Part shown: positions 1 through 64,000 of the stretch, piece by piece
Numbering within the stretch: the first letter of the stretch is position 1
Layout of the letters: the number at the start of each line of letters is the position of its first letter
From: Bacillota bacterium
Lineage (GTDB): Bacteria > Bacillota_I > Bacilli_A > ML615J-28 > CAG-698
Length of the DNA: 64,000 nt
Assembly: GCA_016280895.1 (NCBI GenBank)
Contig: JAEEHM010000093.1
Span: forward strand, 14,987 to 78,986
Direction: 5' to 3'
Notes under the pieces: generated by a model
The model's input: the letters and a program-made list of their open reading frames with translations, nothing else
Database searches by the model: none
What the model was told of the DNA's origin: nothing
Made by a program: the position numbers and the translations under genes

Positions 1-2682
1 TCATATACTACAACAACAGAACTTTGGATTGATCCAGTTACTAGGATGACTTATAAGTGTGATTATACACTTAATATGAACGGAACAGTTCAAAAGAACA
101 CTGTATATGAAATCATGGCTATTGATAAGACTCCAACAACATTAAAAGAAGCTGGTATTGCAAATTGTATGCTTCCAACATTTGATAAAGCTAATTCAAC
201 AGATGATGATCACTTATATGGTGAAGTACAAGTTGTACCTGCAACATGTGGTACTGATGGACAATCTTATCAAGTATGTTCATGCTGTGGTGAAAAGAAG
301 ATAATTGCAAGTGAGGCTGCAACTGGTAAACATACACCAGTTACTTATAATGGAGAAATTGCGGTATTTACTGATTATGAAGGACATCACTGTCATAAAT
401 GTGAAGTATGTCAACAAGATTATGATATAGAAGATTGTACATTTGATGAATGGGTTGTAGATAGAGCTGCAACTTGTAAAAATCCAGGTACAAGACATCA
501 TGATTGTAAGATTTGTGGTGGAAGAATTACAGAAACTATCCCAGTTGATAGAGATGGACACTTATTCGTAGGTACTTATACTGATAATGTAACTATTGTG
601 TTACCTACTAAGACTACTGAAGGTAGTATTACATGGACATGCTTAGAGGAATGTGGAGCATCTAAGTCTATTAAACTTCCTGCATTAAGTGAAACAAGCT
701 ACACAATGGGTGTATATAATGATTTCTTAACAGATCAAAATTATAAGATGTATGGTCTAAACTTAACTGCAATGACTAAAGAAATCAATGATTTATTGAA
801 GCCAAGTCAAGCTTTAGATGAATTCTATATCACTTATACATTATTTAATGGCTATAATGAATTTGTGTACAATTATGATGAAACAAATCCATTATATGGA
901 TTCTTAGGTGATATGTTTGCTGATGCACAAGCTACAATTAGTGCTGACTTTGTAGGTGATTATTTCAATGAAAACAATCATAAAATAACACTTGCTACTA
1001 ACACTATCGCCCTTGCTGATGCAAGCGGAAGCATTGCTACTTATAGTTTATTTACTAATAGTACAGGTATTTATTTCGAAGATGCATCTAATACTAAAGT
1101 ATATATTACATTAAATGATGATGGCTCAGTTACTTTAACTGACTTAGGCACATTTGAAAAGAGAATTGCTGCTAACATTAGTGAAGAATTACAAGGAAAT
1201 TACTTTGATGAAGAAAAAACTACTAAAGTAGTTGTATCAGCATCTAAAGTTCAAGTAATTAATGCTAACGGTAAAGTATATGAATATGATTTATATGTAA
1301 AAGACGAAGAAATTTATATCATTACTGAAGAAGATGAAAAAGTTGTATGTGAATTTGGCGATGGATATGTTTCAAATACATTTGGCACATTCTATAAAGA
1401 ACATGTTAATACTGATCCACTTGCTGAAATTACAGAAGCATACCAAGGCGTTTTATACAATGAAGATAATGTAATGATTGAAATAGGTGAAAATAGAATC
1501 AAATTATTCTTCGTAGAAGCTGGTGTTGAATATAGCTTACATCAAGATAGCGATGGCATCTATTTTGAAGATGATGATTTAGAACATGTATATTTATATT
1601 TATGTGATGATTATTCAGTAATCGTTGGTGAATTAGGCACATTTGCAAAGAGAGTTGTAGCTCATATGAGTGAAGATTTCCAAGGCACTTATACAGGTGA
1701 TGGTGCAACAATCGTTGTTTATGAATCAAGAGTTACAGTTACAACTGAAAGTGGTTCAGAATCTTACACATTATATGTAAGAGATGAAGTCATTTATGTA
1801 GTTGTTGATGATGAAATCATCGTATGTGAATTTGATGAAAATTCAGTAACTAACGCATTTGGAACATTCACTAAAGGTGAAGAACAACAATATAATGATG
1901 AATTAGCATCAATCAATATAAAATATCATGGTGAATTCTTCAATGATGATAATTATATGATCGCAATTGGTGAAAACAAAATGACATTAGTGATTGGTAA
2001 AGATGAATATTATTATCCATTATATCAAGATAGTGATGGCATTTATTTTAGAGCTGAAGGCGAAAGAATATCTATGACATTAAATGAAGATTACACAATC
2101 ACAATTGAAGGCTATGGTGATTTCGCTAAGCGTGTATACGCAAACTTAAGTGAGGAATTACAAGGCACATATTATGGTGAAGAAGGTATTACAGTAGTAG
2201 TATATGCATCTTACGTAGATGTAACAACACCTGAAGGCACTTTCAGTTATGATTTGTATGTAAAAGATGGTGAATATTACATTATTGATGATGGCGATAT
2301 TGTAGTATGTGAATTCTACGATAATTCAGTTACAAATGACTTTGGCACATTCACTAAGGAAGCAGAAGCTGATCCATATGAATTCCCAGCTAGTGAAGTT
2401 GAAGAATTCTTAGGCTTTGATGGATTTATCACATTCTATCGTGATAATGCAACATACACAAGTGAAATTGTTGAAGGTGATAATAGTTATATCACTATCA
2501 CAATGACAAAATCAGAAGAAGATGAAGCATCTAATGCTGAAATATTAGCAGATATCATCAATTCAATTGATGGATATACTGAAGAATATGGCTATTATGA
2601 TGTAGATTTAGGATATGCATTCTATATCACACTTTCAGAAGATGAAGCATCAATACAAGCAATCTATTATCTTCTTGGATAA
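1..2682 (+). CDS. Large acidic repeat-rich putative surface/secreted protein, 5'-truncated by the window edge. Cys/His-rich (ATC..G...CxxCG) repeats are followed by three tandem A-B pairs of ~75-aa beta-rich repeats.
   Basis: Frame 1 is open from base 1 (SYTTTTELWIDPVTRM...). Repeats end in (L/F)GTF/YGDF and begin with xISEELQGxY-like segments. Confidence 0.7.
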   Translation, partial: SYTTTTELWIDPVTRMTYKCDYTLNMNGTVQKNTVYEIMAIDKTPTTLKEAGIANCMLPTFDKANSTDDDHLYGEVQVVPATCGTDGQSYQVCSCCGEKKIIASEAATGKHTPVTYNGEIAVFTDYEGHHCHKCEVCQQDYDIEDCTFDEWVVDRAATCKNPGTRHHDCKICGGRITETIPVDRDGHLFVGTYTDNVTIVLPTKTTEGSITWTCLEECGASKSIKLPALSETSYTMGVYNDFLTDQNYKMYGLNLTAMTKEINDLLKPSQALDEFYITYTLFNGYNEFVYNYDETNPLYGFLGDMFADAQATISADFVGDYFNENNHKITLATNTIALADASGSIATYSLFTNSTGIYFEDASNTKVYITLNDDGSVTLTDLGTFEKRIAANISEELQGNYFDEEKTTKVVVSASKVQVINANGKVYEYDLYVKDEEIYIITEEDEKVVCEFGDGYVSNTFGTFYKEHVNTDPLAEITEAYQGVLYNEDNVMIEIGENRIKLFFVEAGVEYSLHQDSDGIYFEDDDLEHVYLYLCDDYSVIVGELGTFAKRVVAHMSEDFQGTYTGDGATIVVYESRVTVTTESGSESYTLYVRDEVIYVVVDDEIIVCEFDENSVTNAFGTFTKGEEQQYNDELASINIKYHGEFFNDDNYMIAIGENKMTLVIGKDEYYYPLYQDSDGIYFRAEGERISMTLNEDYTITIEGYGDFAKRVYANLSEELQGTYYGEEGITVVVYASYVDVTTPEGTFSYDLYVKDGEYYIIDDGDIVVCEFYDNSVTNDFGTFTKEAEADPYEFPASEVEEFLGFDGFITFYRDNATYTSEIVEGDNSYITITMTKSEEDEASNAEILADIINSIDGYTEEYGYYDVDLGYAFYITLSEDEASIQAIYYLLG

Positions 2683-2689
2683 AAAAGGA

Positions 2690-2725
2690 AAAAGGGACTT
2701 AAATATTTATTTAAGTTCTTTTTTT
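2690..2725 (+). terminator. Intrinsic terminator
   Basis: aagggacttaaat-attt-atttaagttctt followed by a T run. Confidence 0.7.
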
Positions 2726-2810
2726 GCGCAAATATTGCGCATTAATATCCGAGTAAAAGCGCAAAAATTACGCATTTTCGATTGGCAAAAAGCGCAAATA
2801 GTTATATAAT
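2722..2810 (+). promoter_or_regulatory. Promoter TTGGCA-17-TATAAT with five (G/A)CGCA-core boxes, likely operators of the downstream HTH protein
   Basis: ttttgcgcaaa, attgcgcatt, aaaagcgcaaaa, ttacgcattt, aaaagcgcaaat; -35 at 2782-2787, -10 at 2805-2810. Confidence 0.5.
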
Positions 2811-2828
2811 AATAGTGGAGATGATGAT

Positions 2829-3290
2829 ATGAATGAATTAAAAAGGAACAGATTAGAATTAAATATTACTCAAGAAGAAGCTGCCAGGTTATTAAATATA
2901 TCTAGAAGGACATATCAAAAATATGAAACAATAGAAAACAATGATCCTAAACTAGACTATTATGTTTTTAAATTTAAAGAACTAAACAAAGTAGATGAAA
3001 ATACTGGTTTATTATCTATTGATAAAATAAAAGCAGTTGTTTCTAGTATTATGAGTAAATACAAAATAAAAACATGTTATTTATTTGGCTCTTATGCCAA
3101 AGATAAGGCTAGCCCAAGCAGTGACATAGATTTATTAATTGATTTTGACATTACTGGTTTAAACTATTATGGTTTAGTAGAAGAACTAAGAGAAAAGCTT
3201 CATAAGAAAGTAGATTTATTAACACTTAAATCAATAGAGAATAATTCACAAATGTTGTTTGAAATATTAAAATATGGAATTAAAATATAG
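2829..3290 (+). CDS. XRE HTH fused to a minimal nucleotidyltransferase (MntA-like antitoxin)
   Basis: N-terminal TQEEAARLLNISRRTYQKYE HTH; YLFGSYAK...SDIDLLID polymerase-beta motif; KKVDLL. Confidence 0.85.
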   Translation: MNELKRNRLELNITQEEAARLLNISRRTYQKYETIENNDPKLDYYVFKFKELNKVDENTGLLSIDKIKAVVSSIMSKYKIKTCYLFGSYAKDKASPSSDIDLLIDFDITGLNYYGLVEELREKLHKKVDLLTLKSIENNSQMLFEILKYGIKI

Positions 3291-3302
3291 GAAGGTGCTT
3301 AT

Positions 3303-3908
3303 ATGATTATTTCGATGGAAGAATATCTAAAGAATCCAACATCTGCATCTAGTTTATCTTTCTATAAAACTAATAATATCAATATCAATAAAAAAATAGA
3401 AATTGTTGATAAAGTAGAAGATAATACTTTAAATAGATATTATTTTAAATTAGTTCATTATTTAAATAATATCAAAGATATTAAATTAGATGATAATTAT
3501 ACTTTCACAAATGCAAGTATAGAAGAATTTAATGATCATATAAATTCTTGTTATGATGATATAAATATAAATATTGAAGATTTAATGAAATATAAAAATA
3601 GTATTGTATATGATAAAGATTTATGGATTGCGATAAAAGATAAAAGAAATAATAAAATAATTGGAACAATTATTGCGTCTTTTGATAAAGATATCAAAGA
3701 AGGATATATCGAATGGTTACAAATATCAAAAGAATATAGAAACAAAGGTTTAGCCTTTGTGCTTGTAAATGAACTACTAAAGAGATTAAAAGGTAAAGCC
3801 CAGTTTGTGACTGTAAGTGGTGATGTCAACAATCCTTATCATCCATTATCTTTATACCAGAGATGTGGTTTTACTGATATAAGGATCTTTAAAATAATTG
3901 GAGATTAA
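3303..3908 (+). CDS. GNAT family N-acetyltransferase
   Basis: ISKEYRNKGLA acetyl-CoA motif A; LYQRCGF. Confidence 0.85.
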   Translation: MIISMEEYLKNPTSASSLSFYKTNNININKKIEIVDKVEDNTLNRYYFKLVHYLNNIKDIKLDDNYTFTNASIEEFNDHINSCYDDININIEDLMKYKNSIVYDKDLWIAIKDKRNNKIIGTIIASFDKDIKEGYIEWLQISKEYRNKGLAFVLVNELLKRLKGKAQFVTVSGDVNNPYHPLSLYQRCGFTDIRIFKIIGD

Positions 3909-3909
3909 T

Positions 3910-4383
3910 ATGATATTTAGAAAAGCTAAAATAGAAGAACAAGATATTATTTTAAATTTATATAATCATGATAGGTTTAAACCATATACTGCTTGGGATG
4001 ATACTTATCCTACAATTGATAATATCAAAGAAGATATTTCCAACAATAATTTATTTGTGTTAGAAGATGAAAACGAAATATTAGGCTCTATTGCGATTAA
4101 CACCATAAATGAATTAGATAATGAAGAAAAATATAGAAACGAAATAGGCCTAGAATTTGCCCGTGTAATCGTAAATTTTAAGCACAGAGGTAAAGGATAT
4201 TCTAAACTATTAATTCAAAATGTAGAAGAAGAAATTAAAAGAAGAGGGTATCATCATATTCATATCTGTGTATATGAAAATGATGATATTGCCCTGTCTT
4301 TATATCAAAAACTAGGATATATTAAACTTTCTAGAAAGAAATTATTTGATTATTATTTTATATTATTCAAAAAAGACTTATAA
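3910..4383 (+). CDS. GNAT family N-acetyltransferase
   Basis: VNFKHRGKGYS and ALSLYQKLGY motifs; ATG 3910 follows GGAG. Confidence 0.85.
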   Translation: MIFRKAKIEEQDIILNLYNHDRFKPYTAWDDTYPTIDNIKEDISNNNLFVLEDENEILGSIAINTINELDNEEKYRNEIGLEFARVIVNFKHRGKGYSKLLIQNVEEEIKRRGYHHIHICVYENDDIALSLYQKLGYIKLSRKKLFDYYFILFKKDL

Positions 4384-4441
4384 AAATAGATTTTTAGTTA
4401 TTCGTATGTGTTTGCATCATTAGTATTCAACAAATAATCGT

Positions 4442-4725
4442 CCATTTTTCTTGATTAATTAATCAATTTTTAGAGTATACGTCGCGGAAATTAATTTTAT
4501 AAAGATTAATCCAATATTTGGATGTTTTTATAAAGTTGGTTTCCGTTTTTTTGTTTTTTACTTAATGAGGATATTATATTAATCCTTCAAAGCTATGATA
4601 ATTTTGCCACTGGTAGTGGCAAAATTTGAGAAATAGACAATGAAAATTGAAATCAAAGAAATATAAGATGCAATTCAAAATTTCCCACAACTTGTGGGAA
4701 ATTTTTTCGTATGCTGAATTTGTGC
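4442..4725 (+). repeat. Heavily deleted copy of landmarks from 6370-8830 (promoter -35 region, leader terminator, DUF1016 RBS, DUF1016 palindromes)
   Basis: ccatttttcttgattaattaatca, tagagtatac..gcggaaattaattttataaagat..ttccgtttttttgtttttta, gaggatattat and cccacaacttgtgggaaat..tcgtatgctgaa each recur in 6370-8830. Confidence 0.75.
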
Positions 4726-4727
4726 CA

Positions 4728-4795
4728 TGTTAAATGTCAATATTATTTTAACCAAAAAAGAGAATATTAATTTAACCAATGGGGGATAGGGGAAA
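4728..4795. mobile_element. Solo IS21-family terminal repeat (copy 1)
   Basis: TGTTAAATGTCAATATTATTTTAACCAAAAAAGAGAATATTAATTTAACCA: TG terminus plus a tandem internal repeat. Near-identical at 42138 and 47872, and related to the end preceding the istA remnant. Confidence 0.65.
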
Positions 4796-4802
4796 ATTAA
4801 AA

Positions 4803-4866
4803 AATAATAAGAAAGAATATGCTAAAATGGCAAAAGTAGTAACTCCATATGGAGATGGACATTGCT
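4803..4866 (+). pseudogene. wecB: Short 3' fragment of wecB (UDP-GlcNAc 2-epimerase)
   Basis: gaatatgctaaaatggcaaaagtagtaactccatatggagatggacat (EYAKMAKVVTPYGDGH) matches 37718-37766. Confidence 0.7.
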
Positions 4867-4930
4867 GAAACAAAGAGGCCAATAGAGAAAAGTAGAAGCA
4901 TAAAAATATTATTATATTTATGAAAAAATC

Positions 4931-4981
4931 TTGACATCAATTATAAAAAATGATATAATAAAATTACCTAATAGGTAATTT
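4931..4981 (+). promoter_or_regulatory. higBA promoter and palindromic operator
   Basis: TTGACA 4931-4936, 17 bp, TATAAT 4954-4959, then the perfect palindrome aaattaccta-a-taggtaattt at 4961-4981. Confidence 0.75.
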
Positions 4982-5004
4982 CGTTTTGCGATTGGAGTAG
5001 TGCT

Positions 5005-5376
5005 TTGAAAATAAAATATACAAAAGAAGAGTTTAAAAGTATTTGTGAAAGTTTCAAAGAGGCAAAAAATTTTTTTGGAGGAAACGAAATACTGGCAAAA
5101 AGTTTATTATCTAGAATAAATGCAATTGCAAATGCAAGTGTTATTCTTGATATAATAGTTTTTCCTCCAATGCACTTTCATAATTTGTATGACAAAGGGA
5201 AAAATAAAAATTTTAAAGGATATTATGCAATAGATGTTAAAACAAGAAAAGATAAATGGAGAATTATACTCAGACCATTAAATGAAGATGAAACTGTATG
5301 TGAAAAAAATATTGATGAAGTAGCCAAATTAATTAAAATGATAGAGATTAAGGAAGTGAGTGATCATTATGAGTAA
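5005..5376 (+). CDS. higB: HigB/RelE-like toxin (killer-suppression type), TTG start
   Basis: PPMHFHNL...KGYYAIDV...WRIILRP...IKEVSDHYE pattern; lies upstream of and overlaps HigA. Confidence 0.75.
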   Translation: MKIKYTKEEFKSICESFKEAKNFFGGNEILAKSLLSRINAIANASVILDIIVFPPMHFHNLYDKGKNKNFKGYYAIDVKTRKDKWRIILRPLNEDETVCEKNIDEVAKLIKMIEIKEVSDHYE

Positions 5377-6358
5377 TTATAAGATTATTAATGATAAAAT
5401 AGCATTTCATCCTGGATACTATATAGAAGAATATCTAGTAGAAACAAGATTGTCACAAAGAGATTTTGCTATGAGACTAGGAACTACTCCAAAAAATGTT
5501 AGTATGATAGTGAATGGTGAACAACGTTTATCACTAGATATTGCCTCTAAATTGTCCAGATTAATGGGAACTAGTATAGAGTATTGGCTCAATCTACAAA
5601 ACCAATATGATCTATTGTTGGAAAGTGAAAAATTAGAAGAAGAAAGCCAAAAAGAATTAGAGTTATTTAAATTATTAGATTATAGTTATTTTGTTGAAAA
5701 TTTTGATTTGAGAGAATTGCCTAGAAAAAAGAAAGAGCAAGTAAATGAGTTAAGGAAATTTTTGAATGTTGCTTCATTAAGAGTGCTGGAAAACGAAAAT
5801 ATGTATCTTCATACTGATGATACGATTGAATACTCTTTTAATGATATTATAAAATCAAATATAATGGCACAAATAGCTACAAATTTAACGCTTAAAAAAG
5901 TAGATACACCTGTATTTGATAAAAACAAGTTTATTGAAACAGTTTACAGTTATTTATTAGAGAAAAACAATAAAGAAGAGTATTCATTTAATAGGTTAGT
6001 GAAATCTTTTTATGACACTGGAGTTGATTTGATTACTTTACCTAATTTGCCTGGATCTCCAATAAGTGGAGTAACAAAAAGAATAGATAGCCATATTATG
6101 CTGATGGTTGTTAATGATAAAGATTATTCTTCAAAATTTTGGGAAACTATCTTGAAAGAATCGGCTAATATAGTACAAGGGAAAATGGGAGTTACGTTAA
6201 AAGAAAAAGGAGAAGCAAGCGAAGAAAAAAACTACGAAAGTTATTGGATTAGTTTAAGGGAAAACAATCGACCATACAGTAATTATTTAAATGATAGCAG
6301 GAAAAAAATAGAATACGAAAAGAAAGCTAATAAGAAAAAAAGTTTTGTTGAATTGTAA
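5369..6358 (+). CDS. higA: HigA family antitoxin (long form)
   Basis: AFHPGYYIEEYL...SQRDFAMRLG...YWLNLQNQYD. Confidence 0.85.
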   Translation: MSNYKIINDKIAFHPGYYIEEYLVETRLSQRDFAMRLGTTPKNVSMIVNGEQRLSLDIASKLSRLMGTSIEYWLNLQNQYDLLLESEKLEEESQKELELFKLLDYSYFVENFDLRELPRKKKEQVNELRKFLNVASLRVLENENMYLHTDDTIEYSFNDIIKSNIMAQIATNLTLKKVDTPVFDKNKFIETVYSYLLEKNNKEEYSFNRLVKSFYDTGVDLITLPNLPGSPISGVTKRIDSHIMLMVVNDKDYSSKFWETILKESANIVQGKMGVTLKEKGEASEEKNYESYWISLRENNRPYSNYLNDSRKKIEYEKKANKKKSFVEL

Positions 6359-6378
6359 ATGATATGAGACCATTTTTC

Positions 6379-6407
6379 TTGATTAATTAATCACTTTTTG
6401 TTATAAT
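6379..6407 (+). promoter_or_regulatory. Sigma70-type promoter with extended -10
   Basis: TTGATT 6379-6384, 17 bp, TGn-TATAAT 6402-6407. Confidence 0.65.
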
Positions 6408-6413
6408 ATTATT

Positions 6414-6597
6414 GTAGAAAAGCGAGTTTAAAACTTATTATTTACTCTAAAGAAATGATAAGTATATCGTAATTTTACTACTCCGATGTTTCGGTAAAGG
6501 TATTGCGCTTTAGAGTATACGCGGAAATTAATTTTATAAAGATTTGTCCAATGTTTGGATGTTTTTATAAAGTTGGTTTCCGTTTTTTTTGTTTTTT
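6414..6597 (+). ncRNA. Candidate structured leader or sRNA ending in an intrinsic terminator before the 6614 ORF
   Basis: Perfect 10-bp stem 6443-6452/6508-6517 encloses two hairpins; a long hairpin gcggaaattaattttataaa...tttataaagttggtttccgt and a T tract follow. Confidence 0.45.
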
Positions 6598-6613
6598 ACA
6601 GAAGGAGGGTATT

Positions 6614-7150
6614 ATGAGTAAAGAACATATGCTTGGTAAAATAATTGATTTTGAAGTTAAATTTAACAGAGTTAGGTTTTATATTGGACTAAAAGATTCA
6701 AAGTGGGGATGGACTAATAAAGATTATGTAGATGAAAATGGTAATAAGCCAGTTGGTCTAAAACCACATGATGATTATTATGGTAATAATTGGGATGTCA
6801 TTCCCTATGAACATACTGCTGGAAGAGTATATGATGAATTCATAATAGGGATGAGAGAATACTATTATGATGTAGATTGGATTGTTGTTGAACCTTGCAT
6901 GGATGAAAATGGTTCAAATTATTGTAAAAATGATTTTAAAAAACGCATGGTTCCTTGTGTAATAGTAATTAAAGATGAACTTGCATTAAAACATCAAGGC
7001 GAAAAATCATTTAAATATTGGTATGATTTTTTAATAAATGATGGAAATGGTGAAGATTATGATGGGCAAGATATTGAAGCTTTTTATCTTGAAGATTATT
7101 TAATGGTTGGAATAACATTAGAAACAGATAAATGTAGTGTAACTTTTTGA
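6614..7150 (+). CDS. Hypothetical protein
   Basis: ATG 6614 follows a strong AAGGAGG; the ORF-track extension to 6503 runs through the terminator. Confidence 0.7.
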   Translation: MSKEHMLGKIIDFEVKFNRVRFYIGLKDSKWGWTNKDYVDENGNKPVGLKPHDDYYGNNWDVIPYEHTAGRVYDEFIIGMREYYYDVDWIVVEPCMDENGSNYCKNDFKKRMVPCVIVIKDELALKHQGEKSFKYWYDFLINDGNGEDYDGQDIEAFYLEDYLMVGITLETDKCSVTF

Positions 7151-7164
7151 TGGAGGAAAAAAAG

Positions 7165-8409
7165 ATGTTTGATAAAGTGAAAGCACCATTGTTAGATAAT
7201 ATTAAGTGGAATAGTTTGAGTAGAGATGGAGTCATATGCGATGATGAAACTATGAAAATTGTGAACAGAATATTTGAAAAATTGAAAATTTTTGATAACA
7301 AAAATAAAAATGAAAAAGATGATTGGTACTATTTTCTATACTATGAAGCAAAACGTGGCTCAATAGAGGATTATGCTGATTATAAGGAATATTTAGAAGA
7401 AGGATATGTTAAAAACTATCAAGAATTTAAAAAGGATTGGTTGTTTAATTATCCTAAAGAGACATATTGGTATAAACTAGAATTTAGAAAAGTGATTAAT
7501 GATGACAAAACTTTTGTAATGATGGGGATTAATCAACACACGTTTTTAAATATAGATCCAATTAATGGAGTAGGATGGAAATATGATTACACTGAAATTG
7601 TTGGTGTAATTGAAGAAATAGTTGATGAAGTAATATCTAAAATAAAAACTGATGAATATATTCCTTATCTTAAAGCACACTTTCCATATACGATGCGTAA
7701 AGGCATCATATCTATAAAGGATTTTTGGAATTTATATCCAGATATTAAAGAAGAGTATTTTAATGATTTAAAACAATATGATCTAAATCAATTTATCAAA
7801 TTCATTCAAGAGGACAACTTAAAAGAAAAAGCTACTATTTTTAAACATTTTACAGCAAAAAAGTATTATGACATATGTGCTTTGGGCTATCGAGCATTGG
7901 GATTTGATAGTGAAAGTAAATTGTCTAACAAAGAATTATTTTACAAAAAATCAGATGGACGGGTACAAGGTTTAGATGACATTGATATGAATTCTGAAAC
8001 GGAATTTGATGATTGGTACAATGAACATAAGCATAGATTTGATCATACATTTGAAATTCTTCCAGGAAGATCATTTTATCGTGGCCATTTATATATTGCC
8101 AAAAAAGATGATGGATATTATTTATTATTATGGGGGAACAATTACTTTACAGCAAAGCAAATAATTGTATTTTACATGGAATTAAGAAAGAAAGGTATTA
8201 TTCCCTATTTATACGATTCAGAATTAATAGTAGGAAGATTAGAAGAAAGCGTCGATATTGCAGTATTACCCGAATACGAAGATACGTATGGATATTCATA
8301 TGTTTTTGGTAAAACTTATATCGATGCTATAAATATTGATGATGATAAATCAGATGAATTCATAAAAAAAGTAAAATGGGAAGATATGTTATTACCCAAA
8401 TTAAAATAG
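7165..8409 (+). CDS. Hypothetical protein (acidic, Tyr/Trp-rich); alternative start 7150
   Basis: ~415-aa ORF, GGAGG RBS before ATG 7165; no motif recognised. Confidence 0.75.
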   Translation: MFDKVKAPLLDNIKWNSLSRDGVICDDETMKIVNRIFEKLKIFDNKNKNEKDDWYYFLYYEAKRGSIEDYADYKEYLEEGYVKNYQEFKKDWLFNYPKETYWYKLEFRKVINDDKTFVMMGINQHTFLNIDPINGVGWKYDYTEIVGVIEEIVDEVISKIKTDEYIPYLKAHFPYTMRKGIISIKDFWNLYPDIKEEYFNDLKQYDLNQFIKFIQEDNLKEKATIFKHFTAKKYYDICALGYRALGFDSESKLSNKELFYKKSDGRVQGLDDIDMNSETEFDDWYNEHKHRFDHTFEILPGRSFYRGHLYIAKKDDGYYLLLWGNNYFTAKQIIVFYMELRKKGIIPYLYDSELIVGRLEESVDIAVLPEYEDTYGYSYVFGKTYIDAINIDDDKSDEFIKKVKWEDMLLPKLK

Positions 8410-8469
8410 TAAAACATAACAAGATGGTAAAAGTAGAGTTAAAATAAATAATTTAAAGAGGAGGATATT

Positions 8470-8985
8470 ATGACAGATATAATTATTAAAACTAAAGAAT
8501 TTAAAAAATGGGTTATTGGTATAAGTGCCAAATATAAACAATCACAAATAAAAGCAGCAATAAAAGTTAATAGTGAAATGTTATCTTTTTATTTTGAACT
8601 TGGAAAGGAGATTTCAAATACATCGTTTAAAGCAACATGTGGAAGTAAATTTTATGATAATTTAAGTAAGGAAAGCTTATGAGATATACTAAGAAATATA
8701 ATTTTTGCCACAACTTGTGGCAAAATTTGTCTAATATAAGATGTAATTCAAATCTTTCCACAAGTTGTGGAAAAATGTTTAAGTATGCTGAAATTGTCCC
8801 ACAACTTGTGGGAAATATTTTCGTATGCTGAAATTACGCCCCAAGTTGGTGCGCAAATAAAAAATAAAATTACGCAACAAGTTGCTGCGCAAATACAATA
8901 TTTATGGTTCAATGAAAATGAAATACATAAGACATTGTGCAAACGATGTTTGCACAATCTATTCTGAGCTGTTCACATTATAGAT
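8470..8985 (+). pseudogene. YhcG/DUF1016 N-terminal domain pseudogene
   Basis: YKQSQIKAAIKVNSEMLSFYFELGKEI...GSKFYDNLS; stop at 8682; downstream IVQTMFAQSILSCSHYR resembles the family's QLSWSHY; no C-terminal nuclease domain. Confidence 0.75.
8703..8958. repeat. Array of six related 17-27 bp palindromes, five centred on CAA(C/G)TTG
   Basis: Centres near 8714, 8764, 8805, 8845, 8881, 8946; e.g. ttttgccacaa-c-ttgtggcaaaa. Confidence 0.8.
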
Positions 8986-9112
8986 TGCAACTATCGGTGA
9001 ATATTTAAAAGTAGATCTTGTTATGCTAAAAATATTATATTATTTGTTGCATTATAATTTCATGTGTGATATAATTAAAGTGTAAAAAATTTACACAATG
9101 GAGATATATGAA

Positions 9113-10264
9113 ATGTTAAAAAAAGTCAGATTTAAAAATTTTAGGTGTTTTAGTAAAGAAACAATTATTGATTTCACAAGAACAAAATATGAATTATTAG
9201 AAGAAACTAATACATACAATGATATTGTTAAAGGTGCTTTCTTTTGGGGTGCCAACGCTAGCGGAAAATCATCTTCTTTATTTTCCATTTCTATTCTTTT
9301 TGATTTGTTGTTTAAAGAAATAAATGTTGTTGGTTCTCAATGCTATTTTTCTAAATCAAAAGAAATGTTTTTTGAATATACTTTTCTAGAAGAAAATGAT
9401 GAAATCGTATATTATGTTGCATTTGATAGAGAAGGAATGATTAAAAAAGAATCTTTGAAGTTAAACAAGGATATATTATTAAATAGAATTTATGATTCTG
9501 CAGAATCAAAACTAACTGAGAATGATATTTTTAAAAAAGAAGATATGAATTCTCAAAGTGTTTTTTTAAAAACTATTTATTTTAATACAAAATTCAATAG
9601 TTTTCCAGTTTTGAAAAAATGGTATGAGAGTTTAAAAGAAGCAGTTTATATTAGTTTTGATAGAATTATCGAAAATCAAAATGCAATTGTGAATTTCAAT
9701 AATAATATAAAAAATGATATTTACTTAGATAATTATTTAAGCACATATGGAGAAAAATATATCAATGATTACTTTAAGGAACTTGGACTACCATATAGAA
9801 TAAAATATAATAATAAACTTTCTAATGTTGGGGGATTACCTGTTCCTGTTGAATACAAAATTAGTTTTAAGAGAGACGGTTTTGATGTAGATTTTCCTTT
9901 TGTTACTGAATCAATTGGTAACAAGAAAATATTAGCAATTCTCCCATCAATTCTTCATGCTATTAATAATAATAGTATTTTGATGATTGATGAATTTAGT
10001 GGTTCTTTTCATAATGAATTAGTTAATAAAACTATTAAATTCTTTATGAAACATAGTCAAAGTGCTCAGATGTTTGTGGTTACACATATTACATCTATTC
10101 AAAGATCTAGTCTTATAAGACCAGATCAAATCTACACATTGGATTTTGGTGCTGATGGGGCTTGCATTAATAGAGCATCTAGCGCAAAGCCTAGAGAAAC
10201 GCAAAACTTTGAAAAGATGTATTTGGCTGGAGTGTTCGGAGGTGTTCCTAATTACAATGATTAA
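9113..10264 (+). CDS. AAA_21/AbiEii-RloA-like ABC-type ATPase (alternative start 9098)
   Basis: FKNFRCF start, Walker A GANASGKS, signature ESIGNKK, Walker B ILMIDEF, QMFVVTH, C-terminal YLAGVFGGVP. Confidence 0.85.
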   Translation: MLKKVRFKNFRCFSKETIIDFTRTKYELLEETNTYNDIVKGAFFWGANASGKSSSLFSISILFDLLFKEINVVGSQCYFSKSKEMFFEYTFLEENDEIVYYVAFDREGMIKKESLKLNKDILLNRIYDSAESKLTENDIFKKEDMNSQSVFLKTIYFNTKFNSFPVLKKWYESLKEAVYISFDRIIENQNAIVNFNNNIKNDIYLDNYLSTYGEKYINDYFKELGLPYRIKYNNKLSNVGGLPVPVEYKISFKRDGFDVDFPFVTESIGNKKILAILPSILHAINNNSILMIDEFSGSFHNELVNKTIKFFMKHSQSAQMFVVTHITSIQRSSLIRPDQIYTLDFGADGACINRASSAKPRETQNFEKMYLAGVFGGVPNYND

Positions 10265-11042
10265 AAAGAGAATTGATGTTAGTATCAATAGAGGGAAAAA
10301 CATCGGAAAAGTATTAATAATCACTGAAGGTAAGGATCCAGAAATAAAACTGTTGAAAAAGATATTTAATGATATTTTGGATTATGATATTATCACAAAG
10401 GCTAATGATGAAAACTTTATGGAATTTAAATCTAAAACGGATAATTATTCTCGAGTGTTTGTTGTTCAATGTCCTAATTCTAATATCATTTCCATTGATC
10501 AAGATCAAGATAAGTTAGAAATCATTTATTTAGACTTATTAAAAAAATATCAATCAACAATAGATAATGCAGCAACATATTATATATTTGATAGAGATAG
10601 AGAATCAAATACATATAATAATACTTTATCACAATTAAAGAAGTATGTTAATGCAAGAGATGGAACTGAATTTAGTGAAGCTGGTATGTTGCTGCTTAGC
10701 TATCCATCAATAGAAGCATATGAAGCAATAATTGATGGTAATAAGTGTCAATACTTTTGCGATGCGAAAGAAGCAAAAAAGAGAATGAAGTATTTTGATA
10801 TTAATAATATATCAGAAGAAGATTTAATCCAAAGCTGTAAAATTATTGTTGGTAAAGTAATTAGTATTATTAAAAGAAATATTGAAGAAAAAGATTATGA
10901 TAATTTATTAGATATTAATTTAAGTGTATTTAATTATGAAGAAGATTTGTTTATCAACAATTCTTGTTATTATTCATTGAGTTTAATTATATTTATGCTA
11001 TTAGACTTAAACATTTTAGAAATTAGTAATGATATAATATAA
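10257..11042 (+). CDS. RloB-like (TOPRIM-like) partner of the ATPase
   Basis: LIITEGKDPE, YYIFDRD and LSYPSIE motifs; overlaps the ATPase stop codon. Confidence 0.6.
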   Translation: MIKKRIDVSINRGKNIGKVLIITEGKDPEIKLLKKIFNDILDYDIITKANDENFMEFKSKTDNYSRVFVVQCPNSNIISIDQDQDKLEIIYLDLLKKYQSTIDNAATYYIFDRDRESNTYNNTLSQLKKYVNARDGTEFSEAGMLLLSYPSIEAYEAIIDGNKCQYFCDAKEAKKRMKYFDINNISEEDLIQSCKIIVGKVISIIKRNIEEKDYDNLLDINLSVFNYEEDLFINNSCYYSLSLIIFMLLDLNILEISNDII

Positions 11043-11064
11043 ATACATAATTACAATTGGTTTA

Positions 11065-11095
11065 TAAAAGAGGATTTTTTCCTCTTTTATTTTTC
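11065..11095 (+). terminator. Intrinsic terminator
   Basis: taaaagagga-ttttt-tcctctttta followed by Ts. Confidence 0.6.
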
Positions 11096-11103
11096 TTTAT
11101 GTA

Positions 11104-11162
11104 TTGTATTTTTGACATTAGTATGTTATAATAAATATATATGTTCGTTCGATTAACGAACA
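11104..11162 (+). promoter_or_regulatory. Polysaccharide-locus promoter with a downstream palindromic operator
   Basis: TTGTAT 11104-11109, 17 bp, TGn-TATAAT 11127-11132; tgttcgtt-cgatt-aacgaaca at 11142-11162. Confidence 0.6.
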
Positions 11163-11185
11163 ATTACTTTGAGAAAGGGAATTTT

Positions 11186-11803
11186 ATGGAAAATAATGCT
11201 TTATTTAAGCCTTCTCCACAATACAAGGAATTGATGATTTTATCAACAATTGCATCAAATAATGATGTTAGTCAAAGAATGTTAGCATCTAAGTTAAACA
11301 TTTCTTTAGCAATGGTCAATTCTTATCTAATTGAAGCTGAAAATAATAAATACATAAAATTAGATAATAGTGAAAGAAGAACTAAATATTTAATTACTAA
11401 ATTAGGTCTTGAAAGAATCAAAGTTTTAAATATTGGTTTACTTAAATCTTCTTTAGATGTATATAATTATGCTAAGATTGAATGTGAAAAGTTTTTAAGA
11501 AGTATTGAAGATAAAGGTTTCAAAAACATTCTATTCTATGGGGCTGGTGAAGTTGCAGAAATATTATTGTATGTTTTAAATAATGGTACTTTTGATATTT
11601 GTGTTAAAGCTGTTATTGATGATGATCATAACAAACAAGGCACTAAATTTGTGAATCTTCCCATTATTCCTTTAAGTAAAGTTATAGATTATAAAAATAT
11701 CGATGGTATATTAGTATCTAGTTATACTAATATTGACATTATAAATAAAAAACTGAATGATTATGGATATGATAAATCCAAAATATTGAATTTCTTTGAA
11801 TAA
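11186..11803 (+). CDS. Winged-helix (MarR/HTH_24-like) transcriptional regulator with a C-terminal Rossmann-like domain
   Basis: SQRMLASKLNISLAMVNSYL...KYLITKLG; ILFYGAGEVA; ATG 11186 follows AAAGGGA. Confidence 0.8.
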   Translation: MENNALFKPSPQYKELMILSTIASNNDVSQRMLASKLNISLAMVNSYLIEAENNKYIKLDNSERRTKYLITKLGLERIKVLNIGLLKSSLDVYNYAKIECEKFLRSIEDKGFKNILFYGAGEVAEILLYVLNNGTFDICVKAVIDDDHNKQGTKFVNLPIIPLSKVIDYKNIDGILVSSYTNIDIINKKLNDYGYDKSKILNFFE

Positions 11804-11826
11804 GAGTACAAAAACAGGAGTGTTTT

Positions 11827-12840
11827 ATGAATATTTTAGTTACTGGTGGTGCTGGTTTTATTGGCTCACATACAGTTGTTGAATTAATTAAGAATAAACA
11901 TAATGTTATAATTGTTGATAATTTCTGTAATTCTAAAAAATCTGTTATTGATAGGATTGAGATTATTACAGGTATTAGACCAATTGTGTACGATATTGAT
12001 GTTAGGGATGAATTAGAATTAGATAAAGTTTTCAATTATTACAAAATAGATGCTTGTATTCATTTTGCCGGTTTAAAGGCTGTTGGTGAATCTTCTAAGA
12101 TTCCTCTAACTTATTATGATAACAACATTGCATCAACTTTATCACTATTAAAGGTGATGAAGAAACACGATGTTAAAAACATCGTCTTCTCATCTTCAGC
12201 TACAGTTTATGGTGAATTTGCACCTGTTCCTTATACTGAAGATACAGAAGTTGGTGGTACAACTAACCCATATGGTACTACTAAATTATTTATTGAATAT
12301 ATTCTAAAAGATTTATATAAGAGTGATAAAGATTGGAATATCGCAATTCTAAGATATTTCAATCCAATTGGAGCACATGAAAGTGGTTTAATTGGTGAAG
12401 ATCCTAATGGTATTCCAAATAATCTTGCTCCTTATATTACTCAAGTTGCAACTGGCAAGTTAGAATATTTAAGAATATTTGGAAATGATTATGATACTAA
12501 AGATGGAACTGGTGTTAGAGATTATATCCATGTATCAGACCTTGCATACGGACATGTTTGTGCTTTAAACAAATTGAATGAAAAACCAGGTCTTGTTATT
12601 TATAATTTAGGTACAGGTATTGGATATTCAGTTTTAGATGTATTACATTCATTTGAAAAAGCAGTAGGTAAGAAAATACCTTATAAATTTGTGGAAAGAA
12701 GGGAAGGTGATCTTCCTTGCTACTACGCAAATCCACAAAAAGCATATAAAGAAATGAAATTCAAAACTAAAAGATCTTTAGATGATATGTGTAGAGATCA
12801 ATGGAAGTGGCAACAATATGCTACTAAAAATAATATATAG
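11827..12840 (+). CDS. galE: UDP-glucose 4-epimerase
   Basis: TGGAGFIGSH, HFAGLKAVGES, YGTTK, LRYFNPIGAH, GTGVRDYIHV. Confidence 0.97.
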   Translation: MNILVTGGAGFIGSHTVVELIKNKHNVIIVDNFCNSKKSVIDRIEIITGIRPIVYDIDVRDELELDKVFNYYKIDACIHFAGLKAVGESSKIPLTYYDNNIASTLSLLKVMKKHDVKNIVFSSSATVYGEFAPVPYTEDTEVGGTTNPYGTTKLFIEYILKDLYKSDKDWNIAILRYFNPIGAHESGLIGEDPNGIPNNLAPYITQVATGKLEYLRIFGNDYDTKDGTGVRDYIHVSDLAYGHVCALNKLNEKPGLVIYNLGTGIGYSVLDVLHSFEKAVGKKIPYKFVERREGDLPCYYANPQKAYKEMKFKTKRSLDDMCRDQWKWQQYATKNNI

Positions 12841-12854
12841 GAGATATTTTAAAT

Positions 12855-14531
12855 ATGGATACATATTTACAAGAATATAATAGATGGTTAAATAAAATAG
12901 AAGATAATCAAGAACTTAAATCTTTAAATGATGAAGAAATAAGAGATGCTTTCTATCAAACTATCACTTTTGGTACTGCAGGTATGAGAGGTAAAATGGG
13001 CCTAGGTACTAATAGAATGAATAAATACACTTTAAGAAGAGCTAATTATGGATACGCTCAATTTTTAAAAGATACATATAAAGATAATCTAAGTGTTGTT
13101 ATCGCAAGAGATAACAGATTAAATGGTGAAGAATTTGTGAAAGAATGTGTTAAAGTATTATCCACATTTGGAATAAAGTCTTACATCTTTAATGGAATTA
13201 CTCCTACACCAGTATTATCTTATGCAGTAAGATATTTAAAATGTAGTGGTGGAATTGTAGTAACAGCATCACATAATAATAAAGATTATAATGGTTATAA
13301 AATTTATGATAATGAAGGCTGTCAATTAGTGCCAGCACTTGCTAACATTGTAGTTAACAATGTAGCTAGTGCTCCAGATTATTTTGATATTAAGGTTAAT
13401 GATTTTGAAGATGCTTTAAAACAAGGTTTAGTAGAATACGTACCTGAAAAGCTAGAAGAAGATTATTTAAATGAAGTATTAAAGCTTCAAATTAATCCTA
13501 ATATCAAAAAAGATAATTTTAAGATTTGTTACACACCATTACATGGAACTGGTGGAAAGTTAGCATCAAAATTATTTGAAACTTTAGGTTATGATTATGT
13601 TAAAGTTAATGAACAATTTGTGAATGATCCATATTTTACAACTGTTCCATATCCTAACCCTGAAGATCCTAAAGCATTCACTTTAGCTTTGGAATATGCT
13701 AAAAAAGAAAATTGTGATATAATAATTGCAACAGATCCTGATGCTGACAGAGTTGGTGTTGCTGTAAGAGAAAAGAATGGTGAATATAGACTACTTACTG
13801 GTAATGAAACTGGTGCTATTTTAATCTATTACATTTGTACAAACGCTAATATTTATCCTAATTCTTATATGATTGACACAATTGTAACATCTAGATTAGG
13901 TAGAAAGATTGCGAAGAAGTATGGTGTTAAGACACTTCAAACTTTTACTGGTTTTAAATATATTGGACAACAAATTACTAAACTTGAACAAGAAGGTAAA
14001 GATTTCAAATTTGGTTATGAAGAAGCTTTTGGTTATACTGTAGGTACAATTGGAAGAGATAAAGATTCTTTACAAGGAATGTTACTGGTAGCTGAGGCTG
14101 CATGTTTCTTCAAACAAAGTTCTTACAGAACTCTAGTTGAAATTTTAAAGATGTTGAATAGTGGCTTTGGCTTTATGCAAGCTAGTCAAAACACTTTAAT
14201 ACTAGAAGGTGAAAAAGGCCAAGAACAAATCAAGTCTGTAATGAAATATTTGAGAGAACATGAGCTTGATAAGATTGGCGAATATAAAGTTGAAAAATGT
14301 ATAGATTACAGTAAACAAGATTATATCGTAAATGGAATAAACTTAGGTAAAGCTGATGTAATCGAATATAATTTTGATGAAGATAATTATTGTATCTTTA
14401 GACCAAGTGGAACTGAACCTAAATTAAAGTGCTATATTGGTACATCTGGTGAAACTCAAGAAGAATCAGATAATAAAACTAAAGAAATAAAAGATGCAGT
14501 TAATGCATTATATGATGTAATATTAAAATAG
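12855..14531 (+). CDS. pgm: Phosphoglucomutase/phosphomannomutase
   Basis: FGTAGMRG, TASHN, DPDADR, RPSGTEPK. Confidence 0.92.
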   Translation: MDTYLQEYNRWLNKIEDNQELKSLNDEEIRDAFYQTITFGTAGMRGKMGLGTNRMNKYTLRRANYGYAQFLKDTYKDNLSVVIARDNRLNGEEFVKECVKVLSTFGIKSYIFNGITPTPVLSYAVRYLKCSGGIVVTASHNNKDYNGYKIYDNEGCQLVPALANIVVNNVASAPDYFDIKVNDFEDALKQGLVEYVPEKLEEDYLNEVLKLQINPNIKKDNFKICYTPLHGTGGKLASKLFETLGYDYVKVNEQFVNDPYFTTVPYPNPEDPKAFTLALEYAKKENCDIIIATDPDADRVGVAVREKNGEYRLLTGNETGAILIYYICTNANIYPNSYMIDTIVTSRLGRKIAKKYGVKTLQTFTGFKYIGQQITKLEQEGKDFKFGYEEAFGYTVGTIGRDKDSLQGMLLVAEAACFFKQSSYRTLVEILKMLNSGFGFMQASQNTLILEGEKGQEQIKSVMKYLREHELDKIGEYKVEKCIDYSKQDYIVNGINLGKADVIEYNFDEDNYCIFRPSGTEPKLKCYIGTSGETQEESDNKTKEIKDAVNALYDVILK

Positions 14532-14539
14532 GAGTTAAG

Positions 14540-15412
14540 ATGAATAAAATACATAAAGCAGTAATACCTGCAGCTGGTTTTGGAACAAGATTTCTTCCTG
14601 CTACAAAAGCGATAGCGAAAGAAATGATTCCCATTATTGATAAACCTACAATAGAATATATTGTGAGAGAAGCAATGGATGCAGGTATTGATGAATTCTT
14701 GATTGTAATTAATGAACATAAAGATTCTATTAAAGAGCATTTTGGTCATAATTATCCATTAGAAGAATTCTTAAAAGAAAAAAATAAAAAAGAAGAACTT
14801 GATATTATATTAGAATTACCTAATAAAATAAAAGTTGATTATGTAATTCAATATGAACAAAAAGGTTTAGGCCATGCTATTTTACAAGCAAAAGAGTGGG
14901 CGAATGGCGAAGACTTTGCAGTATTATTAGGCGATGATGTCGTTGTTAATAAAGATTATCCAGCAATCAAGCAATTATGTGATTATTACAATAAAGTCCA
15001 TTCCACAATCGTAGGTGTACAAACAGTGCCACTAGAAAAAACTAAATTGTATGGAATTGTGGATCCTTCATTTGTGTTTACTGGCAATGCTACTAAAATT
15101 CATGATTTTATTGAAAAACCAGAACCTGAAAAGGCTCCATCTAGACTTGCTGTTTTGGGTAGATATGTTTTAACTAATAAGATTTTTGAATTATTGGAAA
15201 CACAAGAAAAAGGAAAAGGCGGAGAAATACAACTAACAGATGCTATTAAAAGATTAATAGAATTTGAAAATGTTTATGCATATATGTTTGAAGGTAAAAG
15301 ATATGATGTGGGCTCTAAAGAAGGATTTGTAGAAGCTACAATTGATTTCGCATTAGATAGAGAAGATTTAAGAGAGATTATAAAAGAATATATTAAAAAT
15401 AAAAATTTATAA
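14540..15412 (+). CDS. galU: UTP-glucose-1-phosphate uridylyltransferase
   Basis: KAVIPAAGFGTRFLPATKA, GLGHA, LLGDD, GGEIQLTDA. Confidence 0.97.
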   Translation: MNKIHKAVIPAAGFGTRFLPATKAIAKEMIPIIDKPTIEYIVREAMDAGIDEFLIVINEHKDSIKEHFGHNYPLEEFLKEKNKKEELDIILELPNKIKVDYVIQYEQKGLGHAILQAKEWANGEDFAVLLGDDVVVNKDYPAIKQLCDYYNKVHSTIVGVQTVPLEKTKLYGIVDPSFVFTGNATKIHDFIEKPEPEKAPSRLAVLGRYVLTNKIFELLETQEKGKGGEIQLTDAIKRLIEFENVYAYMFEGKRYDVGSKEGFVEATIDFALDREDLREIIKEYIKNKNL

Positions 15413-15426
15413 TTGGTAGGTTATAT

Positions 15427-16722
15427 ATGGATATAAATTTAGAGCACCTAAGTGCATCTAAGAAACTTAGAGACTTAGGCGATAACGTATTTGAAGAAAT
15501 AAAAAATAAAACTATTGCAGCAAAGAATGATTTGCTGGAAAAGAATAATAAAAAAGAAGATTTAACTGGTTGGATTGATTATCCTAATGAAATATCTGAT
15601 GAATTGATAGATGATATTTTAAAAACTGCTGAAGAAGTAAAGAATAAATGTGAAGTATTTGTTATTATTGGTATTGGTGGTTCTTACTTAGGAACTAAAG
15701 CAGTGTTAGAAGCACTAAATCCAAGAAGAAGAGAATTTGGAGAATTGAAAATCATATTTGCGGGATTCTCATTATCTTCTAGTTACACATCATATTTATT
15801 ATCTTACCTAGAACATAGAGCTTTTTGTATAAACTATGTTTCTAAATCAGGTAATACTACAGAACCAGCTATCGCATTTAGACTTTTTAAAAACCTTCTT
15901 AAAAAGCAACATAAGAGTGCATACAATGATTGGATTTATGTAACAACTGATGAAAAAGAAGGCAATGCAATTAAGGAAGCTAAAGCTAATGGATACAAAA
16001 CCTTTTATATCCCATCAAACATTGGAGGCAGATATTCATGTTTTACAGCTTCTACCTTATTTCCACTTGCTTGTAAAGATGTTGATATTAAAGAATTTTT
16101 AAACGGAGCAAAACAAGCAAGGCTTGTTTGCTTAGCAGAAAGCTTTGATAACAATATTGCAATGAAATATGCATATGCAAGAAACCTATGCTATAGAGCT
16201 GGTAAACAAATAGAAGCGTTGTGTTTATTCTCTCCAAGATTACTTTCACTTGGAGATTGGTGGAGACAATTATTTGCAGAATCTGAAGGCAAATCTGGAA
16301 AAGGATTATTTCCAATTGAAATGAATTACTCAACAGATTTACATTCAATTGGCCAAATGGTTCAAGATGGTAAAAAGATTCTATTTGAAACAATCATAGA
16401 TGCTAAATACACAATGATGGGATTATCGCTAGAAGAAGATAATGATAATTTCGATGGATTAAATTATTTGGCTGGAAAAGATTTGCATTATATCAATAAT
16501 CAAATGCTAGAAGCTACAATTGAAGCTCATACTAAAGGATTAATACCAATTGTAACTATTGGTATTAGTAGAATTGATACTAATCATTTAGGTAAATTAA
16601 TGTATACATTTATGTTTGCATGTGCATTAAGTGCATATGTATTAGGTGTCAACCCATTTGATCAACCCGCTGTTAGTGAATATAAAAACAGAATGTTGGA
16701 ATTATTGAAGAAAAACAATTAG
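15427..16722 (+). CDS. pgi: Glucose-6-phosphate isomerase
   Basis: GIGGSYLG, SKSGNTTEP, IGGRYS, QLFAESEGK, NPFDQP. Confidence 0.93.
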   Translation: MDINLEHLSASKKLRDLGDNVFEEIKNKTIAAKNDLLEKNNKKEDLTGWIDYPNEISDELIDDILKTAEEVKNKCEVFVIIGIGGSYLGTKAVLEALNPRRREFGELKIIFAGFSLSSSYTSYLLSYLEHRAFCINYVSKSGNTTEPAIAFRLFKNLLKKQHKSAYNDWIYVTTDEKEGNAIKEAKANGYKTFYIPSNIGGRYSCFTASTLFPLACKDVDIKEFLNGAKQARLVCLAESFDNNIAMKYAYARNLCYRAGKQIEALCLFSPRLLSLGDWWRQLFAESEGKSGKGLFPIEMNYSTDLHSIGQMVQDGKKILFETIIDAKYTMMGLSLEEDNDNFDGLNYLAGKDLHYINNQMLEATIEAHTKGLIPIVTIGISRIDTNHLGKLMYTFMFACALSAYVLGVNPFDQPAVSEYKNRMLELLKKNN

Positions 16723-16899
16723 TTAACGTTAGAGTTGAAATGATTGAATTATACTTAAAAAATAATAGAAGTCTTAATATTTATTATTTGGTGGCAAAAA
16801 AAATAATTAGCATAATAGTCTAATTTGTCATTTAATACAAGAAATTCGGTTTTTATCTTTTGTTATTTTTTTTAAATAGGAGGAGTAGGAGGAGAAAAG

Positions 16900-17520
16900 G
16901 TGTATAAGCATTTTTTAAAAAGGTTTTTTGATATTATTATTTCTTTTTTTTCTTTGCTAATTTTGTTTCCATTATTAGTGATTTTAAGTGTTTTAGTTGG
17001 ACTTACATCAAAGGGACCTGTATTTTTTAAACAAGAAAGAATAGGAAAAAACGGCAAAGTTTTTAAAATGATTAAATTCCGATCAATGGTTGTTGGTGCA
17101 GAGTCGCAAGGTGTTTATTCTGATAACAATGATAAAAGAATAACTAAAATAGGAAAATTCTTGCGAAAATCCTCTCTTGATGAATTACCTCAATTGTTAA
17201 ATATGTTAAAAGGCGATATGTCTTTAATTGGGCCAAGACCTCCACTGACATATCACCCATGGAAATTTGAAGAGTACACCGATGAACAAAAAAGAATGTT
17301 TGAGGTTAGACCGGGATTAACCGGCTGGGCACAAGTGAATGGAAGAAAAGAAGTTGAGTGGAACAAACGAATCGAATTAAATGTTTGGTATGTTGATAAT
17401 ATAAGTTTTTGGCTTGATTTCAAAATATTATTTTTAACTTTTTTTAAAGTTATCAAAAATGAAGGTAATGAAAATAAAGGCGCAACAGTACAAAATATTG
17501 AAGAAAAAGAGAGACAATAA
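16900..17520 (+). CDS. Priming sugar (phospho)transferase, Bac_transf family
   Basis: KRFFDII, FKMIKFRSM, SLDELPQL, SLIGPRP, RPGLTGWAQVNGR; GTG start after GGAGGAG. Confidence 0.93.
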   Translation: MYKHFLKRFFDIIISFFSLLILFPLLVILSVLVGLTSKGPVFFKQERIGKNGKVFKMIKFRSMVVGAESQGVYSDNNDKRITKIGKFLRKSSLDELPQLLNMLKGDMSLIGPRPPLTYHPWKFEEYTDEQKRMFEVRPGLTGWAQVNGRKEVEWNKRIELNVWYVDNISFWLDFKILFLTFFKVIKNEGNENKGATVQNIEEKERQ

Positions 17521-18347
17521 TGGCATTAAAATTAATGTATATAACTAATAATCCTAATGTTGCAGCAATAGCAGAATCATATGGAGTTGATAGAATATTT
17601 GTGGATATGGAATATATTGGTAAGTCCGAGAGACAAGGTGGGATGGATACAGTTCAATCTCATCATACTTTTGACGACATAAAAAGAATTAAAGCAGTAT
17701 TGAAAAAATCTGAATTGATAGTAAGGTGTAATCCTATTCATGGCGAAACCAAAGACTACTGCTCATCTAAAGAAGAGATAGAGAAGATAATAGAAAATGG
17801 TGCTGATATAGTAATGCTCCCTTATTTTAAAACAATTGAAGAAGTAAAATTATTTTTGTCACTCGTAAATGGAAAAGTAAAAACAATGTTGCTAATAGAA
17901 ACGCCAGAATCTGTAACTATTTTGGATGAAATATTATGCTTGAAGGGAATCGATTTCATACATATTGGCTTAAATGATTTAAGCTTAGGCTATAACAAAA
18001 AGTTTATGTTTGAACTTTTATCAAATGGTCTCGTAGAAGTCCTTTGTTCAAAAATAAAAAAAGAAAAAATACCATACGGGTTTGGTGGGATTGCTTCATT
18101 AGGACACGGAGTTTTACCATCAGAAAGAATAATAATGGAGCATTATAGATTAGAATCAAGTTGTGCGATTTTATCTAGAAGCTTTTGTAATGCACAGCAA
18201 ATTTCTGACATAAAAAAAATAAAGAATACTTTTAAAAAAGGCATTAGGAAAATAAGAAAATATGAAAAACAATGTGAGAGGAAATTTAAACCATTTTTAG
18301 ATAATGAAAATGAAATAAGAAAAAAAGTTGAGGAAATACTAGGGTAA
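17520..18347 (+). CDS. HpcH/HpaI aldolase/citrate-lyase family protein
   Basis: RIFVDME, IVMLPYF, MLLIET, IHIGLNDL. Confidence 0.8.
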   Translation: MALKLMYITNNPNVAAIAESYGVDRIFVDMEYIGKSERQGGMDTVQSHHTFDDIKRIKAVLKKSELIVRCNPIHGETKDYCSSKEEIEKIIENGADIVMLPYFKTIEEVKLFLSLVNGKVKTMLLIETPESVTILDEILCLKGIDFIHIGLNDLSLGYNKKFMFELLSNGLVEVLCSKIKKEKIPYGFGGIASLGHGVLPSERIIMEHYRLESSCAILSRSFCNAQQISDIKKIKNTFKKGIRKIRKYEKQCERKFKPFLDNENEIRKKVEEILG

Positions 18348-18351
18348 TAAT

Positions 18352-19269
18352 ATGAATATTCTTATAACTGGTGCATGGCAATGCAACGAAGATGATTTAA
18401 CTGCGTTAAATAGAATGGGGCACAATATAGTCTTCATGAAACAAGAAAAGGATGAAATTCCATGTGAGGCGACCTGGGTAGAAGCAGTAATTTGTAACAA
18501 CTTATTCAACTATCATGTTATATCGATTTTCAATAATTTAAGATATGTACAAACAACTAGTGCAGGACTAGATAGAATACCAATGGATTATTGTACAAAA
18601 CATAATATAGTTGTAAATAATGCTAGAAATGTTTATTCTATCCCAATGGCGGAATTTGCTGTTTCTAGCGTTTTGGATTTATTAAAAAGGAAAATGGATT
18701 TTTGGGAAAATCAAAAACAACATTTATGGAAAAAAATCAGAGATATAGAGGAGCTGAATAATAAAATTGTGTTAATTGTCGGGTGCGGTAATGTTGGCTA
18801 TGAGTGTGCGAAAAGATTTAGTGCTTTTAATTGTACTGTACTCGGTGTAGATTTAAACGATGAAAAAAAAGAGTATTTTGATAAAGTGGTTCCAATAATT
18901 GATATTTATAATGTGCTTCCTCAAAGCGATATTATTATTTTAACTTTGCCACTAACAAATAGTACTTATCACTTATTCAATAAAAAGTTATTTGCTATTA
19001 TGAAAAAAAATTCAATAATAGTTAATTTAGCAAGAGGAGAAATAATTAATACTGATGATCTAATTGATAGTTTGAATAAGCATTTGTATGCGGCAATTTT
19101 AGATGTTTGTGAGGACGAACCATTAGAAACTGATTCAAGATTATGGGATATGAAAAATGTTTTAATTACCCCCCATAATAGTTATGTTGGTAATTCGAAT
19201 TCCTTAAGACTGAGAGAGAGAATTATTTCAAATTTAAATGAGTATATGAAGGGAAAAAACTATGGATGA
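18352..19269 (+). CDS. D-isomer-specific 2-hydroxyacid dehydrogenase
   Basis: SAGLD, GCGNVG, VNLARG, LDVCEDEPL, ITPHNS. Confidence 0.9.
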   Translation: MNILITGAWQCNEDDLTALNRMGHNIVFMKQEKDEIPCEATWVEAVICNNLFNYHVISIFNNLRYVQTTSAGLDRIPMDYCTKHNIVVNNARNVYSIPMAEFAVSSVLDLLKRKMDFWENQKQHLWKKIRDIEELNNKIVLIVGCGNVGYECAKRFSAFNCTVLGVDLNDEKKEYFDKVVPIIDIYNVLPQSDIIILTLPLTNSTYHLFNKKLFAIMKKNSIIVNLARGEIINTDDLIDSLNKHLYAAILDVCEDEPLETDSRLWDMKNVLITPHNSYVGNSNSLRLRERIISNLNEYMKGKNYG

Positions 19270-20122
19270 ATTAATAAAAATCAAAGAACTTAGGAAATTA
19301 CAATTAGTTGAATTATTTATTTTAGTTGAGTTTAAAAAGTTTTGTGAAAAGAATAATTTACGTTTTTATTTAATAGATGGTTCTCTTTTAGGAGCTGTTA
19401 GACATAAAGGTTTTATTCCTTGGGATGATGATATTGACGTTTGCATGTCCCGAAAGGACTATAATAAAATGATTGAAGTTTCTAATTGCCACATTAGTGA
19501 TAAAATTGAATTACTCGATCCAAATACAAATAACGAATTTAAGGGCATTGTGCCATTATTGATATATAAGAATTCTGAGGTTATATCTAAACAGTTTAGA
19601 ACAAATGAAAATTTGAAGATAAGTATAACCATTTTTGTTTATGATGGAGCACCAAAGAATAAAATACAAAGATTTTTTTATTATAATCGAATGTTTTTGC
19701 TAAGAGCTAAGCATGCTTTGTGCAGAGCTGATTTTAAACATGTTAATACTAAAAAAGCAAAGATATTTGGGCCGTTATTGAAACCATTTTTTAGAGAAAA
19801 AAATGTTTATAAGTATAAAAATAAAATTTTAAAATTGCAACAAAAGTATCCGTATGATAAATCTTATTATGTAGCAACAAATGCGGATAATGGTCCGCAA
19901 GTAGGTTTGTTCACAAAAAAAGAATTTGAAGAACCTATTAAACTAGAATTTGAAAAAATGATTTTCTATACATATAGTTGTTATAAAATAGCTCTTGAAA
20001 GAAATTATGGAGATTATATGACACCTCCACCAGATAATAATCGGGCAACAAGGCATAGTTTTAATGCAAGTATTGAAGCAAACTTTGATTTTAATTTTTT
20101 AGACAAGGAAAAAATAATATGA
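19262..20122 (+). CDS. LicD family phosphotransferase
   Basis: GSLLGAVRHKGFIPWDDDIDV; YGDYMTPP. Confidence 0.92.
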   Translation: MDELIKIKELRKLQLVELFILVEFKKFCEKNNLRFYLIDGSLLGAVRHKGFIPWDDDIDVCMSRKDYNKMIEVSNCHISDKIELLDPNTNNEFKGIVPLLIYKNSEVISKQFRTNENLKISITIFVYDGAPKNKIQRFFYYNRMFLLRAKHALCRADFKHVNTKKAKIFGPLLKPFFREKNVYKYKNKILKLQQKYPYDKSYYVATNADNGPQVGLFTKKEFEEPIKLEFEKMIFYTYSCYKIALERNYGDYMTPPPDNNRATRHSFNASIEANFDFNFLDKEKII

Positions 20123-21324
20123 AAAAAATCTTATTAATTTCAAACTACTTTCATTTAAAATCCGAAAAAGAAATAAATAGGTATAGAATATTGGCTGAAA
20201 TGCTGAGTTTAAATAATGATTTTGAAGTTGAAGTTGTTACCTCGAAGTTTTATCAACGAACTTTACAAATGCGTAATATTCCAGAAGAAGAAATAAAGAA
20301 ATTGCCATTTAAATTTACAACAATATATGAACCTGGTTATAAAAAAACGATTAGTTTTAGAAGACTTAAAAGTTCAAGAGTCTTCTCCAAAAATGTCATT
20401 TCATACATTAAGACAATTGGTAGTATTGACTTAATTTATCAAGTCGTTCCAACTTTAGATGTAGCTAGCAAAGTGGTACGATTTGCTAATGAAAATAATA
20501 TTCCAATTATAATTGATGTTCAAGATCTATGGCCTGAAGCTTTTAGAATTGCATTTGATATCCCTATAATTAGTTCCTTGCTTTTTCTTCCATATAAAAG
20601 AAAAGCCAATTATATATATAAAAATGCAAATGAAATTTGTTCTGTTTCTAAGACATTTTTAAATAGAGCTTTGTCTGTCAATAGAAATAATATAAAGGGT
20701 CACTTTGTTTATATAGGTGTTGATTTAGCACAAGTTGATAAATACTGCGAAGGAGTTCGAGAAAATGATATGGAAAAGCTCATAATTGCATATTGTGGCT
20801 CCTTAGGAAATAGTTACGACTTAGAGACTGTTATTATTGCATTATCAAAAATAGATACTCCAATAAAACTTCTAGTAATGGGCGATGGAGAAAAAAAGGA
20901 TAGATTAATTCAAATGGCTAGGGATTATAATGTTGATGCAGAATTTACAGGCTTTATTAATTATGAATTGATGTGTAGGAATTTGAGATTTGCAAATATT
21001 GTCGTTAATCCAATTATTAGTAAATCAACAGGGAGCATTATAAATAAGCACGGTGATTATGTCGCATCAGGTAGACCAATTTTAAATACTCAGCAATGCA
21101 AAGAATTTATGGACTTAATTGATGAATATCATATGGGGCTTAATTCTCCGAGCGGTGATGTGAATATGCTAGCCAAGAATATTTTATACCTAATAAATAA
21201 CCCTGATGAAAGAAAAAAAATGGGTATAAATGCAAGAAAATGCGCAGAAGAGAAATTTAATCGAGAAATTACATATAAAGAAATAATAGAAACAATTTAC
21301 AGTTTTTTTGAGAGAAAGGAATAA
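20119..21324 (+). CDS. GT4 glycosyltransferase (WbuB-like, probable L-FucNAc transferase)
   Basis: IDVQDLWPE, YCGSLG, NKHGDYVASGRPI; co-occurs with fnlABC. Confidence 0.8.
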   Translation: MKKILLISNYFHLKSEKEINRYRILAEMLSLNNDFEVEVVTSKFYQRTLQMRNIPEEEIKKLPFKFTTIYEPGYKKTISFRRLKSSRVFSKNVISYIKTIGSIDLIYQVVPTLDVASKVVRFANENNIPIIIDVQDLWPEAFRIAFDIPIISSLLFLPYKRKANYIYKNANEICSVSKTFLNRALSVNRNNIKGHFVYIGVDLAQVDKYCEGVRENDMEKLIIAYCGSLGNSYDLETVIIALSKIDTPIKLLVMGDGEKKDRLIQMARDYNVDAEFTGFINYELMCRNLRFANIVVNPIISKSTGSIINKHGDYVASGRPILNTQQCKEFMDLIDEYHMGLNSPSGDVNMLAKNILYLINNPDERKKMGINARKCAEEKFNREITYKEIIETIYSFFERKE

Positions 21325-21327
21325 ACT

Positions 21328-22398
21328 ATGATTTATGTAGATGAAAAAATAAAAAATACTTACCGTATACCTCAACCAGAAGGAAGAGGAAAATTTATTA
21401 GATTGGATCAAAATGAAAATCCTGATGGCATCCCAAAATGGTTATTCGATAAAGTTATTGATAAGATTACTCCTGAGTTTTTAGCTATTTATCCCGAAGA
21501 AACGAGACTTACAGAAAAGTTTGCAAAAAAAATTGGATTAAATCTAGAAAACGTTACACTTACAGATGGAAGCGTGGTTGGAATGGGATATGTAATAAAA
21601 GTGTTTGGTGAAGATAAAAAAACGCTTTTATGTGTGACCCCTTCTTTTGGAATGTACAAAGTTTATGCTGAAATGGTTGGCATGCAAGCAAAATTACTAA
21701 ATTATGAACAAGATTTTTCATTTGACATTGAAAAAATAATTAATTCTATTGACGATAACACTGGAATTGTTGTTTTAGTTAACCCTAATATGCCGATTGG
21801 CAACACTTATGACCAAAAAGATATAGAAAGAATAGTAATAACAGCAGAAAAAAGAGGTGCTCTTGTTATAATTGATGAAGCATATCACTATTTTTATAAT
21901 GATACTTCTTTAGAGTTGGTAAAAAAATATGATAATGTGGTTATTTTAAGAACTTTTTCAAAAATGTTTTCTATCCCAGCTCTTAGAATGGGTGCTATTA
22001 TTTCAAATAGTGATGTAATAAGATATATTAATAATTATAAACCTCATTATACTGTTAACTCTATTGCTTTGTTATTTGGAGAAGCAATTATCGATAATTA
22101 CGAATTAGTTTTAACTGACCTAAAAAAAGACTATGAAGAAGGAAAAAATTACATATACAAAGAATTAAAAGATAACAATTATGATTATATTCCTTCAGCT
22201 GGCTGTTTTGTATGTATTAAACCAAAATATAAGTCATCTGAAGAAATAACAAAATTGTTAAAAGAAAATGGAATATTAATTTTGTGTGGATCAGGAGACT
22301 TGACTGGTTATTTGCGTTTAACAATAGCGCACAAAAAATATATGGAATTGTTTATGGATTGCCTCAAAAGAATAGATGTAGGTAATTATAATGAGTAA
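21328..22398 (+). CDS. PLP-dependent class I/II aminotransferase or decarboxylase (HisC/CobD-like)
   Basis: RLDQNENP, VNPNMPIG, IDEAY, RTFSKMFSIPALRMG. Confidence 0.85.
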   Translation: MIYVDEKIKNTYRIPQPEGRGKFIRLDQNENPDGIPKWLFDKVIDKITPEFLAIYPEETRLTEKFAKKIGLNLENVTLTDGSVVGMGYVIKVFGEDKKTLLCVTPSFGMYKVYAEMVGMQAKLLNYEQDFSFDIEKIINSIDDNTGIVVLVNPNMPIGNTYDQKDIERIVITAEKRGALVIIDEAYHYFYNDTSLELVKKYDNVVILRTFSKMFSIPALRMGAIISNSDVIRYINNYKPHYTVNSIALLFGEAIIDNYELVLTDLKKDYEEGKNYIYKELKDNNYDYIPSAGCFVCIKPKYKSSEEITKLLKENGILILCGSGDLTGYLRLTIAHKKYMELFMDCLKRIDVGNYNE

Positions 22399-23107
22399 TT
22401 ATTTAATATTACTAGCTGGAGGTACTGGAACTCGTATGGGAGCTAATGTGCCTAAGCAGTTTTTGATAGTTAATAATAAACCAGTAATTGTTCACACCAT
22501 TGAGTGCTTTCAAAAAAAAGATAATATTGAAGGTATACTTATTGTTTGTATTAAGGAATGGATTGATTACATGGGCAAATTGATTAATGAATATGGACTT
22601 TATAAGGTGAAATGGATAGTTGAAGGTGGCTCAAGTGGTCATGATTCAACAAGAAATGGTATTTTCTTTTTGAAAGAAAAGATAAAAGAAGAAGATTTTA
22701 TTATAATTCATGATGCTGCAAGACCTATTGTTCCTAGCAAGGCTATAGATAATATGTTAGAAGTTGCTTATGATAAAGGAAATGCCTCTTTAGCTATTCC
22801 GTGTTATGAGACTGCTATTATTACTTTAGACAAATTGTCAGGCATAAAAGATTTGGATAGAAATAGTTTTATGAGAGTTCAAACACCTCAAGCATATAAA
22901 TACTCTGATATATTACCACTATATGAGAAAGCAGAAAAAGAGAACAAACATGATTTTGTTTATGCTGATTTAGTTTTAATATATTATGGTAAGCGTGTAT
23001 ACTTTTCGAAAGGATTCACGAACAATATAAAGATTACAAAAAAAGAAGACATTGCTTTGTGCGAAGCTCTTATGAATTTTAGCGAAGAAGAATTATACAG
23101 TTTATGA
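22391..23107 (+). CDS. IspD/TarI-family cytidylyltransferase
   Basis: LAGGTGTRMGANVPKQFL, IHDAARP, VQTPQAY, NIKITKKED. Confidence 0.9.
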   Translation: MSNYLILLAGGTGTRMGANVPKQFLIVNNKPVIVHTIECFQKKDNIEGILIVCIKEWIDYMGKLINEYGLYKVKWIVEGGSSGHDSTRNGIFFLKEKIKEEDFIIIHDAARPIVPSKAIDNMLEVAYDKGNASLAIPCYETAIITLDKLSGIKDLDRNSFMRVQTPQAYKYSDILPLYEKAEKENKHDFVYADLVLIYYGKRVYFSKGFTNNIKITKKEDIALCEALMNFSEEELYSL

Positions 23108-23178
23108 TTTTACTTTAATCAAAGATATTTGGATTTAAATTATATTTGAACTTTTATACAAAAAAGGAAGTGTATTAT

Positions 23179-23946
23179 ATGAAAAAAATAGTTTTCTCTT
23201 TTGATGATGGACGCAAAGATACTTTTGATAATGCCATTACAGTTTTAGATAGATATGGCCTAAAAGCAACTATTAATATTGCTACAGACTTTATTCTACA
23301 TCCAAGCGATTATAATAATTTCTTGTCAGCAGGTGGATTACCTATGACTGTAGAAAATATTAAAGATATTCAAAGTAGGGGTTATGAAATTGCATGTCAT
23401 GGAAATAAACATCAAAATTCAATGTCTGATGTGAAAGAAGGTATAAAAATTTTAGGCGATTGGGGTATAAAAACAGACTCTATTGGCTTTGCAAGCCCTT
23501 TTTCTAAGTTGACTGAAGAGGAAACATTGGATATAGATACTATGATAGGCAAAGAAATAGAATATATTAGAAGTGGAAGACAAGTTAGGAGAGAAGGCTT
23601 TATGTATTCTTGTTTATATGTACTTATGAATATTTTTAAGTCTAAATACTTATTCTATCGTCTTAATAAAAGATCTATAGTAAATTCACAAAAAACTAGA
23701 TTTTTTTATGGAATCACTATAACTAATAAGACTTCATATTCTCAAGTAAAATATTTGATAAATAAAATGCCAGAAGAATCTATTATCATCCTTATTTTTC
23801 ATAGTATATTAAGGAAAGAAGATGTGGGATACGGATTGGATAAGTGGTATTGGGATATTGATAATTTTGAATCCTTATGTAAGTTTGCAAAGGAAAACAG
23901 TGATATTAATGTTGTGACAAATATGGAGGCTTTGAATGAAGACTAG
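23179..23946 (+). CDS. Polysaccharide deacetylase (NodB/CE4)
   Basis: FSFDDG, GYEIACHGNKH, LIFH. Confidence 0.85.
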   Translation: MKKIVFSFDDGRKDTFDNAITVLDRYGLKATINIATDFILHPSDYNNFLSAGGLPMTVENIKDIQSRGYEIACHGNKHQNSMSDVKEGIKILGDWGIKTDSIGFASPFSKLTEEETLDIDTMIGKEIEYIRSGRQVRREGFMYSCLYVLMNIFKSKYLFYRLNKRSIVNSQKTRFFYGITITNKTSYSQVKYLINKMPEESIIILIFHSILRKEDVGYGLDKWYWDIDNFESLCKFAKENSDINVVTNMEALNED

Positions 23947-24946
23947 TTTATATTTAGTTAATCAAGTTAAATATAGTGATGTTGATTATCATTTTGGCAC
24001 CTTTTTTACATCGCCTGAATGGGTTTCCTTTCTTGAAAAAAATCAAAAAGCAACACCTATTGTGTTAAAATTGATGGATGATAAGAAAATAGTTGGATAT
24101 TTTATTTCTCTAAAAATTAAAAAAATGGGTTTTAAAATAGTTGGTAGTCCTTTTGAGGGATGGCTAACGCCTGATATGGGTTTTATTAACGTAAATGATT
24201 TAGATTATTCAAAAGCGGTTTCAAGTATTGTGGATTATATCTTTCATAAGTTGAAATGTCATTATATTCAAATTTGTGACAAGCAAATTACAACAGATGT
24301 TGTTACTATTAAGCATAAAATAGAGTATACACAGCTATTAAAAATTGATATTACAAAAAGTGAGGAAGAAATACTTGCGATGTTCACAAAAAATGGACGA
24401 AGAGATGTTAGAGCATCTTCTAGAAAGGGTGTTAGGGTTATTAAAGTTCCTTTTGATAAAGAGTTTGTAGAAGTATATTATGATCAACTAATTGATGTTT
24501 TCGCAAAACAAGGACTTAAACCAAATTATTCATTAAGAAAACTATATGATATGGTTGATTCATTGCAAAGTAAGCAAGAATCAGTATTAGCACTAGAGGC
24601 AATCAATGAATATGGAAAAATTATTGCTACTGTTTTTTCATTTGGAGAAAATGATTGGGCATATTATGTTGGTGCAGCAAGTTATAGAGTTTACCAAGGA
24701 CAATTACCTAATGAAGCGTTATTTTGGGAATTTATCAAGTTTTGGAAAAATAGAGGTATTAAATATATTGACTTGATGGGATATAGAAAATATAAGTTGA
24801 AATATAATCCCGAAATTACTAATCAACCAAGATTGGTTTTTCAAAAGATTCCTGGATTGTATTTTGGAAAAAAGGTGGCAAATAGAATTGTCCGTTTAGT
24901 AAGGAAAATAAAGGGGCTAACGATAAGAAAAAAAGGTGAAAAATAA
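23936..24946 (+). CDS. FemAB-like GNAT (peptidoglycan-bridge-type acyltransferase)
   Basis: FFTSPEW, RRDVRASSRKGV, PNEALFWEFI, YIDLMG...YKLKY. Confidence 0.7.
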   Translation: MKTSLYLVNQVKYSDVDYHFGTFFTSPEWVSFLEKNQKATPIVLKLMDDKKIVGYFISLKIKKMGFKIVGSPFEGWLTPDMGFINVNDLDYSKAVSSIVDYIFHKLKCHYIQICDKQITTDVVTIKHKIEYTQLLKIDITKSEEEILAMFTKNGRRDVRASSRKGVRVIKVPFDKEFVEVYYDQLIDVFAKQGLKPNYSLRKLYDMVDSLQSKQESVLALEAINEYGKIIATVFSFGENDWAYYVGAASYRVYQGQLPNEALFWEFIKFWKNRGIKYIDLMGYRKYKLKYNPEITNQPRLVFQKIPGLYFGKKVANRIVRLVRKIKGLTIRKKGEK

Positions 24947-26217
24947 TGAGAGTTTTGATAATTAGTTATGCTCCTCTATCATTGAAAAGCAATGGAGGAA
25001 AATCATTTCTTTCTCTTTTTTCAAATTTTAAAAAAGACCAATTAGTCCAATTTTATATTAATCCAAGCCTCCCTGAAAAATGCTGGTGTGAATCATATTA
25101 CCAGCAAAAAGAGAGAGATTTAATAAATATTTTTAAAAATAAAAGAAAAAAGCACTCTATAACCCCAAAAGATGATGATTTTAATAGTAATACTTCAAAA
25201 AAAACGAAGAATCGATATTTTAAATTATTTATAAGGGATATAGTGTGGAAACTGTTTTTTAAAATCAATGGAGAGTTTGAAATATGGGTAAAAAGATATG
25301 CTCCAGATATTATTTTCTCTGATACTGGCGATAGTTCTTTTTTATATAATCTTACAATAAAAATATCAAAAAGATTTAATATTCCTTTTGTAGGATATTT
25401 TGGTGATGATTATTATTCATTAAAGGCAAAAAAACTTCAAGTTTTTAAGAGAATTGTATTAAACAATCATAAGAAAGTTTTAAAAAAATTCATTTCTCTA
25501 GGTGAAAAACATATTTTTGTTAATGAATATTTTGAAACATTTTATAAAAACGAGTTCTCGATTGATGATGATAAGTTGATAACAATTTATAATGGATCAA
25601 ATTTTGATTTTCAAAATAATTGCTCTCATGTCGAAGATAGAAATTCATTAATACTTAGTTATATAGGTAATATTAGTTTAAAACGTGATGAGAATATCAT
25701 TTCTCTAGGAGAAGCATTAGACTTTATAAACAATAATTTGCACACAAATCATAAATTATTAGTCTACACTAGAATAAATGATGATTTTATATTAAGATGT
25801 AAAAAAGTGAATTCAATTAAGTTCATGGGAGCTATACCTGGAAAAGAAGTGAAAAGTGCTATAGAAAATAGTGATATATTAATTCACACTGAAAGTTTTA
25901 ATAAAAATGAAATAGAGATGACTAAGTATTCGTTTTCTACAAAAATTGCAGATTCATTATCGAGTGGTAAATGCTTATTAGCATATGGTCCCCCAAATAT
26001 TGCATCAATGGATTATTTGATAAATAATAACTGTGCTTTTTGTATTGTCGATAAACAAAACTTGCTAAAAGGATTAAAAGAATTGCTAACGAATTGTGAA
26101 TTAAGAAAAATGTATGGAGAGATTGGAAAAAAAGTTGCTTATGATAATCACAATTCACAAAAGAATAGTGACAATATAAAAACTATTCTTGAAAGGATTA
26201 TCAATAAAAGGAGTTAA
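24946..26217 (+). CDS. GT-B glycosyltransferase
   Basis: YIGNI, SDILIHTESF, YSFSTKIADSLSSGKC. Confidence 0.8.
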   Translation: MRVLIISYAPLSLKSNGGKSFLSLFSNFKKDQLVQFYINPSLPEKCWCESYYQQKERDLINIFKNKRKKHSITPKDDDFNSNTSKKTKNRYFKLFIRDIVWKLFFKINGEFEIWVKRYAPDIIFSDTGDSSFLYNLTIKISKRFNIPFVGYFGDDYYSLKAKKLQVFKRIVLNNHKKVLKKFISLGEKHIFVNEYFETFYKNEFSIDDDKLITIYNGSNFDFQNNCSHVEDRNSLILSYIGNISLKRDENIISLGEALDFINNNLHTNHKLLVYTRINDDFILRCKKVNSIKFMGAIPGKEVKSAIENSDILIHTESFNKNEIEMTKYSFSTKIADSLSSGKCLLAYGPPNIASMDYLINNNCAFCIVDKQNLLKGLKELLTNCELRKMYGEIGKKVAYDNHNSQKNSDNIKTILERIINKRS

Positions 26218-26219
26218 GA

Positions 26220-27434
26220 ATGAAAGTATTACAAATAAATAGTGATTTTAGGTTTGGAAGTACGGGAAAAATAACAGGAAGTTTACATGATTCTTTACTA
26301 CAAAAAGGTATTGATTCATATGTATGCTATGGGAGACCCAATGAAGATATTGAACCTAATACATATTCTACTATAAGTTCTTTTGGCTCAAAATTTCAAC
26401 ACCTTCTTTGTAACATATTTGGTGACCCTTATGCTTTTTGTTATCTCTCAACTTCTCGTGTGAAAAAATACATTAGGCAAATATCCCCAGATATAATACA
26501 TATTCAATGTATCAATGGTTATTTTGTTAATATTTATCAACTAATCAAGTGGTTGGCCACTAATAATTATAAAGTTGTTATTACGTTGCATGCAGAGTTT
26601 ATGTATACTGGTGGTTGCGATCATTCATACGAGTGTGAAAAATGGAAAGGTAATTGCGAAAAATGCGCTCAGAAATGTAAAAAATCCCCTTTGCGTAATT
26701 TAAAATCATGGAAAATCCATTCAAAACTGATGAATAGTTTTTCGCTTTTTCATACAGAGAATGTGCGAATTGTTTCTGTGTCAAAGTGGTTGATGCTAAG
26801 GGCAAAAGAGTCTTCAATTATGAAGAGATTTTCACACGCTTATGTGTTAAATGGTATTGATTCGTTTATTTTTACTAAACGTGAAAATAGATTAACTTGT
26901 ATACCTTTTTCAGATAATTATCTGCTATTTGTTACTGCTATGTTCAATGATAATTGTTATGATAATAAAGGTGGAAAATACATAATTAGTATTGCAAAAA
27001 AATTATTGGATGAAAAGAGTGATTTAAAAATAGTTGTTGTAGCATCATATTTCAATATAAAGGAAAAGTTGCCAAATAATGTTGTATTTTTGGGGAGGAT
27101 AAAAGACCAAATGTCATTATCTCAATTATATACAAATGCATCAATTACACTTATAACAAGTAAAAGAGAAACTTATGGGATGACCGTTTCAGAAAGTTTA
27201 ATGTGTGGAACGCCAGTTGTTGGGTTCAAAGCAGGAGCACCTGAAAGCTTTGCATTAAAAGATTATAGTTGCTTTGTAGATTATGGAGATATTGATGCTT
27301 TATATGATGCAATAAAACTATTTTTAAATAAAAAAATAAATAAAGATGAATTATCAAAAATAGCTATATCAAACTATTCAATGGAAAAAATGGTAGTAGA
27401 TTATGTTAACATTTATAAAGAATTAGGTGATTAA
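26220..27434 (+). CDS. GT4 glycosyltransferase (WcaC-like)
   Basis: MKVLQIN..GSTGKI, TLH...YTGGC.H...C, ETYGMTVSESLMCGTPVVGF. Confidence 0.85.
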   Translation: MKVLQINSDFRFGSTGKITGSLHDSLLQKGIDSYVCYGRPNEDIEPNTYSTISSFGSKFQHLLCNIFGDPYAFCYLSTSRVKKYIRQISPDIIHIQCINGYFVNIYQLIKWLATNNYKVVITLHAEFMYTGGCDHSYECEKWKGNCEKCAQKCKKSPLRNLKSWKIHSKLMNSFSLFHTENVRIVSVSKWLMLRAKESSIMKRFSHAYVLNGIDSFIFTKRENRLTCIPFSDNYLLFVTAMFNDNCYDNKGGKYIISIAKKLLDEKSDLKIVVVASYFNIKEKLPNNVVFLGRIKDQMSLSQLYTNASITLITSKRETYGMTVSESLMCGTPVVGFKAGAPESFALKDYSCFVDYGDIDALYDAIKLFLNKKINKDELSKIAISNYSMEKMVVDYVNIYKELGD

Positions 27435-27435
27435 T

Positions 27436-28506
27436 ATGTTTCATATAATATTCTTAGTTTTATTATTACTAGTTTATTCTTTCTTCCATTTTAGAGAAAA
27501 GCCAAATAGAAAAATGGAAGTGGTAGCTATGTCACTAGTTATATTTCTTTTTGGAGCTTTAAGAGGAAAAAATGTTGGAATAGATGTGCATACATATTTT
27601 GACTATTATGAGCAATGTGTAAGCATACCATTGGCTACTTTTTTTCAAAAATCAACTATTAATACATTTTATCAAAGAGATACTGGATTTTACATATTAT
27701 TAAAATTGTTGACATATGTATCCAGTAATCCACAATTAATGTTAGTTGTAATATCGGCATGGTTTTCTTTTGCGTTTGCTTATTTTGTTTATAATCAAAA
27801 AGGAAATACTTTTATTATTTTTATAATGTTTATTACTTTTAGAATATATGCTTTCACATTAACAGGGCTAAGAGAAACAGTAGCCCTAGGCTTTATTTTG
27901 TTCGCTATTTGTCAACTTCAAAAGCAAAAGATATTTAAATCGCTGCTACTCACAATTATGGCTTCTTTTTTTCACTTATCATCAATTGTATTTGTTTTGG
28001 CCATTATTTTAAGTTTTATTAAGAATTATAAGATTGTTTGTATTCTTATAATGGGGATGACCATTATTAATTTATTGACACAAAATCAATTAATTTACTA
28101 TTTTTCTAAGGTGTTGTTGAATGGCCGTTACTCCCAATATGGTGAAAAAGCAGTTGGTCAAGCGATATCTTTTTCTTCTACATTCATAATATTTATAGTC
28201 TTTTATCTTTTTGTCCTGCTTAATAATAGAAAAATTAAGGAGAGTAATGAAATTATTAATGTGGACTTCAACACTATATCTTTAGGTATGGCCTTTCTTA
28301 TTACTGGATTATCCGTAGACAATATTTTTAGACTGGGTTATTATTTTATCTTTTTATTATTTCCTTTATTTGATGTATCTATTAATTATTTTGCTAATAA
28401 AAAAACAGCAATTATTGTGAAAGTTATTATTTGTTTGTTACTAGCTACACAGTATATAATTCTCGGGCCAGGTGCTGGCGTAACAGACTATAATTTCTTT
28501 TGGTAA
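27436..28506 (+). CDS. wzy: EpsG-family polysaccharide polymerase (Wzy)
   Basis: Multi-TM; LRGKNVGIDVHTY, GLRETVA, FFHLSS, FRLGYYF. Confidence 0.8.
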   Translation: MFHIIFLVLLLLVYSFFHFREKPNRKMEVVAMSLVIFLFGALRGKNVGIDVHTYFDYYEQCVSIPLATFFQKSTINTFYQRDTGFYILLKLLTYVSSNPQLMLVVISAWFSFAFAYFVYNQKGNTFIIFIMFITFRIYAFTLTGLRETVALGFILFAICQLQKQKIFKSLLLTIMASFFHLSSIVFVLAIILSFIKNYKIVCILIMGMTIINLLTQNQLIYYFSKVLLNGRYSQYGEKAVGQAISFSSTFIIFIVFYLFVLLNNRKIKESNEIINVDFNTISLGMAFLITGLSVDNIFRLGYYFIFLLFPLFDVSINYFANKKTAIIVKVIICLLLATQYIILGPGAGVTDYNFFW

Positions 28507-28548
28507 CTAGGCTTTGGCCCTTTTTATTAATAACGAAGGAGAGAATGT

Positions 28549-29676
28549 ATGAAAAAATGTCTGTTAATATCATATTTTTATAGTGACAATTTAGGAGATA
28601 TTTGTATTAGTAACAAAATTGAAAGCGAAGTAAAAAAATATTTTGAAATAACAAAGTATCATATAAATGGAAATATAAATATAGAAAAAAGGAAAAAAAA
28701 TGCTCATAAAAAAAATAAAATAATTACCATAATGAGAAAAATCAAACTTGGTTTTTTATATGATTTTTACTCAAAAATTAAAATCAAATCAAGAGTAAAC
28801 TATGAACTGTCAAAGATGTCTTTCGACTGTGCGATTTTTGGTGGAGGAAATTTATTATTTGAAACAACATATAATTCAAAATATATTAAAAATATAGAAA
28901 ATATTTGTAATTTTTTAAGAAAACATAATATTCCATATATTTTCTCATCTATAGGTGCTGGTCCTTTTTTTAATAAGGCCCAAAAAGCGCGTGCAATTAG
29001 ACTAGTTTCAAATAGTTTTTATTCTTCTTTTAGAGATGAAGCTTCTTATAGATTATTATACGACGATAGTAACAAAGAAAAAATGTATATTACATCTGAT
29101 CCAGTTTTAAGTTGCAATATAACTACTAATAGGGTAAAAAAAACAAATTATATTTTAATTAATATTATAAATATTGATTTATTTTTTAATAATTATGATA
29201 AGGAAAAAATGGTTAAAAAATTAATAGACATAATAAAACAAATTAGCGTGAGCAGATGTAAAAAAATATGTATTTTTTCATCTGATAAAGCAGATTATCC
29301 ACTATTAAATGTTATTTACATGTGCTTAAATAAGGATGGTATAGATGTGGAACTTGAATTTATAGAGACAGTTCAGGATTTATTTGACTTAATTTCAGGT
29401 GCAGATTTTATTATTGCTTCAAGGATGCATTCTTTAATTATTTCATATTTGTTAAATAAAGAGTTTCTATCATTGTCTTGGTCTGAAAAAGTAAATTCAT
29501 TTATGAATATAATAGAAATGAATGAAAGAAATATTAAATATGAAGATGTATCTTTTGATGATATAGATTCCTTAATGGATAAAAAGATAGTTTATAATAA
29601 AAAACAAATAGAAAAATTACGAAAACTATATAAAGAGGAAGTCGAAAGAATTGAATCATTCGAAAGAAACATATGA
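28549..29676 (+). CDS. Polysaccharide pyruvyl transferase family protein
   Basis: YSDNLGD, FGGGNL, IGAGP, SFRDEAS, DPV, SRMHSLI. Confidence 0.88.
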   Translation: MKKCLLISYFYSDNLGDICISNKIESEVKKYFEITKYHINGNINIEKRKKNAHKKNKIITIMRKIKLGFLYDFYSKIKIKSRVNYELSKMSFDCAIFGGGNLLFETTYNSKYIKNIENICNFLRKHNIPYIFSSIGAGPFFNKAQKARAIRLVSNSFYSSFRDEASYRLLYDDSNKEKMYITSDPVLSCNITTNRVKKTNYILINIINIDLFFNNYDKEKMVKKLIDIIKQISVSRCKKICIFSSDKADYPLLNVIYMCLNKDGIDVELEFIETVQDLFDLISGADFIIASRMHSLIISYLLNKEFLSLSWSEKVNSFMNIIEMNERNIKYEDVSFDDIDSLMDKKIVYNKKQIEKLRKLYKEEVERIESFERNI

Positions 29677-29697
29677 TTATTATAATTGGAGATAAAA

Positions 29698-31242
29698 ATG
29701 AGAATTAAAAGTGATATTCAAATCAAAGTTGGAGCTATACTATCATATGTTCAAATGGGAATTAGTATTTTAGTGACGCTATTATATACTCCTTTAATGA
29801 TTAATGTTTTAGGTAAAAGTGAATATGGTTTATATAATACTGTTGCATCAACAATATCTTTGCTTTCCATTTTAAATCTAGGGTTTAACAGTAGTTATAT
29901 TAAGTTTTATTCACTTTATAAAAAAAATGATGAACTTGAGAAAATAAAGAAATTAAATGGATTGTTTCTTGTTATCTTTATTATTATTGGTATTATTGCA
30001 TTCGTATGTGGATTTTTTATAACATTTAACTTAGATTTGGTATTTAAAGACGGACTAAGCGTAGAAGAGTATCTACTGGCAAAAAAACTAATGATAATAT
30101 TGACAATAAACCTAACCATATCCTTTCCAATGAGTGTTTTTAGTAATATCATTTCTGCACATGAAAGATTTGTGGTTTTAAAGAGTATATCGATATTAAA
30201 AACTGTTGCCACCCCAATTTTATCAGTACCACTTTTATTACTGGGATACGGGTCATATGGAATTGTTTTGGTGACTCTAATTATTTCTTTGCTTACGGAC
30301 ATTATATATGTTTTATATTGTTTAATTAAATTGAAAATAAGATTTATTTTTAAACAATATGATAAGAATATAATTAAAGAATTAGTTGTATTTACTAGCT
30401 TTATTGCAATTAATTTATTAGTTGACCAAATTAACTGGAATGTTGATAAGATAATATTAGGAAGATATAGGGGAACAGATGCAGTGGCTATTTATTCTGT
30501 GGGATATACATTGTTTACATTTTTTCAATTGTTTACAGGCTCTATGTCTTCATTATTTACGCCAAAAGTGCATAGAATCGTTAACGAGACAAGTGGTAAA
30601 GAACAAAAAATACTATTAACTGATTTGTTTACAAAAGTTGCGAGAGTGCAATTTTTAATTGCAGGATTAATAATTACTGGTCTGATTTTTTTTGGGATGA
30701 ATTTCATATGTGATTATTGGGCGGGAAGTGATTATTATGAATCCTATTATGTTATGTTATTATTATGTATACCAGCGATTATTCCGATGACACAGAATAT
30801 AGGTATTGAAATTCAAAGAGCTCAAAATAGACACAAATTTAGAAGTGTTGCATATTTAATAATGGCAGTTTTAAACGTTGTTCTGTCAATTAATTTATGT
30901 AAAAAATATGGTCCTATAGGCTCTGCAATAGGAACTGCAATTTCGTTATTAATTGGGCCAGGGCTTATTATTAATATTTACTATCAAAAGCGATGTAATA
31001 TTAGTATTATTTCTTATTGGAATAATATTTTTCGATTGTGTTTAGGTTTAATAATCCCTTGTATTGTTGGCTTTTTTATATATAAATATTCAGACTTAAG
31101 TAATATATGGACATTTATTATTTGTATCTTTGTTTATTCAATTACATATTGTTTGTCAATGTGGTTTATTGCTATGAACGAATATGAAAAAAAATTAGTT
31201 AAAACTCCAATTTACAGGCTTTTTAATAAGAATAATAACTGA
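29698..31242 (+). CDS. wzx: Wzx/MATE-like oligosaccharide flippase
   Basis: Multi-TM; GAILSY, LGKSEYGLY, NVDKIILG. Confidence 0.88.
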   Translation: MRIKSDIQIKVGAILSYVQMGISILVTLLYTPLMINVLGKSEYGLYNTVASTISLLSILNLGFNSSYIKFYSLYKKNDELEKIKKLNGLFLVIFIIIGIIAFVCGFFITFNLDLVFKDGLSVEEYLLAKKLMIILTINLTISFPMSVFSNIISAHERFVVLKSISILKTVATPILSVPLLLLGYGSYGIVLVTLIISLLTDIIYVLYCLIKLKIRFIFKQYDKNIIKELVVFTSFIAINLLVDQINWNVDKIILGRYRGTDAVAIYSVGYTLFTFFQLFTGSMSSLFTPKVHRIVNETSGKEQKILLTDLFTKVARVQFLIAGLIITGLIFFGMNFICDYWAGSDYYESYYVMLLLCIPAIIPMTQNIGIEIQRAQNRHKFRSVAYLIMAVLNVVLSINLCKKYGPIGSAIGTAISLLIGPGLIINIYYQKRCNISIISYWNNIFRLCLGLIIPCIVGFFIYKYSDLSNIWTFIICIFVYSITYCLSMWFIAMNEYEKKLVKTPIYRLFNKNNN

Positions 31243-31280
31243 TTATCTTTTTAAATTATTTATGAAAATGAGGTAAATGT

Positions 31281-32321
31281 ATGTCAATTTTTAAAAATAA
31301 AGTTTTAATGATTACAGGTGGTACTGGATCTTTTGGCAATGCAGTATTAAATAGATTTTTGCCATCTGATATTGCTGAAATACGAATTTTTTCTCGAGAT
31401 GAAAAGAAACAAGATGATATGAGACATGAATATCAAGCTAAATATCCTGAATATGCTAATAAGATTAAATTCTATATTGGCGATGTTAGAAATTTAGAAT
31501 CATGTAGAAGTGCTATGTATGGAGTAGACTATATATTCCATGCGGCTGCTTTAAAACAAGTGCCATCTTGTGAATTTTTCCCAATGGAAGCTGTAAAAAC
31601 AAATGTTATTGGTACAGATAATGTATTAACTGCCGCAATTGAAGCAGGTGTTAAATGTGTTATTTGTTTATCTACTGATAAAGCAGCATATCCAATTAAT
31701 GCTATGGGTATCACAAAAGCAATTGAAGAAAAGATTGCTGTTGCTAAATCTAGAAATAGCGGTAATACTAGAATTTGTTGCACAAGATATGGAAATGTAA
31801 TGTGCTCACGTGGTTCTGTTATTCCACTATGGATTGATCAAATTAAACAAGGTTTACCTATTACTATTACAGAACCTTCAATGACAAGATTTATTATGTC
31901 ACTTGATGAAGCTGTTGATCTTGTATTATTCGCATTTGAGCATGGTGAAAATGGAGATATCTTAGTTCAAAAAGCTCCAGCTTGTACTATAAAGACACAA
32001 GCAGAAGCTGTATGTGAATTATTTGGTGGCAAGAAAGAAGATATTAGAGTAATCGGTATTAGACATGGTGAAAAATTATATGAAACATTACTTACAAATG
32101 AGGAATGTGCTAAAGCCGTAGATATGGGTAATTTCTTTAGAGTTCCTGCTGATAATCGTGGATTAAATTATGATAAGTATTTTACAGAAGGTAATGTTGA
32201 AAGAAACACATTGACTGAGTTTAATTCTAATAACACAAAGAGATTGAATCTTAAAGAAACAAAAGAAAAAATTGCTTCACTTGAATATATTCAAGAAGAA
32301 CTTAAAAAGATGGAGAAATAG
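31281..32321 (+). CDS. fnlA: UDP-GlcNAc 4,6-dehydratase/5-epimerase (FnlA/WbjB/CapE)
   Basis: TGGTGSFG, FSRDEKKQDDMR, AALKQVPSCEFFP, STDKAAYPINAMG, GIRHGEK. Confidence 0.9.
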   Translation: MSIFKNKVLMITGGTGSFGNAVLNRFLPSDIAEIRIFSRDEKKQDDMRHEYQAKYPEYANKIKFYIGDVRNLESCRSAMYGVDYIFHAAALKQVPSCEFFPMEAVKTNVIGTDNVLTAAIEAGVKCVICLSTDKAAYPINAMGITKAIEEKIAVAKSRNSGNTRICCTRYGNVMCSRGSVIPLWIDQIKQGLPITITEPSMTRFIMSLDEAVDLVLFAFEHGENGDILVQKAPACTIKTQAEAVCELFGGKKEDIRVIGIRHGEKLYETLLTNEECAKAVDMGNFFRVPADNRGLNYDKYFTEGNVERNTLTEFNSNNTKRLNLKETKEKIASLEYIQEELKKMEK

Positions 32322-32322
32322 G

Positions 32323-33177
32323 ATGAGATTTTTAATTTGCGGATGCAATGGAATGGCTGGACATACTATATCTTTGTATTTAAAAGAGCAAGGACATTAT
32401 GTGTTTGGCTTTGATAGAAATAAATCTAATTTAATAGATTCGGTTGCTGGTGATGCATGTGATAAAGAATTTGTTAAAAACTTAGTATTATCAGGAAATT
32501 ATGATACAGTAATAAATTGTATTGGAATATTAAACCAAGCAGCAGAAGATAATAAAGCACTTGCAACATATCTTAATTCATATTTTCCTCATTTTTTAGC
32601 TGATATTACTAAAGACACTAACATACAAGTAATTCATATGTCTACTGACTGTGTATTTAGTGGTAAAAGAGGAGAATATACAGAGAATGATTTTCAAGAT
32701 GGAACTACTTTCTATGATAGAAGTAAGGCCCTTGGAGAATTAAATGATAATAAGAATATCACATTAAGAAATTCTATTGTCGGACCTGATATTAATCCAA
32801 AAGGAATCGGATTATTAAATTGGTTTATGCAACAAAAAGAAGAAATTAATGGATATACAAAAGCAATGTGGACAGGACAAACTACATTACAACTTGCTAA
32901 AACTATGGAATATGCAGCGATTCATAGATCAAGTGGATTAGTAAATGCTGTACCTGACCATTCTATTTCTAAATGTGATTTATGTGGATTATTTAATAAA
33001 TATCTAAGAAATAATAAAATAATCATTCATCCAGTAGATGGAATTAATGCAGATAAGAGTTTAAAAAGAACAAATTTTAAATTTGATTATTTAATTCCTG
33101 ATTATGAAACACAAATAAAAGAATTATCAGAATGGATATATAAACATAAAGAATTATATCCTCATTATAATTTATAA
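32323..33177 (+). CDS. RmlD-like SDR reductase (FnlB/WbjC-type)
   Basis: GCNGMAG, INCIG, HMSTDCVFSG, YDRSKALGE; sits between fnlA and fnlC. Confidence 0.75.
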   Translation: MRFLICGCNGMAGHTISLYLKEQGHYVFGFDRNKSNLIDSVAGDACDKEFVKNLVLSGNYDTVINCIGILNQAAEDNKALATYLNSYFPHFLADITKDTNIQVIHMSTDCVFSGKRGEYTENDFQDGTTFYDRSKALGELNDNKNITLRNSIVGPDINPKGIGLLNWFMQQKEEINGYTKAMWTGQTTLQLAKTMEYAAIHRSSGLVNAVPDHSISKCDLCGLFNKYLRNNKIIIHPVDGINADKSLKRTNFKFDYLIPDYETQIKELSEWIYKHKELYPHYNL

Positions 33178-33190
33178 AAGGAGATTTTCC

Positions 33191-34315
33191 ATGAGTAAAT
33201 TAAAATTAATGACAATTGTGGGTACTAGACCAGAAATCATTAAAATGTCAGCAATTATTAAAAAATGTGACAAATACTTTGATCATGTTTTAGTTCATAC
33301 TGGCCAAAACTATGATTATCAATTAAATCAAGTTTTCTTTAATGATTTAGGTTTGAGAGAACCAGATTATTATCTAGGCGTTGTTGGAAATGATTTAGGA
33401 GAAACAATGGGAAATGTTATTGCTAAATCATATAAATTAATGAGTGAAGTAAAACCAGATGCTATAATTGTATTAGGTGATACTAATTCTTGTTTATGTG
33501 TACTTGCTGCTAAGAGATTACATATACCAGTTTTTCATATGGAAGCTGGTAACAGATGCAAAGATGAAAATTTACCAGAAGAAGTAATAAGAAGAATTGT
33601 AGATGTAACATCAGATGTCAATTTATGTTATTCTGAACATGCAAGAAGATATATTTTAGATAGTGGTGTTAAACCAGAATACACATTTGTTGTTGGATCT
33701 CCAATGACTGAAGTATTAAATGGATGTATTGATAAAGTTAATAATTCTAAAATATTAGAAGAACTAGGATTAAAGAAGAATGGATATATTTTGCTTTCTG
33801 CTCATAGAGAAGAAAATATTGATAATGAAGCTAATTTCTTTAGCTTAATGAATGCTGTAAATGCAATGGCAGAAAAATATGATATGCCAATTCTTTATAG
33901 TTGTCACCCGCGTTCTAAAAAATATATTGAAGCAAGGGGATTTAAATTTGATAAGAGAGTAATACAACATCAACCACTAGGTTTCTTTGATTACAATAAA
34001 CTTCAACAAAATGCTTTTTGTGTAGTTTCTGATAGTGGAACTATACCTGAAGAAGGTTCATATTTTAAATTTCCCGCAGTATCAGTAAGAACATCTACTG
34101 AAAGACCAGAAGCTATGGACAAAGGAGTGTTTGTGATAGGATCAATATCTACTGAAAAAGTATTACAAGCAGTAGACTTAGCAGTAGAAATGCATAAGAA
34201 TGGTGATGATGGATTAACTGTACCAGCATATGCTGATGAAAATGTATCAACAAAAGTTATTAAGATTATTCAAAGTTATACTGGAATCATCAATAAGATG
34301 GTTTGGAAAAAATGA
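33191..34315 (+). CDS. fnlC: UDP-2-acetamido-2,6-dideoxy-L-talose 2-epimerase (FnlC/WbjD, WecB family)
   Basis: VGTRPEIIK, HTGQNYD, GDTNS, HMEAGNR, HREEN, SDSGT, TERPE. Confidence 0.85.
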   Translation: MSKLKLMTIVGTRPEIIKMSAIIKKCDKYFDHVLVHTGQNYDYQLNQVFFNDLGLREPDYYLGVVGNDLGETMGNVIAKSYKLMSEVKPDAIIVLGDTNSCLCVLAAKRLHIPVFHMEAGNRCKDENLPEEVIRRIVDVTSDVNLCYSEHARRYILDSGVKPEYTFVVGSPMTEVLNGCIDKVNNSKILEELGLKKNGYILLSAHREENIDNEANFFSLMNAVNAMAEKYDMPILYSCHPRSKKYIEARGFKFDKRVIQHQPLGFFDYNKLQQNAFCVVSDSGTIPEEGSYFKFPAVSVRTSTERPEAMDKGVFVIGSISTEKVLQAVDLAVEMHKNGDDGLTVPAYADENVSTKVIKIIQSYTGIINKMVWKK

Positions 34316-34360
34316 AAGAATTAAAAAAGGTTGTAAGTTTAAGCAAAAGAGGAAGGGAAA

Positions 34361-34903
34361 ATGATAAAAATGATTATTTTACCATTTAAAGTATTAAAAA
34401 AACATTGTATTGTACACCTCTTGTGGTTTCTATTTGTGCCAGTAATATCATCAATTGGTTTAATATTTAATTTAATGAATTCAAATATGCCACAAGTAGT
34501 AGAAGATATTGGGATAGGATATTTTTATATTATTTCAATAGCATTAATTTGCTCAAGCATTTATGATATTGCAGTGTGTTTTTATGAATTTGTGATTGAA
34601 AAACGTAAAGATACATTTATGGTATTTAAATTATGGTCTTTTTTTGTACTACTAGTTCTTATTATTCCAACTATTCTATTTCAAACTACTAAGATAGGAG
34701 ATTTATGGCCTATACAATTCGTTTTATTTGTTATAGTATGTTTTATATCTTTCTATGTAAGGTTAGTATTTAAAATGGATACATATTTAAATGAAGATGG
34801 TGACTATCTGCTTAAAGAAAATGAAGATATTGAGAAACTAAAAAAGAATCTAAGAAAGGGAAACAATCCATCGGCTCCTGATGGAACAAATATAAAAGTA
34901 TGA
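34361..34903 (+). CDS. Hypothetical 4-TM membrane protein
   Basis: Four hydrophobic segments and a charged C-terminal tail; ATGA overlap with the DGQHR gene. Confidence 0.7.
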   Translation: MIKMIILPFKVLKKHCIVHLLWFLFVPVISSIGLIFNLMNSNMPQVVEDIGIGYFYIISIALICSSIYDIAVCFYEFVIEKRKDTFMVFKLWSFFVLLVLIIPTILFQTTKIGDLWPIQFVLFVIVCFISFYVRLVFKMDTYLNEDGDYLLKENEDIEKLKKNLRKGNNPSAPDGTNIKV

Positions 34904-35979
34904 AAAAAATATATTTGATTAAAATTAGTCAGCCCATTGGAACTTTTTATTGTGGCAAGATTTTCAGTGATGATTTAAAAATTATAGCCTCTCCTCAGAA
35001 GAGAGATAATACTGGCGGAATTCAAAGACGTTTAAGAGCTGAGAGGATAAAAGATATTTCTCAGTATTGCGAAGATCCAGATGCAACATTTCCCACTCCA
35101 ATTATTATTGCAATAGACGAAAGCAATAATCTTAAAAAGTTGGAGAATGATATTTTTGAATATGATTTAGATATGAATGAAAAAATTCATGCCGAAATTC
35201 TCGATGGCCAACATAGATTGTACGGAATAATTGATTCTAAAAAGAATATAGAGTTGCCAATAGTAATTATGTTTAATTTAACTGAAGAAGAAAAAGCATA
35301 TATTTTTTCAACAATTAATAGTAATCAACAAAAAGTTGATAAATCACTGATATATGATTTGTTTGAGTTAAGTAGAACAAGAAGCCCATATAAAACTTGT
35401 CATGAATTAGCAAGACTCTTTAATTCAAATAACAGCTCTCCATTTTATGGTAGATTAAAAATGTTGGAAACTAGGGAGTCAGAAAATGAAACATTATCAC
35501 AAGGGACATTTGTTAGATATGTTTTAAATTTGGTTACTGATAATCCACAAAAAGATTATATAGATTTGAAAAGTGGGAAAAGAATAAAATATGAAAACGC
35601 AAGTTGTCCTTTGAGATACTATTTTTTGAATAACCAAGACGAGGTAATCTACCTTATTTTATCAAATTGTTTCAGCGCCGCCAAAAATGTGTTTAGAGAA
35701 GAATGGGATAACCCAAAAAGATATATTTTGACTAAAACAACAGGTTTTGGAGGAATTGTCAAGTTTTTAAAGAGCGCTTTACCTATGATATTTAAAGGGT
35801 CGAAAGATTTGACCATTGCAGCATTTGAAAAAATCTTTAAAAATGTTAAAAATGATTTTTCTATTCAACATATAGTTTTAACTTCTTCCTTTTTTCCACC
35901 TGGTGAAATGGGCGAAAAAAAGCTGGCTGAATATATAAATAATGCTTTTATCAAATTATTGGAACACAATGAAATCTAA
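34900..35979 (+). CDS. DGQHR-domain (ParB/DndB-like) protein
   Basis: [34 protein letters not shown]. Confidence 0.9.
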
Positions 35980-36223
35980 TAGTGATAACTTTAGAGCATC
36001 TTCAATACAAGGAGTAATGAAGAGAGTAAAAGCTAAAGGAGTAAAGGTAATAATATATGAACCAACACTAGAAGATGGAAGTGAATTCTTTGGATCTGTT
36101 GTTGTAAATGATTTAAATAAGTTTAAATCATTATGTGATTGTATTATAGCTAATAGATATGATTCTTGTTTAGATGATGTAGAAGATAAAGTTTATACAA
36201 GAGATTTATTTAGAAGAGATTAA
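35966..36223 (+). pseudogene. ugd: 3' fragment of UDP-glucose 6-dehydrogenase (copy 1)
   Basis: [20 protein letters not shown]...IIYEP...IIANR...KVYTRDLF; no N-terminus. Confidence 0.85.
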
Positions 36224-36225
36224 CT

Positions 36226-36252
36226 AAACTGGACTTGATAGTCCAGTTTTAA
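36226..36252 (+). terminator. Terminator after the ugd fragment
   Basis: aaactggact-tgat-agtccagttt; a degenerate copy follows ugd copy 2. Confidence 0.6.
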
Positions 36253-36364
36253 TTACTAAAATAACACTCTACTCTTTGACATTATTGGACAATTATTATA
36301 TAATATAGTTAATAGAAATATAATATATTTATTCAAATATTAAATATTACTTTGGAGCATAAAT

Positions 36365-37453
36365 ATGGATTATGATTTATTAGTTGTAGGAAACGGGTTT
36401 GATTTGGGATCTAATTTTAAGACAAGTTATAAAGATTTTTTAATATATGAGGGACAAAAAGGTATTACTAATCCTTTGATTTCATTTTTGTCTAGCGCTT
36501 ATAATAAGAATTATTTTGTTAATGAAGATTGGAACGGCTTTGAAAAACTAATTTGTCAATATCTTCAATTTATAGCGTATTGTTTTAGTGAAAACGAAAA
36601 TATAGAAACGTGGTTTTCAGAAGCTGAACCAGATGGATTTGGCTCGTATGGTCATAGATTTTACTACTGGAAAATTAAAGATATTAGAAAGATACCTAGT
36701 AATATTTTTTTAATAATTAATCTACAAAATCCGCTAGATAGACTTATGTGGATATCTACGGAATCAAATTTTATATCCAGCTTTGCTGGTGCAGATTCGT
36801 ACTCTTCTTTGAAAGAATTATATTTTAGAGTACGTATTTGTGCTAATAAAGTTAATGCTACAAAAGAATATGCTATGAATTATATATTAGACGAATTTAA
36901 TGCAGAATTACTTCGTTTAGAAGAAGAATTACAAAATTATATTAAGATTTCTACTGATCAAATTAAAGCACCAGCATTAATTGCTAATCACAAACCTCAT
37001 AGAATTGTTTCATTTAATTATAGTGAAACAGCACAAAAGTATTATGGCCTTGATGAAGAGCATATTGCATATATTCATGGAAAGGTATCGACAAATGTCG
37101 TCATAGGTGTAGAACCATCAATGATACAAAATCAAACATTTGATGAGGAATCTAATTTTATTAGGTTTTTTAAACGCTTTAGACGCATTTATAAAAACTG
37201 TAATAGTGATTACAATAATAAAATAATAAATCAACTGCCTAATAATTCTATAATTGCAGTCTTTGGGCACTCCCTTGATTTATCTGATAAGTCAATTTTA
37301 AAACCGCTATTTGAAAAACGATATAAACAATATGACATATATTGTTATGGAAATAAAGAGGTTTACGAATTGAAATTATCAAAATTGATAGGACTTGATT
37401 TATTAGATGAATTATATAATGATAATAAGATAAATTTTATTGAAGTTAATTAG
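36365..37453 (+). CDS. AbiH family abortive-infection protein
   Basis: LVVGNGFDL, TSYKDF, SFNYS, YIHG, VFGHSL...D. Confidence 0.85.
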   Translation: MDYDLLVVGNGFDLGSNFKTSYKDFLIYEGQKGITNPLISFLSSAYNKNYFVNEDWNGFEKLICQYLQFIAYCFSENENIETWFSEAEPDGFGSYGHRFYYWKIKDIRKIPSNIFLIINLQNPLDRLMWISTESNFISSFAGADSYSSLKELYFRVRICANKVNATKEYAMNYILDEFNAELLRLEEELQNYIKISTDQIKAPALIANHKPHRIVSFNYSETAQKYYGLDEEHIAYIHGKVSTNVVIGVEPSMIQNQTFDEESNFIRFFKRFRRIYKNCNSDYNNKIINQLPNNSIIAVFGHSLDLSDKSILKPLFEKRYKQYDIYCYGNKEVYELKLSKLIGLDLLDELYNDNKINFIEVN

Positions 37454-37477
37454 TATTATTTCTATATATAAATTGAA

Positions 37478-37826
37478 ATTAATATCATAGAACCAATTGA
37501 AGTATTTGATTGTCATAACTTTGAAGCAAGATCTTATTTAATATTAACTGATAGTGGTGGAATACAAGAAGAAGCACCAGCATATGGTGTACCAGTATTA
37601 GTAATGAGAGATACTACTGAAAGACATGAAGGAGTACAAGCAGGTACATTAAAAACTAGTAGGAACATCTGAAGAAGTAATATATAATGAATTTACTAAA
37701 CTTCTTAATAATAAAGAAGAATATGCTAAAATGGCAAAAGCAGTAAATCCATATGGAGATGGACATGCTTGTGAAAGAATTGCTGATATTCTAGAAGGAA
37801 AAGAATATCAGGAGTGGAAGAATTAA
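37478..37826 (+). pseudogene. wecB: 3' fragment of wecB with a frameshift; a different allele from the intact gene at 51171
   Basis: IIEPIEVFDCHNFEARSYLILTDSGGIQEEAP...NPYGDGHACERIADILEGKEYQEWKN*; extra A near 37655. Confidence 0.85.
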
Positions 37827-37886
37827 ACTTAAGCATTTCACATAGAGATGCCAATTATACTAAAAATGAATGGAGGGAATTGATAA

Positions 37887-38078
37887 ATGACATTTTATGA
37901 AATTATTTCAGTTGTTTTAGCTAGTATTAGTTCTTTGGTCGCGATTTTATCTTTTATTTTTAGTTTTAAAACTAAAAAGAAATATGATAGTTTCATGAAG
38001 TCACAGTTGAAAATTGATAAGAACGCTGGTGTTGCTGTAGGTGTTAATAATGGTGAAGTCAATGTCAAACAAAAGTGA
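37887..38078 (+). CDS. Small single-TM protein with a C-terminal NAGVAVGVNNGEVN motif
   Basis: GGAGG RBS; hydrophobic residues 3-27; motif shared with the next gene. Confidence 0.75.
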   Translation: MTFYEIISVVLASISSLVAILSFIFSFKTKKKYDSFMKSQLKIDKNAGVAVGVNNGEVNVKQK

Positions 38079-39129
38079 TATTTCTACTAACAACGGCACA
38101 GCTGTTGGAGTCAATAATGGTGAGATTAACATACAAAATGGTCTAACTTTAGAAGGATTAAGACCTTATATTGAAGAAGTTGTTTGTTCTGAGATTGAAA
38201 AATACAAGAATAAAGCCCTTGAAACAGCAAGATTACGTGATGGCGAGTTCGTAGTTTCAGTATTTGACAAGTTAAACAAATTGGAAACTAAGATTGAAAA
38301 AGTCCAAGAAGCCTTATCATCTCCATCAATGCAGTTTGATTTATTAGAAGCAGAAAGGGGATATATTAAAACAGGAAGCCAGTCTTTGCTGAATATTTTG
38401 GGAGAATTAATTGCAGAAAGAGTTAATTGTAATGAGGCGACTATTAAACAAATAGTACTTAGTGAAGCAATTAAGACAGCTCCTATTCTCTTGGATAAGC
38501 AACTTGATATTTTGGCGTTGAGGTTTATTATTTCAAGAACGAGCCTTCCTGGAACTAGAACATTAAAACAATTGATTTCTTTTCTTAAAGAAGATGTGTT
38601 ACCTTTTTGTTCTAGAGTAAATAAAATAGATAGAGTAGATTTTGAACATCTTGATTATACTAGGTGTTCAATAAAGAGCGTTATGTCTACTTCGCTATAC
38701 ACTATTTTGTGGCACAACTATACTTCTGCTTTTTATGTGCCATTTTCTTCTGATTTATTAAAGATGGAACTTATTAATGGCAAGAACTTATATGAGTGGT
38801 ATCCTGAAGTGTTTATTAACGATGGAATAAACACATTAACATTTAGAAAGAATAATTATTCGGAGTTTTCAAATCAATTAAATGAAAGGAAGGATATACC
38901 TGAATCTGTTAAAAATAAAATGATTACATTTTATAAAACCCATTGCATCGAGGAAAAGAAAGCATTTGATTATCTATTGAAAAATGCACCTGAATTGGAG
39001 CCGATAAATGAAATGTGGGATAAAGGAGTTTCATCGATTGTTTTAAGTTCAATTGGACTAGCTATAGGAGCCATTCATATTAAAAATAATGTAAATTCAT
39101 ATATTGATTTAGACATTTGGATTCATTAA
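38062..39129 (+). CDS. LPO_1073/Vpar_1526-like protein with an N-terminal NNGTAVGVNNGEIN motif
   Basis: P.MQFDL..A...YIKTG, L.ELIAERV, IVLSEAIK, FEHLDYTRC, LSSIGLAIG, C-terminal DLDIWI pattern recalled for this family; ATG 38062. Confidence 0.7.
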   Translation: MSNKSDISTNNGTAVGVNNGEINIQNGLTLEGLRPYIEEVVCSEIEKYKNKALETARLRDGEFVVSVFDKLNKLETKIEKVQEALSSPSMQFDLLEAERGYIKTGSQSLLNILGELIAERVNCNEATIKQIVLSEAIKTAPILLDKQLDILALRFIISRTSLPGTRTLKQLISFLKEDVLPFCSRVNKIDRVDFEHLDYTRCSIKSVMSTSLYTILWHNYTSAFYVPFSSDLLKMELINGKNLYEWYPEVFINDGINTLTFRKNNYSEFSNQLNERKDIPESVKNKMITFYKTHCIEEKKAFDYLLKNAPELEPINEMWDKGVSSIVLSSIGLAIGAIHIKNNVNSYIDLDIWIH

Positions 39130-39162
39130 TAATAAAAATTCGCCAAGTATTGATAAGAGTAT

Positions 39163-39534
39163 ATGATAATTGTTGAATTTAATAGAAATAGAAAAGATCA
39201 TATAGCAGATGCAGTACTTGCAAAAGCCGGATTTACTGAAAAGAATGCTAATAAGATAACAATAGGATTATTTAGATTAACAATGAAATCTAATAGTGAT
39301 AACTTTAGAGCATCTTCAATACAAGGAGTAATGAAGAGAGTAAAAGCTAAAGGAGTAAAGGTAATAATATATGAACCAATGCTAGAAGATGGAAGTGAAT
39401 TCTTTGGATCTGTTGTTGTAAATGATTTAAATAAGTTTAAAAAAGAATGTAATTGTATTATAGCTAATAGATATGATTCTTGCTTAGATGATGCCGAAGA
39501 TGAAGCTTTCACAAGATTTTTTAAAAGAAAATAA
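39163..39534 (+). pseudogene. ugd: 3' fragment of UDP-glucose 6-dehydrogenase (copy 2)
   Basis: [14 protein letters not shown]...[16 protein letters not shown]; 39280-39440 is nearly identical to 35966-36127. Confidence 0.85.
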
Positions 39535-39801
39535 GTAAATTGGATTTAAAAAACAAGTTTTAATTTTAGTAGCATGATTTGTAAGATGATTGAATCAAGA
39601 CAATAAGTATTAAATAATAAAAAAAAGTAAAAACTAATTAGAATTGCATTTAATGAAATTGTAATAACAAGATGTAGGAAAGCTTAATATAAATAACCAG
39701 AACAAAGCTAGAAATTGAGTATCTAATCAAAAAAAATCTAGGCTATTGTTTGTAAAAGGTAATTTCATATAGCACTGCAGCGTAATATAGAAAGAGGGAA
39801 A

Positions 39802-41886
39802 ATGGACACATTTAAATTTGATGAATACAAATATGAAAATGATTACGAATTAATTGAAGTAATAAATGAAAATGTATGTATAAATAAGATAGAAAAATTT
39901 TTTAAAAATAATATTGAAAATTTTGAGTTTGAAACGATATTATCTATTATTATTTGCAAAAGCGAAGGCTTTTCATTTTTAAAATCAAAAGGAGTGTTTA
40001 GAGTTTTTGATAATATTAATAATTCTTTACATGTATTTGATTTATTAGAAAGACTGTTAAAATTGAAAAGTAGGATTAATATCGATGAGATATATATAGA
40101 AATGAAACTTGAATTCAAAAAAATCGTAGAACCAATTAAAAGAAAAATAGATAAGTATACGAATATTGCACTGCATTACAAAGAATTTGCAATACTTGAT
40201 ATTATGTCAATTTGTGCAAAAAAACAGGACTTGATTAGCAATAATTTAAAATCTAAAATTAAAAATATCAATTTCGATTCTAAAGAAATAAGTTTTGTAG
40301 ATTATTGTAATGGCGCATCTATATTTATAAGTCTTTTATGTGAACAATCAAATATGTTCAAAAGTAATACTAAGCACTTATATGCTGATAGAGATTTTAA
40401 TATTGAAAAAAGTCTCATTTTTTTTAATAAGTTATATAAATTAAGAGAATATGAAATTTATATTGACTGCTTTGGATTCAAGGTGTGTAAAAATAATAAT
40501 ACATTTACCTTATCTTCACCAAATAAGGATTTGATGAAATGTATAAGTTGTTGTACAATTTTATCTTTTTTTGAAAGAATGAACTCAGCTTACTATACAA
40601 GAGATTTTTCAGGTATTAGCTTTTCTGAATTTGTTAATAAAGATAAAGAGTATAAACTAGATAAAATCATAAAAACTGAATATAAGGATAACTTCAATTA
40701 TAAAAGATATGTATTTTCTATAACTAATTTATTTGGAAAATTGTTTAAAGAAAACTTTTTATTTAAGGAGGAAATGACTATTCTTGATGCACTGGCACGT
40801 GAATTTGTTGTTCCAGAAGTAAAATTGCTTAATATGAAATTTAGAAATAATTTGAATATTTGGGATGTTTTCAAATTTAAAAGAATTTTTGATTTGTGGA
40901 ACGAAAAAATAAAAAGATTAGAATTTTCTGATAATTCTATTTATTTCAATACAGTTTCTCAAAGGCTAAAACGCTCTGATTTTAATCTTTTATTCAAATA
41001 TCTATATGACAATGAAGAGAAAATAACTGATATGATTGAAATGATGAACTTTAACGCAGCAAATTCTATAAAGGATATTTTGTATAGCCCTTTTGTAGTT
41101 TTAGATGATTTTGTATATTTTTCTCCGATTTTAGTTTCACAATCTAATATTCCAGGAAACTGTATTTCCGTAGCTAAGTATAAATCTTTGAATGATGAAA
41201 ACTATAGGATTATAAATAATAGAAATGAATATGTTGAAGAATTATTAAGAAAAGTTTGCGAGCAAACTAATATTAAATGTAGAGTTGGGGAAATGGATTT
41301 TTCGTATAGAGGTATAAAAAGTGATATTGATGTTTTACTATATAATGATGACTATATGATAATTGTTGAATGTAAGTCACCAACAGCTTCTACAAATGCA
41401 TTTGAATTAAGAAAAATTTATTCATATTTAGAGAAGGGCGCTAAGCAACTTGATTTATCTCTTAAGGCGATGCAGGATGATGACTTTTATAAAAATAAAA
41501 TGCATGAGTGGAACATACCTATTAGAAAAAGGAAAATATATTCATTGATTTGTAATGCGCAACGAGAGTTTAATGGTATTTTTATAAACAATCATCCCGT
41601 TAGATCTGTTAAGGAAATGTGTAATTATCTACTTGATGGAACAATAATAGTTTCAAATAATGAATATGTTGTTAGAACAAATGATGATGTTTTTGAATCG
41701 CTTATAGAATATATTGGAAATAATAGTTTTATTTTTAAGGTGCTTGATTCATTGACTGAGTATAAAGAAATGTTTCATATTGAAAATAAGAAATTTGAAA
41801 TGGAGAACTTTGCATTAGATGCTCGAAATTTGGATTCAATTTTATCAAGAGAGTATGAAAAACTAGAACAATCAAAAATTAAATAG
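39802..41886 (+). CDS. Large hypothetical protein with a C-terminal PD-(D/E)xK (NERD-like) nuclease motif
   Basis: SDIDVLLY...IIVECKS...GAKQL. Confidence 0.6.
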   Translation: MDTFKFDEYKYENDYELIEVINENVCINKIEKFFKNNIENFEFETILSIIICKSEGFSFLKSKGVFRVFDNINNSLHVFDLLERLLKLKSRINIDEIYIEMKLEFKKIVEPIKRKIDKYTNIALHYKEFAILDIMSICAKKQDLISNNLKSKIKNINFDSKEISFVDYCNGASIFISLLCEQSNMFKSNTKHLYADRDFNIEKSLIFFNKLYKLREYEIYIDCFGFKVCKNNNTFTLSSPNKDLMKCISCCTILSFFERMNSAYYTRDFSGISFSEFVNKDKEYKLDKIIKTEYKDNFNYKRYVFSITNLFGKLFKENFLFKEEMTILDALAREFVVPEVKLLNMKFRNNLNIWDVFKFKRIFDLWNEKIKRLEFSDNSIYFNTVSQRLKRSDFNLLFKYLYDNEEKITDMIEMMNFNAANSIKDILYSPFVVLDDFVYFSPILVSQSNIPGNCISVAKYKSLNDENYRIINNRNEYVEELLRKVCEQTNIKCRVGEMDFSYRGIKSDIDVLLYNDDYMIIVECKSPTASTNAFELRKIYSYLEKGAKQLDLSLKAMQDDDFYKNKMHEWNIPIRKRKIYSLICNAQREFNGIFINNHPVRSVKEMCNYLLDGTIIVSNNEYVVRTNDDVFESLIEYIGNNSFIFKVLDSLTEYKEMFHIENKKFEMENFALDARNLDSILSREYEKLEQSKIK

Positions 41887-42136
41887 TTATGATTCTTTTA
41901 TTGTTATTTATCACATCACTCACAAAAATATGAATTTTATGCGAGCCTTTATCATTTTTAGCAAAAGATAAATCTTTATTTATATTAATAGATTTTAAGT
42001 TTAAGATATTAATTAATTCATCAGTCATTTTACCTCCTTCAATGTTTCTACAAAAATATAATATCAAAAAAGGTAGATTTATTCAATATGAATCCACCAC
42101 TTATTTGAAAGGTATAGTCTTAACACCACTTATTTT
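41879..42136 (-). mobile_element. Possible ISL3-like transposase N-terminal remnant and end
   Basis: Minus-strand GAAGGAGG + ATG at 42028 (MTDELINILNLK...); caccacttattt occurs twice upstream, cut by the IS21 end. Confidence 0.3.
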
Positions 42137-42137
42137 A

Positions 42138-42207
42138 TGTTAAATGTCAATATTATTTTAACCAAAAAAGAGAATATTTATTTAACCAATGGGGGACAGG
42201 GGAAATG
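42138..42207. mobile_element. Solo IS21-family terminal repeat (copy 2)
   Basis: Near-identical to 4728-4795. Confidence 0.65.
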
Positions 42208-42354
42208 CTTTAGATTGGTTATATTTTTTATAAATTAAAAGTTGACAATATTTTACTGTTGTGTATAATATATAGTGGGCTTGTAATAATAATAATAATA
42301 ACATTATTTAATTACTAGCTAAAAAAGAATATTTTATAAAAAGAAGGAGGAAAT

Positions 42355-45300
42355 ATGAACGAAATAGGTTCGATTTGGAGAAGGTGGGATTTTCATGTAC
42401 ATACGCCATACTCTCTATTAAATAATGAATTTGGTGATTGCGATGATGAGGAAATTTGGGATAAATATGTTCACACATTATATGTGAAAGCAATTTCACT
42501 TTCAATAGGTGCTATATTTTTGACAGATTATTTTATTATAGAAGGTTATGAGAAAGTAGTTTCCATTATAAAAAATCAAGAAAGAATGAAAAAAATTTTT
42601 GCGAATGAAATTAAAAAGGATTCTAATTTTTTAACAAAAGTAAATAAAATAGCAATTTTTCCTAATATAGAATTTAGAACGAGTGATACAATTAATCAAA
42701 ATAAAGTACAAGTGCACGTCTTGTTTTCTAACGAATTAGCATCTAATACGATAAAAAAATATTTTTTGAAAATGTTATATTGCGATTTATCTGGAAATAA
42801 ATGGTATTGTGATTTAGATGACTTAAAAAAACTTGGTGAATATTGTGATGAACGTGGAATTGGCAATTTGGTTGGGCACAATCGTTTAAAACTTGGAATG
42901 AATAATTTTTCAGTTAAAATTGATGATGTCAAAAAATATTTAGAAGATAAAAGATTTGAAGGAAAATACATTATTGTTAGTGTCGTAGAAGACTTGGATA
43001 CACTTAATTGGCAAAATCAATCTGGTAGCTTGAGAGTAAAATATCGACAATTAAGTCAAGCGGTTTTTACCTCAAATGATAATAATATAAAATGGTTTAA
43101 ATCTGAAGAATGCGAAAAAACCATAGGTAAAACTTTGCCTTGTATAACTGGCTCTGATTGTCATAATTTTGAAGATATGTTTGAATCAAATAATTTGAAG
43201 TATTGTTGGGTTAAATCTGACACAACTTTTAGAGGACTAAAAGATTCTTTAAAGAATTCGGAAGAAAGAATTTATATTGGTGAAAAACCAATTGATATTG
43301 CTTTACAAGAAAAAAGAAAATCATATACGATAAAATCTATAGACATATATACTGACAGTTTAGAATCACAAAAACATTGGATAAATGGACACCTTGATTT
43401 TAATCCAGGAATGATATCAATAATTGGAAATAAAGGAAGTGGTAAAAGCGCTATTTCTGATATTATATCTTATCTTGGTAACACTTCAAAAGAGTCATAT
43501 TTTTCTTTTTTGAGACGCGATAGATTTTTTGACAAAACTAATAAATACGCAAATAATTACAAAGGATATTTAACGTTTTATGATGGTGCTAAAACTGAGG
43601 AAAAAATAATAAAAGAGAATGGCTACGATTCAGAAAAAATTGAACGAGTCATGTATTTACCACAAAGATATATAGAAAATACCTGTAATGACATTAATAG
43701 AACCTATTTCAAGAATGAAATCGAAGGTTTAATCTTTTCATATATCGATGATCTAGATAAAAATGGCTGTAAGAATCTAACAGAATTAATTAATAAGAAA
43801 TTTTCAACAATCAATATTGAAATAGAGACTTTAAAAGTTAAAATTAATGACATAAATAAGGATATTGTAGAAAAAGAAAGAAAGTTAACATTAGAATTTA
43901 GAAACCACTTAAGTTTGAATAAGCAAGAAATTTTGCAAAAAATTGAAAATCATAAAAGATCTAAGCCTGAACAAATAGAAAAACCATTATTAGATGACAA
44001 TAACAAGTATTTGATTTTATACTCAAGGTGTAGCCAGTTGAAAAAAACTGTTCTTGAAGATCATAATATGGAGTATACAAAATACGAAAAAATAACTGAT
44101 GAACTCAATTCTATAGATTATATTATTAATATCGAAAATGAAGTAAAAAAACGAATTATTGAATTAAACAATTTGTATAAAAACCATAATGATCAATACA
44201 ATTTGGACATTAATTGTGAAGTATCATTAGTAAAGAATGAAGAAAAAGAATTTAATGAGTATTATAAGAGATTAAACGATGATCAAGCTAAATTAAGGGA
44301 AAAATTGGTAAAAATTGACAATGAAAGTTCTATTTATGATATTGACAACACAAAGTATGAAGAAATTGAAAATAAAATAAAACTGATTTCTAATTACTTT
44401 GCGAAAGAAGCTGCCATAGACGAAATATTTGAAGAACTATCAAAAAAAATATCTACGCAGCAAGCTCAATACCAAGCAAATCAAGAAGAAATTAAAAAAT
44501 GGGATTTAATTGATTATGGTCTTAAAAACGGAAATAGTATAATTCCATATGAGAACTCTCTAAAAGGAATACAAACCCAAATCGATTATGTAAATAATGA
44601 ATTACCAAATGAAATAAACAAGCTTAAAAATAAGCAAATTGAATTAATAAATGAACTTTATGAAAAACTTGTTTTGAAAAGAAATTCATTAAGAGAATTG
44701 TACGAGGCTGTTCAAAACAAAGTAAATAGTGTACTGGAAGATGGACTTGATAAAATGACATTTGATTCAGTAATTGCATTTGATTCTGCCCTTATAAAAA
44801 AGATTGATATGATGGTTAACCATCGAGTGTCTTCGAAGTATTCTGATTTATCATATTTAGAGAATATAGTTCCTAAAATTGATTTTAATGACAAACAATC
44901 AACGATTTCATTTATAAAAGAACAATTTGGTAATTTATGCAACGATCTTAACTGCTTTTATAAAAATATGTTAAAGGATAATAATCAGGTTGATTTTTAT
45001 AATCTATTATCTAAATTGGATTATTTAAGTGTTCAATATGATTTAAAGATGAATAATAAGGCCTTGGATCAATTATCGCCTGGCGAAAAAGGAATAGTCT
45101 TATTAATCTTTTACCTTGCATTGGATAAGGGAAATAAAACGTTAATTATTGATCAACCAGAAGATAATTTAGACAATCAGTCTATTTTTGAGAGATTAAC
45201 AAAATTAATAGTGATGGCAAAGAAAAACAGGCAAATAATCGTGGTGACACATAATCCAAATATAGCAGTAGCTTGTGATTCTGAGCAGATCATATACGCA

Positions 45301-45447
45301 TCAATTGATCAAAACACAAATAAAATATCATATGAATCTGGTTCAATAGAAAACCCGACAATATCAAAGCATATTGTGGATGTTTTAGAAGGAACATTAC
45401 CTGCATTTTGTTATCGAGAATCTAAATATGATGTAGGTGATAAATAA
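42355..45447 (+). CDS. PHP phosphoesterase + coiled-coil ABC ATPase (TrlF/Ppl-like anti-phage protein)
   Basis: WRRWDFHVHTP, TDYF, PNIEFR, GSDCH; GNKGSGKS, YLPQ, LSPGEKG, IIDQPEDNLDN, VVTHNPN, VLEG. Confidence 0.85.
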   Translation: MNEIGSIWRRWDFHVHTPYSLLNNEFGDCDDEEIWDKYVHTLYVKAISLSIGAIFLTDYFIIEGYEKVVSIIKNQERMKKIFANEIKKDSNFLTKVNKIAIFPNIEFRTSDTINQNKVQVHVLFSNELASNTIKKYFLKMLYCDLSGNKWYCDLDDLKKLGEYCDERGIGNLVGHNRLKLGMNNFSVKIDDVKKYLEDKRFEGKYIIVSVVEDLDTLNWQNQSGSLRVKYRQLSQAVFTSNDNNIKWFKSEECEKTIGKTLPCITGSDCHNFEDMFESNNLKYCWVKSDTTFRGLKDSLKNSEERIYIGEKPIDIALQEKRKSYTIKSIDIYTDSLESQKHWINGHLDFNPGMISIIGNKGSGKSAISDIISYLGNTSKESYFSFLRRDRFFDKTNKYANNYKGYLTFYDGAKTEEKIIKENGYDSEKIERVMYLPQRYIENTCNDINRTYFKNEIEGLIFSYIDDLDKNGCKNLTELINKKFSTINIEIETLKVKINDINKDIVEKERKLTLEFRNHLSLNKQEILQKIENHKRSKPEQIEKPLLDDNNKYLILYSRCSQLKKTVLEDHNMEYTKYEKITDELNSIDYIINIENEVKKRIIELNNLYKNHNDQYNLDINCEVSLVKNEEKEFNEYYKRLNDDQAKLREKLVKIDNESSIYDIDNTKYEEIENKIKLISNYFAKEAAIDEIFEELSKKISTQQAQYQANQEEIKKWDLIDYGLKNGNSIIPYENSLKGIQTQIDYVNNELPNEINKLKNKQIELINELYEKLVLKRNSLRELYEAVQNKVNSVLEDGLDKMTFDSVIAFDSALIKKIDMMVNHRVSSKYSDLSYLENIVPKIDFNDKQSTISFIKEQFGNLCNDLNCFYKNMLKDNNQVDFYNLLSKLDYLSVQYDLKMNNKALDQLSPGEKGIVLLIFYLALDKGNKTLIIDQPEDNLDNQSIFERLTKLIVMAKKNRQIIVVTHNPNIAVACDSEQIIYASIDQNTNKISYESGSIENPTISKHIVDVLEGTLPAFCYRESKYDVGDK

Positions 45448-45682
45448 AAACAATAGACAATCAAAAATAGTTAAATGCTTGATAAAAAACAATATAAAAA
45501 GAAATACATATGAGCAAATACAATCCTTATTAAAAGTTTTGATGCATCTATTTATAAAACGACTAAGGATTCTATAACTGTTAGCATTTATGACTAAGCA
45601 CTTTAGTCGAAAACTAACTCCTTTTATAGCTGCATTTGATTAACCACTATTATCAATGACTATGAAGGAGTTTTTTTATTTG

Positions 45683-45950
45683 TGTTAAATATATAATAAA
45701 GATAACCAAAAAGTGGAAAGTTAATTTTACCAATTAATTGTCCATAGGTTATCTTTTTTGATATACTATACACATATGGAGGATAAAAATTATGAATATG
45801 TGTATTAGTACTAAATTAGCAGAATTTAAACACTGAATATTAAACCAAACTTTAGTGAATTATCAAGATTATTGGGTGTAGATCGTCATACATTAAAGAA
45901 GCACTATGAAGCAGGAGGAGTTAAGCCAAGAAAGAAAAGACAATATAATG
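45683..45950 (+). mobile_element. istA: IS21-family left end plus a frameshifted, truncated istA fragment
   Basis: TGTTAAAT...ataacca...ttacca end; GGAGG + ATG 45792; MNMCISTKLAEFK/TLNIKPNFSELSRLLGVDRHTLKKHY is the IstA N-terminal HTH. Confidence 0.7.
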
Positions 45951-46029
45951 TGTAAAAAACCGAACAATTAATGCAAAAAGTCTTTACATAAAAATTACAA
46001 TATGGTAAAATTATGTAGAGGTGTTAACA

Positions 46030-47346
46030 ATGAAGAAACTATTACAATTTTCAACATACGGAATTAAAAATATTGAGAACATGATTACTCTTGATTTTGC
46101 TAACCAAACAATTGAAAAGGGTATTCAAAAAACTAATAATGTTAAAGGAATTTTTGGCTATAATGGAGCTGGTAAAAGTGCCATTATCACTTCAGTTGAT
46201 TTTTATAATAAAATTGTTTGTAATCCTAATTATTTGGTACAAAATGATACTAAAGATAATTTGAGCAAATTAGTCAATTATATTAGAAATGAATTTTATA
46301 TTTCTGCATTATTTGAATTTGACAAAGGCATTGTCATAAAACATACTATAAAATTAGTTAAAGGTGAAATTATATCTGATTTTGTTATTTCTGAGGAATG
46401 CATTTCTATGTCAATGGGGCGAACACTTAATGATAAGTTTAAACCAATTATTGAGAAAAGAGAAAACGAAATCTATATTGAAGACAAAATCAAAAATGCT
46501 TCAACTCGAAATTATGAATTTTCATTAAATGATTTAAAATACAGTTCAATAGTTCAAAGCATGATGCAACAAATAATTGATCATGATAAAGAAGAAAACA
46601 ATAGCGAGTTCTCTGTATTAGAAAAAATAGCTTTATCTCTTTATTCAAGTGTTAATAGTATATTGGTTTATATGCAAGAAACAGATATACACAATAATTA
46701 TAAAATTGACAATAACATTTTGAAGGACTTAATTAGTAGAGTAGAAAAAATTAAAGTTGATTTGACTGATTTTACCGAAGTTTATACAAGCGATACTATT
46801 GTTCCTAAATCTGAATTTGAAAACTATGAGAAAGAAAATAAAAAGCTAGAAAGATTTATCAAATACTTTAAGCCAGATTTGAAGGAAATCAAATTAATAC
46901 CTAGTGAAAATAGAAATGTATATAATGTAAGAAAATTATTTGTATATGAGAATTATCGTGTTGAACTAGAATTTGAGTCTTCAGGAATAAAACAATTAGT
47001 TAAACTATATTCTTATCTAGAAAAATGTGCTAAGGGAAGAATTGTATTTGTTGATGAAATTGATACAAATATAAATGCAGTTTATTTTGAAAAACTAGTA
47101 TCATTCTTTAAAAATTATGGAAAAGGACAATTGATATTTACTACTCATAATATTGAAGTAATGAAGGCATTAAAGAATCAAAGTAGATCTATTGCTGTTT
47201 TAGGCGTTGATAATAAATTAGATACATGGGTAAGTAAAGGAAACAAATCTCCAATTAATGATTATATAAATGGAGACTTCCCTAATTCACCAATGAATAT
47301 TGAAGATTTTGACTTTATTAATATTTTTATGGGTGATGAAAAATGA
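46030..47346 (+). CDS. AAA_21/AbiEii-RloA-like ATPase
   Basis: GIKNI, GYNGAGKS, ESSGIKQL, VFVDEID, QLIFTTH. Confidence 0.85.
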   Translation: MKKLLQFSTYGIKNIENMITLDFANQTIEKGIQKTNNVKGIFGYNGAGKSAIITSVDFYNKIVCNPNYLVQNDTKDNLSKLVNYIRNEFYISALFEFDKGIVIKHTIKLVKGEIISDFVISEECISMSMGRTLNDKFKPIIEKRENEIYIEDKIKNASTRNYEFSLNDLKYSSIVQSMMQQIIDHDKEENNSEFSVLEKIALSLYSSVNSILVYMQETDIHNNYKIDNNILKDLISRVEKIKVDLTDFTEVYTSDTIVPKSEFENYEKENKKLERFIKYFKPDLKEIKLIPSENRNVYNVRKLFVYENYRVELEFESSGIKQLVKLYSYLEKCAKGRIVFVDEIDTNINAVYFEKLVSFFKNYGKGQLIFTTHNIEVMKALKNQSRSIAVLGVDNKLDTWVSKGNKSPINDYINGDFPNSPMNIEDFDFINIFMGDEK

Positions 47347-47828
47347 TAAAATTAGTTTTTATTATGGAAACCCGTTCATCCAATAGATCAGATTGGATGT
47401 ACATAAAATCTTCAATTGATTATTTTTATAAACCAAGAACATTTGCCTTAGACAAAATATTTGCTACCACAAAATCTGAGCTTATTAGCCAAGACACAAG
47501 AATTAAAAGTAAAATAGATGATCCAACAAGAGAAGTAAAGGTTATAATTGTTGCTTATTATGATAGGGAAGAAGATTTGAATGATAAAATAATAAAGTAT
47601 TGTAATGATAATGATTACGATTTGGTTTGGATGAATTTAGATGTCGAAGATGTCTATTTAGGAAAACAAGTGCTAGATAATCGTAAAAAATCTGAAGCGA
47701 TTAATTTCCAATCTAAAAAGCATAAATTGCTTCCAAAACTTACTGGACTTGCAAACACTTCCCCTTCGAAGACAAGACATACAACAAATTTGCTTTTAGT
47801 ATTGGATAAATATATAGCAAGAAATTAG
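47343..47828 (+). CDS. Small RloB/TOPRIM-like partner protein
   Basis: VFIMET...SDWMYI, AYYDRE, WMNLDVEDVYLG; ATGA overlap with the ATPase. Confidence 0.5.
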   Translation: MIKLVFIMETRSSNRSDWMYIKSSIDYFYKPRTFALDKIFATTKSELISQDTRIKSKIDDPTREVKVIIVAYYDREEDLNDKIIKYCNDNDYDLVWMNLDVEDVYLGKQVLDNRKKSEAINFQSKKHKLLPKLTGLANTSPSKTRHTTNLLLVLDKYIARN

Positions 47829-47871
47829 CATAAAAGTTACATAATTGTAATTTTTGTGTTCGTTTTAAACA

Positions 47872-47941
47872 TGTTAAATGTCAATATTATTTTAACCGAA
47901 AAAGAGAATATTAATTTAACCAATGGGGGATAGGGGAAATG
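47872..47941. mobile_element. Solo IS21-family terminal repeat (copy 3)
   Basis: Near-identical to the copies at 4728 and 42138. Confidence 0.65.
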
Positions 47942-48055
47942 TGTCTGAAGTATTTTATTCTTTAGAAACAAAGAAAACGAGAAATGGAACCTAAATCTTT
48001 GCCTAATAAAAACAAACTTTGCTTAAAAATGATACAAAAATAGGCAAATTGCTTT

Positions 48056-48122
48056 AAAACCTTGGGTTTAGTCGTAAAAACCTTGGGTTTCGTTTGTAAA
48101 ACCTTGGGTTTGATGGTATAAT
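48056..48122 (+). promoter_or_regulatory. Three AAAACCTTGGGTTT boxes at 21-bp period overlapping a promoter
   Basis: Copies start at 48056, 48077 and 48098; TTGTAA 48094-48099, 17 bp, TGn-TATAAT 48117-48122. Confidence 0.7.
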
Positions 48123-48140
48123 AAACACAAGAGGTGCATT

Positions 48141-49706
48141 ATGAAAAAGATAGGTTTGTTTTTAATAACATTATTATTTTTAATATTTACAGTTTCCTGC
48201 AAAAATGAACAAGAAAAAGAAGATGATTTCAACAATGAATTATATATAAATAAAGTAAATGATATTCTTTCTTTAGAAGATTTTAATTTACCAAATGGGA
48301 AAATTAAAAAAGTAGATGAAATAAATAATGATACAATAAAATATGTTGTTGTAAAAATAGAAGAAAGTGATACAGATTATAATACATATAAAGAATATAT
48401 AGATAATTATTTTCAAAATATCAATTATAAAAATGCTACTAGAATATTAAGATTTGATAGAATTAATAATTTCAATATTTATCGAAGTTCTAATGAATAT
48501 AGTAAGTTATCATTGTATTATAATGATGTAAGTAATTATTATTATATAAGTGCAACATATAATGAAGAAGATTATTTAGGTGAATCAGCAATAATATTGT
48601 TCGATTATTTTAATAAAATATATAATCTAAATATATCATTTTTAAAAGATGTTAAATTCATAAAATCTATAGCTGGTTTTGATGGTGAACTTGGTCTTAA
48701 TTTTGAAATTTATGGTAAAGATGTAAATGAGATAAATATAGATCAATATTATACATATTTAAAAGATATGGAAAAGGTAATAGATAAAGATTACATTAAA
48801 ACTGAAGAAGTTTATGCAATTGAAGAAAATATGACTGAATATTTTGTGACATCTTTTTATAATATTGAAGATAAAGATGATGTATATAAAATATCTAATT
48901 ATTATCTAATGTATAATAAGAGGATCAAATTAACATCAGATGGTAAATCAGAATTAACATCTTATAGTTTCTCTATATCAGGAGAATCTTATGATCAAGA
49001 TAAGAACAAAATCCAAAAATGGCCAAGTGAGATTAGTAAAAGTGTATTTAAAGATAAAGTGAATATTCCTGATTATCAAGGTAATTTCATCACATATATC
49101 TTAAGCTATGGTGATGCAACAACTAACAAGCAAAAATTAAGATTATTTGGACTTGATAATAGCTATATTGATGAATATTGTGATTCATTAATAAAACTTG
49201 GTTTTGTTGAAGACGAAAATAATCAATATGTTAAAATAATAAGTGAAAAATATGAAGATAGTTTAGATGAAGATTATTTAGCTTCAATAAAGATAGAAGT
49301 AAATGATAAATATACCGATTTTATTTATGATTATGAAACAATAATTAAACCAGTAGAAGAAGTCGTTAGTGAAGTAATTAGAAAACTTTTAGGAAGTGAT
49401 GTACTTGATTATATTCCAATGATATATCCAGAAAAAGAAATTGCTTGGTATAGTAGTAATATTTTAACTGGAGAGGAAGGTCTTACATTCCAAGTTGATT
49501 ATGTGTTAGATGATTATTATTATGATTATAAAGACTTATTAAAAGAAAATGGATATACTTTAGATGAATTAGATATTAATTTTACACGTGAAGTAGATGG
49601 TATTGGTACAATCAAAATAAAAGTTACAAGAAGACCTAGACCAATTGAAGATCAAGGAAGAAAAGATGTTTTAATTGGAATAAGTATTGAAAGAAATACT
49701 GATTAA
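48141..49706 (+). CDS. Hypothetical lipoprotein
   Basis: MKKIGLFLITLLFLIFTVSC lipobox signal; acidic and Tyr-rich. Confidence 0.75.
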   Translation: MKKIGLFLITLLFLIFTVSCKNEQEKEDDFNNELYINKVNDILSLEDFNLPNGKIKKVDEINNDTIKYVVVKIEESDTDYNTYKEYIDNYFQNINYKNATRILRFDRINNFNIYRSSNEYSKLSLYYNDVSNYYYISATYNEEDYLGESAIILFDYFNKIYNLNISFLKDVKFIKSIAGFDGELGLNFEIYGKDVNEINIDQYYTYLKDMEKVIDKDYIKTEEVYAIEENMTEYFVTSFYNIEDKDDVYKISNYYLMYNKRIKLTSDGKSELTSYSFSISGESYDQDKNKIQKWPSEISKSVFKDKVNIPDYQGNFITYILSYGDATTNKQKLRLFGLDNSYIDEYCDSLIKLGFVEDENNQYVKIISEKYEDSLDEDYLASIKIEVNDKYTDFIYDYETIIKPVEEVVSEVIRKLLGSDVLDYIPMIYPEKEIAWYSSNILTGEEGLTFQVDYVLDDYYYDYKDLLKENGYTLDELDINFTREVDGIGTIKIKVTRRPRPIEDQGRKDVLIGISIERNTD

Positions 49707-49713
49707 ATTAAAT

Positions 49714-49776
49714 GTGATATGTAATTAGCAAAATATGCTTAATACATATCACTTTTTTAAAAAAGTGATATGTATT
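49714..49776. promoter_or_regulatory. Three GTGATATGTA boxes forming a terminator hairpin and a perfect 36-bp palindrome upstream of fic
   Basis: aatacatatcactttttt/aaaaaagtgatatgtatt at 49741-49776; boxes 1 and 2 pair before a T run. Confidence 0.6.
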
Positions 49777-49828
49777 CATTGATTATCAATATTTCATATG
49801 TTATAATATTAAAAAAGAGGTATGTGTT

Positions 49829-51037
49829 ATGACATTTATATCTACGTATAAATCATTTGTGATGAATGATAATGATACTTTTAATAAAATATATAATGAA
49901 AGATTCAATTCAAATGCAGCTATTAGATTTAATATCTTAATAAATGGATATCAATCTTTTTTTGTTTATGATGTTGAAGTAATGAAATTAGTTCAAAGAA
50001 TAAGAGAGGAAGATAATAAAATAAAGAAATTATTTGATAATATCCCTACATCTCTTTATCAACAGTATTTAAGAAAATCAATGATAGATGAAATAGAATA
50101 CACAAACAAAATCGAAGGAGTAGTATCTACAAGAAAAGAAATTAATGATTTAATCAATGAAATAAAAAAGAAGATTAAAACCCAAAATAGATTTGAAGGT
50201 ATTGTGAATAAATATTTATTATTGATGGAAGATAATAAAAAAATAGAAGATGTTGATGATATAAGAACATTATATGATGAGATGTTGTTAAATGAAATAA
50301 GTGAGGAAGATATAAATAATATACCAGATGGCAAATTATTTAGAAAAAACATAGTCCATGTGTATAATTCTAATAATCAAATTATCCATAATGGTATAAT
50401 ACCAGAAGAGAAGATAATCGAATATTTAAAGGAAGCTTTAAATATATTAAATGATAAAGATATTGATATATTAATAAGATTAGCTATATTTCATTATTTA
50501 TTTGCGTATATTCATCCATTCTATGATGGGAATGGTAGAATTAATAGGTTTATTACTAGTTTATTATTGAAGGATTATCTACATAATACAACAAGCTTTA
50601 GATTAAGTATTTCTATTAAAGAAAATATAAGTGAATATTATGATGCTTTTAAATACACTAATGATATTAGAAATAGAGGAGATATTACTACATTTGTGTA
50701 TGCATTCCTTGATATATTATATAAATCATATCAAAAGACAGAAATATATATTTTAGATAAAATGAAGACATATGATTTTTATAATGAAATAATAGAATCA
50801 TTTGAATTTTTAAATAAGAGTGAATTAGATACAATGAAACTATTGTTGAGTAGTGAAATCTTTGGAGATTTTGGTCTTACAAGGTTTGATCTAATGCAAA
50901 ATTTAAATCTTGGTAATACCACAATTACTAAAATACTTGCAAATCTTAAAAAACTAAATCTATATAAAGAATATCAAAGTGGTAGATATTTCTATTATAG
51001 TGCTAATTTAGAAGAAATTGATACTTATGCTAAATAA
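49829..51037 (+). CDS. Fic family protein with a C-terminal HTH
   Basis: HPFYDGNGRINR canonical Fic motif; TNKIEG inhibitory-like helix. Confidence 0.92.
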   Translation: MTFISTYKSFVMNDNDTFNKIYNERFNSNAAIRFNILINGYQSFFVYDVEVMKLVQRIREEDNKIKKLFDNIPTSLYQQYLRKSMIDEIEYTNKIEGVVSTRKEINDLINEIKKKIKTQNRFEGIVNKYLLLMEDNKKIEDVDDIRTLYDEMLLNEISEEDINNIPDGKLFRKNIVHVYNSNNQIIHNGIIPEEKIIEYLKEALNILNDKDIDILIRLAIFHYLFAYIHPFYDGNGRINRFITSLLLKDYLHNTTSFRLSISIKENISEYYDAFKYTNDIRNRGDITTFVYAFLDILYKSYQKTEIYILDKMKTYDFYNEIIESFEFLNKSELDTMKLLLSSEIFGDFGLTRFDLMQNLNLGNTTITKILANLKKLNLYKEYQSGRYFYYSANLEEIDTYAK

Positions 51038-51044
51038 GAGAAAT

Positions 51045-51088
51045 AATAAGAATAGCAATCTAGATGATTGCTATTCTTATTTTTATTG
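51045..51088 (+). terminator. Intrinsic terminator
   Basis: aataagaatagcaatc-tagat-gattgctattcttatt followed by Ts. Confidence 0.75.
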
Positions 51089-51170
51089 TAAATTCTTAAA
51101 ATTTTAAGAAATAATTAAGTTTACTTTAATTAATAATATGATATAATATAAATATAAGGAGGGAATCTTT

Positions 51171-52289
51171 ATGAAAAAACGTGTAGTACTTGCTGTTGGA
51201 TGTCGACCAGATGCAATTAAAATGATGCCTTTATATAAGGAATTATTAACAAGAAATAGTATTAAACCAATATTACTTTCTACTGGTCAGCAAAAACAAA
51301 ACCTTGAAAAGATATTCGCAGAATTTAGTGTAAAACCAGATTACGATCTACATATCATGCGAAAAGATCAATCAACATTTGAAATCACTATTAATGTGTT
51401 ATCTACTATTCAAGATGTATTAGATGAAATAGAACCTGATTTAGTATTAGTATGTGGTGATACAACAAGTGCATTTGCGATAGCTCTTGCATGCTATTAT
51501 TTAAGAATTCCACTAGGACATGTTGAGGCAGGTTTACGTACAAATAATATTTACTTCCCATATCCAGAAGAAATGAATAGAAAATTCATTTCGATGATTG
51601 CACAGTATAATTTTGCACCTACTAAATATGCGAAAGCTAATTTAGTAAAAGAGGGAGTAAAGGAAGAAAATATTTATGTAACTGGTAATACTATTATAGA
51701 TACTCTACCTTATACTGTAAGACCTAATTATACACATAAGGAATTAGAATGGGTAGGCGATGATAAATTAATATTTATCACTGCACATCGAAGAGAAAGC
51801 ATTGGAAAAGCAATGCACAATATGTTTAAAGCAATCAGAAAAGTATTAGATGAAAACAAAGATGTGAAAGCAATCTATCCAATTCATATGAATCCACAGG
51901 TAAGAAAAGCTGCAATGGAAGAATTAGGTGGATGTGATAGAATTCACATCATTGAACCTTTAGATGTTGTAGATTGTCATAACTTTGAAGCAAGCTCTTA
52001 TCTAATATTAACTGATAGTGGTGGTATTCAAGAAGAAGCACCTACTATGGGTATACCAGTACTTGTTATGAAGAAGACTACAGATAGACCAGAGGGAGTT
52101 ATAGCTGGAACATCTAAGGTAGTTGGTACAAGTGAACAATCAATATATAAAGAATTCTCTAAGCTTATTAAAAATAAAGCTGCTTATGCGAAAATGTCTA
52201 AAAAAACAAATCCTTATGGAGATGGACATGCATGTGAAAGAATTGCAGACATTATTGAAGGCAAAGAATATCAAGAATGGAAGAATTAA
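51171..52289 (+). CDS. wecB: UDP-N-acetylglucosamine 2-epimerase (non-hydrolysing)
   Basis: GCRPDAIK, GDTTS, HVEAGLRT, PYPEEMNR, HRRES, TDSGGIQEEAP, NPYGDG. Confidence 0.9.
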   Translation: MKKRVVLAVGCRPDAIKMMPLYKELLTRNSIKPILLSTGQQKQNLEKIFAEFSVKPDYDLHIMRKDQSTFEITINVLSTIQDVLDEIEPDLVLVCGDTTSAFAIALACYYLRIPLGHVEAGLRTNNIYFPYPEEMNRKFISMIAQYNFAPTKYAKANLVKEGVKEENIYVTGNTIIDTLPYTVRPNYTHKELEWVGDDKLIFITAHRRESIGKAMHNMFKAIRKVLDENKDVKAIYPIHMNPQVRKAAMEELGGCDRIHIIEPLDVVDCHNFEASSYLILTDSGGIQEEAPTMGIPVLVMKKTTDRPEGVIAGTSKVVGTSEQSIYKEFSKLIKNKAAYAKMSKKTNPYGDGHACERIADIIEGKEYQEWKN

Positions 52290-52519
52290 GATAAAAAGGA
52301 AATGCAAAACTTTGGTTTTGCTTTTTTTATTTTCAAATTATACTATGTATTGTAAAGTGGACTGGAAGTAATTGAAGAAATATTTAAGTATATTTAATTG
52401 AAATTTTAGTAATTTTCCTATATCAATTTATAAATATATATATTAGATAACTATAAATATTTTATATATTATACTTATCATCAATATAAAATGTATCATA
52501 AATAATATAGGAGGAGAAA

Positions 52520-53931
52520 ATGGATAAAATTTTATAAGCGAATATAAATATTTTACAGAAGAACATTTGCTTAAAGTGCTTGGGGAAGATAAAAGAAAGA
52601 TATGTGAAGTAGATAATTATAAAAAAGATTATTATTTTGAAAATGCATATATTCAAGAAGAAAATAATGAGTATATTTTGTATTTAGGAATTAAATATGA
52701 AAAGTATTTCTATATCAAACTTAATAATAAGATGGATGATGATGATATCAAACTAATAAAAAGTATAATCAATAATTTTATTAAAATTAGCATGTATTCC
52801 ATAGATGGAAAAAAACAACATGATTATAATTCAAAAATTAGTAAAAATAGAAATTATCAGTATGCTCTACAAATAGGAATATGCGAATGGCTAATAGGAG
52901 GAAATGCTAATATAACAAATATTGAGAATCTATTTAATATTTTAGAAAAATGGTCATTAAAAACATATGAAGGGAAAAAAGTATCTTATGGATTTGTTAT
53001 TAATACTGAAATCAAAGACACTGATGAGAATAACGATGACTTTCTAGAATTTCTTAAAGATGACTTTAGTGCTGTATTAACTGATCCAATAAGTTCGGTG
53101 TTTGAATTAGATTCAAATTGTAATTTTGTTTCCTACAAGACCATACTTGACGAAAATAATAGTGGCTGGGTAGATGGATTTCAATTAATTAATAATTTGC
53201 CATATAGATTTGCAAATCTAATATATAAATTTGTTGATAATCCTAATAAGATGGGAATCTTTCTGCTAAATAATGGAGATATTATTCTATCTAAAAATAG
53301 AGAAATTAGGTTTGTAAAAAGAAATAATGAGTGGTTGAATTTTAATGTCAAGGCATTCCGTAACGCAGTTGAAGATTACATAGTCATTAATAAACTATCA
53401 GATAAATTATTAAATGAAGTTTATTCAACAGTTCTTGATGTTTCATTTTCTCATACTGGCGGAATAATCGCTATTGTTAATAATATTAATCAACTAATCA
53501 ATGATGAAGTATTAAATAAATGTGATTATTTATCATATGATTATTCAAATGATTATATAAAGAAAGATTTAGAAAAGAATAATGAGAATAGCGATAATCC
53601 TACAAATAATGATGTTTTAGAAAAAGATATTAACAAAAGATTATTAAAAAGAAGCATAATTCGAAAAACTTTAAATGGTGAATATGATTTTGTATCAATA
53701 AATAGAAAATTGAGATGTGAGTTAGTAAGTTTAGATGGAGCGTGCATAATTACAAATTATGGTAAAGTATGTTCGTTCGGAGCTATCATAAAAAATGATA
53801 GTGGATCAACAGGTGGTGGTAGAGGCGCTGCCGCCAAAAAGCTATCTTCTGATGGGCTTGCAATAAAGATATCAACTGATGGTTACATAGAAGTATATAT
53901 CAAGCAAAAATGCGTTTATAAAATAAAATAA
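52520..53931 (+). CDS. Protein with a C-terminal DisA_N/diadenylate-cyclase-like domain; apparent frameshift just after the RBS-supported start (intact ORF from TTG 52567)
   Basis: SHTGGII, LVSLDGACII, GGGRGAAAKKLS, AIKISTDG; GGAGGAG-ATG 52520 is out of frame by one A. Confidence 0.6.
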
Positions 53932-53935
53932 AAAT

Positions 53936-54100
53936 TTGACAAATTATTAATAAAAGTATATAATATAGTTACAAATTAAAGATAGTATAGCGGGAAATCG
54001 TTTTTACTAGATCATACTTAAATGGATGGTTTATGTATGAGTGCGACGCGGAGAGCGTAGAAAAAAGATGCAAAACAATAGTTTTGCATTTTTCTTTTTA
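53936..54100 (+). ncRNA. Candidate stand-alone ~130-nt small RNA with its own promoter and terminator
   Basis: TTGACA 53936-53941, 17 bp, TATAAT 53959-53964; three hairpins; terminator atgcaaaac-aata-gttttgcat followed by Ts. Confidence 0.5.
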
Positions 54101-54255
54101 TATTTAGAAATTTTTTGACTATTTTTTGTAAATATATAAATGAAGGGAAATTATAATTTTTTCAGATTTTTTCAATTTTTGATACAAAATGTATCACAAA
54201 CAAAGAAAATACATATGATAATATGCATATTTTCTTCAAAAAATATATTTTAATG

Positions 54256-54339
54256 AATATTCAAATATTTTGAATATTGCTTGAAAAATAAGAATAATTA
54301 TAGTATAATACTATTGAATATTCAAATAATTTGAATATT
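54256..54339 (+). promoter_or_regulatory. Promoter flanked by two identical-arm 23-bp palindromes
   Basis: aatattcaaa-N3-tttgaatatt at 54256 and 54317; TTGAAA 54281, 17 bp, TATAAT 54304. Confidence 0.7.
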
Positions 54340-54350
54340 GGAGGTAAAAT

Positions 54351-55460
54351 ATGGTAATTATGAAGATGAAATTAGATAATGTGTTAGCATTCAATAATTT
54401 TGAAGTAAACTTTTCTTATCCACAAAAATTGAAAAGATCCTTAATTCAAAATGAATATTTATGTAATTATACTAATTTTAGATATAAAAAAGCAAACATA
54501 TTTTTTGGATCAAATGCATCTGGAAAAACTAGCTTAATAAAATGTATTTGGGATATAGTGTGTTTATTAAAATATAAAGATATAAGTTTTTTAAGAAAAG
54601 AAATTAATAGAAATAATGCGTTTATTGAAATAGATTTTGTAGATGATAACAATAGTTATTATATCTATAGGATGAAAATAAAGATTGATAATAATGATAC
54701 ATTAATAGCTATAAATAGAATTTTATTGAAAGAAGAAGATTCGTATGAAAAAATATCTAAGTTATTAGGCAATTTAAAATATGAATACAAAGATTATTTA
54801 GAATCTCTAAAACAATATGATTTCAATATATCTTGGTATGCTTTACTGCCTGCTACTGAAGAAGGTTTTGATATTGTAAGATTAGTTGAATGTAACAATG
54901 ATAAAGAAAGAAAAGAATATTTTAATATTTTAAATTCTGTTTTAAATTCATTAGATACATCAATTATGAATGTTAAAAGTAGTAATGACGCAAAAGATGC
55001 TATTGTGATAGAACATGAAAATGTTGGTAAAATAATAGTACAAGCTGGAAATAAAATATCTAACATTCCATATTTATCTAGTGGAACTAAATATGGAATA
55101 AGTATAGCTAATATGCTTTATTATGTTAAAAATAAAAAAGATGCAATCTTTTTAATTGATGAACAATTTTCATATGTAAATTCTGATTTAGAAAAAGCAA
55201 TATTATCTACAATGATTTCACTACTTGGTGAAAGTGCACAATTGTTCTATACAACACATAATGAAGATGTACTAGAATTAGCTTATCCTTTCCATTCATT
55301 CTACTTTATGAAAAAGAAGTGCATTGCAAATCAACAAGTTATTGAAGTATCTTGTGCATCAGAAGTAGAGAATAGAAACAACGTTTCAGCTAAAAGTATC
55401 ATTGATAATGATATCTTTTCAACAGTACCAAATGTTGAAAAGATATATGAGATTATATAA
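54351..55460 (+). CDS. AAA_21/RloA-like ATPase with no partner gene
   Basis: GSNASGKT, LSSGTK, FLIDEQF, QLFYTTHN. Confidence 0.85.
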   Translation: MVIMKMKLDNVLAFNNFEVNFSYPQKLKRSLIQNEYLCNYTNFRYKKANIFFGSNASGKTSLIKCIWDIVCLLKYKDISFLRKEINRNNAFIEIDFVDDNNSYYIYRMKIKIDNNDTLIAINRILLKEEDSYEKISKLLGNLKYEYKDYLESLKQYDFNISWYALLPATEEGFDIVRLVECNNDKERKEYFNILNSVLNSLDTSIMNVKSSNDAKDAIVIEHENVGKIIVQAGNKISNIPYLSSGTKYGISIANMLYYVKNKKDAIFLIDEQFSYVNSDLEKAILSTMISLLGESAQLFYTTHNEDVLELAYPFHSFYFMKKKCIANQQVIEVSCASEVENRNNVSAKSIIDNDIFSTVPNVEKIYEII

Positions 55461-55490
55461 AAAACATTATCCTTTTTGGATAATGTTTTT
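55460..55490. terminator. Bidirectional terminator between the convergent ATPase and toxN genes
   Basis: aaaaacattatcc-ttttt-ggataatgttttt. Confidence 0.75.
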
Positions 55491-55975
55491 TACTTATACT
55501 CTTTATATTTTTCTTCGAGTAATTTCAAGTTACAAATACGATTTTTGATTATTCTTTGATGAGAAGTTAATTTCGATTCATCTAAAAAAGCAATTGTTCT
55601 TATTTTAAAAGCATTTTTTTGTATTATTTCAAAATCATTATTTAATTCTATATATTGGTTTTGAAGTAGTCTTCGATATTTATGATCTTGTATGTTATTA
55701 ATGTTAACTTCAATAAGAGCTTCATCGATTACGGGAATCATATTGTTTAGTAAGATGGCACCATACTTGCCATTACCTATTTTTCTAAAATCAATTGCGT
55801 TTTTCATATTAACGTGCTTTTGTTTAGGAGAAGTAAATGGGGCGTAGTATTTAAGATCTCCGACTTGTAATACAATTCCAATGTATGGTCTTGATTCGTG
55901 TTTGTTAAAACACACTTTCTCATCAAATTGATGCAAATAATTAATATAATCATCTGTAATATTATAAACTCTCAT
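55490..55975 (-). CDS. toxN: Type III toxin-antitoxin ToxN/AbiQ family endoribonuclease
   Basis: YINYLHQFDEKV..NK...RPYIGIVL...YYAPFTSPKQKH...LNNMIPV; upstream repeat array and terminator. Confidence 0.9.
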   Translation of the reverse strand: MRVYNITDDYINYLHQFDEKVCFNKHESRPYIGIVLQVGDLKYYAPFTSPKQKHVNMKNAIDFRKIGNGKYGAILLNNMIPVIDEALIEVNINNIQDHKYRRLLQNQYIELNNDFEIIQKNAFKIRTIAFLDESKLTSHQRIIKNRICNLKLLEEKYKEYK

Positions 55976-55991
55976 ATATTTCCCCCTTAGA

Positions 55992-56150
55992 TAAAAAAAT
56001 AGGAGGCCATTTCCTGCCCCTATATTGGTCTCATTTATGGCTGAGAATCACCGCTTTTTTAGGTCTCCACTTTATGGTAGGAGCTCACCGCTTTTTTAGG
56101 GCCCCTCTTTATGGTGGAGGCTCACCGCTCTTTATAAGTATCTCTACTTA
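55992..56150 (-). ncRNA. toxI: Type III antitoxin RNA (ToxI-like): three ~35-38 nt pseudoknot repeats plus terminator
   Basis: Minus strand: GCGGTGAGCCTCCACCATAAAGAGGGGCCC / GCGGTGAGCTCCTACCATAAAGTGGAGACC / GCGGTGATTCTCAGCCATAAATGAGACC joined by A-rich linkers; hairpin ataggggc...gcctcctat + T run precedes toxN. Confidence 0.85.
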
Positions 56151-56157
56151 CACCATT

Positions 56158-56186
56158 ATTTTACTATAATAGAAATGTTTTGTCAA
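56158..56186 (-). promoter_or_regulatory. toxIN promoter
   Basis: Minus-strand TTGACA-17-TAAAAT. Confidence 0.7.
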
Positions 56187-56281
56187 GTGAATTATTAACT
56201 ATTGTTGATATTTTTTTATCTTTAAAAAAGCAATATTTTAACCATAAAATTTGCACTTTTTTGGCTCTTAAATCATTTTAT

Positions 56282-56332
56282 TTGACATTTATCTCCAAGA
56301 GTAGTAAAATATAAAAATGAAAATCATTTTCA
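56282..56332 (+). promoter_or_regulatory. Promoter and Fur-family 7-1-7 operator
   Basis: TTGACA 56282, 17 bp, TAAAAT 56305; tgaaaat-c-attttca at 56318-56332. Confidence 0.7.
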
Positions 56333-56345
56333 AATTGAGGTATAT

Positions 56346-56747
56346 ATGAAATATAACACACAACATAAAAAAGAAGTATTAGAATTAATAAAATCATATC
56401 ATGGAGAGCATTTTTCTGTAGAAGAATTATATGTAAATGCGAATGTTCAAAAGATAAAAATATCTTTAACAACTTTATATCGCCTAATTAATGAATTAGT
56501 TGAAGAAAACATCTTAAAGAAATTCTATGTTGATTTCACACATAATGCATGTTACAGAGAAGCTAATTGTGAAAATACAGATGATCATCTTCATATGATA
56601 TGCACTAAATGTAATAAGCTAATGCACATCGAAAGTAAAGATTTAATTAATGATTTTAAAAATATTGAAAAAGATGAAAATATTGAAATAGATATGTCAA
56701 AGATAGTATTGTATGGAGTATGCGATGAATGTAAGGAAAAACATTAA
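56346..56747 (+). CDS. Fur/Zur family transcriptional regulator
   Basis: HFSVEEL, SLTTLYR, HLHMICTKC, LYGVCDEC. Confidence 0.9.
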   Translation: MKYNTQHKKEVLELIKSYHGEHFSVEELYVNANVQKIKISLTTLYRLINELVEENILKKFYVDFTHNACYREANCENTDDHLHMICTKCNKLMHIESKDLINDFKNIEKDENIEIDMSKIVLYGVCDECKEKH

Positions 56748-57072
56748 AAGCTTCTTGATAATATCTTTTATTATATCAATGATATTATCAGTATATCATC
56801 TTAATCATTGTGATAATGATGATTGCCTATGGTGTATATTATCATTATTTATTATAAACATCATCATCTTAAAAGATGTATTTTCATATATTGTGTTTAA
56901 TTTGAATTATTTTGAATTCGCATATAATTACATTGATTTTAAGATAAGAGAAGTAAAGGAAGATGCAAATAAAGAAGATTATACACAAAATTTAAGGCCT
57001 TATTTTAACAAATTAAAAGGATTATTAAACTTAAATACACTAATTTCTAATAAAGTTCTTCAAAGAATCTAG
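56725..57072 (+). CDS. Small membrane protein with an HxxHCxxxxCxxC motif
   Basis: TM - HLNHCDNDDCLWC - TM; GGAG before ATG 56725; lies inside the metal operon. Confidence 0.55.
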   Translation: MNVRKNIKSFLIISFIISMILSVYHLNHCDNDDCLWCILSLFIINIIILKDVFSYIVFNLNYFEFAYNYIDFKIREVKEDANKEDYTQNLRPYFNKLKGLLNLNTLISNKVLQRI

Positions 57073-57123
57073 AACATAAATTTATTTAATTATTTAAATA
57101 AATTTATGGATAAGGAGGATAAA

Positions 57124-58074
57124 ATGAAGAAAATATTATTAAGTTTATTTATATTTTTATGTATGTTTGCGTTTTTAACAGGATGCAAAAAAGAAGATAG
57201 TGATAAAATCAAAATTGTGTGCACAATTTTTCCTGAATATGATTGGGTAAAAGAAGTTACAAATTATGATAGTGATAAATATGATGTGAAATTATTATTA
57301 AACAGTGGTATTGATATGCATTCATATCAAGCATCTATTGATGATATTGCAACAATACAAACATCTGATTTATTCATTTATGTTGGTGGAGAAAGCGATG
57401 AATGGGTTGAAGATGTTTTAGAAGGTGCTAAAAATGCTCCAATGACTTTAAATTTGATGGATATCTTAAAAGATAAAATCAAAGAAGAAGAAATCAAAGA
57501 AGGTATGGAGCATGAAGGCGAAGAAGAACATGATCACGAAGAGAAAGAATATGATGAACATGTTTGGTTATCAATCTTAAATTCTAAAATTATTGTTGAA
57601 AAGATAGCAGCTACTTTAAAAGAGTTAAATAAAGAAGATGCAGCAAAAATAGAAGACGCTAAAGCAAATTATATTGCTAAACTGGATGCTCTTCATCAAT
57701 CTTATGTTTCTGCATTAAGTACAGCTTCTAATAAAACATTAATTTTTGGTGATAGATTTCCATTTAGATATTTAGTTGATGATTATAAATTAGATTATTA
57801 TGCAGCATTTGTGGGATGCTCTGCTGAAAGTGAAGCAAGCTTTGAAACTATCATCTTCCTTGCAAACAAGGTAGATGAATTAAAGGCCAAGGTTATTTTA
57901 AAAATTGATAATGCATCTGATAAGATTGCGAAATCAATTAAAAATAATACAAGCACAAAGGATCAAATAATTCTAAGTTTGAATTCTATGCAAGTAACGA
58001 CTACAAAAGATAATCTATCATACATTAAAATAATGGAAGATAATTTAGAAATATTAAAACAAGCAACAAGGTAG
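57124..58074 (+). CDS. Zn/Mn ABC transporter substrate-binding lipoprotein (ZnuA/AdcA-like)
   Basis: LTGC lipobox, DMHSYQ, His/Glu-rich loop, DEHVWLS, DRFPFRY. Confidence 0.9.
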   Translation: MKKILLSLFIFLCMFAFLTGCKKEDSDKIKIVCTIFPEYDWVKEVTNYDSDKYDVKLLLNSGIDMHSYQASIDDIATIQTSDLFIYVGGESDEWVEDVLEGAKNAPMTLNLMDILKDKIKEEEIKEGMEHEGEEEHDHEEKEYDEHVWLSILNSKIIVEKIAATLKELNKEDAAKIEDAKANYIAKLDALHQSYVSALSTASNKTLIFGDRFPFRYLVDDYKLDYYAAFVGCSAESEASFETIIFLANKVDELKAKVILKIDNASDKIAKSIKNNTSTKDQIILSLNSMQVTTTKDNLSYIKIMEDNLEILKQATR

Positions 58075-58080
58075 ATAAAT

Positions 58081-58761
58081 ATGCAAATAAAATGTGAGAA
58101 TTTAAGTGTTGGTTATGAGAAAAAAGAAATATTAAAAGATATTAATATTTCTATAAAAGATAATGCTTATGTATGCATTATTGGACCAAATGGAGCTGGT
58201 AAAACCACACTTTTAAAAACAATGATTGGTTTAATTAAACCAATAAGCGGTAAAATCAATTTTGAAGATGTAAATAAAAATGAGATAAGCTACTTATCTC
58301 AATTTACAGAAGTTCAAAATGATTTTCCTGCAACTGTAAGAGAGGTAATAACATCTGGTTTATTTAATAAGAATAAATTTAAATTGTTTTATAATAAAGA
58401 AGATAAAGAAGAAGTAAATAAGATGCTTGAAAAATATAATTTATTAGAAAAAGCAAATACTTCTTTTCGAGATTTATCAGGTGGTCAAAAACAAAAAGTA
58501 CTGCTTGCAAGAAGTTTAATTAGAAAACCAAAGATCTTATTTTTAGATGAACCTACTAGTAGTTTAGATGCTAATTCAATTATTGAATTATATCAAACAT
58601 TAAAAGATATAAATAAAGATGGTGTTATGATTATCATGATATCTCATGATATTAAAACATCACTTGCGTATGCTAGTGATATTTTATATATTGGAGATGA
58701 AATCATTTATCAAAAAAAGGAAGACTTTGATTTAAATAAAATCGGTCTTATTGGTGAATAA
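58081..58761 (+). CDS. Metal ABC transporter ATP-binding protein (ZnuC-like)
   Basis: GPNGAGKT, LSGGQKQK, LFLDEP, ISHD. Confidence 0.92.
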   Translation: MQIKCENLSVGYEKKEILKDINISIKDNAYVCIIGPNGAGKTTLLKTMIGLIKPISGKINFEDVNKNEISYLSQFTEVQNDFPATVREVITSGLFNKNKFKLFYNKEDKEEVNKMLEKYNLLEKANTSFRDLSGGQKQKVLLARSLIRKPKILFLDEPTSSLDANSIIELYQTLKDINKDGVMIIMISHDIKTSLAYASDILYIGDEIIYQKKEDFDLNKIGLIGE

Positions 58762-58762
58762 T

Positions 58763-59617
58763 ATGAATATATTTGAAAAGATTATTTATTATTTCACTAA
58801 TTTCCCTTTTGTGAGATATGCACTAATTGTAACTGTGTTAATCGCATTAGTATCAGCACTTTTAGGTATTACTTTAGTATTAAAGAGATTTTCATATATT
58901 GGTGATGGCTTGTCTCATGTTGGTTTTGGTGCTATGGCTATTGCTACTATTATCAATTTAACAAATGATTTACTGATTGTACTACCTGTAACAATACTTT
59001 GTGCAATATTACTTTTAAAAAGTAGTAAAAATGTGAAAATTAAAGGTGATGCTTTAATTTCAATGGTATCTGTTGGTGCATTAGCTTTTGGTTATTTACT
59101 TCTAAATATCTTTCCATCATCTGGTAATTTAAGTGGAGATATTTGTACAACCTTATTTGGATCAACATCAATTCTCACATTATCTGCGCGTGATATGATT
59201 ATATGTGTAATATTGTGTGTAATAACATTGATTTGTTATGTGGTATTTTATAATTCAATATTCTTAGTAACATTTGATGAAGATTATGCTAAATCAATTG
59301 GTATTAACACAAATATTTATAATATCATCTTAGCTACATTTATCGCAGTAATTGTAGTACTTGCAATGAATTTAGTTGGAACACTTTTAATATCAGCACT
59401 TGTAATATTTCCAGCTTTATCAGCCATGAGAATATGCAAGAGCTATAAAAAAGTAGTAATTGCATCAGCAATTATTTCAATTTTATCATCAAGCATTGGT
59501 CTTATTTCATCAATTGCGTTCAATACACCAGTTGGTGCAACAATTGTGGTGTTAGATGTCATTATCTTTTTAGTCTTTTATTTAATCGGACTAATTAGAT
59601 CAAAGGTGAGTGCGTAA
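58763..59617 (+). CDS. Metal ABC transporter permease (ZnuB-like)
   Basis: IGDGLSHVGFG, TFDEDYA, VGTLLISAL, PVGATIV. Confidence 0.92.
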   Translation: MNIFEKIIYYFTNFPFVRYALIVTVLIALVSALLGITLVLKRFSYIGDGLSHVGFGAMAIATIINLTNDLLIVLPVTILCAILLLKSSKNVKIKGDALISMVSVGALAFGYLLLNIFPSSGNLSGDICTTLFGSTSILTLSARDMIICVILCVITLICYVVFYNSIFLVTFDEDYAKSIGINTNIYNIILATFIAVIVVLAMNLVGTLLISALVIFPALSAMRICKSYKKVVIASAIISILSSSIGLISSIAFNTPVGATIVVLDVIIFLVFYLIGLIRSKVSA

Positions 59618-60042
59618 TGAAAAAGATATTTGTGATTATTGTGCTATTATTATCTATTTTATTATTTTCTGCTTGTATAAAAAGAGAAAATAAAGAAGAA
59701 GATACAAGTGTCGATTTGGATTTATCTGTGTGTGATTCAATAATTGTGTATTCACAAGTGACAAATATGAATGAAAACCCAAGTGAATATTTAGATAAAA
59801 CAATCAAAATGAAGGGAAAGATAAAATCTAATTATTCAGAAAAATATGATACTACATATTATTTCATCGCTGTAAATGATGCAACAATGTGCTGTGAAGC
59901 CTATGTAGAAATACTTTGGGAAAATGATAATACCTATCCAATTGATAATAAGAAGATAGAAATAATAGGAAGGTTTTCTTATTATATTGAAGATTCAAAG
60001 AAGTATTATTGTATAAAATTATCATCGCTAAAAGAATTGTAA
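59617..60042 (+). CDS. Lipoprotein with a DAxxCC motif (metal-operon associated)
   Basis: LFSAC lipobox; VNDATMCC. Confidence 0.65.
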   Translation: MKKIFVIIVLLLSILLFSACIKRENKEEDTSVDLDLSVCDSIIVYSQVTNMNENPSEYLDKTIKMKGKIKSNYSEKYDTTYYFIAVNDATMCCEAYVEILWENDNTYPIDNKKIEIIGRFSYYIEDSKKYYCIKLSSLKEL

Positions 60043-60103
60043 TTTATGAAAACGTGTTTTCATTGAATTAATATTGCGTTTGCAGTATAATAATTAAAAC
60101 AAC

Positions 60104-60275
60104 AATAAATAGAGGCGCAAGTCTTATGATAACTTATGTAATTAGGTGAAAAATACATAAGGGGAAAGGAAGCCTTGCCGAAGGGATTAAGTACCTAATA
60201 CTTAATTGACCTGGGCATACAGAGAACATCTGTATGACTGTCGTATTAGTAATAATACGTTGAGCTATTAAATAT
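60104..60275 (+). ncRNA. Lysine riboswitch (L-box)
   Basis: AGAGGCGC, GGGGAAAGG..GCCGAAG, CTGGG, GACTGTC and GAGCTAT conserved elements upstream of an NhaC-family transporter. Confidence 0.85.
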
Positions 60276-60304
60276 TTATGTCTCTCCCCCTTTTTATATA
60301 GGGT

Positions 60305-60344
60305 AAAACCACAATATTTAATAGAATATTGTGGTTTTTATTTT
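60305..60344 (+). terminator. Riboswitch expression-platform terminator
   Basis: aaaaccacaatatt-taatag-aatattgtggtttt followed by Ts. Confidence 0.75.
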
Positions 60345-60364
60345 ATATAATTTAGGAGGAAAAT

Positions 60365-61933
60365 ATGAGTGGAACATTTTGGGCCTTTGTGCCCGCAATT
60401 GTAGCAATTTTACTTGCGTTAATTACAAAAAAAGTTTATCTATCCCTATTTTTAGGAATTCTAGTAGGAGCACTATTTTATAATAGTGGCAATCCTTTGC
60501 AAGCAATTGGAACAATATTTCAAATAATGAGTGAAAAGGTTGGAGGTAATGTAACAATTATTGCATTCCTTGTAATTCTTGGAATATTAGTTATCCTAAT
60601 GCAGAAAAGTGGTGGAAGTAAAGCCTATGGCGATTGGGCTGCAAGAAAAGTAAAAGGAAAGAAAGGTGCATTAGCAGCAACTGCTGCCTTAGGCTGTTTA
60701 ATCTTTGTGGATGATTATTTTAACTGTCTAACAGTAGGTTCTGTTATGAGACCAGTTAGTGATAAATATAAGGTAAGTCATTCAAAGCTTGCATGGATTA
60801 TTGATTCAACTGCTGCACCTGTATGTATTATTGCACCTATTTCATCTTGGGCAGCAGCAGTAAGTGGTGAACTTGAAGGTAATGGTTTAATGGTTTTCAT
60901 TAAAACAATCCCTTTCAATTTCTATGCTATTTTAACAATTATTATGGTGTTTGTGTTTTGTTTGTTTAAGATTGATTTTGGTAAGATGAGAAGAAACGAA
61001 GTAGTAGCAGAGACAAGTGGTGATTTAAATGCTGGTGAAACTGATCTTGCAACAGATGAGATGCAAATTAATGTAAATAATAATAAACAAAGAGTTAGAT
61101 TTTTATTAATACCTGTTATTATTCTAATTCTATCTTGTATTGGTGGAATGATTTATACAGGATATTGTTACAACTGGGAAACAGGACTATTAGGTCCTGC
61201 AACACAATCTGCAAATATCATTGAAGCATTTTCTAATTGTGATGCTGGTTTATCACTTGCAATTGGTTCAACAATCGCTTTAATTATTATTTCAATTTAT
61301 TATTTAATTGAAAAAGCAGTATCATTTAATGAAATCATGGAATCTATTTCTCAAGGTTTTAAAACAATGGTACCAGCTATCCTTATTTTAACATTTGCGT
61401 GGACACTTTCTGGTATTATGGGTGCAAAGGGTGGATATTTAGATGCACAAGCCTTCGTAGAAAATTCATTAAGTGGTGTTAATCTAGGTTGGTTATTCCC
61501 TGCTTTATTCTTTGTGCTTGCATGCTTAATTGCATTTGCGACTGGTACAAGCTGGGGTACATTTGGTGTTTTAATTCCAATTGCAACTGCAATTTTAGGT
61601 TCAGGCATTTCAACACTAACTTTACTTACAGTTTCTGCAACATTAGGTGGTGCTGTATTTGGAGATCATGTATCCCCAATATCCGACACAACAATTCTAG
61701 CATCAACTGGAGCTAATTGTAATCATGTAGACCATGTAAGAACACAAGCACCTTACGCAATACTTATTGCCCTTATTACATTTGTGGTATATTTAATTGG
61801 CGGATTAATGGCAAATATGAATACAACACTAGCTGCAATATTATTACTAGTTATTGGAATTGCAATATTTACAGGAACATGTTTTGTGATTAAATTAATT
61901 CAAGGAAAACAAAAGTTAGCAGAAACTAACTAA
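60365..61933 (+). CDS. Na+/H+ antiporter NhaC-family protein, probable lysine transporter
   Basis: IFVDDYFNCL, DSTAAPVC..APISSW, FATGTSWGTFG, GDHVSPISDTTILAS; under lysine riboswitch control. Confidence 0.85.
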   Translation: MSGTFWAFVPAIVAILLALITKKVYLSLFLGILVGALFYNSGNPLQAIGTIFQIMSEKVGGNVTIIAFLVILGILVILMQKSGGSKAYGDWAARKVKGKKGALAATAALGCLIFVDDYFNCLTVGSVMRPVSDKYKVSHSKLAWIIDSTAAPVCIIAPISSWAAAVSGELEGNGLMVFIKTIPFNFYAILTIIMVFVFCLFKIDFGKMRRNEVVAETSGDLNAGETDLATDEMQINVNNNKQRVRFLLIPVIILILSCIGGMIYTGYCYNWETGLLGPATQSANIIEAFSNCDAGLSLAIGSTIALIIISIYYLIEKAVSFNEIMESISQGFKTMVPAILILTFAWTLSGIMGAKGGYLDAQAFVENSLSGVNLGWLFPALFFVLACLIAFATGTSWGTFGVLIPIATAILGSGISTLTLLTVSATLGGAVFGDHVSPISDTTILASTGANCNHVDHVRTQAPYAILIALITFVVYLIGGLMANMNTTLAAILLLVIGIAIFTGTCFVIKLIQGKQKLAETN

Positions 61934-61941
61934 TAGAAGAA

Positions 61942-61987
61942 AAAGAGATATTTGATTACTGTTTAGTTTAAGTATCTCTTTTATTTT
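61942..61987 (+). terminator. Intrinsic terminator
   Basis: aagagatatttga...ttaagtatctctt followed by Ts. Confidence 0.55.
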
Positions 61988-62070
61988 ACAGAAAAGTGCG
62001 AAAACGCTTGCAAAAATAGTTAATCAATGTTATAATATATATACTAAATATTTAGATATAGAGGCAAAAA

Positions 62071-63177
62071 ATGGAAAATATAAAAGTCATAAAGTCTATA
62101 TGTCGGCAATTTAATATTGATGGGAAATTAGTTTGGGTTGACCCAATCATGTATGGTCATATAAATTCAACATATGAAGCCAAATTTGATTGTGGTTTAG
62201 ATCATTATCGAAAATATATAATCCAAAAAATAAACAAAGAAGTATTTAAAAAACCAGAAGAAGTAATGGAAAACATCTTCAATGTTACCAGATATATCAT
62301 CAATAATGCAATTGAAAGAGGAGAAAATGCGAAAACAATCGCCCTTCATTTCAAATTGACAACAGATGGTAAGCAATTCTATATTGATGAAGATGGTCAA
62401 TATTGGCGCTGCTATCGTTTCATTGATAAGAGTGTTACCTACCAAAGTACACAAAATCCAAAAATACTTGAAGAAACTGGAAAAGCCTTTGGCCGTTTCC
62501 AAAATGAATTAAGAGATTTTGATGCTACAATTCTTCATGAAACAATTAGAGATTTCCATAACACTTTAAAACGTTATGAACAATTAGAACAAGCAATAAA
62601 AGATGATATTGCGTTAAGAAAAACTTATGTTCAAAAAGAAATTAATGAATATCTAGCTCTAAAAGATAAGGCACTACAAATGCATTATATGGTAGCACAC
62701 AATGAATTACCACTACGTGTTACTCACAATGACACAAAGTGCAACAATGTGTTATTTGATGAAGCAACAGATGATTATTTAACTGTAATAGATTTAGATA
62801 CAGTAATGCCAGGCCTTGTTGGTTTTGATTTTGGTGATGCCGTAAGATTTGCAGCAAACACAGCTGAAGAAGATGAAGCTGATATGGCAAATGTTAGACT
62901 TGATTTAAGAAAATTTGAAGCATTCACTAAAGGCTTTTTATCAGAGGTAAAAGATTCTTTAACTGATAAAGAAAAAGAAACACTAGTATTAGGTGCTATC
63001 ACAATGACAATCGAATGTGGTACTAGATTCTTAGCCGATTATTTAAATGGTGATACTTATTTTAGAGTAGATAAAATTAATCAAAATTTCAATCGTGCAA
63101 GATGCCAATTAAAATTAGCACAGGACATGATCGAAAAAGAAGAGAAAATGAATATGATTGTTAGAAAATATTTATAA
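62071..63177 (+). CDS. APH-like phosphotransferase, N-acetylhexosamine 1-kinase (NahK)-like
   Basis: GHINST, YIIQKIN, FHNT, RVTHNDTKCNN, VIDLDTVMPG, DFGD, RFLADYLNGD.YF. Confidence 0.8.
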   Translation: MENIKVIKSICRQFNIDGKLVWVDPIMYGHINSTYEAKFDCGLDHYRKYIIQKINKEVFKKPEEVMENIFNVTRYIINNAIERGENAKTIALHFKLTTDGKQFYIDEDGQYWRCYRFIDKSVTYQSTQNPKILEETGKAFGRFQNELRDFDATILHETIRDFHNTLKRYEQLEQAIKDDIALRKTYVQKEINEYLALKDKALQMHYMVAHNELPLRVTHNDTKCNNVLFDEATDDYLTVIDLDTVMPGLVGFDFGDAVRFAANTAEEDEADMANVRLDLRKFEAFTKGFLSEVKDSLTDKEKETLVLGAITMTIECGTRFLADYLNGDTYFRVDKINQNFNRARCQLKLAQDMIEKEEKMNMIVRKYL

Positions 63178-63206
63178 TATTTTCTATTTATAAAGGGGAG
63201 AGAAGG

Positions 63207-63235
63207 CAGTGGAATAGATTATATCTATTCCACTG
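63207..63235. terminator. Perfect 13-bp inverted repeat, probable terminator
   Basis: cagtggaatagat-tat-atctattccactg. Confidence 0.5.
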
Positions 63236-63325
63236 TTGCTATTTATAAAGATATTTTAAGTGTAAAAACATTTTCAAATTATTAAAATACATCTCTGTTT
63301 ACAAAATTAAGGATTTGTAGTATAA

Positions 63326-64000
<675 letters not shown>

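Follow-up and report, generated by a model that had tools for sequence, protein, structure and literature searches.

The locus lies in a window of 64,000 nucleotides (the whole stretch of DNA that was analysed) and consists of two overlapping genes on the same strand, a small gene encoding a 63-aa membrane peptide and a gene of the LPO_1073/Vpar_1526 family (Table 1). The first-pass annotation had described the pair as a transmembrane (TM) peptide with a C-terminal motif that overlaps an LPO_1073-like gene, and both the ORFs and the family profile bear this out. The positions and codons that it gave for the two motif copies were exact to the base when checked against the sequence.

Table 1. 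Window coordinates of the genes, motifs and repeats at the locus
Feature	Position	Strand	Basis	Remarks
242-nt direct repeat, left copy	35966..36207	+	repeat search	3' fragment of UDP-glucose dehydrogenase gene
GGAGGG, Shine-Dalgarno-like	37872..37877	+	sequence inspection	9 nt 5' of small-ORF ATG
Small gene, 63-aa membrane peptide	37887..38078	+	ORF listing	one N-terminal hydrophobic helix, then KTKKK
Peptide C-terminal G/N/V-rich motif, residues 45-61	38019..38069	+	sequence and ORF translation	KNAGVAVGVNNGEVNVK
LPO_1073/Vpar_1526 family gene, 355 aa	38062..39129	+	NF045477 match	overlaps small gene by 17 nt
LPO N-terminal motif copy, residues 9-25	38086..38136	+		TNNGTAVGVNNGEINIQ; outside family profile
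Globular LPO_1073 domain, residues 27-354	38140..39123	+	profile match and AF2 model	mostly alpha-helical
242-nt direct repeat, right copy	39280..39521	+		93% identity to left copy

The two genes and their setting

The ORF translation of the small gene gives a hydrophobic helix followed by the tail KNAGVAVGVNNGEVNVKQK. Since KTKKK follows the helix, the positive-inside rule places the tail probably in the cytoplasm. In the AF2 model residues 3-44 are helical, and the tail (residues 46-63) has pLDDT <50. No meaningful score was obtained for the peptide in the Pfam, NCBIfam, PADLOC or PHROG families. It is conserved together with 12 orthologues in an alignment of 13 peptides, and a profile built from these retrieved 124 protein clusters of 34-128 aa in a protein cluster search, all without a Pfam domain. 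Codon differences between the window peptide and the orthologue at locus L002 comprise 18 synonymous and 21 non-synonymous changes, distributed 19/3/28 over the three codon positions. Judged by its Shine-Dalgarno-like sequence, this substitution pattern and the 124 clusters, the small ORF behaves like a genuine gene. A scan for promoters and terminators found 22 sites against 24.4 expected from shuffles, which is overall not above the shuffles. Four RNA runs among the 20 listed each contained only 5-8% of the sampled words, and contigs from three runs matched the flanking sugar-gene fragments only and not the module.

The LPO protein begins at the ATG at 38062 with the N-terminus MSNKSDISTNNGTAVGVNNGEINIQ. 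Its whole-protein match to NCBIfam NF045477 (E 1.2e-50; 172.6 bits against a curated cut-off of 45; residues 27-354) places it in the LPO_1073/Vpar_1526 family (NF045477; PF28206), and the nearest Atlas clusters are 100% PF28206 Vpar_1526. A total of 1296 representative relatives were found at E<=1e-3. The sole match among the PHROG and PADLOC families is PHROG 19542, of 'unknown function', at 2e-12. AF2 predicts a single helical domain (pLDDT 91.5, pTM 0.85) without a structural relative at E<=1e-3 in PDB or BFVD; searching the PDB sequences with a profile of the LPO alignment gave nothing below E 0.01, and Pfam and NCBIfam gave no NTPase or repeat domain. No match at 1e-5 was obtained by tblastn in collections of phage and plasmid records.

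The AbiH gene and the two-gene module are bracketed by the 242-nt direct repeats, with the UDP-glucose dehydrogenase fragments identified by tblastn together with Pfam/NCBIfam. Defence-type genes in the window comprise AbiH, DGQHR, TrlF-like and AbiLi-like genes, in agreement with the defence-island setting proposed in the first-pass annotation. At other loci the neighbours include PIN_12 with ThsB_TIR and SIR2-STALD (Thoeris), EcoRI methylase with GmrSD, AAA with PDDEXK, a serine recombinase and a phage lysozyme. The module occurs in unicellular, Bacillota-like organisms of the gut and in prophages that carry P4-type integrases. Whole-genome family searches did not find the LPO family in 100 relatives or in 398 other genomes of the phylum, and it is therefore sporadic and mobile. 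PADLOC-DB v2 (2023) holds 0 families for either protein. Our literature search found no description of an LPO_1073-peptide module, and for no family member did it find data on binding, fibrils or phage.

The shared tag and its recurrence

The N-terminal motif of the LPO protein lies outside the NF045477 profile because the match spans residues 27-354, and residues 1-28 are of low confidence in the AF2 monomer model (pLDDT 45-62). The peptide and LPO motifs are identical at 12 of 23 aligned positions, and their ten core codons (38034-38063 and 38101-38130) differ by five synonymous changes and one V>I. In a comparison of the window's 49 neighbouring ORF pairs on the same strand, this pair has a tail-to-head match score of 71, against 32 for the runner-up and a median of 18. 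The skeleton x-N-x-G-h-h-x-G-h-N-x-G-x-h-x-h is common to 14 non-redundant loci, where 74 of 138 identical motif residues are encoded by different codons; it is therefore the peptide that is conserved and not a DNA repeat, as had been proposed from the window alone. The tag core is composed of N (21%), G (17%), V (14%) and I (10%), with little K (2.5%), L (0.7%) or P (0.5%).

A short G/N/Q-rich N-tail was found in 103 of 155 LPO family proteins and is visible by eye in most of 30 further ones; as far as these proteins represent the family, the tag is a family-wide feature. Two tag types were observed, each matching between partners, namely type A (NxGxxxGxNxG) and type B (Q-x-SGDNSxNxQ-like). 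A rare variant, QKGGIGS.NIQ, is common to both proteins of locus L058. The partner peptides are of 60-106 aa with one or two plain TM helices. Longer tails occur in nine of the 13 aligned peptides, and type-B peptides carry a repeated AGGDI stretch.

That homologues would also carry an adjacent motif-bearing TM ORF was confirmed at all three genome loci, at 31 of 49 analysed metagenome loci and at 11 of 12 viral-contig loci, in one of which the peptide gene lies downstream. This layout spans both motif types, and the presence of the partner was not selected for, because all loci were found via the LPO gene alone. A scan of viral contigs with the type-A alignment found no locus. One clade, made up of 12 of the 49 metagenome loci, has a different N-terminus and lacks a TM partner, so the LPO domain can work without the peptide. 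Decayed copies were observed at L003 (an in-frame stop), L019, L037, L044 and L048.

The expected co-variation of the two motifs was also found. Across 27 non-redundant loci the motif match averages 52.4 within a locus and 30.9 between loci, a value reached by 0 of 100,000 shuffles and again by none when shuffling was restricted to within three clades, although the shuffles overstate independence because loci within a clade are kin. For type A alone, 9.86 of 23 columns are identical within a locus against 7.69 between loci, which was reached by 3 of 200,000 free and 1259 of 200,000 within-clade shuffles. We counted 34 distinct matched double switches; free shuffles gave 9.2 (0 of 5000 reaching 34) and within-clade shuffles 16.4 (43 of 5000). 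The type-B metagenome clade taken alone has no within-locus excess (18,296 of 100,000 shuffles). The own partner scores highest in only four of the 27 loci, and the matching is therefore at clade level rather than locus-specific. On these comparisons, the pairing of the shared tag is not due to chance. A prediction of the complex from both family alignments scored 0.02 against a mark of 0.32 and speaks neither for nor against the pairing.

Fused forms, proposed mechanism and alternative readings

Two natural fusion forms were found, one joining a TM helix, the motif and the LPO domain, the other an HNH nuclease, the motif and the LPO domain. Over its full length, the stand-alone L058 peptide matches the N-terminus of the TM-LPO protein P0062 (49% identity, E 2e-14), and the 2-TM peptide of L060 aligns with the N-terminus of P0041 (E 1e-7). 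All nine fusion proteins tested are true LPO_1073 members (1e-68 to 1e-88), and three of the fusions (P0021, P0041 and P0086) hold two copies of the tag in one chain. The N-domain of the HNH-LPO proteins matches PDB 9om4, an 'HNH endonuclease', at 1.1e-15, and the HNH-SAVED proteins 7rwm and 7rwk at 5e-7 and 5e-6. Pfam gave only one sub-threshold HNH_2 match for six HNH-LPO proteins, and 0.001-0.002 for the isolated N-domains; these matches being weak, the HNH assignment rests on the PDB sequence matches. Longer fused forms of 647-2000 aa were sought with the LPO alignment and none was found, which is weak evidence.

Because either a TM helix or an HNH nuclease can be fused N-terminally, the LPO domain behaves, as far as gene architecture can tell, as the constant sensor or regulatory part and its N-terminal partner as a swappable effector; the HNH-LPO chains would then place the effector first and the sensor second. 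The assignment of the LPO protein as sensor and of the TM peptide as effector, made from the window alone, thereby gains support. The tag is kept in the fused forms, so that it may do something other than couple two proteins.

The module is probably an anti-phage system of a kind not described before, coupled by the tag and possibly working by amyloid signalling; it is solely from the gene neighbourhood that we infer the role in defence. In the mechanism that we propose, the cytoplasmic LPO_1073 domain would be the constant sensor or regulatory part, and its disordered N-terminal tag would join the tail tag of the same type on the peptide in a homotypic beta-structured assembly. The LPO protein, once triggered and presumably oligomerising on a phage cue, would gather its tags, which would recruit or convert those of the peptides, signalling thus running from the LPO protein to the peptide. 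The TM helices would then cluster and presumably damage the membrane. The fused relatives would do the same job in cis, via the fused TM helix or the fused HNH nuclease. We regard it as somewhat likelier to be right than wrong that this is a self-contained two-gene module of the abortive-infection type, carried on mobile cassettes and prophages, in which a tag-coupled LPO sensor activates a membrane-damaging peptide. A bolder claim is tentative and more likely wrong than right: that the LPO family is the sensor of a widespread, unrecognised prion-like amyloid-signalling system of abortive infection in unicellular bacteria and prophages, that no effector smaller than its own is known, this being a bare TM peptide of 60-100 aa that is switched on when its G/N-rich tag of 17 aa is templated, and that evolution has gone back and forth more than once between covalent coupling in fused forms and amyloid coupling in split ones.

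The genomic data also fit a device in which the tags dock by beta-strands without amyloid, and it may be the LPO domain that acts as effector, not as sensor. One alternative reading takes the peptide as a passive membrane anchor: the shared tag would form a defined beta-sheet of non-amyloid type, either 1:1 or in a small oligomer, with the sole job of tethering an active LPO effector or enzyme to the membrane. The TM fusions would then be simply a TM helix, a tag and an LPO domain, and two tags in one chain would fit an intramolecular hairpin. The nearly invariant polar residues of the LPO domain (R59, R120, E135, H196 and C202) are enzyme-like, and the family namesake Vpar_1526 is listed, in a table of PMC5491611, among proteins detected in Veillonella membrane fractions. 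However, an anchor has no need for a G/N-rich, disordered and pseudo-repeated tag with ASM-like composition, one clade is without any TM element, and an HNH nuclease effector in the same N-terminal place makes the LPO domain look regulatory. We consider this reading unlikely.

A toxin-antitoxin or holin-antiholin-like arrangement, in which the LPO protein holds a toxic TM peptide inactive via the tag until it is removed or altered, would account for the overlap and translational coupling of the two genes and for the prophage copies that adjoin lysis-type genes (a phage lysozyme at L020, small TM ORFs at L069). It is nevertheless improbable, as covalent TM-LPO fusions are hard to square with a releasable inhibitor, HNH-LPO fusions favour activation over neutralisation, and chromosomal copies in defence islands are without lysis context. 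An artefact, with the small ORF no gene and the similarity a product of chance, low complexity or a relic of local duplication, is close to refuted: the G/N-rich sequence is of low complexity and the locus is without RNA or protein evidence, but the tail-to-head score is far above the <=32 of the 48 other adjacent ORF pairs, the peptide is conserved in 124 clusters and has a coding-type substitution pattern, identical residues use different codons and the pair recurs in unrelated contigs.

If the proposed tag-coupled sensor-effector reading is true, it would provide a function and a working model for the LPO family of 1296 clusters and the small-peptide family of 124 clusters. Immune signalling of the motif-coupled or amyloid type would then no longer be limited to NLR and TGP sensors or to multicellular bacteria, but would also occur in gut Bacillota, in Proteobacteria-type prophages and on mobile defence cassettes. 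At about 1.2 kb, with an effector of 63 aa and a tag of 17 aa, the system is very compact, and its split, fused-TM and fused-HNH forms, all natural, make it directly testable whether a short tag can replace the covalent link between sensor and effector and whether amyloid templating is the means.

Comparison with known systems

The Bab/Agp system resembles the LPO module in having adjacent genes, a large cytoplasmic protein with the same motif N-terminally and a sensor that is not an NLR, and both occur in defence islands or prophages. The sensor of the present module is, however, an LPO_1073 domain instead of TPR-GreA/B-C-PIN, none of which Pfam found in either protein, and the effector is a TM peptide of 60-106 aa instead of a 109-aa Bell-type ('Babybell') helical domain. 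The tag appears to be of a different or unclassified family, and natural fused forms exist for the LPO system.

According to 10.1101/2020.01.06.895854, the Bell-domain/NLR pairs with BASS1-10 likewise carry matching terminal motifs on adjacent genes; these motifs are rich in G/N/Q/V/I and poor in K/P/L, as are the LPO tags, and the effector side sometimes has extra pseudo-repeats where the receptor has one. Such pseudo-repeats compare with the longer peptide tails and the type-B AGGDI repeats. The LPO system differs in lacking both an NB-ARC/NACHT NTPase and a Bell domain. That source reports the Bell/NLR pairs only from multicellular Actinobacteria, Cyanobacteria and Archaea, in contrast to the hosts of the LPO module, and the word 'transmembrane' was not found in its text. 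As in BASS/FASS pairs, the same short motif stands C-terminally on one gene and N-terminally on its neighbour and is conserved across loci, and the tag of 17-23 aa, rich in N/G/V/I and poor in K/P/L, agrees with motifs of about 20-25 aa that have a conserved pattern of G/N/Q and hydrophobic residues, are enriched in Q, N, G, V and I and are depleted in K, P and L (10.1101/2020.01.06.895854). The NLR receptor of these pairs was not found, Bab/Agp showing that it is not obligatory, and one TM helix with a tail stands in place of a Bell/HeLo-type or enzymatic effector domain.

In the fungal NWD2/HET-S system, as the Introduction of 10.1101/2024.11.07.622273 summarises it, the receptor has an N-terminal motif and the membrane-targeting effector a C-terminal one, on adjacent genes. 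The likeness to the LPO pair is in layout only, as NWD2/HET-S belongs to another kingdom and has an NLR receptor, a HeLo pore-forming domain and an HRAM motif.

The HNH-LPO proteins resemble the HNH-SAVED proteins 7rwm, 7rwk and 8ysq, which we take to be CBASS Cap5 effectors, in that an HNH domain stands at the N-terminus (E 5e-7 to 7e-4) and a non-catalytic domain at the C-terminus. The latter is LPO_1073 and not SAVED, no cyclase gene was seen nearby, and the LPO protein of the window carries only the tag in the place of the HNH domain.

The gene pair and its shared tag

The two genes of the module overlap, and a short G/N/V-rich segment (the tag) is found at the C-terminus of the membrane peptide and at the N-terminus of the LPO_1073/Vpar_1526 protein (LPO protein). 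This region had been described in the first-pass annotation as two genes sharing one motif, and its ORF, start, overlap, tags and codon differences were borne out exactly when the sequence was re-read. Six of the ten core codons differ between the two tags, five synonymously and one by V>I. As a chance control, the window's neighbouring ORF pairs on the same strand (49 in all) were each scored for tail-to-head similarity; the module pair scored 71, the runner-up 32 and the median pair 18.

The large protein clearly belongs to the LPO_1073/Vpar_1526 family (NF045477, E 1.2e-50, 172.6 bits versus a cut-off of 45), and as this match spans residues 27-354, the tag lies outside the family profile. 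The family has no model in the Pfam copy searched; the nearest Atlas clusters are named PF28206 Vpar_1526. In the AF2 model (115 sequences), residues 30-355 are confident and mostly helical (pLDDT 91.5, pTM 0.85) and the tag region has low confidence. No structural relatives were found in PDB or BFVD at E<=1e-3, nor any among PDB sequences. The peptide was modelled as a helix at residues 3-44 followed by a disordered tail.

Features of the module and its surroundings in the window
Feature	Position	Strand	Remarks
180-aa multi-TM ORF and DGQHR/DndB-like gene	34361-35979		ORF overlaps start of gene (TIGR03187, 2.5e-49)
UDP-glucose dehydrogenase 3' fragments (two)	35942-36223, 39163-39534		common 242-nt direct repeat, 93% identity
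TTGACA-17-TATAAT	36276-36304		perfect consensus, 60 nt upstream of AbiH
UDP-GlcNAc 2-epimerase-like gene fragment	37505-37826		between AbiH and small gene
GGAGGG	9 nt upstream of small gene's ATG	+	direct sequence reading
Small gene	37887-38078	+	ORF, 63 residues: hydrophobic helix, KTKKK, tail ending KNAGVAVGVNNGEVNVKQK
LPO gene	start ATG 38062	+	starts 17 nt before small gene's stop; protein begins MSNKSDISTNNGTAVGVNNGEINIQ
694-aa ORF	39802-41886		directly downstream of module
98-nt direct repeat	42137-42234, 47871-47968		86% identity; brackets TrlF-family ATPase and AbiLi-like AAA_21 gene

Recurrence of the pair and co-variation of the tags

Related loci were all retrieved through the LPO protein only, so the presence of a partner is an unbiased read-out. 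An upstream TM peptide carrying the tag was found in all three loci on genome contigs; at locus L003 (613-810) an in-frame stop lies between helix and tag. The metagenome scan gave 53 loci, and 49 were analysed after leaving out four (L052, L054, L055, L057) in which the match lacked the LPO N-terminus. An adjacent upstream TM peptide with a C-terminal tag like the LPO N-terminus occurs in 31 of the 49 (22 of type A, the window's type, and nine of type B). These include frequent near-identical copies, with 13 type-A and five type-B loci being distinct, and three decayed copies with a frameshifted, broken member (L019, L044, L048). A TM helix is fused to the LPO protein in three further loci and an HNH domain in two, while in one (L037, 1-370) the peptide gene is reduced to its last residues. 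The remaining twelve form one clade without such a partner and with another N-terminus. The viral-contig scan, made with the type-B alignment, gave twelve loci, one of which (L063) begins at a contig edge, and the peptide is present in eleven. At L065 (2501-3800) the order is inverted, with a two-TM tagged peptide downstream of the LPO gene, and the tags still match. The expectation that LPO homologues carry a motif-bearing TM ORF nearby thus held in all three scans. A profile of 13 peptides matched 124 database clusters (34-128 aa), none with a Pfam domain or functional name.

In the partnerless clade (L024-L029, L031, L033, L034, L038, L039, L046), a W-F-K-N-L-I-E-K-I-like N-terminal segment followed by NSPS-x-K stands where the G/N tag would be, and four members (L026, L027, L029, L031) have the end of a DNA-methyltransferase-like ORF directly upstream.

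Both partners share the skeleton x-N-x-G-h-h-x-G-h-N-x-G-x-h-x-h in type A and a segment like Q-K-S-G-D-N-S-x-N-I-Q-A/G-x-D-I in type B. Departures from these also appear in both proteins of a locus: NNGNM in L004, NNGSM in L003, GLVA in L018, QKGGIGS.NIQ in L058, and QGG replacing QAG in L065. Aligned over 23 columns, the tags of 14 type-A loci had 9.86 identities within loci versus 7.69 between them, a value reached by 3 of 200,000 free and 1259 of 200,000 within-clade shuffles (0 and 168, respectively, for the BLOSUM62 score). The register-free local score for 27 non-redundant loci of both types was 52.4 within versus 30.9 between loci, reached by none of 100,000 shuffles, likewise when confined to the three clades; for type B alone, 86 of 100,000 reached the observed value. 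Matched double switches, in which the new residue was the same in both partners, numbered 34 distinct events (9.2 expected and 0 of 5000 free shuffles reaching 34; 16.4 and 43 of 5000 within clades). The co-variation that the first-pass annotation proposed to test for is seen in these loci. On the other hand, the own partner ranked top in only four of the 27 loci, which counts against matching at the level of single loci; the type-B metagenome clade alone (five loci) gave no excess (18,296 of 100,000 shuffles), and the shuffles overstate independence because the loci are kin. In our reading, the data amount to about seven or eight independent tag variants, each common to both partners. Gene conversion does not account for the match, as different codons are used for 74 of 138 identical residues.

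Genomic setting

AbiH (PF14253, 3.7e-28) precedes the module, and a DGQHR/DndB-like gene, a TrlF-family ATPase and an AbiLi-like ATPase also occur along the window. The 242-nt repeat flanks AbiH and the module on both sides, and together with the sugar-gene fragments it points to the defence genes being cassettes within a polysaccharide locus. Their insertion appears to have been serial, with each cassette bringing along the end of its target gene or duplicating it; the 98-nt repeat may be another cassette boundary. No other dnd or dpd genes lie near the DGQHR/DndB-like gene, which could form an orphan two-gene module with the 180-aa ORF. The 694-aa ORF had no match in Pfam, NCBIfam, PADLOC or PHROGs. 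The promoter scan overall was not above shuffles; as no stronger site than that upstream of AbiH precedes the small gene, AbiH may share a transcript with the module.

At other loci, nine of 19 flanking proteins scanned belong to defence or mobile-element families and ten had no match or an unrelated one. The flanks include PIN_12, ThsB_TIR and SIR2-STALD (L058), EcoRI methylase and GmrSD-HNH (L041), AAA-ATPase_like and PDDEXK_9 (L023), a large serine recombinase (L030), phage lysozyme (L020) and a DNA methylase under the Pfam cut-off (L007). The module's closest relative (L002, 2581-6497; 68% identity) is likewise embedded in a cluster of sugar-nucleotide or polysaccharide genes; by eye, it has an epimerase-like gene on one side and, on the other, a homologue of the gene at 31281-32321 in the window. 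The LPO family is single-copy in the window's genome and turned up in none of 100 relatives searched, nor in the 398 further genomes scored within the phylum (two more were not scored), which fits a sporadic mobile element.

Fused forms, proposed mechanism and known systems

The LPO family comprises 1296 representatives at E<=1e-3 (565 at E<=1e-10), and N-termini were classified for 155 members. A short tail with at least 30% G/N/Q was found in 103 and one under 30%, mostly with the same motif by eye, in 30; nine are TM-fused by a hydrophobicity threshold (P0017, P0060 and P0097 also by eye), six carry a domain of about 140 aa and four have no tail. The 140-aa domain matches the 'HNH endonuclease' PDB 9om4 (1.1e-15) and the HNH-SAVED proteins 7rwm (5e-7) and 7rwk (5e-6), with Pfam HNH_2 sub-threshold. 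The nine fusion proteins tested all proved to be genuine members of the family, and in fused forms one tag, or in some two, separates the effector part from the LPO domain. By sequence similarity, fused LPO proteins have N-termini homologous to the stand-alone peptides: the L058 peptide matches that of P0062 (49% identity over 55 residues, E 2e-14) and the two-TM L060 peptide matches P0041 (E 1e-7). Three two-TM fused proteins (P0021, P0041, P0086) contain two or three tag-like repeats per chain, as if the two genes of the pair were joined end to end.

The constant element across these forms is the tag plus LPO domain, preceded by a TM helix, a two-TM hairpin, an HNH nuclease or nothing, and in the last case an adjacent gene encodes a TM peptide whose tag matches. 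The simplest reading is that the LPO domain would sense or regulate and the N-terminal partner would execute, with the tag pair standing in for the peptide bond in split systems. The persistence of the tag in fusions suggests a further role for it, as the driver of homotypic assembly among activated LPO proteins; tagged peptides would be recruited at this step, and the assembly formed could be a true amyloid that templates itself or a beta-sheet of finite extent. The recurrent pair, co-varying tags and natural fusions support the interpretation of the first-pass annotation, a sensor and a membrane effector coupled by a common motif, at the level of architecture; its amyloid mechanism and defence function are putative. 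Two features of the system stand out: the effector is exceptionally small, and the fusions that occur in nature are informative.

A literature search covering texts without supplements gave no account of LPO_1073 function or of its pairing with the peptide. Its one match to the LPO_1073/Vpar_1526 locus tags was a proteomics table in which Vpar_1526 is among proteins detected in Veillonella membrane fractions (PMC5491611). The module resembles the Bell/NLR pairs with bacterial amyloid signalling motifs in layout and motif composition, but the reported cases of these all involve NLRs, have effectors of Bell or enzymatic type and come from multicellular prokaryotes (10.1101/2020.01.06.895854). 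The tag is disordered, rich in N/G/V/I and poor in L/P/K, and many of the peptides have extra effector-side pseudo-repeats, both as described for bacterial amyloid signalling motifs. The closest described system is Bab/Agp, which likewise combines a small membrane-targeting protein bearing a C-terminal motif with a non-NLR sensor bearing an N-terminal motif, in a defence-island location.
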